In this document: in pieces, positions 1-64,000 of the stretch
Numbering within the stretch: position 1 is the first letter of the stretch
How the letters are laid out: each line of letters starts with the position of its first letter
Origin: Chiloscyllium plagiosum
Taxonomy: Eukaryota
Reading direction: 5' to 3'
Assembly: GCF_004010195.1 (NCBI RefSeq)
Contig: NC_057738.1
Coordinates: 9,863,103-9,927,102 of the forward strand
Length of the DNA stretch: 64,000 bases
Translations under genes and position numbers: made by a program
The notes under the pieces: model-generated
What the model saw: only the letters and a program-made list of their open reading frames with translations
Database searches by the model: none
What the model was told of the DNA's origin: nothing

Positions 1-436
1 AGTCAAGATGACGTGTTAACTCAAGATTATTACAAATTACACATCTGTTACCAGAGGCTTTTCCCTTCCTGGTTAATGCCATGAAGGTAAAAGTTGGAAA
101 CGAAAATCTTTTTATCAAGAATTTCCACCTCATCGAGAAGGCTCCCAGCCATTCCACATCTAACAATTAGCTCTGAAAGTTATCATATGTGACCACAGTT
201 GTAACATATTCAAAAACAGCAATTGAGACAACCCTCAACATTTTCTAAGAAGCAACGCAGGCATTTGAAATTAAAGTCAATGTTAACCAATTTTTTGCAA
301 ACTGTATTTCAATAATCTATCATCATCAGCCCTGGGCCGTACCCTATTTATATACTAGGTTTTGTTGAAATCTGTCCATTAGCTTTTAGGACATATTGCT
401 TACAGACAAACTAAGGAATAGGGTGAAAACATTACC

Positions 437-3330
437 TGGCAATCATGTGGGCCACTTTGTCCTGCATGCTGTCAAGCTTGATTGCCGTTGGAGCTGTACA
501 TATCCAGGCAAGATAGAGCATTCCATCACACTCCTGACTTGTGCCTTGTAGGTGGTGGGCAGGCTTTGGGGAGTCAGGAGGCAAGTTACTCTCTGCAGTG
601 TTTCTAGCCTCTGACTTGCACTTGTAACAACTGTGTTTATGTGGTGAGTGGAGTTGAGTTTCTGGTCAATGGTAAACCCCAGGATTTAGGTAGTGGGGAA
701 TTTAGTGATGGTAATACCACTGAGTGTCATAGGTGGTGGCGAGATTATCTCATATTGTAGATGATCCTTGCCTGGCATCTGTGAGGCATGAATGTCACTT
801 GCCACTTGCCAGCCCACACCTGGATATTGTCCAGGTCTTCTTGTATTTCAAGATGGACTGCTTCAGTATCTCAGGAGTCGCAAATGATGAACATTGTGCA
901 AACATCGACAAACATTCCCACTGGTCCAAAGATGTGCAGGTTAGGTGAATTGGCCATGCTAAACTGCCCATGGTGTTCAGGGATATGTAGGTTAGGTGCA
1001 CTAGTCAGGGGTAAGTGTAGAGTAATAGGATTGGGAAATGGGTCTGGATGGATTACTCTTCAGAGGGTCAGTGTGGACTTCTTGGGCCAAAGGACCTGTT
1101 TCCACACTGTGAGGACTCTATGTTTCTGATCTTATCATGGAGGATAGGTTTTTGATGAAGCAGCAGATGTTTAGGCCAAAGACACTACCCCAAGGAAGTC
1201 TGGGAGACATGTCCTGGAGCTGAGGTAACTAACCTCAAACGACCACAACCATCTTCCTGTGTGTCAGGTATGACTCCAACCAGCAGAGAATTTGCCACGA
1301 TAACTACGGATTCCAGCTTTGCTCAGGCTCAGTGATACCATATTTGGTCAAATGTGGTTTTGATATCAAGCACTGTCACTCACCTCCCCTCTGGAAGGTA
1401 GCTCTTTTGCCCATATTTGAACCAAGGCTGAAATGAGGCAAGGAGTGGAGTGGCCCTCGCAGAACCCAAACTGACCATCACAGAACAGGTGTTGTTTGAA
1501 AGCACCGTTGATGGAATCTTCCATCACTTGACAGAGAATTGCAAGGAGCCTAATGGGGCAGTAACTGGCTGGGTTGGATTGGTCCTGCTGTTTATGTCGA
1601 GCACACACCTGGACAATTTTCCACTTTGTCAGGTTGATACCAGCGTTAGAACTGTACTGAAACAGCTTGGTTAGGACAGCAGCAGAGCCTAGAGCACATC
1701 AGTATTGCCAGAATCTTGTCAGGGCCCATTGTCTTTGCAGTAACCAGTGCTTTCAGCCATTTCTTGATATCACGTGGAGAGAAGCGAACTGACTAAAGTC
1801 AGGTATCTGTGATGCTGGGAATCATGGATGAGGCCAAGATGGATCATCCACTCAGCGCTTCTGACTGAAGACTGCTGCAAATGCTTTAGCCTTATCTTTT
1901 GCACTGATGTGCTGGGCTCTTCCATCATTGAGGATGGAGGTACTTGTGGAGCCTCCTCCTTCAGTGAACTGTTTAATTGTCCACTGGCTGTGGCAGGACT
2001 GCAGACCTTAGATTTGATCAGTTGATCGTGGAATCACTTGCTGCTTTTGCTGTTTGACATACAAATAGACCTGTTTGCTAGCTTCACTAGTTTAACACCT
2101 GATTTATAGGACTACCTGGTGCTGCTCCTGTCATGCCCTCCCTGGATGCTGCCTGACCTGCTGAGCTTTTCCAGCAACACATTTCCATACAAATAGACCT
2201 GTTTGCTAGCTTCACTAGTTTAACACCTGATTTATAGGACTACCTGGTGCTGCTCCTGTCATGCCCTCCTGAACTCTCCACTGAACCGAGGTTGATTTCC
2301 TGGCTTTATAGTAATGGTTAAATGGGGGATATGTTGGGCAATGAGGTTGCATATTGTACTGGAGTACAATACTGTTGTTGATGGTTCACAGCACCTCTCT
2401 GCTGCCCAGTCTTCAGCTGTTCAACCTGTTTGAAGTCTGTCCCATTTCGCACGGTGATAGTGCCACACAACATGATGGAGGTTATTGTACATGTCAAGGT
2501 GGGACTTCATCTCCACAAGGACCATGTGGTGATCACTCTGACCGATACTGCCATAAGCAGATGCATCTGCAGTTGGCAGATTAATAAGGATGAGGCAAGT
2601 CTGCTTTTCTATTTTGTTGGTTCCCTCACCACCTGCTACTGACTCAGTCTAACCACTATGACTTTTAGAATCCGATCAGCTCAATCAGCAATGTTGCTGC
2701 CAAAACACTCAGTGGTGGATGTTGAAATCCCCCACCCAGAGTACGCAATGTGTCCATGCCACCCTCAGTGCTTCCTCTAAGTGTTGTCCAAGTGGTACTG
2801 ATTCAAACAGCCGACGGAGGATGGTCCATGGTAATCAGCAGGAGTTTTCCTTGCCCCTGTTTTACTTTAGGCCATAAGGTGTCATGGGGTCCACACACAA
2901 TGTTGAGGACTCCCAGAGCAATTCCTTCCCAACTGTACACCACCATGCCTCCACCTCCACTGGATTTGTCCTGCTGATGGAACTGGACTTATCCAGGGAT
3001 GGTGATAGCGATGTCTAGGACAATAATGTGTGAGATGTGATTCCATGAGTATGACTGCATCAGGCTCTTCCTTGACTAGTCTGTGAGACAGCTCTTCCAA
3101 TGTTGGCACTACCTTCCAGATGTTAGGAAAGAGGATTTTGCATGGTCAACAGGGCTATTTCTGTTGCTGTTTATTCCAGTGTCTAGGTCAATGTCAGACG
3201 GTCTGTCGAGTTTCATTTCTTTTGAAAGACTTGCAGCCATTGGCAAAACTGAGTGGCTCGCGAGGCCATTTCAGAGGGCAGGTGAGAGTCAACCACATTG
3301 CCGTCTGTCTGGAGGTCACATTTAGACCTG
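437..3330 (-). mobile_element. Degenerate CR1-like LINE (second family), spanning endonuclease to RT C-terminus
   Basis: Minus-strand remnants: LEELSHRLVKEEPDAVILMESHL (APE N-terminus), SNPASYCPIRLL and QFGFCEGHS (RT), YKAQVRSVME (RT C-terminus). Many stops and frameshifts; interrupted by a SINE at 922-1127. Confidence 0.8.
922..1127 (+). mobile_element. HE1-type SINE, 3' part, inserted in LINE
   Basis: ccaaagatgtgcaggttaggtgaattggccatgctaaa...cctgtttccacactgt, shared with the full copies elsewhere in the window. Confidence 0.8.
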
Positions 3331-3711
3331 ACCAGGTGAGGATGGCAGATTCTGGATTTGTTCTACTGATGCAACAGGTCTTATCCAGGATGGTGATACT
3401 GGTGCCTGGGACAATATGTGTGAGATGTGATTCCATGAGAATGGCTACATAAAATACATTCAAATCCATCCACATGTGCAAAATAGCTCTGGGAAATTTA
3501 AAGACAGCTCTAATTAAAAGCCAATTTAATTTACAGTTGCAGGTACTGCTTTCGCAGTTTGTGAACATTTCCTAGTGAAATGTAAACAAAATCCAAAAAT
3601 GAGAACAATTATTTGACAGGCTTATTACAGGTACTCCAGACGTGCACACATACAAATACACATGCAATTAACGGTAATACACAATTTCACAGTTGGTTAA
3701 AAAAGGCTCAC

Positions 3712-3772
3712 CTGCATACTTTGCTTTGTTAGTTTCATCCATGGACCAGAAGCAATGATCAAAAGCAAACAC
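3712..3772 (-). CDS. KIF13A: KIF13A-like kinesin-3 motor domain, 61-nt internal coding exon (equivalent to exon 4)
   Basis: Minus strand: ttttcttttaaatag|GTGTTTGCTTTTGATCATTGCTTCTGGTCCATGGATGAAACTAACAAAGCAAAGTATGCAG|gtgagc, translating VFAFDHCFWSMDETNKAKYA(G). Canonical AG/GT sites. Matches the recalled KIF13 motif and exon size; AFD and N..KYAG favour KIF13A over KIF13B. Confidence 0.9.
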
Positions 3773-4564
3773 CTATTTAAAAGAAAAGTTAATTATTATC
3801 CTGATTAATAATTACAGAACATGCAACCGAATATGGAAGGATTTCTATTTAACTTCTCCTTTCACTGCAAAGGATAACCTAATTCAACCACAAAAAGCAG
3901 AATGAAAGAAAAATGTTTTGCATAAAAAAATCTTGTGCTGTAGCTTTTCCAAAACAATTTTACATTAAGTTTGTTTGAAAAAAGCAATGCATCATTTGCT
4001 CTAATAAAACATCCTTTTCAGCAAAAGCACAAGTACATTGTGGGCAATAAATTATCAGACATTGTATGAAGAATTGCAGAGTATAAATTGGAGACATTTA
4101 AATCTTTGTAGCCCACTAAATGGCAACAATTGACCCAACTCCAAACATCCCCAGCAGCAAACATCAATATTTGATGGATGTCAATGTAACGATAACTTAA
4201 AATACACTTGGGTTCTTTCAGGTTGAAGGAGGGTAGAAAAAATCCACACGACCAAATTATGACAGAACCAGATGAATTCCTTAGATACCAGAGTCTGTTG
4301 ACTATTTTAAATTTCTGATATTTTGGGGTGATGAAGCACAATGCAAAGTGTCTTAAATGACTTCACACAAGGACTATTCGAGGCAGAAATGTTCGACTAC
4401 CTGCGCAAGAAATGGCCATACAAGACAATTAACTAAAATAATTCAATAATACTTGATGCTTGCATTGCAAGGAACAAAGTCAGTCATCATTTTAGTCATG
4501 TTTCTTGCTTGTCCATTAAACAGAACCAAGAGATCTTGAATATCCAACTTGAAGAAATGAATGA

Positions 4565-5330
4565 CATCTGGATAAATGTGAGGTATTGCATTTTGGTACA
4601 AACAAGGATAGGGTTTATATATTTAATTGTAAGGCCTTGGGGAGTGTTGAAGAAAAGGGGTACTTAGCGGTGTAGGTACATACTTCTTTGACGTTTGCGT
4701 CACATATAGACAGAATGGTTAAAAAGATGGTTGGCACACTTGCCTTCGTCGCCAGGTCTTTGAGTGTAGGAGTTAGGAAGTCATTTGAGATTGTACAAGA
4801 CATTACTGAGGCCTCTTCTGGAATACTGTGCCCAGTTCTGGTCACCCAGTTATAGGAAAAGTATAATCAAGCTGGAGGAGAGGGGTTAGGAGAGACTTAC
4901 CAGGATGCTGTCAGGTATGGAAGATTTGAGTTATATAGAAAGGCTGGATAGGATGGGACTTTTTTTTCCACTGGAACGTAGGAGGTTGAGAGACGTTTAT
5001 AAAAATTGAGAGGTGTAGATAAAGTAAATGGTATTGCCTTTTCCCTAGGGTGGGGGATTTCAAGACGAAGGGACACATTTTTAAAATGGGAGAAGAGAGA
5101 TTTAAAAAAGACATGAAGGGCAAATTGTTTTACACAGAGGGTGGCTCGCATGTGGAATGAACTTCCTCAGGGTACAATTACAACATTTAAAAGATAATTG
5201 GATAGGTGCATAAATAGGAAAGATTTGGATGGACATGAGCCAGGAGCAGGCAAGTGGGACTAGTTTCATTTGGGATTATGCTGGACAGGGACTGGCTGGA
5301 CTAAGGGTCTGTTTTGTGCTGTATGGCTAT
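4565..5330 (+). mobile_element. HER1/CR1 LINE 3' end
   Basis: KCEVLHFG- and LEYCAQFWSP-like remnants, followed by the CR1 3' UTR motif ttttacacagagggtgg...tggaatgaact. Confidence 0.85.
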
Positions 5331-6244
5331 ATCCATGTAACGTCTCAAATACAGATTTTAAAGGGGAATCACTCCATGAGTTTCAGAGGCTACCACGGAC
5401 ACAGATTTAGGAAGCATGAAATTTTCAACATTAATTTTGAATCACTGCCAAGAGAAATGAGTTAGAAAGAACTATAATAACTGTTTTAAGATTCCCAGCT
5501 TAACGATATAGCTGTGTGGTTTCTCCACCAATGAAGCATTTATTATTTTATGTCTGTAATTATCTGCATTTTATTCAGCTTCACAATATTAATTGCAACA
5601 CTAGGCATTGAAAATTCCCACCCTTACCCATTGTGGAGACAGGAACCTAGTTTATTACAATCTCAACCCAATGTAATGAATCTCTAAATTCTGTTTTTCT
5701 GTAAAGACCAGAGTTTGAGCTTGGTTGAATGAATGCAGTGATACAATCAGCTTAAGTGAGGGAAAGAATGAGCAATAGAAGGGGGGGGGGGAGGAGAGAG
5801 GAGAGAGAGAAATATTAGCACATACACACAGGCCTTTCGACATAAACACGGAAAAAAGTGGAGAAGAGAGGCAAAATAAAAAGGATGGATACACACAATA
5901 ATGTAAATGAAGATAAAATCAAAATTCAAGTATGCTGGAAAATAACAACCCAGCTAAAATTAAGAGTGGTCATTTCAATCAATGTTCCCCCCCTAAATCA
6001 TTTGGCACCACAGTCCCAACACAGGTTCTCTGCAGACTTATCCAGTCAGTCCCATTAGCTTATTCTACCTCAAACCAGAAGTAGCATTAAATTGCCTTTT
6101 TAAATCATCTCCCATTCCATATTTATAGACAGTGTGTTTGCTCACTATGTAAATAAAAGTTTTTCCTCACACCCCCACTTTCTCAAAATGGTAAACATGT
6201 TCCCTATTTCTTGTACTATTAGCTAATGGGAACTAACTGAAATC

Positions 6245-6655
6245 AGTAGGAAGGCAACTTCAACTCGGTTCTGGAGCGGGGTTCTGGAGCGGCAGCAGCA
6301 TTTTCAGAAGCAGCATGGCTACACCAAGTTGGTCGGCCTGTGAAGCCTGGAGTGGGACTTTCACTTCCGCATGGAATGGGACTCTGGTGGCACATGGAAT
6401 GGGTTGATGCAGCCCAGAACAGGAGTCTGGCAGCAACATAGCATGGGTTGGTGTTGCCTGGAGCTGGACTGTGACAGTGGCATGGCGTGGGCTGGTAAAG
6501 CCCAGAGAAGGATTGTAGCAGCAAAGAAGGAAAAGCTAGACTACAAAGTTATTTCTTTTTTTAAGTTCATGTGAATGACGCCTATGCATGGCAACAATAC
6601 ACAGCTTTCACTGTATTTTATACTGATTACACTTGATAAAATGATTCAAATCAAT
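6245..6655 (+). mobile_element. Unclassified retroposon fragment with Rex1-like 3' tail
   Basis: GC-richer body ending in ttcactgta...ttcaaatcaatt, resembling the tail of the Rex1-like element at 35890-36770. Confidence 0.3.
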
Positions 6656-7074
6656 TTTCTTTGAGTATGTCATTTAAATATTTCATAATTTTGTACTGTT
6701 ATCAAATTACACTAGCACTTCCTATCCTCCATGGAGAACAGCCTCAATTGCTCAATTCTAATCTAGTAGCTAAAAGGTTATCCCAGAACTATTCCCGGAA
6801 ATACATTATCCAGGGTGCTCACGTCCTCTCTAAATTGTCACAAAAAGAAGTTAACCCCCCTCAATTCCAGATACACTGCTATAAAAATTCTATAGACGTT
6901 GAGTATAATTTCCATTTTTTGTACTCAATGCCTCATATTGAATCTGTAGATAAGCATACCATCTTGCCACCTTCAAAAGATCCCTCAGTCCTTATGTCCT
7001 TAGACCCATTTTAGAACTGCGTGATTAAACTTACATTATGCCTCCAGCCCTTTTACCAAAATCTATCAAAAAAA

Positions 7075-7890
7075 CTAGGAGCAGGAGTAGGCCATCTGAC
7101 TCTGAGTTCACTCTGCCATTTAATAAGATCATGGCTGATGTTTTTGTGGCCTCAGCTCTACTTACCGCTCTGTCAACATAATGTTTTAAACCTTAAAGGA
7201 ATTAAAGGTTATCTATCTTAGCTTTAAAAACAATGAGGAAGCCTCAACTACTTCATTGAGCATAGAATTCTACAGATTCACAACCCTCTGGGAGAAGAAG
7301 TTCCTTCTCAATTCTGTCCTAAAGCCGTTCCCCCAAATTTTGAGATTGTGCTCTCTTGTCCTTGTTTCATCCACCAGTGGAAACATCCTCTCTACTTCTA
7401 TATTTATCTATTCCCTTCATAATTTTGTGTGGTTCTATAAGACCCTCCCCCCACCTCATTTTTCCAAATTTCAATGAATATAATCCCAGTCTACTCAGTG
7501 TCTCCTCAAAAGTCAACCCCCCTCAATTCCAGAATCAACCTAGTGAACCTCCTCTGCACCCCCTCAACTGCCAGTATATCCTTTCTCAAGTAAAGAGACC
7601 AAAACTGCACGCAGTACTCCAGGTATGGCCTCACTTGCACCCTATACAGCTGCAACATAACCACTCTGCTTTTAAACTCAATCCCTTTAGCACTGAAGGG
7701 CAAAATTCCATTTGCCTTCTTAATTGCCTGTTGCACCTGCAGACCAACCTTCTGTGATTCATGCACAAGGAAACCCAGGTGCCTCAGCACAGCTGCATGC
7801 TGCAATTTTTTACCATTCAAACAATAGTCCTTTTCACTACCAAAATGGATGACTTAACATTTATTAACATTGTATTTCATCTGCCAGATG
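7075..7890 (-). mobile_element. CR1 LINE 3' fragment
   Basis: ORF 7506..7820 gives QAIKKANGIL...VRPYLEYCVQFWS...VQRRFTRLI, typical CR1 ORF2 C-terminus. Confidence 0.85.
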
Positions 7891-8488
7891 GAGTATCATA
7901 TTTGCCTTTTGTCTGCCCATTCTGAGAGCTGGTCTATATACTGTTGCAGATTGACATGATTATTCTTTTTTTTGCCACATTTCCAAGATTGGTAGTACAG
8001 GCAATTTTTAAAATTTTGCTCCATATTCTAATATCAATTTATACTGTCAAAACAAAATTCAGCTAATCCTGGGGAATATCACTATCTTGTTGAGTTTGAT
8101 AAATAATCATTTATATGATCAATGTTTTCTGTCCTTCAGCCAATTTTTTTTTTAAAAAATCCAAGCTGACACCGGCCCTTTTGCTAAGCAAACTGAAGTC
8201 TCAATTTGCTTTGTCTCATTTTCCCTCAGATTGCTTTACTTTCATTGGTTATAATATATTGATTTAAAGAAATGTCACTGCAGATGAGCATTTTCACACA
8301 GAATCAGGAGACATTTTGTTAAATAGTTCAGAAATATATATTATCTTGCTTCACAACTCACGAGACTCACAACTAGAACTGCACTAGTTATGTATGAAAT
8401 TTAAAATACAACACAGCAATTGTTCTACTACTGCTGTACAACTTTGCGTTCTCTAAATATAGTCACCCACAGAAGTTACCATACATAC

Positions 8489-8501
8489 CTTAGGTCCTTT
8501 C
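8489..8501 (-). CDS. KIF13A: KIF13A-like 13-nt microexon (equivalent to exon 3)
   Basis: Minus strand: gatcttgcgtttccag|GAAAGGACCTAAG|gtatgt. Gives (R)KGPK, in phase with the 61-nt exon (RKGPK-VFAFDHCFWS). Vertebrate KIF13A/B have a 13-nt exon at this position (recalled). Confidence 0.82.
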
Positions 8502-10107
8502 CTGGAAACGCAAGATCAATCCACAAAGTAAAAATTATTGATGCGAAGGATGACAAATCCATCACCAGTCACATGGTAGGTATATTTTGGGAAAAGAAAA
8601 GAAGAAAACAAGATCAATTTTCTGAGTATTTGACAGACATCAGATCCCCTATTGAGTTTTAATATCCAGCAACATTCCTTTTCAGTACAAGCTTAGAAAA
8701 TCATTTTAACAATCGTGCTGGACTTGACAGTATGGTTAGGATTTCAGCTTCACATGACCTTATTTTTGAAATTGCTTTATATTTATTCAACTCGCAAAAG
8801 ATAGCAATAAACAAAAAAACTTTATTTAAGATGTCTAAGGTCAAACATAAGCAAAAACCACCTTTCTCCAATTAAGATTCCAGCAGATAGTCATGCTCAA
8901 GGCAATTGTCTGCATGAACAAAACTGCTGCATTTACAGGATAATGCAAGGATGCTAAATAAATGACAAATCAGGTCAAAATTACATCCAAAGATCTTGTT
9001 GAATTAAACTACAAAGGGTAAAGCTTCTGCTGCTTATAAATATCTGAAGAATTCAGCTAACTCCAACCTGGTGGATACATCCACACTAACGACTACTTGG
9101 CAAAAATCAAGAATGAACATTTAGCTGTTGCTCATGAGATTAAATTCTTCTATGAAACACTATCCACAGATTAAATCACTTACAAAGATTATAAGCAATA
9201 TGCCTTAGAACATATCTGTCAACAGTAATTTGATTAACAATGATATAATTGTATTTGGTAGCGTTTTACTAAAGAGTTCTCTGTACACTTATTACCTTCC
9301 ATCGCACTTCAGTTAATTGTGATCCCAATAATCAGACACGTGATGATTAATCCTCAACAGCATGCATTAAATACATATTTATGTAATCCGTACCATCCTG
9401 CTAAATGTTTGTGGTTAGTAAAATTCCAAATTACATTTTATGGACAGTTACTTTAATAAAACCAGCTTTAAAACAGCCATTAACACAATTTCAAGACGTA
9501 AACTTTCTGCTTGTAGTGCCAGAGTTTGGGCAACATCATGTGGTAAATTGGTTCAACTAGAAGAAATCATCCCTCCTGTACTTATTGAAATACATATATT
9601 ATAGATATAATATACATTATATACATACATAAAATAAATGTGAATGGTGGACATACATATACTATAAGAGGGAACATTATCCAATCATAACAAGGAGCCA
9701 ATTTCCAAATGACCCAGACATTCACATTGTTTGACTATGTGGAGCAAAATGGTCTCGTTGCTCAAAGGAACATTCAGACATCAGGGCAAAAGATGCTTCT
9801 TGATGCATGACTGCATGTTCAAGAGCATATTTCAAGTTACTGGTTGGAAATTACTTAGCACTCTTGCACATTCTTCAAAATTTACAAGTTCAGAAAATGT
9901 TAATGAAATAACTATCATAAAACCACAAAGGCAAATTTCACCAAAGACTAATTCAACAACAAGCAAGTTTGACCACTTAGCCAGTGACAAAACAGGTAAC
10001 AATTTGTTCCAAAAAACACTTTGAAATTTGGAAAATGTGGAAACAATCAGTCATTAATAAATCTGCTCATTTTCTCCCCTCACCACCAGTGCAACATCTC
10101 TCAAACT

Positions 10108-10225
10108 TCGAGATAATAAGGACTGCAGATGCTGCAATGTCAGTCAATAAAGTGTTGTGTTGGAAAAAGCACAGCAGGTCAAGCAGCAAGTTGATGTTTC
10201 AGATCGGGACCTTTCATCAGAACAT
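10108..10225. mobile_element. Penelope-derived short element fragment
   Basis: ggactgcagatgctg...ggaaaagcacagcaggtca motif; degenerate hammerhead-like ctgatgaaaggtcccgatctgaaacatc on the minus strand. Confidence 0.6.
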
Positions 10226-11639
10226 TTCTCAAACAAAAAGTTTACCATAGGGGAGGACTTCCAAAAGGGTTTTCTGTTATACAACTGCTCAGAGATCAAA
10301 AAAACAATTCTTGCTAATTTTAAATTTACTGCATCTTATTTAATAGTTTTCTTGAACAGTCTTGAACAGGGGGGGAAGGGAAAGTGAAAGCAACAGGGAG
10401 TATGGAGGTAAATGGCAAGATTAGCAGCAGGATAGAATGTTTCCAGGCGGAAATGGCCTTACTTCCACTCCTATGTCTTATGGTCTTATGGTCTTTTTTT
10501 ATTATAAATTCCTAATGAAACTGCCAGCAATTAGCCAATGGTGTAATTACTTAGAACTGTAAAGAATTAACCATTTTACATGGTGTTTCAATCAAATGCC
10601 TTGCTATTATTTTAAGGTACTCCATGTTGATGGAGCATGCTTGAATTGTGATTAAACCTTTTATGTAAGTTGATATATTCATTGGCAACATTTTGGATGT
10701 GTTCCAGAATGTACTGGTCCTTCAAACTACACTTTCATGCAGAAATGGCCTGGGGTGGGGCTGGTGGTGATGGTGATTGGGGGGGCACTGGTGCATAAAA
10801 AGGTATTTATCACATTACAGTGAGATATCAAAGTGAATGCATATTACAGGCTTGATATGATTTACGATGCCATTGGTAAACAAAGACCAATCAAATGCTT
10901 TGCAGTCAAGTATACATATCAGAGTGGTGTTTGATTGCACGGTGACCAACAATGGAGAATAACATCAATGCTGAATCAGCAGGGTTTCAGAGCTCACTAC
11001 TGAAACTTGAACACATAGTAACCTAAGTGTCACTCTGCTGCAGTACTGAACGAAGTGACATTTTTCAAACATGACCTTAAATCAAGGCCTCTCTTGCAGT
11101 CCCAGGTGAATTTTTTTTTAAATCCTGTAATGATTTGAAAAGCAGAAGAACTTTCCTAACAAAAATTAAACTCTGAATTAACATTGTTAAAACAGCTTAT
11201 TTACTCACATTTCACTCCTGAATGTGGAATCCACATCTTAAGTCGAAGTGACTGACTGAAGAAGAGAGCAGGAGGAGACAAGGCCAATGGCCCCTGGACA
11301 TTAGGAGAATGACAACTGATCACCAATTAAGCTTTTTTTAAAAAGTTTATCTTTGATGGAAAGTTGAGGATGCTGACAAGGCCAATGTTTGTTGACCATC
11401 AGAAAGCAACAGAATCATGGAAATACAGGTAGGTGTAATTGAGGTCGGTCACCACAATCTCATAAGTGAGAGGAATAGACTTGAAGACCAAATGAAATTG
11501 CCTGTGTCACAACAGTAATTCAGAGACTGTGAAATCCTTTTACACAACCTGAAGGCTAAAATTCAAAAGTCAAATCTGATCATAGTCAAAATAAATTTGA
11601 AGAATAGCTTCTCATTCAAATGCCACTACTCTGAAGAAT

Positions 11640-12100
11640 GCGTTTCTGTCCCCTATTAGTCATTTACACTGTAGTTCCTTGGTAAAATGGTCTGTAGATA
11701 TGGAGTCAACTTCCATTTGTGCACGGACAGCATACAAGTCTGTAGTCTCACCCTTGGTGTTCACTCGACCAGACCGTATACTCATATGCAACGGTGGATA
11801 CCCCGTAAATTCCTTCAGTTAAAAAGTGAAGAGACTAAAGCCATTTCTTTCACAAAGTGCATAAACCTGCCATTGACTTCATCACTATTAGGTCACAACT
11901 TAAGGTTAAATAGAACTGTTTGCAACTTCATCACCCATCCAACTGCAAGTTTAAATTCTCGCCCCACTATGAAAAGGTTGTACATACTTGATTTGTATAG
12001 CATGGTTTATCTCCTGTGTCACCTGTACCTGCGATCTAACAACTCAATTTCGCCAAAGTTCTCCTAATCACTGCTTTGAATAGCCTTCAATACTCTAAAT
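11640..12100 (+). mobile_element. Old L2 LINE RT fragment
   Basis: YGVNFHLCTDSIQV...FLQLKSEETKAI resembles the L2 consensus HGVNFHMYADDTQLY...FLQLNxxKTEAI. Confidence 0.55.
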
Positions 12101-13249
12101 TTCTTCCATCCATATATTTTCAAATCATATTTGCCCATTAATACTATCAATGATTTCCAATAGCATAAAAATTCTCATTCTAAGGTCTGTCATAGACTTT
12201 TTTTTAAAAAATGTCGTCGTACCTTCAGTCACATCTCCTGCAAACTTTTCATTTCTCTTCTTTTTGTACATTCCCAACTCTTCGCCACTCTTCCCAGATA
12301 TGCTAACTCAATAACCATCTGCATAACTAAGGGTTATAGTGAAAGGACGGGTAAGTGAAGCTGAGGCCATGAAAAGATCAGCCATGATCTAATTGAACTG
12401 CAGAGCAGTCTCAAAAGGACCAGGTAGCCTACTCCTGCTTTTAGTTATTCTGTTCTTATCAAATTCCTTCAGGAGCATTTCTCCCATCTTTCCACCTTTT
12501 AAAGATCCCTCGTAAAACAAGTTGCTCATTTCCCTCCTTTGCTTTGTGTTAGTTTTACCTTCTGCTCCTCTGAAATGCCTTGGAACTTTTTGTTTTAATA
12601 TTAAACTAGTTATCAGCTAATGTTTACTAAACAGTGATGGAAAATTGCATTATATTCATCAAGCGGAAATCATTTCCTTCCACTATGTTCTAAAAATGGA
12701 ACAATTTTAATGGGGTTATAGGAACAGGGAGACCAAGAGCTGAATGTATAACATTTTGGAGAAGCAGAACAATAATGCCAATTTGTCCATGTCAACACTT
12801 GGGTTCCTCTCAACCCTCTTCATTTAACTGTTAGGATAACACATTACTCCATTTTCCCTTTTATGCTGTTGAGCTTTCCATGAATACATGTACACAATTC
12901 ACATCAATATATATCTTGTGATAATGAGTTGCAAGTTTATACTACTCTCTGGGTTAGGAATTTCTTCTAAGCGGCAGGTTGAGGTAACCTTTTTCACCCA
13001 AGTAGTGAGAGTCTGGGACTCTCGGCTCAAAAGAAACTCTGGAAATACTTAAGCAATATTTAAATTTTCATTTGCTTCGCCATAGCCTCCAAGGGCTGTG
13101 AGCCAAGAACTGTAAAAATTGGATGAATGTAGTTAGATCTTTGTTGACCAACACACACATGACAGACTGAATCACACTCCTCTTTACTGTAAAGGTCTAC
13201 AAGTCTAGGAATAAATTCCTCATTTGCTTACTTGGTTACTTTCTTATAC

Positions 13250-14450
13250 TGAAGGCTGCTGGTGTTGCTCTTTTCACAAATGGAAAGGCTATGAATAATG
13301 TAGCAAAAAACTGTATTAATTTTAAAGACTTATCAAGAGAACATCTAGCCTTCTCTGGGGAACAGAAAGAAAAATCTGTTTGTTAATGCTTTCATTGGAT
13401 CCTGTAGTGCTGATGCCATCCTTCTAATTATGTTTCTTTGCATCTCTCCACTGCCTCTATATCTTTTCTACAGTATATAAACCACAAAGATGGGCAGTAT
13501 TTTAAGTGTGGTCTAACCAAAGTACAACACAGGCTTATTATAAGTTCACTTTTCTAATCTATTTCACAATAAATATTTAAGTGTGCTTGGTTTTGTCTTT
13601 TTTCCATCACAAAGTTTAGGGCTTTTTATTTTTGTGCTCAGACCACTTTGTTCCCATGTCTTATTCAGATTGTTATATTCCAGCTAGTATATGACCTCCA
13701 TTTTCTTTAAAAATCAAAATGCTTTACTTTACATTAGCATTGAAATTCATCTGCCAATTATATAACCTTTCTCTTAACTTAATGAATCTCCTCCTGTAAT
13801 TTGTTGTAGCACTTCTCAGTACTCACTTAAGTTGAGAGGAGAGTGTTTAAAAAGCATACAACATCCATACTTATATACACGTACAGAGTAGAAAACCAAG
13901 GCAGTTATCCCGAAACAACATAAACCACTGGTTAAGGCCATAGCAAAGCACTGTGACCAATTTAGGGCACCACATTTTAGGAAGGATGTGAGGACTTTCA
14001 GTGGAAGTGGGGGAGATTTATTGGAATGGTACTCTGGATGCTGGACTTCAAGTACATAGGGAGTCTACAGAAAATGAGACTAATGATCCTTAGAATGGAG
14101 ATCATTACAGGGGAGAGTTGTTCAAAATACAGATTTGGATATTTCAATCAATAAGAAATGATTTCTTGCTACAGTGAAATGAAAGCTAACTGGCAAAATA
14201 ATCACAAACATGCAGAGGATTTTTTTTTTTTTTAAAAAGTAGTGAGTTATGATATGGAATCTATTGCCTGAAAAGGTGGTGCAAACAGACTAAATATTAA
14301 CTGTCAAAAAGGGAGTGGATAAATAAATAAATAAAAACTTTGCAGGACTATGGGGGGGGAGAAAAGGGGAACACTACTAACTGGGTAGCTTTTTGAAATG
14401 ATGGGCAAAAGTTAAATGAACCATCTGATCTACTTCTGTACTATGTAAGA
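13250..14450. mobile_element. Two highly decayed CR1 fragments in opposite orientation
   Basis: Minus-strand remnant at ~13250-13820 (ggtctaaccaa, ttgaaattcatctgcca) and plus-strand remnant at ~13880-14450 (tttagggcaccacattttaggaaggatgt). Confidence 0.5.
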
Positions 14451-14520
14451 TTTGTTAGCATCTTTCACAAAATTGAGAACACCAATCGTTTCTGCACTTT
14501 CCACATTACTGAAAAATATA

Positions 14521-14620
14521 AGATTAGATTAGATTACTTAGTGTGGAAACAGGCCCTTCGGCCCAACAAGTCCACACTGACCCGCCGAACAGCAACCCAC
14601 CCAGACTCATTCCCCTACAG
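14521..14620 (-). mobile_element. HE1 SINE / HER1 3' tail fragment
   Basis: (agatt)n followed by gtgtggaaacaggcccttcggcccaacaagtccacac. Confidence 0.8.
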
Positions 14621-15024
14621 TCTTGGATACAGGATGGAAGTATTGGATACAGTTGATCAGGCCTTCATTTGACCAACATCTTTCCATTGTTATCTAGCTG
14701 GATGAGACCAGACTTACCTAGTTCTACCATTATCTATACAACAGTATCCAAAGAATCACTTGGAATGTCTTCTCTTCCTCCTTACAGTTATCTCTCGACT
14801 GCCCCCGCCCCCCACCCCCGGGTCTATGCTTGGCTCCCAATTTCTCTTCTATTTGCTCCTCTTCAGTGGCAATAAAAAGTTTAACATTATTTTTCTTTTT
14901 ATGCTGACAATACCTCACCAACTCCTCTTTTGACTCCTCTATGCTGCTACATTTGGCTATGTTATCAGACTGCACATCTAACATGCAGTACTGGAGGAGC
15001 AAACATTTACTCAAAGTAAATTTG

Positions 15025-16040
15025 TTTTCAGACGTTTAGTCACCATACAAGGTAACATCTTTAGTAAGCCTCCGGATGAAGCACTGGTGGTATAGCTTAC
15101 TTTCTATATGTTTGGGCTTCCTTGGGTTGGTGATGTCATTTCCTGTGGTGACATTATTTCCTAAGGTAATGTCAGTTCCTGTTCTTTTTCTCAGGGGGTG
15201 ATAAATGGGATCCAAGTCATTGCGTTTGTTGATAGAATTCCAATTGGAATGCCATGCTATTAGGAATTCTCACGCATCTCTGTTTGGATTGTCCTAGGAT
15301 GGATGTATTGTCCCAGGCGAAGTGGTGTCCTTTCTCATCTGTATGTAAAGATACTAGCGAGAGTGGGTCATGTCTATTTGTAGCTCATTGGTGTTCATGC
15401 ATCATAGTGGCTAGTTTTCTGCTTGTTTGTTCAATGTAGTGTTTGCTACAGTTCTTGCAAGGTATTTTGTAAATGACATTAGTTTTGCTTATTATCTATA
15501 TAGGGTCTTTCAAGTTCACAAGCTGCTGTTTTAGTGTGTTGGCAGGTTTGTGGGCTATCATGATGCCAAGGGGTTGGAGTAATCTGGCAGTCATTTCCAA
15601 AATGGCTTTGATGAAGGGGAGAGTGGCGAGGGTTTCTGGATGTGTTTTGTCTACTTGTTTGGGTTTGTTGATGACAAATCAGTGGACTGTGTTCATTGGG
15701 TACCCATTCTTTTTGAGTACACTGTATAGGTGATTTTCCTCTGCTCCGCGTAATTCCTCTGTGCTGCAGTGTGTGGTGGCTCATTGAAATAATGTTCTAA
15801 TGCTGCCTCGTTTGTGAATGTTGGGATGGTTGCTTCTGTAGTACAATATTTGATCCAAGTGTTGTTTTGCTGTAGATGCTGGTTTGAAGTTTGCTCTACT
15901 GTGACATTTAGGAATGTCAGGTTGTTGTTGTTGCTGTTGATGTTGACAAAACGTCTGAAAATCAACCTTCCAGCTCAGCAAGCAAACCTACATCCAGAAC
16001 CTCAACCTGAGCTACAAATCTTCTCAAAACTCGCTGACTC
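15025..16040 (-). mobile_element. Penelope-like element (Poseidon-type), GIY-YIG region with inverted terminal segment
   Basis: Minus strand encodes VIYKIPCKNCSKHYIEQTSRKLAT..HEHQ...REFLIAWHSNWNSINK..DLDPIY and YRSNHPNIHKRGSIRTLF. The terminal motif aaacgtctgaaaa occurs in opposite orientations near 15030 and 15950. Confidence 0.85.
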
Positions 16041-18559
16041 AAAGTAAATATTGGGAAGACTAAAGCCAATTATCAATGGTTGCCCCGCCAAACTCTATTT
16101 CCTAGCTACTGCCTATATCCCTCTCTCTGACAGCAGCTTGACATTAAGATGTAAAACACAATCGGCCATGACATTTTTGGCAAGGAAAATTCCTGTCTCA
16201 AGAAAATTAACTCTATATTTAACATACAAAATTTGTTTTTGAACATATCTCTTTGATGTTCTGGCATTTTACCCATTAGCAAATTCTCCCAGCTTAATTA
16301 GGACAGTCTCTGTCTCATCCCACTTAAATTAAACTTTTCTAAAAGGTAGAACACAAGGAACTATTTTGCATTTCTCCCTTCCACCAGACTACATTGAACT
16401 TCTTATAAGTGCTATTAGACAATATACACACTGTTAAGCTGTTCACTAGGTCTCACCTCTGACTAGTGATAAAATCTAATGCGGTGTGCTTTTGTTGGCT
16501 CTAGGACATTTTGCTATCAACCGGTCTCCCAAACAAAAAATTCATGACGTTCTTGGCATGTTTTACCTTCTGCATCTCAATTTACGTGCAAGTTAAAGTT
16601 TGCCAATAAATTCTGCTCTGCTTTTTCTTCACACTTATTTCTGTACTTTCGCAAACACATCATAGAAGCTACCTAGAGCCTATAAGCAAGTTTTAAAGCC
16701 ATTTCTATTTGTCCATGTTATCCACAGAATCTGCTTATATCTCACTACATTGTCTACCACTGTAGTAACTTCATTGTTGATCGTCAAGGTTTAACCTCTT
16801 CCTCTACCATTTTCCCATCATTCATGTGAATCTTTTAACTTAAGATCCCAATCCTGATAGTTTTGCAGCCATGTATCAGCATGAGCACCATTACTGTCTA
16901 CTTCAAACTATACAGATCCAAATGAGCAACGGTTCCTCAAACCCTCAGTTTGGTAGCACTTGTTCCACTAGTTTACAGAGTACTACTCTTTGCCACGGCT
17001 AGCAAGTCCTCTTTTCAATTCAGTACATGTCCAGTTGACCTCCAGGACAATGATCAACGTAACTTTTATTGACACCACCACACTGGTTACCTATACTTAA
17101 AAGCATTATATTATCTCAGCTATGCCGTAAACGTGCAGACTCCTGAGAGTACATCATGACATCAAAGACACGTAGATTCTGACAGACTTGACCAATCTAC
17201 CATGAATTAGTGTCAAATTCAGAAAGCCTTTTAGGATCACTGGTGAAGCATATCAGTGACCTTCTCACAGCCCTTAAGTCTAATAGTGCAATATTTGGAG
17301 CAACTGAGAAATACCAAACAGATTTCTTATCAAGAGGATCCTAAGGACTAAGACATCCTCTCAAAAACAACAAGCAACGACCACCACCTCAGAAGCAAAA
17401 ATGATAATGCTGCAGTTTCTCCATTGGTGGAAGATTTCAACATGCTTACCATGCGACTGCAAAAGCTCCTTATCAGACCATGGGACAAGTCATTGAAATT
17501 TCACGCAAAATAAACTGTGTAAGCAGGTGAGGCATACAAGGAGATATTGTGAAGGATAACCAAGTGCTTGGTCAAAGAGCTATGCTCTAAGGTGGATACA
17601 AAGTGAGAAAATGACTTTGAAGGAATTTAGGATGAGAATTCCAGAGAAAGAGGGCTAGACAGCTGAAGGCAGGAGTTGGAGGGAAGGCAAGTAGCCAAGG
17701 ATTGGTCAGCCAATAGGCAAGGGGCTTTGTACATAGAAAAAAAGGACTCCATGAAAAAGTATAGAAAAGGCGGATGAGAACTTTAAATTTGACATGAATT
17801 TTAAGAGACCAGGAGCCAATATAGATCTACATCAACAAGCTGTAGATTGAGGGAACATGAGTTATCACAAGATACAGACAACACATGTTTTGGGTGATCA
17901 TAAGTTTGGATAGAATGCAGGATTGGAAAGCTGCCAAAAAGACAGCATTGGTACAGTAAAGTCTTCAGGTGACAAATACAGATGAGAGATTCTGCAACAA
18001 ATGGGGTCAGGCAGTCTGCTTTAGCTCCAGACATTAACTGGAGAGGCAAACAGATTGATCACAAAGGCATGGCATTTATAGAAGAGTCAGAAGCCCTTTA
18101 CATAAACATTCAAGCTCTTCTTTCCAACCAATTCTAGCTCAAGTCACCTTTTGAAATTGAATTGCACTGAAAACATTAGTTGATGGTTTATTTTTACTGC
18201 AAACCAAGTCACATGCTGAACTCTAATGCTTGGATAGTATTTCACAGGTCATGAATAATTGCTATAAATGCTTTGTAAGCTCAAGGTCTGAAGGACTACC
18301 GATACTGACAAAGTCATTGGATTTACAATAAAGACAACTTATTGGACTCCTTGTCAATACCGGGTGTGAAAGTCATATAGAAACAATATTATTTTCACGT
18401 TTCTTGTGATTAAAGTACTATGTCAAATTGAAAGCAGATGCAGAAAATTTGAAGCAATTCTTTCCTTTGCAATGGAAGATCAGAGCAATCCTAAGCTGTA
18501 CAAAGAAAGTGGGAAAGCAAAATAAAACAATTCTATACTCAAATTTCTGATCACATTCT

Positions 18560-18860
18560 TGTAAAGAAAAATTTACATCTATATAGTACCTTTCACAATC
18601 AAGTACAGTATTCACCTTTTGTGTGTAACTACAGTTGTAATGCAGGAAATGCAACAGCAATGCGACAGGATTAAGATACTCTGTTTTAAAGCTGTTGGTT
18701 TAGAGATCAGCCATGTCACCTTTAAAAAAACACTACCTCTGACAATTCAGTGCTCCCTCAGCCTTTGCAAAGTAATATCAGCTTAGCTTTCATGCTCAAG
18801 TTTCTGGAATAGGTCGTCAGCCCCATTGAACTCGGGCCTAAATTCTACAACTGAGCAACT
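18560..18860 (-). mobile_element. Old tRNA-derived SINE (SacSINE1/DeuSINE-like)
   Basis: acctctgacaattcagtgctccctcag...tcagcttagctttcatgctcaagtttctgga resembles the recalled shark Deu-SINE head. Related decayed copies at ~10970-11230 and ~27785-28230. Confidence 0.5.
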
Positions 18861-19254
18861 ACGGGTATCTTACAAAAGCTTTGAATGGGCTTTCCACATG
18901 CAGCCATGAGCTAAATTAACACTGAATTTATTTTTAACTCCATAATAGTTTAAAAGTAAAATCTACTTTCTGTCTCTGCAAATACAGAAATTTACCACAA
19001 GTGTGATCAGTTTTCTTTTGGTCTATCTACGTTAGTTTAATTGATTATACAAGAAGTTACCTTTCAAAGGTCTAAAATTGGGGTTAATTTCAATAACATA
19101 TTGCATTGCACGGATGTGGTCTCTCTTATACTGACGTCGCCTATGAGAATAATGTACACCTTCAAGCACTTTTACTTCAGAAAGAGGTGAATGAAGGACA
19201 ATGAGTGGAGATGGGTACTGATGACAAATACATACTGTACATCTTTGAAAGAAT

Positions 19255-19575
19255 ATCATACACTAACAGTCGTACAGCACGGAAACAAACCCTTTAATCC
19301 AACCAGTCCATGGTGGATATAACCCCGAACTAATTTGATCCCACCTGCCTGCTCCTGGCCCTTATTCCTCCAAACCTTTCTAGTCATGTACTTATCCAAG
19401 TGTCTTCTAAGTGTTCTAATTGTGCTCGCATCCACCACTTCCTCAGAACAGGAGGTTCGTTCTACACACTAACCACCTGCGTAAAAAAATTTGCCCCCTA
19501 TGCCTTTTTTTTTAAAATCTCTCTCCTGTCACCTTAAAAATATGTCCCATTGTCTTGAAATCCCTCATTCGAGGC
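19255..19575 (-). mobile_element. HER1/CR1 LINE 3' UTR fragment
   Basis: Reverse complement of the HER1 3' end (acagcacggaaaca..ccc...catccaccacttcctc). Confidence 0.8.
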
Positions 19576-20012
19576 GAAATCCGCCTACATGATGAATTGT
19601 TCTCCAAAATAGGTTTCAGGGAGGAAATGTTCAACAGAATCCAACCATCCTATACAAACATAAATGTCAGTGGAGCCAATTCTATCAATGGCTGGAATTC
19701 CAAGTTTTCAAAACTAAATCTGGAGTTAACCAGGCCTGTCCTGTATGTATGCATCCAACATTTTGTCACTTCCTTCAGGAAAGATACAGGCATATGATGA
19801 GTCTAGGTAGTGGAGGCATGCAGTGTAGCATATGAATGACATCACTGCCTGCTGCTCAGATCCAATGTCAGTGCGCAAACTGTTGAGTATCTGTGATCAG
19901 TTCAAATGGGTCATTGGGATAATGCTATCTTTGGAAACTGGGTCACATGACTATCTCCTTCACAGTTTCCAGGGGTGGGGCATGTGCAAAAAAAAACTGC
20001 AAGGTGCAAGTA

Positions 20013-20435
20013 ACTGTACAGCGTATCATCCGCCTCATTTCCGCCACCTCCAAATGGACCCCACCACCAGGGATATATTTCCCTCCCCTCCCCTATCAGC
20101 GTTCCGAAAAGACCCCTCTCTCCGTGACTTCCTCGTCAGGTCCACACCCCCCACCAACCCAACCTCACTCCCGGCACCTTCCCCTGCAACCGCAAGAAAT
20201 GCAAAACTTGCGCCCACACCTCCCCACTTACTTCCCTCCAAGACCCCAAGGGATACTTCCATATCCGCCACAAATTCACCTGCACCTCCACACACATCAT
20301 CTATTGCATCCGCTGCACCCGATGTGGCCTCCTCTATATTGGGGAGACAGGCCGCCTACTTGCGGAACGTTTCAGAGAACACCTCTGGGACACCCGGACC
20401 AAACAACCCAACCACCCCGTGGCTCAACACTCCAA
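20013..20435 (+). mobile_element. Penelope-like element (Neptune-type), Zn-finger and GIY-YIG fragment
   Basis: HFRHLQMDPTTRDIFPSPPLSAFRKDPSLRDFLVRS, then in other frames GTFPCNRKKCKTC and FTCTSTHIIYCIRCTRCGLLYIGETGRLLAERFREH. Confidence 0.9.
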
Positions 20436-20563
20436 CCGCTGATGTACAGAGGCATCTTGGGGTTCAAGTCCATAGCTTCCTGAAAGTAGCTCCACAAGTA
20501 GATAGGGTGGGGAAGAAGACATATGACATGCTTGTCTTTATTGGTCTGGGAACTGAGTACAGC

Positions 20564-21193
20564 AGCTGAAAATGTGTTGCTGGAAAAGCGCAGCAGGTCA
20601 GGCAGCATCCAAAGAACAGGAGAATCGACGTTTCGGGCATGAGCCCTTCTTCAGGAATGAGGAAAGTTTGTCCAGCAGGCTAAGATAAAAGGTAGGGAGG
20701 AGGGACTTGGGGGAGGGGCGTTGGAAATGCGATAGGTGGAAGGAGGTCAAGGTGAGGGTGATAGGCCGGAGTGGGGTGGGGGTGGAGAGGTCAGGAAGAA
20801 GATTGCAGGTAAGGAAGGCGGTGCTGAGACATGGTGGGGGGAGGGGAAATGAGGAAACTGGAGAAGTCTGAGTTCAATTCAGTTTCCTCATTTCCCCTCC
20901 CCCCACCTTGTCTCAGTCAAATCCCTCGAACTCAGCACCGCCTTCCTAATCTGCAATCTTCTTCCTGACCTCTCCGCCCCCAACCCACTCCAGCCTATCA
21001 CCCTCACCTTGACCTCCTTCCACCCATTGCATTTCAACGCCCCTCCCCCAAGTCCCTCCTCCCTACCTTTTATCTTAGCCTGCTGGACACACTTTCCTCA
21101 TTCCTGAAGAAGGGCTTATGCCCGAAACGTCGATTCTCCTGTTCCTTGGATGCTGCCTGACCTGCTGCGCTTTTCCAGCATCACATTTTCAGC
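20564..21193. repeat. ~630-bp palindrome made of two inverted Penelope 3' ends
   Basis: 20564-~20860 is the near-exact reverse complement of ~20880-21193, apart from a ~20-bp indel and scattered substitutions. Confidence 0.9.
21102..21133 (+). ncRNA. Minimal hammerhead ribozyme motif (PLE-type)
   Basis: CTGAAGA-A-GGGC-TTAT-GCCC-GAA-ACGT-C: intact CUGANGA/GAA core, stem II, palindromic ACGT helix III and GUC cleavage triplet. Helix I is only ~2 bp. A mirror copy lies at ~20625-20655 on the minus strand. Confidence 0.6.
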
Positions 21194-22499
21194 GCTAAAA
21201 CAAAAGGTAGGCATGCAGGAGCAACTGGTGTGAGGTGCTCTCAGTGTTATGTGACACAGATCAAGTTCATTTCTCATTTCTGCATTCTAATGATACACAA
21301 GGCATCTAGTGGTTGAAAATATGCCATTTTCATTGGAACAACCACACGCAACATTATCTTGATCCTGATGGCCACCGTTGTATGCTGCTGCATTAAGCTC
21401 TGCAAACACCAAGTGTCACCATGGATTGGCCTTTTACCTACCCCTGGTGTTGTGAAGGACGTGTTTGCCACATTGCTGCAGAATGCTTGCAGAATGGCTG
21501 AAGTTTACAGAATCCCATGTGGAAATGCTTATCCAGAAAAATAAAATTTGGCCACACGTTCTTCAGACTGCGGTCTGCATCAAACATCCTCGAGGTCTGG
21601 TGAGCAAGGCAATGACATATCCTGCAGGACAACTCGCTGACCAGACTATCAAAGTCATTCAGCAGAAGGAGTCATGACCAGACTTTTCAAACAAGCATCT
21701 GAATGTCGTGTGGCCGGTGATGAAAAAGTCAGATCCTTTCACATGTTGCCTTGAGACAGCTATGTTAGGGCAAGACACTATTATCCACCTTCTTGCACAA
21801 TGTGCTTTTGGAACGGAAGTCTTGGGAGAGATGCACAGCTTTTGTTGAGGTTGGAGGACCATCAACTTGATGAAAGATGTTGCTTAGTCTGTACAAAACT
21901 TGTTTATCTTCCAATGAAAAGAGATGTTCATGACCAAATGTTGCAGATTGGCCTATCTAAACTCCAAGACTATGCACTGAGGGTTGCATTTGTGCTTATG
22001 GCTGCTGCCACAGAAGCACAATGGAGCAAGGTGCCTAGCTAAGACTTTGCAGCCATGGTACACAGAGAGGTGGAAACAGTATAGAGCTCAAGTTAATGCC
22101 TGATAAGGAATGCACATGGCAAATATCAAGAGTATTGAAACAGAGGCATCTCAGTAACCATGCTATACTGTACTGAGAAACGTTGAATTTGATGCACCTT
22201 AAAATTTTCAATTTGAAATGTTTTCCTTCAGATTGTATGACGGATAAGATACACAGTCTTGAGGCACTTAAGTATAGAACACATTGCAGGGAGACAAGTT
22301 GAACTTAATTGTATTGTAACTTTCAAAACTAAATATTTTTTAATGTACGTTCACAAATTTTATATACTTTTGGAAAACAATGCACAACTTCATGAAATTA
22401 TGAAAAGCACTCATGGGAAAAGCACAATTTCAGCATTATAATTTGCAAGAGGCATTAATGCATATTATTTCAAGTATTTTGTTTGAGTTCTCAATGCTG

Positions 22500-23650
22500 T
22501 TGTGAACATACACATGATTAGAAGTGGAATATTCAGCCCTTCAAACCTACCTTTACCTTTAAAGATGATCATGACTGATCTGTTCCGAATTCCACATTCC
22601 CATCTACTCTCTATAACTTTGGATTCCCTTAGCCAACAAGAATCTATTAATATTCCATGACCCCATTCACCCCATCTTCTGATGCAGAGTTTTCCCAAGT
22701 TGCAGAACCTTTTGCGAAAAAAAAATCCCCCCCCTGACAAATCGCTGCCCTTAAAAGGGCAGCCCCCATTTTAAAACAGTTACTCCCTACCTCTGGTTTC
22801 CCTCAGAAGAGTAAATAAGCTTTCCATTTCACCTTGTCAAGACTGCTTAGAATCTTATAAACTTCAATCAAATCATCCCTCACTGATCTAACCTCTAGTG
22901 AAAACAGGCCTGGTCTGTCCAACCTTTCCTCACGATCAAACTCTCATACTTCAGCTATCAAACTAATAAACCTCATTTGAACTACTTCCAATACATTTAT
23001 ACCACTCTTTCAATAAAAGGAGACCAAAACTGTATATGGTATTCAAGATGTGGTGTCACCAATGCCCTTTCTAACTTGAGCATAACATCCTCAGTTTTAC
23101 ATTCAATTCCTCTCAATGAAGAATAGCATTCCATTAGCTGCCTTAATCATTTGCTCTACCTGCATTCTAATATTTTGATTCATGCATGAGATATCTACAT
23201 CTTGGAATTATGCAAATGTCCATCATTTAAACAATGCTCTCCTTTCTTAATCTTCATGCCGAACTGACTAACTTCACACTTTTCCACAGCGGACTTCATC
23301 TGTAAGATGCTGGCTCACTCACTTGTCCTGGCTATCTATTTGTTTGCATCCTTGTTATGTAATTTTCACAACATAATTTCTTACCTTTGTGTCATCTGCA
23401 AATGTAGTTAATGTACCTTTCAAGCCTTCATCCAAGTCACTGATATATATTCGAAAAGGTTGAGCACCCAGCAAGATTTTTGTGGGTCCGTATTCATCCC
23501 ATTCTGCCAATCTGCAAGTTGTCCAATTATGCACACTCTAATTTTCATTAGTTGCCCAAACTTCTATCCATACTACTATGTCAGAGTTTCTGCCCTGTGC
23601 CTTATTTTTTTGCTGCAGTGCCTTGTTAAATGTCTTTTGGAAATCCAAAT
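22500..23650 (-). mobile_element. Old CR1 LINE 3' portion
   Basis: ggagaccaaaactgt...ttcaagatgtggt (LEYxxQFWSP reverse) and tttgtgtcatctgcaaa (FADDTK reverse). Confidence 0.75.
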
Positions 23651-25157
23651 CTGGGTGGGTTGCCCTTCGGAGGGTCTGTGTGGACTCAAATGGCCTACTT
23701 CCACACAGCAGGGATACTATGAGAATGTGTGGCTGTATGCAGAATTATCCAATGTTATTTCACGCCATCATGGTTGTAACTCGAAAGGAATTAGCTTAAG
23801 TGAAGATGCTAGAATTCTTTTAATCAGTTCTATTCTGTAACTAACAGAACATAAATAAGTGTACAAAGTTAAAAATCACACACCACCAGCTTATAGTCCA
23901 ACAGGTTTAATTGGAAGCACATGAGTGTAGTTGGTATGCAGGGGCAGCAAACCTGTCCACACCAATTTACTCTGGGAGAAATATCAAGAGAAAGTATACA
24001 CACCTAATTAACTCAACATGCAAAAATAATGAGAGTAAAGACTTGCTCGGCAGAGTTACCTGGATATTATATAAGTCAGGGCTGTCTCAAAACAAGGCGC
24101 AGTGATGAACGGAGGTTGCCACTTGATGGCTGCATTATAAACATCACATGGGGCAAGAAGCCAAGGATTGGACTGAGGGACATAACAGAAGATCAAGAAC
24201 TGAAATCAATAAGAACTGCAATCAATAAGAGCCAAATAATGAATATTTTTAGGCCTAGTGGGTTTGACATATTTAACAATTCAAGTGGTTACTTACATAC
24301 CAGAGGGTCCTAGATCAGATTTCCAGCATGTGCTCATTTGGGAACACAAATCAGTCTGAGCCCAAGACGTTAGGAAGGAGAGATACTGAAAATTTCCAAT
24401 TCCTGATCAAGACCACCTGATTCCTTTAGACAACTAAGAACATCAGGTCTGGACATAATTTGAAGGTGCGATGTTGGACTGGGGTGGACAAAGTTAAAAA
24501 TTACACAACACCAGGTTTTAGTCCAACAGGTTTATTTGGAGGCGAGGTTCAGCGTTCCTCATTAAAATATCAATTAAAGTTGGCCTTCTAGCAAATTAAC
24601 CCTAGTACACAAACAGCAATTTCCTAGAGTAACTTTTCCAGCATTTCACTTCAGTTAAACAGATAGACTACTCGGACAATTCAATACATCTCAGTAATCA
24701 TGAACTGCAATAAAAAAAAACAATTCTAATTTGCCAAGTTCTTTCAACAAAGGGGTGACAAAATTATTCAGATAACTGCTGCAAGGAGGTTTGAAGCCTA
24801 AAACTTTCACACAGTAGATTGATTAAGAATCAAGTCAACAGCTTAAAAGAAGGGTGAGAAAGCGTGGAGTTTATCACATGCGAGTGTCAATATTGGGGGT
24901 GAGGGAAGGGGTGGCGAGTGAGTGAGAATACAAGAGAAACTACAAATAGTTCTCAATGCTCATAACCCCCAGAATTGACACAATTTAGGAGATTATTCAG
25001 CCTATTTTGTCTGCATTGGATTGTTACAGAAATGATTTCCTTAATGCCACTTTCCCACCTTTTTCCAATGACCTACACATTCAATCTTTTCCGACAGCCA
25101 TCCCTGCCAACTCCCTCTGCCTTTGTGTAGAGACGTTCAAGATTACATTTTCATACA

Positions 25158-25350
25158 TTAGATTACTTACAGTATGGAAACAGGCCCTTCAGCCCAACAA
25201 GTCCACACCGCCCCGCCGAAGCGCAACCCACCCATACCCCTACATTTACCCCTTACCTAACACTATGGGCAATTTGACATGGCCAATTCATCTTGCCTGC
25301 ACATCTTTTGGACTGTGGGAGGAAACCGGAGCACCCGGAGGAAACCCACG
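25158..25350 (-). mobile_element. HE1-type SINE, 5'-truncated
   Basis: ttagattacttacag...ggaaacaggccc...ggaggaaaccggagcacccggaggaaacccacg. Confidence 0.85.
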
Positions 25351-25477
25351 CATCTACCAGAGAATCCATTTAAATGATCTTCAATGCATTATCCTGCTCT
25401 AATACTTCAGATAGCTAGTGGCAATGAGCTTCCATTGACCTGAACACTGCGAAAGCACTCTCAGTCAACACACTGTC

Positions 25478-25945
25478 GCTAGAACAAAAACAGAAATTGC
25501 TGGAAAATCTCAGCAGTTCTGGAAGCATCCGTGGAGAGGAATCACAATTAACATTTTGGATCCATAGACAGAAGATGGGGTGGGGAGAGTAAATGAAAAG
25601 CAGAGATAGAGCTGAGATAGAGAACGAGAGCGAAAGAGAAAAAAATACAGCCGGATAGAAAAAGCAGTGGTTAAAAAGGGGGAATGAATTGCTGCTATTG
25701 GGAGCAATTAGTGGCTGACAATGGGTTGTGTTTGGTAGCAGCTGGTGTAACAATAAGGCTTGGTGTATGGGAATAGGGGAAAGATTTTCAAGCCCTAAAA
25801 TTGTTGAATTTGAAATTTAGTCCAGAAGGCATCAGGGTTCTCAAGTGGAAAATCAAGTGTTATTCTTTCAGCTGAAGCATTGCAGCAAGCCTGAGACAGA
25901 GATGTTAGCCAGGGAACAAGGTGGTGTATTGAAGTGGCAGGCAAA
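25478..25945 (-). mobile_element. Old Penelope-like 3' fragment
   Basis: aaaacagaaattgctggaaaatctcagcag terminal motif, purine-rich tract, and gaatttgaaatttagtccagaaggc, the reverse of a L.P.GLN.EF-type C-terminus. Confidence 0.6.
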
Positions 25946-27834
25946 TGGAAGCTCATTGCCACCAGCTACCTGAAGTATTACAGCAGGACAACACAGTGAA
26001 GATCATTTAAATGGATTCACTGGTAGATGTAAGAAAGTGTAATCCTGAATGTCTCTACACCAAGGCAAAATTTCAGACTTGTATATAAATGAAACAAAGA
26101 GGTAGAACGGCAGATACAACAGCAAAACACACGCACAGATTACCACTGATGATTGAGAGATTTTCTGCTAACCATTTTAAGCAGACTATCAAATTTATGG
26201 TATAATCTGGCTAGGGACCAGTGCCGTTTAGTTTTCATGTAAACAAAACAGTGAAATCCAAAAGACTTACAACAGTGGACAAGCAACAATAAATTGATAA
26301 CACAATGTTCAAACACAACTTATTTCTAATGCTCAGAATTAATTAGTGATAAACATAGATAATATCCTACGATCAAGCTCTCTTCTTCACCACCACGCCC
26401 CCACCCCCCTCCACCCCCCACCCCCAACTTCAGTACATACAAAATAGCAAAAGTGGATTTCTCAGCAACTCCCGCCAGACATTAATAACAATCATGAAAA
26501 TTTCACAAGGATCGCACTTCTTTTTTGCCAATCTGAGTTTGAAATTCTCTCTCAAGAGTTGGTCTATCTTGGACTGTCTTAACAACCCCTCCCATTCTGG
26601 GTGATCATCGTCCTTTCCCAGGTCTACATTCTGCTGGACTCAAAATTGCACACGAGCACTTGCTTACGTGCACAACTGCAATATTTTACTGACAACTAGA
26701 TTTTCCAAGACAGTTCTTCTCCTGAATTTTTCACAGCTATAATTTGGTTCAGATTCATGAAGGAATTATGATTTGTGGATTTCCTTCAATCCTACTCAGA
26801 ATTGCACTAATTATCAATGGCACAGGGTTTTCTGAACCCCCAGAAAACATGCTTAGACCTCAAAACAGTTCTTCAATTGCCTTCAGAATTCCCCGAGTCT
26901 TCTCAACATGTGGTCCAGCTACCTCCAGCAACACAGTTAAGAACAACACTTCCTTACATGGTTCACTTTCTATTCTTATCGATCTCCATCAACTCATTGT
27001 GACCATTGAACTCCTCTGCCATGAACTCTGAACTGTCCCAAGTGATGTATGGAAAACCTCCCACCCTCTTTTACTGCTTCTCCTCCTCTTCCTCCATCCC
27101 ACACCCCTGGGCCAAACTGAATGTTGCAACCCAGCAACTCTAAAAACTATCTATTCCATAAATGTTACCAGTCATAATTGCTGGCTTGCTTGGGTCAAAA
27201 ATTGAAACACAAACACAATTTTATCATTGCATACTTAATAAAGGATATGATTTCTCAAAGTAAAAAACTTCCAGAACTATGAACTACTGACCAGTGATAC
27301 ATTTCAAAATCAGAAGGATATTTTGTTTCAAATTTTATCCCATCCTTTAAGTTTGTCTAAATCACAATGCATTGATGTATTAAACTCTATTGCTAATTTT
27401 CTCCTTGCCCTCACTCCATCCTTTCTTGCTAATTTTCCCAGCCTCACTGCTTCCAAACTCTTTGAATTTCTGTCTGATGTTCATTCACTCATTTGATATT
27501 ATTTTGCAAGAATACCAGATATAGTCCATTAATAAAGATAAAGATCACTTGTTCATGTTGATAAAAAACAAAGGCAGAAAATTCCTTACTTTGCAGCACA
27601 TTCTGCGGCATGTGTTTAATATCTCAAGTGACTTTTGTGTCAAATGCTGTTGGATAACACCATGAGTGAATTGGTGGAGATGCGACGTTCCTCCAAAGGC
27701 ATAATTCTACCCTTCTTAAATTCAGTCATCCCTCTTATCTCACTTGTCGTTTGACAGGTTTATCTCCAATGTGGCGTAAACCATGGTCTGGTTGATAGCA
27801 CTCTGGCCTCAAGAGTCAGAACACAAATCCTCGG

Positions 27835-28060
27835 TTAGAGAGTGGTACTAGAAAAGCACAGCAGGTCAGGCAGCATCTGAGGAGCGGGAAAATCGATGTT
27901 TCGGGTAAAAGCCCTTCATCAGGACTAGTTCCTGATGAAGGGCTTTTGCCTGAAACATCAATTTTCCTGCTCCTCAGATGCTGCCTGACCTGCTGTGCTT
28001 TTCTAGTACCACTCTAATCTGGACTCTGATCTCCAGAATCTGCAGTCCTCACTTCCACCC
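27835..28060. mobile_element. Palindromic Penelope-derived miniature element with two hammerhead-like motifs
   Basis: Arms 27835-27924 and 27930-28017 are reverse complements around a short ctagt centre. Each arm carries ctgatgaagggctttt.cc.gaaacatc. Inserted in an old SINE. Confidence 0.8.
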
Positions 28061-28324
28061 AATTCAAATCCTACCCGAGAGACTTCAACACAATAACTTA
28101 GGTTGAGCATCTAGAGTAATCCTTAATTGGAGTGCAAAATTAATCAGGAAACAAAAACAGTTCCATCTGTCCTCGAAGGTCAGCTTAAAAGATTCCACTT
28201 TCTCTAATGACAGTTATTGTATTTTGTTTTCATAGGCTAGAAGATTGGTGCCTCTTAATCATTCCCTGGTCTAAAACTACATTCAACCCAAACCCAGTAT
28301 GTCAGAAAAAGGTGGAATCATACC

Positions 28325-29335
28325 CGACACCTAGGAAGATGGTTGTGGTTGTTGGAGGTCAGTCATCTCAACTCCAGGACATCTCTGCAGGAGTTCCTCA
28401 GGGTAGTGTCCTCAACCTAACCATCTTCAGCTGCTTCATTAATGACCTTCCCTTCATCAGAAGGTTAGAAGTGGGCATGACTGCACAATGTTCAACACCT
28501 TTCTTGACTCCTCAGATACTGAAGCAGTCCATGTTCAAACGCAACAAGATCTGGACAATATCCAGGCTTGGGCTGGCAAGTGATATTCGCGCCACACAAA
28601 TGCCAGGCTATGACCATCATTAATAAGAGACAATTCTAACCACAGCTTCTTGGCATTCAACAGTGTTACAATCACTGAATCCCCCACTATCAACATCCTG
28701 GGGATTATCATTGACCAGAAACTCAGCTGGACTCACGACATACAACAGCTACAAGTGCAGGTCAGAAGCTAGGAATACTGTAGCAAGTAACTTACCACCT
28801 GACACCCTAAAGCCTGTCCACCATCTGCAAGGCACAAGTCAGGAGCATGATGGAATACTCCCCACTTGCCTGGATGAATGCATCCCCAACAACACTCAAG
28901 AGACTTGACACCATCCAGGACAAAGCAGCCTGCTTGATAGAGACTACGTTCCTTCCCTCCACCATAGATACTCAGTTGCAGTAGTATGTACTATCTACAA
29001 GATGTACTGCAGAAATTCACCAAAAATCCTCAAAACACCACCTTCCAAAGCCACAACCACTTACATCTGGAAGGGCAAGGACAACAAATACATGGGAACA
29101 CCATCACCTGCAAGCTCCCCTCTAAGCCACTCATCATCTTGACTTGGAAACACTGTTGCTTGGTCAAAATCCTGGAATTTCCTCCCTAATGGCATTGAGA
29201 GTCAACCCACAGCAAGTGGATTGCAACAGTTCAAGGCAGCAGCTCACCATCACCTTCTCAAGGGCAACTAAGGATGGGCTATCAATGCTGGGCAGCCAGC
29301 AACACCCACTTCCCATAAAAATGAATAAAAGTAAA
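28325..29335 (+). mobile_element. CR1-like LINE (second family), 5'-truncated 3' end
   Basis: ISAGVPQGSVLNLTIFSCFINDL and KAQVRSMMEYSPLAW; ends in aatgaataaaa. Same family as 437-3330. Confidence 0.85.
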
Positions 29336-29496
29336 CATCACAGCAACAGGTCAAGTTCCACATCTGATAGTAACTGTCACAACTTGAAGGGGTATAACTC
29401 AAACCTATGCAGCAAGAGCAGAGACAAACAAACCTAATAAAAACAAAAATTTAACTCAAATCATGATCACCCATTCAAATATGGTATAAGTTCATC

Positions 29497-29775
29497 AAAA
29501 GTGTGGAAACAAGCCATTGAATGCACACCGACCCTACAAAAAGCATCCCACCCAGATCCACCTCCCCTAACCCCGACCCAAGACTCTACATTTCCCATGG
29601 CTAATCCACTTAAGCTACACATCCCTGGACACTATAAGCAATTTAACACTGTCAACCCACCTAACCTACACATCTTTGGGCGGTGGGAGGGAACAGTTGC
29701 CTTAGAGTCTAATTGAACCCAGGTCCCTGGCACTGAGAAGCAACACTGCTAAGCATTGAGCCACTGTGCTGCCCT
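29497..29775 (-). mobile_element. HE1-type SINE, diverged
   Basis: aattgaacccaggtccctggcactg...gagccactgtgctgccc head plus tail motifs. Confidence 0.75.
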
Positions 29776-30479
29776 AGGGAAATTCATTTGAATTTCAGTA
29801 TTGTTCATTTGGCTATCAAAATTCACCTTTTCATGACCTGATGAAATTACTGCAATTAACACAAAGCTGCAGATGCATTTTGAATGGTTCTTTTATTTGT
29901 TTTCTCAACTCTTTTCCCCCAAATATAAATTTTCTGGCATCTTTGTCTTCTCTTTATGCAAAACTAGCTTGTCTCCCTTTGCTGAAATATAATCAATGGA
30001 AAGATTGCAGATGGCAATTACAAACTCTGAGAACTAATCTTTTCTCACTTATCTCACTCTCAATTGGTGCCCACTGCTTAAGCAGTTAAACCAAATCCAG
30101 CAAAACAGTTTTCAGTGGCCTGATATCTTGAATGAGAAAAACCTTCTGCAAAATGGAAATATCTTACTGATCACTGATCTTACACAATCGACATGCCACT
30201 CTGCTCAAACAGTACAGTCGTAAGAAATATAGACTCGAAATGGAAAATTGCAAAGGAATCGCAAGGTATTTGCATATGTATCCTTTCCTCAAATACTTGA
30301 TCTTTTGGCTCTGCAGATAAAATAATCCAATTCTAGTAAGAGAATTTGATTTTTAACAATGATAACCTACCAAGTAAAAGACCCAGGAGCCAAACCCAGA
30401 AGATGATAGAGGCTTTACTTCTTCCCTTTTTAGCTCTGGAGTTCCCTCAATTGATCAATGCTAGACACCCCACTACTGA

Positions 30480-30800
30480 ACATCTGCATGATGCCCCTCA
30501 ATAATATCTAAAGATGTGGTATCAGGCTCCATGTGTATAGCGATGGCCTCTAGCACAATTTCATCATGTCTTCAGCCTTGCTGTATTGTCAGTCTGCTCA
30601 TCCAGCATTCAGTTTTAGACAGGCCACATTTTCTCCAGTTAAACACTGGGAAAACCAAAGTTTCACCCACAAAACAAACTCCACTCCCTCATCATTAATA
30701 TCTTCTCCCTCCACTTTCCAAGTGAAAGCAACTAATCACAATTCTGGTGCCCTACTTGAACTATATGCTATTACAAGCACTGATTTCCACTCCATCTCAT
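30480..30800 (+). mobile_element. Old L2 fragment
   Basis: FLQLNTGKTK motif in ORF 30516..30698. Confidence 0.45.
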
Positions 30801-31149
30801 TCACTTTAAACACGATAATCACAATAGAGACACCAACACCAGATAAGGCTCCTTTGCAGACTTGTGATGGAAAGAACATTGGAATCTCTACTATCACTAT
30901 CCATATCTCCAAACTACAAAATATATTTGGAGGTTTAACAGCAACTCAGAATACAGGATAGCGTCTAGGTCAGTTGATTGTATAAGTAGTGACAATTGGT
31001 GCTAACAGCACAGGGGTTGATCGCCATTTCAGCTTGGTGGATTCAGGACCCATCTCCTTGCCCAACCTGTGATTAAGGTCATGCCACTGCGAGCTCAGCC
31101 TAACTTTAGTTAGAGGACTAGAGCAGTAGAATCCACCTCAAAGAGATAG

Positions 31150-32170
31150 TGTCTGTTTCCGTGCCAAATCTCTCTTCTGTCCAACTTGTCCATGCCGACA
31201 AGATATCCGATACAAATCTAGACCCATTTGCCAGCATTCGGCAGAGAACCTTCTAAACACTTCTTATTCATCATCCAGATATCTTTTAAATGCTGTAATC
31301 ATACCAGCCTCCACTACTTCCTCTGACAGCTCCTTTCATATGCACACCACCCTCTGCGTGGAAAATGTTGACCCTTAGTTCCATTTTATATCTTTCCCCA
31401 TCACCTGAAACCTATGCTCTCTAGTTCTGAATTCCCCCACCCTGGGGAAAAGACTTTGGCTATTCACCTATCTATGCTCATGATTTTATAAACCTCTAGA
31501 AGGTCACCCCTCAGCCTCTAATGCTCCAGGGAAAATAGCCCCAGCCTATTCAGCCTCTCCCCTTAGCTCAAACCCTCCAATCCTGGAAACATCCTTATAA
31601 AGGAGAAAATGAGGACCGCAGATGCTGGAGATCAGAGTTGAAATGTGTGGCGCTGGAAAAAAGGGCAGTAGGTCAGGAGGCGGAGGAGCAGCCGAGTCGA
31701 AGGGCATTTGTCCAAAAAGTCGACTCCCCTGCTCCTTCTATGCTGCTTGACCTGCTGTGCTTTTCCAGTGCCACACTTTTCGACTAACATCCTTATAAAT
31801 CTTTTCTGAATCCTTTCAAGTTTTACAACGTGCTTCTAATGGGAGGGAGACCAGAATTGCACACAATACTCCAAAAGTGGCCTAAAACCATTATCCTATA
31901 CAGCTGCAACATGACCTGCCAACATCTACACTCAACGCACTGACCAATAAACACAAGCATACCAAATGCCTTCTTCACTAACTTATCTACCTGTGGCTCA
32001 ATTGTCAAGGAACTGTGAACCTGCATTCCAAGGTCTTTTTGTTCAGCAACACTTCCCAGGACCTTACCATTACCTGATTTCCTTTCCAAAATGCAGCACC
32101 TCACATTTATGTTAATTAAACTCCATCTGCCATTCCTTGGCCCATTGGCCCATCTGGTCAACATCCCTGC
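31150..32170 (-). mobile_element. HER1/CR1 LINE 3' part, with Penelope-derived insert at 31602-31785
   Basis: KVLGSVAEQKDLGMQVHSSL...VKKAFGMLVFIGQ. The insert is flanked by a 14-bp direct repeat aacatccttataaa (31588-31601 and 31786-31799). Confidence 0.85.
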
Positions 32171-32493
32171 AATGATTTATCTTTCTGCACCTAAATAATG
32201 ACCTTTCAGGTCTCCACAGTTAATCAGATTACATATTATCTGAGGACATTTTGCTCTACCTCACTAACATTTCTCTTAAACTCTCTACTGTTCATGATTT
32301 ATCATGCTGCATATCCCATACTGGATGAGCATAAACTTTCTTCAACTAAATATTGGGATGACCAAGGCTATTGTCTATGGTCCTTAAATAAAGTTCATCA
32401 ATTTTTATGGTCATATTCTGGTTCCGTCTCAGGCCATTTGCAAATGTGTAATATTCATTACCACAAACGTTGTTGAGACCAAAGTGTATCTTG

Positions 32494-32812
32494 ATTAGAT
32501 TAGATTACTTACAGTGTGGAAACAGGCCCTTCGGCCCAACAAGTCCACACCGACCTGCCGAAGCGCACTCACCCAGACCCATTCCCCTACATTTACCCTT
32601 GCACCTAACACTATGGGCAATTTAGCATGGTCAATTCACCTAACTTGCACATTTTTGGACAGTGGGAGGAAACTGGAACACCCGGAAGAAACCCACGCAG
32701 ACACAGGGAGAATGTGCAAACTCCACACAGTCAGTCACCTGAGGCAGGAATTGAACCCGGGTCTCTGGCGCTGTGAGGCAGTAGTGCAAACCACTGTGCC
32801 ACCATGTCGCCC
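32494..32812 (-). mobile_element. HE1-type SINE, full length
   Basis: tRNA-like head (A/B-box like tggcacagtgg...ggttcaattcc on minus), central ctgtgtggagtttgcacattctccc domain, (aatct)n tail. Confidence 0.9.
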
Positions 32813-35800
32813 ACATTGCTTTCAAGGAGGTAGATATAGCTCATGGTTAGAGATCAAAGTATATGGGTATTGAGCTTGATCATCAGCCATGATCATATTG
32901 AATGGCAGAGCAGGCTCGACGGATCAAATGCCTACCCCTATGTTTGTATGATCAATGCTCAGACATTGACAAAAATCATCAGTGCATAAACACCAGAAAA
33001 ACCATTTTTCCTAACAGCCAGTGACCCAGAGGCACCAAGCAAAACTGCTAACATCAAAATCTGTAACAGATCAGCAATCCAAAGTGTTTTGATTCACTTG
33101 CACGACATGTAACTAAGTATGGTACTACTGGAGCCAAAAAAAGGGCACTGGTAACTGGGCTAAATCCCAAGAGCAATAAGGACAGAGCTTGTATTACTGA
33201 GCAATGTTTAAACATTGTGCTGGTTGCCAGGCTTTAGTCTGGAACATTGAGTACCAAAGGGATTAACCTGATGATTATAAGAACCTCATTCAAAAAAAAA
33301 TCAATGACTTAACAATTAAATATTTCAAATACTACTGAACTGAGGGCGACATAGTGAGCAAATAAGAATCAAGCGGAAATAGGCTGAAGAAAGAAATGAA
33401 TCAAGGTTTGTGGATGTAAGTTAGCCTGTACTTAGCAATACATGCAGCGGTAGAGAAACATTCCAAAACTCCACCAGTACAGAAATAAACCGCTAAAAAT
33501 ATACCTTGGCTCTGGCACCCATAGTTACAGGTTAATAGAAGAATACATATTTTCTTCAAAATTTGAGGTTTTAGTGAATTATTAGGTTTTTATTGTTGAC
33601 CTTATTTCATACAATGGGTTATATTGCAAGGTTATAGCGATCAAGAAGTTTTTTTTTGAAAAAACGAAATCACACTGTCTGCCCTACACATATCAATCCT
33701 GTAATAGCCTCAGCCAGTCTGATTCAGAACTGGTTCCAACCTTTCAACACCCTCCATGGAAAAACTACAAAATCTTGTTCCAAACATTATCTCAAGTCCT
33801 TGTTTTTGTCCTGTTTTCCAAGTTTATCTGGAAACATTGCTCTTGACTTCTTTCATTCTATTAGCATATTTAAGAGATGACGATGAAATTCCCTTCAAAT
33901 ATCAATAGGCTCTGCAATGTAATCCGGCACCCTATTCCACTTAGTCCACTGCCTCATCAACTGTTCCAAACATCACAACTGCGTGAATCAGCCAAGTCAC
34001 CTTCAACTTTCACCTTGTGAAGCCTATCCTTCCCATACTCAACATGTGTTTATTAGTTTCAGACAACTAATTAGAAAAAAAACTTCCGAGCTCACAAATA
34101 GTTTTGAAAGAATGGTCTATATCGAAATCGTCTGTCATGATCAGACACATCAGTATTATATTGTGGATTTCCAGGTCACTCCTGTTGTTTATGATCTCAT
34201 CAGAAAAGAATTTCCTTGAGTCAATCAATGCCTTGTTACATGCTGAGAGTTATTCACTCAAGTTCTCTTATGAACGAACTTAAGGCTCACTGCTTAGTGA
34301 AGGCCAGAGTGTATCTATATGGTACAGACCTATAAATAGCTGGCACCACTTGAATCAAGTTTCAAAATTATTCAATGAAATTTTATATCAGCCCATTAAG
34401 AGGAACATAAAACAATCCACTGGTCCACCTTGTGACAATCCCCTTTCCAGGCCTCATTCGTGACTAACTAATCAACTGAGGTATAATGCGTACATAAGTA
34501 AATAATAATTTATAATTAGATATTTTCTAATCAATCTTGTCAGAGATGTTGATACATACTCAGACCTTCTAGTTCGGATATTGGAACACTATCATTGCAC
34601 AACAAGAGCTCTTAGTCACTTTAAAAAACATGCCAGGACAAACCTGAGCAGTTAAGACAGAGTTTGAACGTACATTTTATAAGTCAGCACTATGATTCTA
34701 CACCATACACTGGGCTGCAAATGTATTTATATTTCTATTACTGTAAACTAATTTGCTTCAACAGGCAATGTAACCATAACTAATCCTCAGGACATGTTTT
34801 TATTTTACAAGCAGCACTTTGGTGATTTCAAACTTTTCTGCTAAACAATGCACTAAGTAGCCTTTCATTCAACTGTTGGAAAAGGTTTGTGGATACTAAC
34901 CTTCGCCAAAATTCTGACAACTAGAAATACACAAATGGCCATCATGCTACTCTGAAGTAGTATGTAGCTGAGGGAACTACACCATCATCAGAACATCATG
35001 GAAATGGAAATGTTGGACTTCACAAGGCAAGAATCCAATCACGGAACACAGAATTATCTATTTAAGGACAAAGTCAAAGAGGTACTTTCACCATGCAAAA
35101 AAAGATTCATTAACTTTCAATATTAAATTAAATACAAAAACGTATGCCCATAAAGTTGAACATGGAATTTCCTCCCTCACTACAGAGGCAACAAAGTTAT
35201 TCTTGAAGAAAGGAAGCACCACACAAGAAACCGAAGATTCAGAGCATCTGAAAATAATACAAATCTATTTGGATATGTTGTGAAACTTCTGGTACTAAGG
35301 TAGATCAAAAGGAATTGTTCAACTCCGTCAGTAGTAATACAAAAGGTAATACAGTTATTGTCTGCCATTAATACTTGAATTACCTTAAATTATATTGAAG
35401 TTGTACATTAACATAATTGGTGTTGTACTTACTTTCTACAAATGAATGCACGAAGTTCAAGCAGTACAAGTTCTGTATTGGATTACATTTTTTTCCCAAA
35501 AGATAATTTACAAAAAACTCCAAGTCAAACTTTACAAGCCAAAACTTTAAATGCTGTTTCACATATTTTGCACAAAATCTGCAAATTTGTAGTCACTGGT
35601 CTTGCTTAATACACAAATTAAGTCTGAGAAAACCATGGAAGTTCCAAAACAATAGGGTGGGTAGCAACCTAAAAGGGATGTTTTAACATAATTGAAGTAA
35701 AAACTTTTTTCTTCCACAGTTGGAATTTTAGGCAAGGTAAATGCATCAATTGAGCATCTGGTCAAGCAATAGATTTTAAAAAACTGTCCACGAAAACATA

Positions 35801-35889
35801 GCAAACATAGTCTCAACATCTTCAGAATGGCAGCAATGGCATTAAACCAGAGACTAGGTTGGTATTGTCCAAACATATTTTCTGGTTTT

Positions 35890-36770
35890 TGATTTGATTT
35901 AGTATTGCTATGTGTACCGAGGTACAGCGCATATTATTTTGCATACTATTAAGGTAAATCATACCTTACCTAACTACATCAAGGTAATAGAACAGAATGC
36001 AAAGTGCAGAGAAAGATCGATTTTAATGTAGAAGTCTATTCATTAGTCTGATAACAGCTGGGAAGAAGCTGTTCTTGAATCTGCTGGTACATATTTTCAA
36101 ACTTTTGAATTGTCTGCCCGACAGAAGGTGAACAAGAGAGTACAACCATTTGATTGTGTTGGTTGTTTTCCTAAGATGGCAGGAAGTATAGATGGAGTCA
36201 ATGGATGAAAGGCTGGTCTACATATTCACAACTCTAATTTCTTGTGGCTTGGACACAGCAGTTGCCATACCAAGCTGTGATGCATCCTTATAGGACGTTT
36301 CTATAGTGCATCTACTCAAATGGATCAGTGTCATTGGGACATGACAAATATCCTTAACCTTCTGAGGAAGTAGAGGCATTGGTGTGCTTTTCTGACCATA
36401 GCATCAAGTGCATGGACCAGGACAGATTGGTGATATTTACTCCTCGGAACTTGAAGCTCTCAACCATCTCCACCTCAGCACCACCAATGCAGATAGGGGC
36501 ATGTCCTCGACTTTAGCTTCCTGAAGTCAATTACCAGCTCCTTCATTTTCCTGACGTTGAGGGAGAGATTGTTGACTTACCACCATGCCTCTAAGCTCTC
36601 TCTCTCTCTCTCGTGTACTCTGTCTAATCATTATTTAAGATCTGACCCCATACGTGGTATCAAACTTGAAAATGGAGTTGGAGCAGGATTTGGCCACAAA
36701 GTCGTGCATAAGAAACATAGTAAGGGCCCGAGTACACAGCCTTATGCGTCACTGCTGTTGACAATTAGCT
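35890..36770 (-). mobile_element. Rex1/Babar-like LINE 3' part
   Basis: Minus strand LNVRKMKELVIDFRK...VEMVESFKF.GVNIT...AHQCLYFLRRLR, with an (aaatc)n-type tail. Confidence 0.8.
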
Positions 36771-36774
36771 TAGA

Positions 36775-36842
36775 CAACTCATTTTATTCCAACTCATTTT
36801 ATTCCAACTCATTTTATTCCAACTCATTTTATTCCAACTCAT
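36775..36842 (+). repeat. 15-bp tandem repeat (caactcattttattc), ~4.5 copies
   Basis: Perfect head-to-tail units with no spacers. Confidence 0.95.
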
Positions 36843-36880
36843 ACATTATAAAAACCCATTGATTACTTGTTCCATTCATA

Positions 36881-37175
36881 TGGCACGGTGGCACAGTGGT
36901 TCGCACAGCGCCAGAGACCTGGGTTCAATTCCCGCCTCAGGCGACTGACTGTGTGGAGTTTGCACATTCTCCCCGTGTCTGCGTGGGTTTCCTCCGGGTG
37001 CTCCGGTTTCCTCTCACAATCACAATGTGCAGGTCAGGTGAATTGGCCATGCTAAATTGCCCGTAGTGTTAGGTAAGGGGTAAATGTAGGGGTATGGGTG
37101 GGTTGCGCTTCGGCGGGGCGGTGTGGACTTGTTGGGCTGAAGGGCCTGTTTCCACACTGTAAGTAATCTAATCTA
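36881..37175 (+). mobile_element. HE1-type SINE, near full length
   Basis: ggcacggtggcacagtggtt...gggttcaattcccgcc...cctgtttccacactgtaagtaatctaatct. Confidence 0.9.
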
Positions 37176-39389
37176 TGCACCACACTAATTACCTTTTAGT
37201 TAACCTGTAACCATCACCTGCTCACTAGATCCAAACAGGCATTTGCTACCTGACAATAATCATGACAACAGAAGGTAATTAAACAACAAATAAAAGGTTA
37301 ACAATGTCAATTGAATAACTACTGTACTAAATCAGTAATGTTTCCAAATGATGAATATAAATAAACCATTGCTGAGAAGTGATTTCAGCTTCACAGAACC
37401 AATAAAATGAGACAAATTGGGTGGTGTGACCTAAGTTATTACATAACATCAAAATGAAAGAGTGCTGTACTGGATCCAGAATTACATTCAATTACATTGT
37501 AATTGCAATGGCTCAGCCAAATGAAACCATGTTTCACCAATGCAGTGCACATGAAGCCTAATGCAGTCACTGAAGTGCTCGATAACAATGTTTATCAATT
37601 TCTTAGCAGATGTAAAATGACTGTAGTGGCAAAAGCAACTCTTTGTTTGAAGATTTTTTTTTTCAAAAAGCAACATACTCGTCAAAACTGTTGCCAAGAA
37701 GTAAAGCTAATGGTACTTCATCAGTTGAACATAATTGCAACATGGTGGAAATCATGGTAAATTTAAATAAAAGTAGAATGTATTATAATTAATAAAGCTG
37801 CATCTCTTACATACCAGCTAGAATTCTGTGGTCACAAATATATTCCCACAACTTTCAGAAAATAAAAAAAGAAAGAGACCTTCTCACTGTGTGAACAAAG
37901 TCGACAACAGCATACAGCAAGATGGTCCTACAATCAAAAAATCTCAGGCTGGTTCACAAACTCGACTATGCTAAACATTAGAGGATAGATGAGATTGGAT
38001 CTCAGCATTATCTCAACAACAGTCACATAAATCTTTTGGTTGTTCAGTACTTGTTTTGGGTCCTTGTTTGGAAGCTTCAGTCTATAGCTTCCAAAGTAAC
38101 AAAGGAGAGACATGCATTCTCCCAGGAAGATACCAATCTCAGAAGCCAGAGGAACAGCATCAATTTTAAACCCAGGATGACAGGCAGACACACATCCAGA
38201 GAAGTTGAAGCAGATGGGCGAGGGATACAGTAGTTATTAATCATGGAGGTGGGACATCGGAGGTGGCAGGACATGGATTTGCACAAAAACCACATTTAGC
38301 ATGGGCTGGGAAAGAATAAAAGACCTGAAAGCAGCAGAACAACTAGAAAGTAATGGTGCAAAAATGAGTCTAGTACAACCAAATGACTCTGGCAACAGTC
38401 AAAGTTTAAATTAGCCAATATTTTTGCTACAGAGCAACAGAAATACATGCTCTCTTATTGGAAAGAAAGACAATTTAAAAGTAAGATTGATTTCAGAAGT
38501 GTAAATGAATAGACCTTCCACCAGTTCACATGACTAAAGAGCTGATCCAATTACACTCGAGTAACTACAAGGAAAACAGGAAATTTCATATCTGCTTTTT
38601 GAAAAGTCAAAATATTAACTCTTTTTCTTTGCCTCAGGAAATAGAAGTTACTGCCTCAAAAAAAAAAAAACCTTTGGGGTCCAGTTTTGAGTTAAGTACC
38701 ACACAGCCCCAATTTTAAAGTAAGTTTCAGGAAAAATATTTTAAGCAGAAAAATTAAATACTCTGCCTTAGTTTCAATGTTTATGAAAAGCTTTTCTTTT
38801 AACTTGAAGCATTTTTTTTGGTATTATCCCTTCAGTTCTAAAACAATGTTTTAAAAACAAAAATCGCACAACCTTTCTCTCTTTATTACTACAGAAAGAC
38901 AGTATTTTTTACTTGTTTTCAACAGAGAATACCTGGAAATAAATGAGTAAGTTTTTTCCCTATAATCTGTATTTACTGTCTTGATTGTAGACATTTGCAG
39001 TCTATAAATAAAATTCCTACCATTTTTGCCGCATAGTTTATGTGCCTTTCAAAGAAAGAAAAACAAATGCCACGTCAGTTGAGATTCTGGACTTCTCAAC
39101 TACTTTATGAAAAACAGTTACTGATAAAGAAGAGAACTTAAGAAAAATACTGCCTGCTGTGACGTGTGGTGAAGCATGTTCAATCGAACCTATCCTAGAG
39201 GACATTAAACAATTATTTGAATAAAAACAAAGTGCAAGATGACAGGGAAAAGACAGGGAGATAGAGTCAATTCTGCTATAACCCAGTAGTTCCATTCTCA
39301 TGCAATCCTGTGCTATAAGAAAATCACATAACAGCAGCACCATTTAAAATAATGAAGCCGGATCCGCGTTATAACCCATATACTCTTTA

Positions 39390-39939
39390 TGTCATCCCGT
39401 TTCCTCTTCAGTCGAAGTAAAATGCTTGGAGACACAGTATAGCTTTACCTGCTTCAACTTTATTCCAGGCCCAGAGGAGGGGGAGAGAGAGAGCGAGAGA
39501 GCGAATTGATCACCCATGTGCACAGAGACAGGAGTTCATAGTCTTCTCTCGAACATGAGTTTCTCTATGAATTATATAATTATTTTACAGAAAGGAGCAC
39601 CCAGATAAGGCAACACACATATTGACTGGGTGACCATTACAATCAGTGAGTGTCAATAGTAAAGATAAAGCTGTCTGCTGTTATACAATGAATAACTGGC
39701 TTCATATCATGAATACTTTTCACCTTGTTAAACTGACCTCACATTATGAATGCTGCCTCATCTTGTTAAATGGCTCTACATAATGACTGCTTTTCCAACT
39801 TGTTAACCCATTACCCTTGCCTCTTGCAGCCCATTGTTAAGTATTAGTTCTTATCTGATCTGAGTCATGCTCAGCTGAACCTCTTGTTTCACAAAACTCA
39901 ACTCTTTCCCTACATGCTTGTACCCTATACACATTCTCA
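39390..39939 (-). repeat. 3' LTR
   Basis: Minus strand begins TGAGAATG directly after the PPT and ends ...GATGACA; AATAAA at ~39459-39464. Confidence 0.88.
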
Positions 39940-39951
39940 TTCCCTCCTTTT
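39940..39951 (-). promoter_or_regulatory. Polypurine tract
   Basis: AAAAGGAGGGAA immediately 5' of the 3' LTR. Confidence 0.85.
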
Positions 39952-40287
39952 ATCATGATAACCACAGAGATGGCACTACCAGCTTTCAAAAGACTCTCTC
40001 AGCCAGTATTTAAGTTATTGACACACTGCATACAATGATTATAACAACAAAAATTACAGTAATTAGAGTGTGAAGAATTCTCCCAAGTGGTAAAAAAGTT
40101 CACCAGTAAAGTTCTTAAATCCACGGTCCTTAGTGACCACTCCATCCCCTCCAAGTCGAGTGGAAATGAGCCAGTTCTCCAAAATCTCCTTTAGTAAACT
40201 CTAAGGTAAAAACAAAATTCAGGCCTGTCCTTGTGCATCACTCCATGGAGAAATCTGATTTCTTGGATAAGGGCAGTTAAATGTTTC

Positions 40288-40608
40288 ACAAAACTGATGA
40301 GACTTCAGTCCTTGTAGAGATGCTTCAGATGGCGGATACCAGTGTATCTAAACATGCAGTGAAGCAGCTGCAGCTGCAGGCTAGTTGAGTGCAGCATTCT
40401 TCACTGTTTCTGTTCCCGCTCTGCCGTTAAATGTAACAAAATCAACTGGTTGGTTTGATGTTACCTTGATCTGTGAACCCTCCTATCGCTTAAATGATCG
40501 AAAGACAAAGTAATGCTCACGTAGTTTAATGTCCATAGGAAGGCCACTAACAAAAAGCGTACCAACCTCCTCTTCACTGTTGTTAATTTCTTCACTTTTC
40601 ATGCTCAT
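40288..40608 (-). pseudogene. RBPMS2: Intronless, internally deleted RBPMS2-like (Hermes family RRM) pseudogene carried inside the LTR element
   Basis: Single frame, manual translation: [104 protein letters not shown]. Recalled RBPMS2: [61 protein letters not shown]...AAFTYPAAAAA.LHAQ.RWYP...QGWKSRQFC. Three in-frame stops, no frameshift. Confidence 0.92.
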
Positions 40609-42349
40609 GACTGGGGAGGTGATGGAATCCGTTGGATCAGGTTGTGGAGGGGTGGGTGATGATCCAAAGGCGTACTTTACCTATTAATGGAAAAACTCTA
40701 GAGAAGATATTATCTGCTGAAAGTATCTTTGCATTTCTTCTCTCATTCTTTCTTTGCCAAGGTAGTTATCAGTATGAAGACAGTCACACATTTAACTATA
40801 CTAAATGGTGTCTGCCTATTTCAACATTCTTTGAATTCTTGAAGTCTATTACTCTGCTCACTATTTATGATATTATCAACTTTTATACAATCCATAAACT
40901 TCTAAATTGTACTGCCTAAACAATTCAGTCAATTATAGATAACAATCAATGGTCCTAAAATTAAACCCTCTGGTACCTCCATTCAAAAACTGTTTTCCTT
41001 TAACAAATTGATACTTGGCTAACGTGAAAGCTGTCAGGAAACGCATTTCCAAAATCTAGAACAGCAAGAAAACAACAAAATGTTTCCTGTGCTTTAACAA
41101 TTGAAGAGGCAGCTTCAGTACTGATTTAAATTTCAAATATTCATGGGAAACAAATGTTGAATATTTTAAAAATTTTTCTCCAAATGAAACTTACCTAATA
41201 AAAGTTGGAATGACAGTGGCAACTTTGGTAGCGTTCAACATTCTTTATATTTCATATTGCATATTGTACTTGCAATATGAAGGGGGCCAATGAAGTCTTA
41301 ACAATAATTAACAGAATTTAAGCAGCTGAGCCTCAATTTCCAGTATTCTCCAAAATCTTAACAAAACACCAAAATTAAAATACACTCTTCTTTTTGTGAA
41401 TACTCAATAAAAAAAACACAGCAAAGATATTATAATACAATACCCTCATCTTGCTAAAGCATGACCACTAACCCAACAGTTTTTTTTAAACAGGCAATAT
41501 AGAATTTGAAACAAATCAGGGGCTCAAGCACTCAATTTGTTTTAAGGTTACAAGTTTGATCATTTTAAAAAGGACATAATGTTGTACAATTTCAATGTTA
41601 AAACATTACATAGCCTACAAAACATACTAAATTGAGATCCTGATTCAAACAAGGCAAAACAATTACTTCAAAGGATTTTCCGAACCAGTATTTTAACAAA
41701 CCAAAAATTTTAAACATCAAACATTCACAACATGGCACAATTTACATTGAAACGTTCCCTTTTCAACCCAAGTATTAGTACAGCCTTAATTTCAGCATTT
41801 TTTTTGTATCCTCTCTCTGAAATTACACCTTATAAAAAGGGAAAGCCCTTGCCGCAGACCACATGGTGCCGCAATCCAAGCCACTCTCTTCCCCCTGAAT
41901 TGAGACTCTCAGAGCCTCAAATTCAAGTTGAAGACTTGAACCCCTTTCTCACTTTGCTCCTCACGGGGGCTCAAAACCCAATTAAACACAGAACTCAAAT
42001 TCGACTTAAAGAAAGCCCAAAGCTCACTTAACACGGAGCTCAAAGCTCGCTTAAACACAGAACTCAAAGCTCAGCACAATGAACTTAAACCTCAATTAAA
42101 CCCACCCAGGAGACTCTAAGCCCAGTACCTCGCAGAGGACTCCAACTTCTGTTTGCTTGCAAAATTGTGTCTCTCGACTGAACTAATTACCATTCGAGGA
42201 ATACAAAGCGATCAAGCGAGGGGACCACCTCCAGCACACAGGAATATCGAGAGGGACCAAGGTTTAAAATCTTACCTTATGGGCCTGTCCGTCTTGAGAC
42301 AATTTCCCAGGCAGCCGCCGATATCGTCTGATTGTAACTACTCGTTTGG

Positions 42350-42367
42350 ATCCTGCCGACTACACCA
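42350..42367 (-). promoter_or_regulatory. Primer-binding site, tRNA-Ser type
   Basis: TGGTGTAGTCGGCAGGAT on minus; 17/18 complementary to the recalled vertebrate tRNA-Ser 3' end (ATCCTGCCGACTACGCCA). Confidence 0.85.
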
Positions 42368-42368
42368 A

Positions 42369-42925
42369 TACTCGCGTCGCATTCACCCCATCCCCACCAT
42401 CTCCCCCCTCCAGTTGAAACAAAATGCTCAGAGACCTTGTAGTTTTACCTCCTTCATCTTTATTCCTGGCCCTGGAGGGAGGGAGAGAACACGATCACCC
42501 ATGTACACAGAGACATGAGTTCACAGTCTTCTCTCAAACAAGTTTCCCAATAAAGTATTGAGTCATTTTACAGGAAGGAGTATCTAGATAAGACAACAGT
42601 CGAATTGATTGGGTGACCATTACGATCAGTGAGTGTCAATAGTAAAGATTAAGCCATCTGCTATTACGCAATGAATAACTAGTTTCACCTCACGCTTTTC
42701 ACCTTGTTAAGCTGCTCTCATATACTGAATGCTACCTCATCTTATTAAATGGCTCTATATAATAAATACTTTTCCACCTTGTTAACCCATTACCCTTGCC
42801 TCTTGCACCCCATTGTTAACTATTAGTTCTTATCTGATCTGGGTCATGCTCAGCTGAACCTCTTGTTTCACAAAACTCAAAACTCAACTCTTTCCCTACA
42901 TGTTTGTACCCTATATACATTCTCA
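42369..42925 (-). repeat. 5' LTR
   Basis: Aligns by eye with 39390-39939 and starts TGAGAATG. The U5 end next to the PBS is poorly matched, so the inner boundary is approximate. Confidence 0.85.
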
Positions 42926-45214
42926 TTTAGAATGAGTGTCCCTAATTCGTCAATCATGTTACAGATAATTTGCGTTAACAAAACGTGAATTATAGCAGAA
43001 CATCCTGTAGGCATAAAGTAAAAATATCAGCTGATGTAGACACAATGAGCTGAATGCCCTCCTTTTGACCCATAACAATTTTGGGATTGAGTGCACCTGT
43101 CACTAGTCTAACTTATAACAACAGTGGTCCTAACAGGAACCTAGTGATCCAGTACTTAATTCTTCTCAATCTGACATAATGCTTAAAATCAGGATTTTTT
43201 TTTAAAGTTTCTGCTGTTTTAATATCCAACATGAACTGGTTTGGGTTTTCTAGGAAGTTTTATCAATGTTTAAAGGTCAAATGGTGCATAATAATGAAAT
43301 TTTGTATGAGGAATCAACTGGAGGAATATCTGTATGAGAAAACAGTAGTCAACAAGGGCTCACATCAGTGAAAATCCTCACCACTGATTTTGAGATTAGA
43401 ACAACTCAAAACGTACTACTGTGGGAACTCAGACTTTCCAAAGGAATTTGAAAAGCTTCTTGTTAAAGCTAATAGCCAGATTCAAAGCTGTGCCCAAATA
43501 GGATAAAAAAAATTGGGCAATTAAAGTAGCTGAAGGTTGAAGATAACAGATATCATTTTTAGGAGTCTGTCAGATTGAAAATAATGAAGTCAGGATCACT
43601 CTGGTTCTGGTTAGTACCTTTGCAATTTGTAATTCAGACAGTAACAGATACTTGCAATCACAGAACTGAGAAGGATGCAACTTCCTTGTCATCTACACAT
43701 TGTTCATATTCAAATAACCACTCAAAACCGTCTTGAATGCCTCAAATCAAACCTGCTTCCACCACAATTCAAGGCAGTTGATCCTGATGTGGACCACTTC
43801 TCGTGTTTGATTTTCTGAATAAAGCATGACAATCAGGAGAGCCTGCACATGCACCAGAATGAAACTGGCATCCTTGCAGGTGGGTTTACTAGTGCTGTTG
43901 GGAAGAGTTTAAATTCACTTGGTAGGGAGAGGTAACAAAGTCTTAGTACTCTAGGGGCATACTTTTGTAAAGGAACCAAGGAATGAGATGTTTCACGGGA
44001 GTAAGGGAAGGCTGGATGGCCTCTACTTTAAGGTTAAGAGTACCATATCCAAGACAGATGTGATAAGAGCGTGGATGAGGACTTGAAATGTAATAATATT
44101 CAAGGTCTCAGCCAAGTGCTGGGAAGTAGGCTGATTTAGATAGGTCGGTGTAAACATAATGGACCATTGGGCCTCTTCTGTGCTGTGTGATTCTATATAA
44201 ATTAAGCTGAATCAGTTGATCAGAACCTCTGGATCAATAACAGTCCACCAAAAAAGACTTGCAACTTAAGAATTAAATGATAGTTTCACAGAGAGATTTG
44301 CAGAGGCTGAGTCAGATCTACATCCAGACTTTATCAACACATCATGGCTGAACATACCTCAAGATCCAGAGAAATTCAATGACAAAAATGTCAAAATTAA
44401 AATAAAACATTAATCATCACTAACATTTAAAAAAGGCATCTCAAATCATAGGCTGGATTTTAAATTTTCTTACAGAATAATATACTTGCAGAGTTTTTTT
44501 TTGGAAACAGATGATGCAGAAGGACTGATTTTACACTTGGTATTATTGAGGGTACTATTGGTTCAGAATAATTGCAGACCATGTGTAATTATACGCTCCT
44601 CTTAGCACTGCATTTATTGAACAAACACTGTAAAAAAAAAAAGCATTAACTCTGAAAAGTAAGGGGTGAAGGAAATTCTCAATTCATATATTTCTTAGCT
44701 AGTAACTAAATTTATATCCTTATGATTTGGCAACTAAAACTGTACACAGTACTCCAAAATGTGGTTTCTATAAGAGTCTGTGAAAGTTCAGCAGAACTTC
44801 CCTAATTTTAAAATTTCTTTTTCCAGAAATAACTGTTTGCATTTGCCTTAACGACTCAAGTTGCAACTTTTAAAAGATATATATATATAGTACTTTCAGA
44901 TTTTCCTTTTCCATGTAATACGCAATCATTTTTGTCTGGGAGAAGTATGAAGTATAATTTTCTATGTTAAAATTAATTTAGCAAGTTAAAACATTCTGCA
45001 AGTTCATTCGTGCTGTGCTATAACTTGAAGTCCTCCACAATCACAAAATACTAAAACTTGGAAAACAATCAACATTTACCAATAGAGTGACTATTTCTTC
45101 TTAGTGCGATGCAAATTTACAAATTAAATTTTGAATTCAAAAATCTAAATTATAACTATGAATTGTGAACAGTGGATTTTATTAATACTGCAAAAAGCTT
45201 TGATTAATGATTCA

Positions 45215-45810
45215 TTGCGACCACTGCTGACGAGGCTAGCAATTATTACCCCTCCCTAATTGCCCTTGACAAAGTCGTCTTGTGCCACCCTCAAACTGCT
45301 GTAACCATGTGGTGCAGGGACACCCAGAGCTGTTATGAAGGGACGCCCAAGATTTTGAGCCAGTGACAGTGATAGAACAACAACAACAAAGTTCCACGTC
45401 AGAACAGTGTGGTCAGAGGGAAATTTGCAGGTAGTGGTGCTCCCATATAACTGCTGGCCTTGTTCTTTTAGCTGAAAACGGTCACAGTTTTGAAAGGCAT
45501 TGTTGAAGGAATTTGCCTCAGTGCATTTTGTAAATGGTGCACACTGATACTTCAGGACATAATTGGTGGACAGAATAAATGTTTAAAATGGTGGATGGGG
45601 TAATCAGTCAAGTTTGCTGCATCATCCTCGATTGCATGGAGATTCCCGGGTGTTAAGGGAGCTGCATTTATCCAGGCAAGTGGACAGTTTCCATCAAACA
45701 CCAGACTTGTACTTTTCAGATGATAGACTGATTTAGTGGAACCAGGAAGTAAGTTGCTTTCCAGAGAATTCCCAACCTCTGAACTACTCCTGTAACCAAC
45801 GTGTACCAAT
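45215..45810 (-). mobile_element. CR1-like LINE (second family) 3' end, old
   Basis: ccctaattgcccttga...gcaggtagtggtgctcccat...atccaggcaagtgga, the reverse of the 28325-29335 type sequence. Confidence 0.7.
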
Positions 45811-46817
45811 GCTTTCAGACAGATTAAAAATTCCACCCATGGCACCTGAAATTAGTCCTACAGGGCACATACTTATAGTCCACAGAAGAGAGAAGATCTG
45901 CTTTCAAATGAAACACACACCTGTATCCATCACTGCCTTGACACAGAAATCTTCGGACATTGAAGATGCCACTCTAAGTTTAGGATGGCAATGTGTTGAG
46001 ACTGGTGACTGTTTTAGCTGGATAGGAAACATTCTGTTTTATAGTACAGGGTGTGAGGCTGATAAGCTTAATATCAGCTTTGGAAAGGTACCAAAATTCT
46101 GATAGATAAGATGTTCAAGTGTCTGGATAAAGTCAATACCACAGAATCTCTTCAAAGCCATTTTCCAAAAAAAAAAAGTGCTGGAGTACACCTCACTTCA
46201 GAATTTTCCACGTGTGCCGTAGTTTTGGAAAGAATGAAGAAATGTAGAAAAGAGGAGCCGAAGTAGGTCATCTGGCCTCTTGAGCCTACGATACCATTCA
46301 AATGTGCTCACAGCTGATCTTCCTATTCGTTAACCCGCTCTTGCTTTCTCCCATATTCTTCGAACCTTTTAGCCCTAAATATTATATCTACCCTAACTCC
46401 TTCAACATTTTGGGATCAACTGATTTCTATGGATGAGCATTCCACTGGTTCACCACTCCCTGGGCAAAGAAATTTCTCCTCACCTCAGTCTTAAATAGCC
46501 TATCCTTAAACTGTGACCTTTGGTTCCGGGTTCCTTCTAGTGTTTACCCTCTGTCTAGTCCTGTTAGAACTTTGTATGTTTCTGAGAACCCCCTCATTCT
46601 TCTAAACTCCAGTGAATATAATCCTAACCAATCCCTCTTCATAACAGCTGAAGGAATGGTCTGGTAAACCCCTCTGCACTCCCTGCATTGTTAGGGCAAT
46701 CCTTCCTCAGATGAGGAGATCTAAACTACATACCATAGTCAAAATGTGGTCTCACCAAGGCCCTGTACAATTGGAGTGAGACATCCCTACTCCTGTACTC
46801 AAATCTTTTCATTATGA

Positions 46818-47163
46818 AGGGCAGCACAATGGCTCAGTCGTTAGGACTGCCGCCTCAGTGCCAGAGACCCAGGTTCGATTCCACTTTCTGGCGACTATGT
46901 GGACTTTGCATGCTCTTCCTATATTGTGTGGGTTTCTGCGAGGCACTCCAGTTTTCTCCCTGAGTCGAAGGACGTGCACGTTAGGTGGATTGGCCATGCT
47001 GAATTGCCCTGTAGTGTCCAGGGATGTGCAGGCTCGGTGGACTAAACTAAAGAAATGCAGGGCTTGAAGGAGTGAGTTGGGGAGTGTGCCTGGATGAGAT
47101 GCTCTTTGGAGAATCCATGTGCACTCAATGGGTTTGCTTCCACATGATGGGGACTCAGAGTCT
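46818..47163 (+). mobile_element. HE1-type SINE variant
   Basis: gggcagcacaatggctcagtcgttagg...ggttcgattcc...ggattggccatgct. Confidence 0.8.
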
Positions 47164-47240
47164 TTGAAGGCCAACATATCATTTGATTCTTCACCACCTG
47201 CTGCACCTGCATACTCACTTTCAGCAAGGGATGCACAAAA

Positions 47241-47556
47241 GTGGCACATTGGCTCAGTGGTTAGCACTGCTGCCTCAGTACCAGGGACCCAGGTTCGATT
47301 CCAGCCTTGGGCAACTGTCTGCGTGGAGTTTGCACATTCTCCCTGTGTCTGCATGGGTTTCCTTCGGGTGCTCCGGTTTCCTCCAACAGTCCAAAGATGT
47401 GCACGTCAGGTGAATTGGCCATGCTAAATTGCCCGTTGTGTTAGGTACATTAGTCAGAGGGAAATGGGTCTGGCTGAGTTACTCTCCTGAGGGTCGGTGT
47501 GGACCTGTTGGGCCGAAGGGCCTATTTCCACACTGTAGGGAATCTAATCTAATCTA
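47241..47556 (+). mobile_element. HE1-type SINE, full length
   Basis: tggctcagtggttagcactgctgcctca...gggaatctaatctaatct. Confidence 0.9.
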
Positions 47557-47915
47557 AAAAAAGTACCCAAGTCTTGTTGCACCTTCTCCTTTCCCAATCT
47601 ATTACCATTCAGATGATAATTTGCCTTCCTGATGTTACTACCAAAGTGGATAACCTCACATTTATCCACTCATTCAATTTATCCGAATCACACTGGAGCA
47701 TCTCGGCATTCTCGTCAGGACTCATCCTCCCACCCAACTTTGCATCAAATGTATTACATTTGCTTCCCTCATCTAAATCATTAATCTAGATTGTTATTAG
47801 CTGATGTCCAAGCACTGATCCCTGCAGTACCCCACTAGTCACTGCGTGCCACTCAAAATCATGTTTATTCCTACTCTTTCCTTCCTGTCGGTCAACTAGT
47901 TCTCTATGAATGTCA

Positions 47916-48106
47916 CTTGGAGATAGTGGGAACTGCAGATGTTGGAAAGTCAGAGTCAATAAAGTGTGGAGCTGGAAGAAGTACAGCAGCTCCAGCAGCA
48001 GAGGAGCAGGTGAGTCCTGATGAAAGGTTCAGACCTGAAATGTCAACTCCCCTGCACCTCTGATGCTGCTTGACCTATGCTTTTTCTAGCTCCACACGTA
48101 TTGACT
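47916..48106. mobile_element. Penelope-derived palindromic miniature element
   Basis: gagtcaataaagtgtggagctggaa...tttctagctccacacgtattgactc inverted arms, with central cctgatgaaaggttcagacctgaaatgtc. Confidence 0.65.
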
Positions 48107-48554
48107 CTATCCATGTCAGCACACTACCCCCAATCCAATGAACTGTGATTTTAGATTCTAATCTCTTATGTGGGACCTTATCAAAAGCCTTCTGAAAGTT
48201 CATGCAATGCCCCCCAATTTACCATAGACAGCTTGTGCCTCATAGCATCATAGTCTCCCATATTTAGATTCAGGACTCATGAGATACTTGAGCAATTCAA
48301 TATTTCATACACATACATGTTAAAGCATTGATCAAGTATTTCCTGCCAGATTTACATATAAAGCATATTTAGAAAAATGTATTGTTTGATCTACAAATCA
48401 AAAACATAAGGATCGAATAGTTTGTTTCCTGCTGCTCAGTGATATGCTATCTCTTGCCAACATCATCCAAAAGCATCAAGTTCACTGAAAAACAACTCCA
48501 TCTCACCACCATCTCTCTCAACTGAGACACAAATTTATTCCTCCATAGACAGTT

Positions 48555-51240
48555 AAGAAGGGGTAAGATTAAGGAACCGTGGATGATGAGAACAGAGGAG
48601 CTTCTCGTCAAAAGGAAGAAGTCAGCTTATGTAAAAGGTGGAGGAAGCAAGGGTCTAGCACAGCTTTAGAGGATTACAGGCTTACCAGAAAGGAGCTCAG
48701 AAATAGACTGAGGAGAGCCAGGAGGGGACATGAAAAAGGCTTGGCAGGAAGGATTAGGTCAGAACCCAAAGGCATTTTACTCATACATGACGAATAAGTG
48801 AAATGATCAGGGAGAAGGTAGGCTGATCAGGGATAACGTAGGGAACTTATGCGTGGAGTCTGAGCAAACAGGGAAAGCCTAAATGGATTTTTTGCTTCGG
48901 TTTTCAGTCAGGAAAGATACCTTGTTATGAATGAGAACTTTGAGGAGCTGGGAAACAGGCTTGAACAGATCAAGATCGATTAAGTTGATGTGCTGGACAT
49001 TTTGGCAAACATTAAGATTGATAAGTCCCCAGGGCCAGACCAGATTTATCCCAGGCTGTTCCAGGAAGAAAGGAGGTTGCTCAGCCGCTGGCGAAGATCT
49101 TTGCTTCCTCACTCTCCACAGGAGTCATACCGGAGAATTAGAAGGAGGCAAATGTTGTTCCTCTTTTCAAGAAGGGTAATAGGGAAATCCCTGGCAATTA
49201 CAGACCAGTCAGTCTTCTATCTGTCGTCAGCAAGATTTTGGAAAGAATTCTGAGGGATAGGATTTAAGACTATTTGGAAAAGCATAGCATGATTAAAGGC
49301 AGTCAGCATGGCTTTATGGATAGGGAAATCCCTGGCAATTACAGACCAGTCAGTCTTCCATCTGTCGTCAGCAAGATTTTGGAAAGAATTCTGAGGGATA
49401 GGATTCAAGACTATTTGGAAAAGCATAGCATGATTAAAGGCAGTCAGCATGGCTTTATGGAGGGGGGGGCAGCTCATGCCTCACAAATCTTAAGAGTTCT
49501 TTGAGGAGGTGACAAGACAGGTTGAAGAAAGTTGAGCAGTGGATGTGATGTATATGGACTTCAGCAAGGCATTTGATTAGGTTCCCCATGCTAGGCTCAT
49601 TCATAAAGTCTGGAAGTACGGGATACAGTGAGACGGCTATCAGGATTCAGAATTGGTTGGCTGACAGAAGGCAGAGTGTGGTTGTGGATAGAAAGTATTC
49701 TGCCTGGAGGTCAGTGTTGAGTCAGGGCTCTGTTCTTGTGCCTCTGCTCTTTGTAATTTTTATAAATGACTTGGATGGGGTGGTTGTGAGGGTGGGGGGT
49801 TAGTAAATTTGCAGAAGACAGAAATGGGTGGGGGTGCCGTTGATAGTATTGAGGACTAATGCAGGCTGCAGCACAATATTGACAGGTTGCAGAGCTGGGC
49901 TGAGAAATGGCAAATCGAGTTCAACCTGGACAAATGTGAAGTGATGCATTTTGGAAGGTCGAATTCAAATGCTGACTACAGGAAAAAAGACAAAATTCTT
50001 GGCAGTGTGGAAGAACCGATGGGACTGTGGTGTTTAAGTGCATAGATCCCTCAAAGTTGCCACCTATGTGGATAGGGTTGCTAAGAAAGCACATAGTGTT
50101 TTGGCTTTCATTAACAGGGGGATCGGGTTTCAGAGCTGTGAGGTTTTGCTAGAGCTGTACAAGTCCCTGGTGAGACCACACTTGGAAAATTGTGTCCAGT
50201 TCTGGTCGTCCTACTATAGGAAAGATACAGTCTTTGGAGAGGGTGCAAAGAAGGTTTACCAGGATGCTGTCTGCACTGGAAGGCTTGCCTTATGAAGAGA
50301 GGTTGACTAAGTCAGACTTTTTTNNNNNNNNNNNNNNNNNNNNNNNNNNNNNNNNNNNNNNNNNNNNNNNNNNNNNNNNNNNNNNNNNNNNNNNNNNNNN
50401 NNNNNNNNNNNNNNNNNNNNNNNNNNNNNNNNNNNNNNNNNNNNNNNNNNNNNNNNNNNNNNNNNNNNNNNNNNNNNNNNNNNNNNNNNNNNNNNNNNNN
50501 NNNNNNNNNNNNNNNNNNNNNNNNNNNNNNNNNNNNNNNNNNNNNNNNNNNNNNNNNNNNNNNNNNNNNNNNNNNNNNNNNNNNNNNNNNNNNNNNNNNN
50601 NNNNNNNNNNNNNNNNNNNNNNNNNNNNNNNNNNNNNNNNNNNNNNNNNNNNNNNNNNNNNNNNNNNNNNNNNNNNNNNNNNNNNNNNNNNNNNNNNNNN
50701 NNNNNNNNNNNNNNNNNNNNNNNNNNNGATGANNNNNNNNNNNNNNNNNNNNNNNNNNNNNNNNNNNNNNNNNNNNNNNNNNNNNNNNNNNNNNNNNNNN
50801 NNNNNNNNNNNNNNNNNNNNNNNNNNNNNNNNNNNNNNNNNNNNNNNNNNNNNNNNNNNNACAAGATAATGAGGGGCACGGATAGAGTCAATGGCCAGAG
50901 ACTTTTCCCCAGGGTAGGATTGACTGGCACAAGGAGTCATAGTTTTAAGATATTAGGAGAAAGGTAGAGAGGGGATGTCAAAGGAAGGTTCTTTGACATC
51001 CCCTCTCTACCTCTTTCCATGAGTTGTGAATACATGGAATGCGTTGCTGGCTGTGGTGGTGGAAGCAGAGTCATTAGGGACATTTAAGTGACTGCTGGAC
51101 ATGCACATGGATAGCAGTGAATTGAGGGATGCATAGGTTAAGTTATTTTATTTTACATTAGGATTAATCCTTGTCACAACATCGTGGGCCAAAGGGCCTG
51201 TTCTGTGTTATACTTTTCTATGTTCTATGCTCTATGTTCA
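48555..51240 (+). mobile_element. HER1/CR1 LINE, ~2.7-kb 3' part, containing an assembly gap
   Basis: KSPGPDQIYPRL, PGNYRPVSLPSVVSKILERIL, QGSVLVPLLFVIFINDLD, LVRPHLENCVQFWS; ends in a (tctatgt)n-like tail. Confidence 0.92.
50324..50860. other. Assembly gap (N-run) with a 5-nt island
   Basis: Ns throughout except gatga at 50728-50732. Confidence 0.99.
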
Positions 51241-51674
51241 ACTGCTGCCGAGTTCCTAAATTACAAAACAAAACTGCTTATTCACCATCCAGCATTGGGT
51301 AAGCAGACATTTCCAAATTTAGTTGTTGAATAGACTGAAGGCATCTTTGGCTTCTGCTCCAAATTCCATTCTTTAGTTGCCAATTCCTTCCTTCTTAATT
51401 ATAACCATTTCACACACAAAAATACCCTAAAATCAGGGAGGATTTGGCTGGGATAAAAGGAGAACGAACACTTCAGTTATGATAGCCAATAACTAGGAGA
51501 ACCTAAAGATGGCAGGAAAAAATTATATTGTTTACAGGGATTGCATACCTGTGTGGGATAAAGGAATCAAATTTGGATGCCAGTAACAGATCAACAGTGT
51601 CAATCATGTTGCCGAAGTCTTTAAATTGGGGACTTAAGATGGGAACAAAAAGAAGAAACAGAAAAAAGATTCTT

Positions 51675-51756
51675 CCCTCCAACATGGATCACTGACAGGG
51701 AACTGAAATTACATCCCCTCCGACATGGATCACTGACAGGGAACTGAAATGACATC
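51675..51756 (+). repeat. 41-bp tandem duplication
   Basis: ccctcc(a/g)acatggatcactgacagggaactgaaat(t/g)acatc twice, two differences. Confidence 0.9.
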
Positions 51757-52724
51757 AGGGCAGATCGATGGCAGAAACAAGAGATGGTCAATCATGGTGA
51801 TCAGTGATTCAATCTACTATCAAAACATTGGAAAAAAGTTTCTATTGGGAGAAAGGATCCTCAATCTGCTCATTTAAATCATCAATAACAAACTGAAATA
51901 CTGCATGAGATGCCTTCCCCACATACAACGCCACAATCAGCCATGACCTTAGTGAATAATCTGGTCAGCATGAGGGGCTGAATGGCTTACTCCTGCTCCT
52001 TTAGTTCTTAGGTCTTAAAATATTATTTTATACAGTTTTGTATTTTGCCATGGTCAAAGAGGTCACCAAAAAGTTCCATATCAACTTGAAAAACAACAAA
52101 ATCTGTTTTAACCAGCATTTATGTACAGGCATTCTCAATAAACTGGCAAAAATTACATACCTCAAATACCACAAAGTTTACAATATAATTCTGTCCAGTT
52201 ATTAAAGCTTTAAAATTTACCTCACTGTAAATATACTTGCTGTTCAATCAAATGGCCACATGAAATATCAACAGTTTATTCAATTTTGAGTTAATTTTGC
52301 TCAAACACTGCGCTGTCCAAATAGTCAGCTGAGGGGGTAAGTGAGAAGACTCTTTGCCATTAAATTTTATCTAAAGTAAAGTGGCATTATTATTTATGTG
52401 ATCTGTACTATAAATAAAGTATAACAGTGATGTGTATATCTGCTACAATACATTTCTATGACTGAGTGTGTTCGTACATTATGTGGACCTCTTCATTATC
52501 TGGAATATTTGATCAACTACTTCTGGTCCAACAGGTGCTGGTGAATGAAAAGTATGTTGTATTAGCACATTTTCACTTTAATTTTTAAGGAAAGAAAAAA
52601 ATTGTGTTCACAAAACATTTCTTTCTTTCCTTTGTTTTGATTGCAAGAATTTCACTTCAAGCTTCAGGTTTTCCAAAACTGAATAACCAGCCAATCATTC
52701 AGTTTCCTATTTTACAATGTTGGT

Positions 52725-53040
52725 GGGCGGCACGGTGGCACACTGCTGCCTCACAGCGCCAGAGACCCGGGTTCAATTCCCGCCTCAGGCAACTGTCTGT
52801 GTGGAGTTTGCACATTCTCCCAGTGTCTGCGTGGGTTTTCTCCAGGTGCTCCGGTTTCCTCCCACCGTCCAAAAATGTGCAGGTTAGTTGAATTGGCCAT
52901 GCTAAATTGCCCGTAGTGTTAGGTGCAGGGGTAAACGTAGAGGAATGGGTCTGGGTGGGTGCGCTTCGATGGGTCAGTGTGGACTTGTTGGGCCGAAGGG
53001 CCTGTTTCCACATTGTAAGTAATATAATCTAATTTAATTT
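52725..53040 (+). mobile_element. HE1-type SINE, near full length
   Basis: Same head, central domain and tail as 36881-37175. Confidence 0.9.
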
Positions 53041-54464
53041 AATCAAATCTAACAAACATTACTACAAGATTGATTTTGATTAAGATATCCATTCACCCAT
53101 TTGATTTGTTAATTTGATTCCTATTGCAATAGTTTTAACTAGCATCATATTTTGATCGGTAAGAAAATCAAATCATTAGATCAGGCTACTTTATTTAAAC
53201 AGTCATATACTCAGAAGCTCATGAGACTATGAAGCTGCCTCTAGAAGAGGGGAGCCTGATTTAACACTGTAAAAGTAGCTCACTGACTCCAGTTTCCTGG
53301 AACCCAGATAAAACAGCATCATTGTATGTGAAAGTTGATAACAACAAACCCAACATCTTGACTTGAACCATCATTGCCACATGTTAATCACAGCTTCATT
53401 TTATCTGAAAATTTTTGCTCCTTATTTGTTCTCTACATCTTGAGAGAAGTCCCAGATCAAGAGTTGTTTATTGTAAGATAAAATAATCCAAACCTTATTT
53501 ATTTCTCATTGCTCATACATCAAGAATTGATCTTGCTGTTTTCTGCAGTTGCTCAGGATTATGCTTAGGTGTGCAGCATTCTAGGTGGGGCTCGACTAGA
53601 GTACTGCACATTGGAATCAGTGGGAAAGTGATGGAGCACCGGAACAAATCAACGTTCAACGTCATATTTTCCAGATATCCGAGCAAGACACGTCTGCAAC
53701 ACTTCAGAATTCTATTGAATCAATAACCAGACCAATTATTCATTAATAAAACTGAGTCACACAACAGTCAAAAGTCTGCATATATCAATGAACTTTAGGC
53801 ACACCTGCAAGTCTATGCCCCAACTAGCAACTTGGTCCTAATTGATCAAACAGCTATATTAGAAAATCACTGCCATATTAAGGTGTTATTTAAACTACAA
53901 CAGCATCTTGCATTAATTGAAGCCTGTCAAAGACTTGTCTACTTTCTGCTATGCTCATCTACAATTTAATCTTTTTAACTGAGGTTCGTGGAATTAACTT
54001 ACTGGAAAGAAATACATAATCAGAAACTATGCCTGTATCAATTTTTCTGTGGCCTTCAGTTTTTATCTTACGCAGAATGAATGCCTTCTGCAATAGGGTC
54101 AGGTTTCTAGTCAGTTAAACCAGAAGGTCCACAGAAGAAATTTCAAATAACAAAAAAAAAGGGAGTTCAGATAGTTGAAGCAGAGAAACTTTGTTTTTTA
54201 TTGTTGGGAGAAATCAGAACAAGGAGTATTAGCATAAAATTACAGCTACACCATTCATGAATAAACGTAATTCTTCACAGTTTAAAGGCAGCTGAAATCG
54301 GAAACTCTGTTCTCCGAAACGGCTGTGGATCCTGGGCATCAGTTTAAATGTTCAGGACCAAGATTAATGCATTGAAGTTATGAAGGCATATCAAGTAAAG
54401 AATAATAAAAAGAGTTGAGGTACATGCCAAATGTAATTGAAACAATTGGTGAAATTGTCCAGAA

Positions 54465-56020
54465 CTGAGGAGAACAAGGCCCCTTTAAAGATCAGAAGGC
54501 CACCTATAAGTGGAACTGTGGGAGAGGAGCAAGATGCTGAATAAGTATTTTGCAGCAGTGTTCACTGCGGAGAAGGATAGGGAAAGTAGAGAACGTGGGG
54601 AAATAAATAGTGACATCTTGAAAAATATCCGTATTACAGCGGTGGTGGTACTGGATGTCTTAAAATCCCCAGAAGCTGGTCAGGTGTAACCTAGAATTCT
54701 GTGGGAAGCGAGAGAAGAGTTGGCTGGGCCCTTTGCTGAGATAATTGTATTATCGATAGCCACATGTGAGCTCCCAACTGGAGGCTGGCTAATGTTATGC
54801 CACTATTTGAGAAAGGTAGCAATGAAAGGCCAGGGAAGTATTGACCAGTGAGCCTGACAGCAGTGGTAGACAAGTTGGTGGAGGGAATCCTGAGTGACAC
54901 ACATTTGGAAAGGCCAGGACTGATTAGGGATAGTCAACATGACTTAGGGAGACATGATTTCTCACACTCAAACTTGAATGAGTTTTTTGAAGTAGTAATG
55001 AAAAGGATTGCTGAGGGTAAAGTGGTGGACGTGATCTACATGAACTGCAGATGGGAGTTTAATTTAAATAAATGTGAGGTGATGCATTTTGGAAAGGCAA
55101 AGCGAGGTAGGACTTGTACACTTAATGGTAAGGTCCAAGGAGGTGTTGCTAAACAAAGAGACTTTGGAATGCAGATTCATAGTTCCTTGAAAATGGAGTT
55201 GCAGGTAGACAGGATAGTGAAGGTGTTTACTATCCTTGTCTTTATTGGCTACTGTGTTGAGTTCAGGAGTTGGGAGGTCATGTTACAGCTGCACAGGACA
55301 TTGGTTTGACCACTTTTGGAGAACTGCATGTAATTCTGGTCTCCTTCCTATCGAAAGGATATTGTGAAAGGATTCAGAAAAGGTTCACAAGGATGTAGCC
55401 AGGGTTGGAGGGTTTGAGCTATAGGGAGAGGCTGAATAGGATGGGATTATTTTCCCTGGAACATCAGAGGCTGAGGGGTGAACTTAGAGGTTTATAACAT
55501 CATGAGGGGCATGGATAAAAAGGTAAAGAGGCAAGGGTTTTCCCCCGGGGTGGGGGAAGGACATAGGTTTAAGATGAGCGGGGAAAAGGTTTAGATTAGA
55601 TTAGATTACACTACAGTATGGAAACAGGCCCTTCGGCCCAACAAGTCCACACCGACCCGCCGGAGCGCAACCCACCCATACCTCTACATTTACCCCTATA
55701 CCTAACACTACGGGCAATTTAGCATGGCCAATTCACCTGACCTGAACATCTTTGGAAGAAAGCAGGGACCCAAGGGACCACTTTTTCACGCAGAGCGTGG
55801 TGCATGTATGGAATGAGCTGCCAGAGGAAGTGGTGGAGCTGGTACAATTACAGCATTTAAAAGAATCTGGAAGGATACATGACTGCCAAAGGCTTAGAGT
55901 GATATGGGCCAAAATATTGGCAAATTGGACTAGATTTCTGAAGGAGGAGATCTGGTCAGCATGGACAAATTGAACCGAAAGGTCTGTTTCTGTGTTGTAT
56001 ATGTCTATGACTCTATAACA
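54465..56020 (+). mobile_element. HER1/CR1 LINE with internal deletion and HE1 insert (55590-55755, minus)
   Basis: VDVIYM is joined directly to WEFNLNKCEVMHFG (RT core missing); 3' UTR follows. Confidence 0.85.
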
Positions 56021-56387
56021 ACTAAGTGGTTTACTCCTGTTCTTGCAATCAGCAATATACATCAGCATGTCATTCATTTATTGCTAAAATACACACCGTT
56101 CACAAGGCTCTTAAGCTTTTCCCACTCATGGCGTGCACGTGCTTCGTATTTTGCTGTTGTTCATAATTTGTTATTGAGCCACTAGTTTTCTCTGCAAAAT
56201 CTTCACAGTATTCTTGGGAGCATTAGAACCCAGAGTTTCCAACTCACCATTCCCACCCCAGATCGGTATTATTTGTAAGTTACATGTTACATGTATAAAT
56301 CAAGAACTTAGAGGTCAGGTGAGGAGGAGAAAGAGAGATCCTCAAAGCTCAAGCTAACTTCTGTCCTCACCACAAATCTCAATGCTA

Positions 56388-56690
56388 GCGGCACGGTGGC
56401 CCAGTGGTTAGCACGCTGCCTCACAGCACCAGAGTCCCAGGTTCAATTCCAGCCTCGGGCGACTGACTGTGGAGTTTGCACATTCTCCCCGTGTCTGCGC
56501 GGGTTTCCTCCGGGTGCTCTGGTTTCCTCCCACACTCCAAAGGTGTGTGGGTCAGGTGAATTGGTCATGCTAAACTGTCCCATAGTGTTAGGTCAGAGGG
56601 AAATGGGTCTGGGTGGATTACTTTTCGGAGGGTCGGTGTGGACTGGTTGGGCCGAAGGGCCTGTTTCCACACTGTAGGGAATCATCTAAT
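56388..56690 (+). mobile_element. HE1-type SINE, full length
   Basis: gcggcacggtggcccagtggttagc...cctgtttccacactgtaggga. Confidence 0.9.
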
Positions 56691-57734
56691 ATTTCAGAGT
56701 TGCCAATGTAATAATAACATTAAAATAGATCTTAGGGTATTCCGGTATATGATACAAGTATTACGTTTACTCTAACTACTTTGTGAGGTTTGCTTAACAG
56801 ATCAGAAAATTCCAACCACATCAATAAGCCGTGGCAGCATATTGCAGTTTCAAAAGAGTCTCCAATAGCAGCTCATTTTACCTTCAATGTTACCATCAAC
56901 CAGACCCACAATGAACAGGAAGTCATGGGCTGTTAATCATTTTCTGTTTAGTACAAAAGACAAGGCAATCCAAGAATTTTTTTGCATTATCAACCTCCAT
57001 TTCACTCAATGTCAAACACCAAAAAAGGTTATATTAAGTAATAGTGCAGATACTTTGCCAAGTTAAATTAAATGCTTACAGTCAGTCATTCTTACAATAA
57101 GGAGATATCACCTAAAAGATTTGAAATCCAGAACCAAGACACACTCAGATTTTCCAGAAAGCTTCAGCCATAAAGTACAACTTGGTTGCCAAACTGCTTC
57201 CCACTAAAACAGGACTGTACAGCCTGCAGTTTAGAACTGTCGTTTGGGTTCTGGATAAAACATTTTGGCACCTCATCGTTCAAAGATTTCAGATTAAGCT
57301 ATCAAACTAGGTTCCATTTCAGTTTCCAAAAAAAATTGCTGGGAAAACTCAGTAGGTCCAGTAGCATCAGAGAAGAGAAAGCAGAGTTAACATTTCAGGT
57401 CCAGTGACCCACTCTTCAGTGACCTTTGGTATTTTTTATTCCAATTTTGAATTGGTTTCACTCGTTCCCACAAATAATGGCAATTTATTTCTCTGTGGCA
57501 CCACCACACAGATTTCCAGCTTGAACACAACAGTTTTCCATCCATTTGTGTACCTTTAGAAATATTGTAAATTCTTCAATCATTGAAGTGTTTCTTTAAC
57601 ACATTTTTATCTCAGTGAATGCTAAAACACATAGTCCTATGAAAATCTCCTATTCTCTGGTAAACTTCAAACCACAAGGCTTTTTAAAAGTACCAAAGAT
57701 TCTCTCAAGCTTAAAAATGATTCCACTAGTTGAA

Positions 57735-58200
57735 GTTCTTAAGAAGGTTTGTTTCTCAGGTTGTGGATGAGGTTGTTGACTTGCTTGCTGAGCTAAGAAG
57801 TTTGTTAACAGATGTTTCATCTGCATACTAGGTAATGTCATCAGTGCGCCTTCGGAGAAACATTGGTGTTCCGTCCTACATTGCTGAGGTGGTTTATATC
57901 ATTTCCGGTTTTGTTTCTTCATGGGTGGTCCTCACCACAAATCTCAATGCTAGCTTTACACGGGGTCTAACTCTATATGTGTGTTAATGGCATTCTGGGT
58001 TAAGTGCCAGACCTCCAGGAATTCCCATGCATGTGTCTGTTTGGCTTGTCCTAGGGTGGAACTTTGTCTCAGTTTAATTGGTGTCCTTTATCTGTGTGTA
58101 TGGACAAAAGTGATAGTTGATCACATCTCTTGGCAGCTAATTGGTGTTTGCGTATCCTGATGGCTACTTTTCTTCCAGTTTGCCCTACATAATGTTTGGT
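57735..58200 (-). mobile_element. Penelope-like (Poseidon-type) 3' fragment
   Basis: Homologous to 15025-15450: HYVGQTGRKVAIRIRKHQ...EFLEVWH; terminal cactgatgacattacctagtatgcagatgaaacatctg on minus. Confidence 0.75.
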
Positions 58201-59009
58201 AACCTCAGGGTTTTTGGTTTTCAGGTGAAGTTATTCACCTCAGTTACTAAACAAAAATTTTAGATAAGCAATCAAGAAGCATGAAACTTGGAGAGCCATG
58301 ATCACCAACATCCCAAAGCATGCCACCACAGGAAGATAGCATGATTAGGACAGTGCGTCATACACCAAAGAAAACTATAACCATGCATTTTCAAAATTAA
58401 ATATGTCCTTTTAATCATTGGGCAATTGATTGAAAGTCTACACTTGTGACAATCTTGCAACGGTTCTGGTCTTCAATTATATCTGTTTCACTGACACACA
58501 GTTCCTATTATCGTTAACACCACAATTAAAGTTCCTATTAAGTCCAAACAGTTTGCTTTTTGAAAAAAAATTAAACTCCTTTGCTGGAGCAGAGCTGAAC
58601 TAGAAAGCTAGCTAAGCATTACTGATGCTTAATTCCCTTTTCAGTGAACTCATCCGTTCCATACATTCTGCATTATGACTGCTCCTAGCATGGCTGTGTT
58701 CTTAAAACCATTCATTCCGATGAGCTAGACAACTGCATTATTATATTCAATTCTGATTATTACTGTGCTTTGATGAATCCTGCTTCATGTTGGATCAGCA
58801 AGAGATAGAATTTAAAGACTGGAAATCGCATCCAAGTCAATTAGCAGACATCCATAACAAGATTCAAAAGAGTACTTATTAACAAAAAGTTCAGGTTAAT
58901 GTAGGTTCTGAAAATCTAAAATGTACAAGATACTGCACAATACAGTTACAATTACAATATTGAGCATTCATTACTATACAACAGTCCAGAGAACATTGCC
59001 CATAAGACA

Positions 59010-59300
59010 ATACGATCTTAAGATATAAAGAGCAGAATTAGGACATTTGGCCTATCAAGGCTGTTTTACCATTCAATCATGGCTGATTTATTTCTCAATC
59101 ACATTCTCTTGCCTTCTCCCTACAACATACGATCCCCTTGTAATCAAGAACCTCTATCTCGCTCTTAAATACACTCAAAGACTAATGAGGTCCACAGATT
59201 CACCTCGGGGTCCTGATCTCTCCTATTGGAAACATCTTCTCCATTTCCACTTGATCCAGGCCTCTCCGCATTCTGCAAATTTTAATGAGGTTCTTGCTTA
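59010..59300 (-). mobile_element. Old CR1 3' UTR fragment
   Basis: taagatataaagagcagaattagg...accattcaatcatggctgat, the reverse of a CR1 tail. Confidence 0.6.
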
Positions 59301-60104
59301 AATTGAAGAAGAGTGGTTTGAGAAATAAGCTGGATGGCCATCAATCTCAAACCTTGCTGTAGATCTTTGGATTATTAAGCTACTTCCTTCCAGGTAAACC
59401 TATCCCCACAACTACCAGCCTAATCCAAGCATTTTACATTCTCTCAGTATTAAGATTCAGCTTAAAGCAGAAGTATTCTGCTTTAATATACATCTCGAAT
59501 ACTAGGCAAACTATTTTGTGTGCTTGACGGTTGCCAAACATTTGAGGTCAAAAAGGTTTAAGATCCATGGAAAACTTTTTAAAACATCATTTAAGTAATG
59601 GACCAAAATAAGAATTGCCCTCAAAACAGATACTGTGCAATATATTTAGAATAACCAGTCTGATATGATTCTACATTTATGAAACAATGTAAAGTTATTT
59701 AGAATTTGATCAGGTGGAGCTTGATTCCACTCATTAGTCAACACCATTGATCACCTAAATAGCTAACAATACCAAACTCAATACCATTCATAACATTTCT
59801 TTTGTATAATTTATCACCATCCCACTGAATATTAGGATCCAAACAGGTTTTTAAAGGTCTGAAAGCATTAACGTTGGAGACGGAGTTTGGCAGAGTCTTA
59901 GGCAGCTGATCATGGAGTCTAGCACCAAATTCCAATGGAATAAGTCATTCCCCCTCAAGCTCCAGATATTTCTGATAATTTTGCCCAACTAGTCAATGCA
60001 ACATACTCATTGCTATCATGCAATAAACTTATCACATTCTTAGGCAGGTGTTTCTTTATGTTAAGATGTTAAGACTTATTTGTTCACTCATTAAATCCAA
60101 AATG

Positions 60105-60650
60105 TGGAGATAGCAGTGTTGGACCGGGTTTGACAAAAAGTTAACAATCACACAACACCATGATTCGGAGATGCCGGTGTTGGACTGGGGTGTACAAAGT
60201 TAAAAATCACGCAACACCAGGTTATAGTCCAACAGGTTTAATTGGAAGCACACTCGCTTTCGGAGTGCCAACACAACCACCTGATGAAGGAGCGACGCTC
60301 CGAAAGCTAGTGTGCTTCCAATTATCCTGTTGGACTATAACCTGGTGTTGTATGATTTTTAACTTTGTACATAACACCAGGTTATAGTCTGAACAGGTTT
60401 ATTTGAAAGTATAAGCTTTCGGAGCATTGTTCCTTCACCTGGTAGCTAGTGGGGCAGGATCATAGGACACAGAATTTACTATAAATTTACACTAAGTTCA
60501 GTTTCATATGATCCTGTCCCACAAACTACTTGATAAAGCAGCAGTGCTTTGAATATCTGTACTTCCAAATAAACCTGTTTGACTATAACCTGGTGTCTGA
60601 TTTTTAAACTTTAATCTAAAACCATCCCCAGTCCTTCTCAATCTCCAAAT
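60105..60650. mobile_element. Penelope-derived palindromic element with a younger family member nested inside (~60161-60370)
   Basis: Both carry gtgttggac.ggg..tg.acaaagttaa.aatcac.caacaccaggttatagtc and its reverse complement. The inner copy is flanked by acaacacca / ataacacca. Fragments of the same family at ~23860-23925 and ~24460-24545. Confidence 0.75.
60278..60312 (+). ncRNA. Minimal hammerhead ribozyme motif (PLE-type), core intact
   Basis: CAC-CTGATGA-A-GGAGC-GAC-GCTCC-GAA-AGCT-A-GTG: helix I CAC/GTG, perfect 5-bp stem II, palindromic AGCT helix III. Confidence 0.65.
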
Positions 60651-62624
60651 CATTCTTATTCTTTCCATTACAATGATAAATAACTTTATTACAACAACGC
60701 AAAGACTTTTCTCCATTTGTTATCTCCTGACTAGTTCACAATTCCAAGTATTGTTACGAGTCTTGTGTGTGACTGGAGATACCACAAATGCAGTCCTGAG
60801 GGCGGGGAAGAAAGGAGGAGTAACTCAAAGTCAGCAAGTAGAAAAGGATGTCAAGTCAGGTCAAGTAATGTGCATTACATACTGATGTAGGCAACATTAT
60901 TTTTTTAAATCTCAATGCTCAAATGAGAATGCCAGTCTTAATAACTTACCAAACAAAGTGAAACATTGCTAAATAGGACTTTTAAACATGGACTACCTGC
61001 ATTTAAGAAGAGACTGTTCTTCCTTCTCATCACAAAATACTTCTAAACTAAAGGATATATCTTTCAATTGTCAATAAATCAGAATGTTCTATTGCGTATA
61101 TATTAGTTTATTCTCTCCAGCGTTTATATTCCTGCCAAAAGGTTCTCCTGCAGTTCCATGGACAGTAGTTGCTTTCCCTTTTGTGAGCCTTCATATTCAG
61201 TAGCATGAACAGACACAGTCCTGGGAATCTGACTGAAGCACTGCAGTCAAGTCAACTTCTATTGCAACTGACGTTAGTTAAAACCCTGTCCAACATTAGT
61301 TAAATCAACGCCAGAATCAAACCAGGACCTTCTGATCTGCATTGTTTAGTGCAGTACTTCCTCTCTCAGCCAGCAACTGTTCATTGGCCTTCCTTTCATC
61401 ATATCATTGTGCATGCAACTCAGAAACCAACTTTGCCAGCAAATCAGAATTCGTCAAAAGTAATTTCTACCTACTGTTTTATTGCCTGATAATCCATTGA
61501 ATCTTTTTAATAGAAGTCATTTATTGTCACTTGTCTTTTTTTAAACAAAAGAAGTGAAAAAAGTGCTGTCACCACAGTGCCCATATTAATAACAGAAGGC
61601 AAAAATAAGATTAAAAACAGTTAAGACAAATTCCATCTTACATCAATTCACAGCTCCTGGGCTCAGGAAAAAACAGTACCATTACAAGATTACCATGCCA
61701 GGCTGTTAGCTTTACAAGTTTAAAGCATATCCATGACATATTTATCTTCAGTGACAAAGAAAGCATTTATGCCACTCTTTTAGAGACCAATAACTTTCAA
61801 CAAGAAATTTGAACTTCCGATGATTGAATAATCGCACAAGATTTAAAGTCTCAAGACTGTTACAGTTTCAGAAATTCAAAGCAACTTTGGCTAAACACTG
61901 TCAGCAATATTTAGTTTCAGCTACAATAACCGTCCCATATTTAACTTGGAACTTGACTGAAAATCCCCGTCTGCAGTAATATTTCACGCTGTCCTTTACA
62001 TTAATCTTACATTCGCCTCAATGGAGTTCAAAGCTAGTCGGAGCTCAGAATGGCTGGGTTCCTCACCAGCGAGACAAATTCTCATGCCCAAACTGACAGC
62101 TACAGTTAAGAATACCCCAGAGATTTCTTCCTCTAGACCAATTTAAGCAAATCTTGCAGCCTCATTTAAATCCTCACAAAATTGGTTTCTTCATTCTGAG
62201 CCCAGCTGCCAATTGCATTCCACGTAGTGAATGCAGAGACTGGCTGTCTCAATCTCTGTGCTCTTTCATACAGATTCTTGCAGACTGGTCTTTCCAAGAG
62301 ATTCGAGGGTATCTTACGAAACCTGTACATCAGTAGTACAATGGTTGCTTCAAAACTTTTGCCCTCTCAAAGCTGATATCCATGATGGCCTACCTGAATT
62401 ATTTGAGCCTTATATCCAGATGGAAAGGCTAATTCGCCATTCTCAAGACCCCAAACTCCATTCCACTTTGGGATTAAATAGTATAATTATTTACAAAAGC
62501 TGACATTCCCTATTTCCCTGTGGGATCTGGAGATAATGGTTTACCCCCATCAGCGGTGTCTTGTTTTTAAAAAAACAGGTAGGAATATCACACACTACTT
62601 TCCAATAAGAAACTCCTTCAAGTT

Positions 62625-63255
62625 TGTTATAGATATGTATCAGCACAGAAACAGTCTCTTCGGTTCAACTTGCCCTTCCTATTCATATACCCATCCAGAT
62701 GCCTTAGAAAAAAAATGTTGTAATTATACCAACCTCCACCAGTTCCTCTGGCAGCTCATTCTATATACACACCACCCTCTGCATTGAAAAAAAATTGCTC
62801 CTTAAGTCCCTTTTAAATCTTGCCCCTCTCACCTTAAACCTATGCCCTCTAGTTTTAGAACTCCCTACCCTGGGAAAAGGCCTTGTCTATTTACCCTATC
62901 CATACCCCTCAAGATTTTATAAACCTCTCCAAAGGTCACCCCTCAGCCTACAACCCTCCAGGGAAACAGACCAGTCAATTAAGCCTCTACCTATAACTCA
63001 ACCTCCAACCCTGGCAACATCCTTCCTATAGGAGAGACACCAAAACTGCACACAATATTCCAAAAGTGTCCTAACCAGCGTCTGTAAGCACAGCCACAAC
63101 GGCTTTGCTCAATGTTCTGACGAATAAAGGAAAGCATACCAAACGCGTTCCTCACTATCCCATCTACCTGCAGCACCATGTTGAAGGAACGATGAACCTG
63201 CACTCCAAAGTCTCTTTATTCAGCAAAGGATCTCCCTAGGATCTTACCATTAAGT
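62625..63255 (-). mobile_element. HER1/CR1 LINE 3' part
   Basis: VQVHRSFNMVLQVDGIVRNAFGMLSFIRQ, plus the reverse of the 3' UTR. Confidence 0.85.
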
Positions 63256-64000
63256 TATAACTCCTGGCCTGATATGTCTTTTGTCATTGAACAGAATTCA
63301 AAACAAGTCATATTGGGTAAAATGGAGGAGAAGTTAAAAAAGGTCAAATTAAAAACAAGTTCCCAAAAATAGAATATTCTTACAAGCTTCATATTTATAT
63401 AGACATACATAATAGATTCAAAATTAGCTGAACTATTAATGTCTGCATATTCAACAGATATGGGCAAAAATTTAATTTAATCCTTCAACTACTTACCACC
63501 ACTGAGGTCTCATGGTCAAAGACTAACAACCAGAAGTTCAGATCACCAAATTTGATTGGAATACATATAAAGTACATAAAATCATTAATTCTTGCTTCAG
63601 CTTTGGTTTTTAAAAAGAGATAGCCTTGCAGTTGAAAAGAAACACCAAGGAAAACATGGCACAGTTTTGAGGCATGGACAAACAGGACACAATTTGATGA
63701 AGCTTGCTCTCTACATAGCAACAGGAAAACGAAGAACTCTGTTTACAAAAAGGTATTTTTGAAAGCAGAAGAGAGTATAGGTGAGAGGAGTAGGATAGAA
63801 TAAGTTCTGAGAGAAAGATAGCCTCAAGATGAGACAAAAGATAGAAGACTGGAGGTGAGAAAGGGAGCAATTTGCACAAATGTTTCATTCCTCATTCCCA
63901 GAGCAATAGATGTACAAATTGTATTCAAACATTTGGTGGGCTTCAGATTTGTACAAAGAATAAACTGCTTCTGGGGAGATAATTTAAACTACAGAAAGTT

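Follow-up and report, generated by a model that had tools for sequence, protein, structure and literature searches.

A dead provirus in the bamboo shark genome belongs to a non-autonomous family with a host RBPMS2 mRNA that was probably captured in place of env

How does the mRNA of a host gene come to lie, spliced and without introns, inside a retroviral frame, and what has become of it there? The locus that raises this question occupies positions 42925-39390, on the minus strand, of a 64,000-nucleotide stretch of the whitespotted bamboo shark (Chiloscyllium plagiosum) genome, which we refer to as the window. We consider it very likely that this element is a dead copy of a non-autonomous endogenous retrovirus (ERV) family, whose RBPMS2 cargo was captured once by template switching that replaced env and was carried from then on as a non-coding passenger. 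The element has the whole frame of a provirus: direct long terminal repeats (LTRs) of ~550 nt with TG...CA ends, which are ~81% identical (K2P 0.16), a target-site duplication (TSD), a primer-binding site (PBS) and a polypurine tract (PPT). An earlier note on this DNA had proposed these parts and a splice donor, and all of them were found again. In the list below, which runs from the 5' to the 3' end of the element, family A denotes the window element and its close relatives and family B the older carriers of the same cargo.

42926..42929, no strand: TSD TTTA, 5' side (from sequence)
42372..42925, minus strand: 5' LTR, type A; poly(A) signal at 42464; last ~25 nt degraded
42350..42367, minus strand: PBS for tRNA-Ser(AGA), by comparison with the genome's own tRNA-Ser(AGA)
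42270..42278, minus strand: putative splice-donor-like site, GT at 42275 (from sequence)
41846..42269, minus strand: leader with a tandem repeat array of variable length; likely packaging region
40786..41845, minus strand: AT-rich non-coding segment common to family A; 624 first-look candidates in the genome
40656..40785, minus strand: integrase remnant in which a zinc-finger piece is fused to a C-terminal one; aligns at 78-89% with copies of the parental ERV
40635..40655, minus strand: short gag-like piece at the 5' cargo junction, left by a ~175-nt deletion relative to family B
40394..40634, minus strand: RBPMS2 mRNA 5' block, with the end of the 5' UTR, exons 1-3 and most of exon 4; 85-87% to four host exons
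40078..40393, minus strand: RBPMS2 mRNA 3' block, with the end of exon 6, exon 7 (..QFC) and ~200 nt from the start of the 3' UTR exon; aligns with host exons 7 and 8 at 85-87%
39952..40085, minus strand: 3' crossover and env tail; 8-nt word at 40085-40078 common to host 3' UTR and env
39940..39951, minus strand: PPT (from sequence), conserved across copies
39390..39939, minus strand: 3' LTR, type A; poly(A) signal at 39464
39386..39389, no strand: TSD TTTA, 3' side (from sequence)

The PBS agrees with the genome's tRNA-Ser(AGA) at 17 of 18 bases, and two other copies match it at 18/18. Among 40 copies examined, the donor-like site could be located in 13, nine of which have the GT. The leader array (41900-42160 in the window) consists of ~57-nt units that contain a tRNA T-loop-like motif and vary greatly in number among copies; in copy L179 the array (1500-3025) comprises more than 15 such units. 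The AT-rich 1.1-kb segment gave no Pfam or Rfam match, and the top matches of three genome searches contained no outlier that would point to its source. When eight of its top unclassified matches were checked, seven ran into the integrase remnant and one into another repeat. The earlier statement that no gag or pol is recognizable holds for Pfam, which returned 0 matches for the window internal region in three frames, but not for 40785-40656, which aligns with integrase pieces of related full-length ERVs; the window copy retains ~150 nt of integrase. Rfam gave no match for the window element. Tandem CAC motifs are the target of RBPMS, and they are not enriched in the element. Just outside the 3' LTR lies a separate high-copy repeat (39188-39350) at which contigs break, and a 15-nt tandem repeat with about five perfect units is found at 36775-36849.

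The cargo derives from a gene that is still in place. The host RBPMS2 gene, on contig C40, has eight exons across 106 kb, encodes 194 residues, and is 100% identical in its exons to P0010, annotated as whitespotted bamboo shark RBPMS2a. (The last exon of the P0010 isoform, C40:25109259-25109402, is a piece of a repeat that occurs many times in the locus; the conserved ..SRQFC lies in another exon.) All eight exons are contiguous in one copy of the element, L106, and the internal junctions are bounded by AG and GT in the host. The window cargo, which is sense-oriented relative to the element, contains host exons 1-4, 7 and 8 at 85-87% identity and no introns, and thus has the form of an LTR-mediated retrocopy, a spliced host mRNA within LTR sequence. 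It begins with an ATG at 40608 and ends with ..QFC at ~40288, as the earlier note had described; the coding sequence is, however, not complete. It lacks 255 nt (85 codons) in frame, a gap that runs from the end of exon 4 through exon 5 and takes in most of exon 6, and contains three in-frame stops. The junction of this deletion, near 40394, is family-wide. We saw neither a poly(A) tail nor a TSD of its own around the RBPMS2 segment, in agreement with the earlier note, so the two marks of an L1-type processed pseudogene are absent. Of the two findings that the earlier note had named as refuting capture by an ERV, the former is such a tail or TSD together with family members that lack the RBPMS2 segment, and the latter a failure to align with shark RBPMS2 or RBPMS mRNA; neither was found.

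The window element is one of many. A genome search with the cargo yielded 638 first-look candidates, and all 40 that were scored were near full length, the 39 other than the window copy at 81-84%. In a protein search, 150 of 835 candidates were scored, every one with E < 1e-29. Because first-look candidates are not copy numbers, we take at least 150 as a floor for family A, which probably occupies several hundred sites. The central deletion, and with it the same two cargo blocks, is found in 48/48 distinct family A copies, all retrieved with A-type queries. Of 40 copies read with their flanks, 20 had both ends called; 11 of these have perfect 4-bp TSDs, 4 have one mismatch and 5 are worse, and the perfect TSDs sit in different flanks. 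The pattern for which the earlier note had proposed to look, many loci with the same layout and junctions and different TSDs, is therefore present. Dispersed copies, common junctions, separate TSDs and the lack of intact gag/pol together characterize an amplified non-autonomous family. Some pairs of copies look like segmental duplications after insertion: L032 and L040, on one contig, are close sisters in the tree described below, and in L112 and L113 the cargo breaks off at one and the same point.

An autonomous partner, which the earlier note had suggested seeking by LTR and PBS, did not turn up. LTR-A gave 2161 first-look candidates in the genome; among 16 matches sampled from the top 40 listed, 14 are solo LTRs, of which 6 show a perfect TSD on inspection by eye, 2 are family A ends and none is a gag-pol helper. 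A search for the exact PBS-leader pattern found 2 loci only, both of them family A leaders, and LTR-A had no BLAST match to the family B or parental LTRs.

Searching the genome with the middle of RBPMS2 that family A lacks returned two host exons and 39 other loci, which define family B. Its LTR differs from that of A, its PBS is nearest to tRNA-Ser(GCT) (16/18), and it retains gag, RNase H and integrase remnants; the only stretch that A and B have in common reaches from the integrase remnant to the PPT. Family B TSDs are perfect in 2/7 cases and carry one mismatch in 3/7. Among 32 distinct B-side loci aligned, 11 contain the whole coding sequence (B1), and 17 lack the region from late exon 6 to early exon 8 (B2); of the remainder, two B2-type loci were dropped for large insertions and two are otherwise truncated or interrupted.

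A search with B's pol remnant led to relatives that carry no cargo. These elements, stretches of 8-9 kb on contigs C46, C4 and C9, share their integrase and env tail with A and B and match the Pfam profiles for RNase H, rve, integrase zinc-binding and MLV integrase C-terminal (MLVIN_C) domains. In copy L167, a cargo carrier with a gag-pol backbone, we additionally found an RVT_1 match, and in the PDB it matches MLV/XMRV RT-RNase H best (E 5e-24). These profile and PDB matches place the cassette donor in a class I (gamma/epsilon-like) ERV lineage with a pol nearest to the MLV type. Three of the cargo-free relatives have a decayed env-like frame 3' of integrase, recognized by eye (there is no Pfam env match), whose last 150 nt recur in A and B as the sequence that separates the cargo from the PPT. 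The presence of cargo-free relatives with the same integrase and env tail suggests that the mRNA took the place of env. The cargo displaces ~1.3 kb of integrase end and env, rather than being added to them.

The junctions record how this exchange may have come about. In 13 of the 20 B copies in which the site was matched, the 3' side reads as host UTR until the 8-nt word and as env from there on. An 8-nt match between env and UTR is not rare in itself, and a 10-nt word occurs elsewhere; what counts is its position at the crossover. The combination of microsimilarity with the lack of a poly(A) tail and TSD supports the earlier proposal that a host RBPMS2 mRNA was captured. The 5' switch is weaker in this respect, with only a few C-rich bases overlapping. 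There, family B presents a mosaic of integrase end, gag-like piece, an 80-nt RT piece and host 5' UTR, of which family A has lost ~175 nt, and this mosaic requires more than one switch. The same junctions bear on the idea of a LINE-made RBPMS2 retrocopy that landed in an ERV and was spread by it. LINEs are abundant here, as judged from the window's open reading frames, but the mRNA's 3' end is cut inside the UTR, the poly(A) tail and TSD are missing, integrase end and env are replaced, and the crossover falls on the shared word. These features contradict a LINE insertion, and we consider it extremely improbable.

Capture by template switching would instead have proceeded as follows. RBPMS2 mRNA would have been co-packaged with the RNA of an older class I ERV, and strand transfer via the 8-nt word would have joined the two on the 3' side. 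Most likely this took place in an older ERV with a different LTR and not in the LTR-A family. Hence, of the earlier suggestion that one ERV family both captured and spread the mRNA, the spread stands, and the capture is most likely to be moved to that older family. Family B would then have been amplified in trans, giving rise to full-length and C-terminally deleted cargo versions and losing its coding capacity. In the A lineage, the cargo has two further deletions and, in most copies, a stop; the cassette from integrase remnant to PPT would have recombined into an unrelated LTR and leader. Gag and Pol from a helper may then have copied family A in trans, in a larger and somewhat younger burst that was followed by neutral decay.

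The order of these steps is reflected in a tree of 360 shared columns, rooted on the host, that comprises 25 of the 48 family A copies, the B1 and B2 rows with <30% gaps, and L167. Family A forms one derived group nested inside B, with modest support (0.90 for the clade of all A plus five B rows). L167 (contig C17, about 28.30-28.31 Mb), which nests in A, has its A cassette within a complete gag-pol backbone that is flanked by a third LTR type. The cassette has thus moved at least twice, and the order of the transfers is tentative; L167 itself is a recombination intermediate or a side branch.

Divergence between paired LTRs, which the earlier note had recommended for dating, places the two families in the same sequence. 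In family A, LTR-pair K2P is 0.08-0.16 (median about 0.115, n=12), and in family B the median is 0.152 (n=7). The cargo distance is 0.062 for family A versus 0.078-0.079 for family B. By both measures, family A is somewhat younger than B. Whale shark and zebra shark differ by a dS of 0.061-0.111 over about 50 My, according to the part of the source used here (PMC13100897), and with this rate the LTRs have rough ages of ~50-95 My (A) and ~70-125 My (B). In sequencing runs of two other organisms, pieces with the depth of a single copy match this locus at 93-97%, near the 96-98% of the flank, which suggests an orthologous insertion; no contig spans the junction. In the epaulette shark, gene model P0002 (XP_060695149.1) starts with an A-type junction. 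Its first ~100 residues are A-type cargo fused to an astacin protease, which may reflect faulty annotation or a chimeric transcript driven by an LTR. The junction peptide was absent from the 17 longer candidates among other sharks' gene models, which is weak evidence.

Does the cargo encode anything of use? The full frame of 194 residues is found in 0/76 copies. Copy-versus-column pN/pS is 0.93-0.98 for the A 5' block, B1 and B2, and 1.36 for the A 3' block; all copies read have decayed neutrally since insertion. A stop three codons past the cargo junction, found in 30/49 family A rows (10 of the rows are not fully aligned), ends the family A frame at 75 codons, so that it spans RRM profile positions 1-58 of 70 only. 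Changes on the A lineage, a small count of 13, comprise 3 synonymous, 9 non-synonymous and 1 stop, with sites at about 1:3, and this looks like a neutral ratio. The truncated frame and these neutral-looking changes argue that the cargo is most likely a passenger rather than a useful protein. A thin sample of RNA, 101 reads from ~2% of one run, included none at >=99% identity and no donor-acceptor joint. Separately, three family A copies (P0011, P0162 and P0163) are annotated as RBPMS2-like genes, of which P0163 reads through the usual stop position and reaches ..QF.

For the early phase of family B, an initial benefit from the protein has to be weighed. The captured frame could first have been useful to the virus, with RBPMS2 protein made from a spliced RNA behind the env acceptor, in the way that v-onc genes or crocodilian KIT-ligand might be, and have become dispensable later. 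In line with this idea, the full coding sequence was captured, in none of 192 B1 columns do most copies read a stop, and 56/58 matched copies keep an acceptor-like AG (40682-40681) in the integrase remnant. The commonest codons of B1 also differ from the host by 12 synonymous and 6 non-synonymous changes (p=3e-4). The host branch alone, however, predicts ~10 synonymous changes (0.069 x 149 sites), so that this excess is not evidence of selection in the element. Moreover, the commonest forms are those that lost parts of the protein (B2 with 17/28 classified long copies, A with hundreds), the A frame stops within the RRM, and B residues depart from the host where the host residue is the same as in fish. 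An intact frame under purifying selection, as in v-onc genes, was not found, and we regard an early protein benefit as unlikely.

The cargo might also have served as RNA. As an address label that provides a Balbiani-body signal, it could have raised germline transmission, with the protein discarded and the cassette passed on to an unrelated LTR family that went on to reach hundreds of sites. Each of the three main cargo forms (A, B1 and B2) retains the 5' coding block and ~150 nt of 3' UTR, and copy number went up as coding capacity went down. In the portion of the literature consulted, the Balbiani body is described as enriched in hermes RNA in Xenopus and in maternal rbpms2a RNA in zebrafish (PMC6049948), which would fit such a label and makes an oocyte origin of the captured mRNA plausible by analogy. 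Yet internal deletions spare the ends by default, and the 3' UTR columns are 7-8.5% off the host, no less than expected. The captured part of the UTR is limited to its first ~200 nt, and the literature consulted, as far as it goes, maps no localisation signal there. An address label is therefore very unlikely in our estimation, and a passenger without coding function remains the preferred reading.

Taken together, these elements form an unusually complete fossil record of germline transduction within one vertebrate genome, from env-bearing parent through first capture and deletion series to a new LTR. The copies also give rise to spurious RBPMS2-like gene models, of which three are in this species and one is the astacin fusion in the epaulette shark. 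More speculatively, small RNAs against a gene related to sex and oocytes could arise from these copies, which are 85% identical and number in the hundreds.

A description of an RBPMS2-carrying shark ERV family was not found in the open-access literature searched. The capture of host mRNA by ERVs as such is known; unusual here are the scale, the lack of selection on the reading frame and the move to a second LTR. Acutely transforming retroviruses likewise have defective genomes in which host cDNA replaces viral genes and depend on helpers, but their v-onc frames are selected and expressed, whereas the shark elements show no sign of selection at the protein level. LTR-mediated retrocopies in animals, including zebrafish and chicken (Tan et al. 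2016, PMC5131818), resemble the shark chimera in their 3'-truncated mRNA between LTR sequences, microsimilarity at the switches and lack of poly(A) and TSD. In the parts of that paper used here they are single or few copies (one to five for maize Bs1), whereas the shark chimera is an abundant family. The same source cites human FAM8A1, captured by HERV-K (Jamain et al. 2001, as cited in PMC5131818), again a germline transduction of host mRNA by an ERV with microsimilarity and now a pseudogene; the shark case differs by its series of deleted cargo forms and probably by its scale. In two crocodilian families, CrocERV31 with nectin3 and CrocERV29 with KIT-ligand, an ERV likewise captured a host mRNA, which in CrocERV31 stands in place of env and spread by retrotransposition (Chong et al. 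2014, PMC4299795). As reported in the sections of that paper drawn on here, they comprise six and nine copies with frames under purifying selection, unlike the shark family with its hundreds of copies, truncated neutral frame, and second LTR and primer tRNA. The shark family shows that a host mRNA, once captured, can multiply about a hundredfold beyond what is published for crocodilians, without sign of protein selection.
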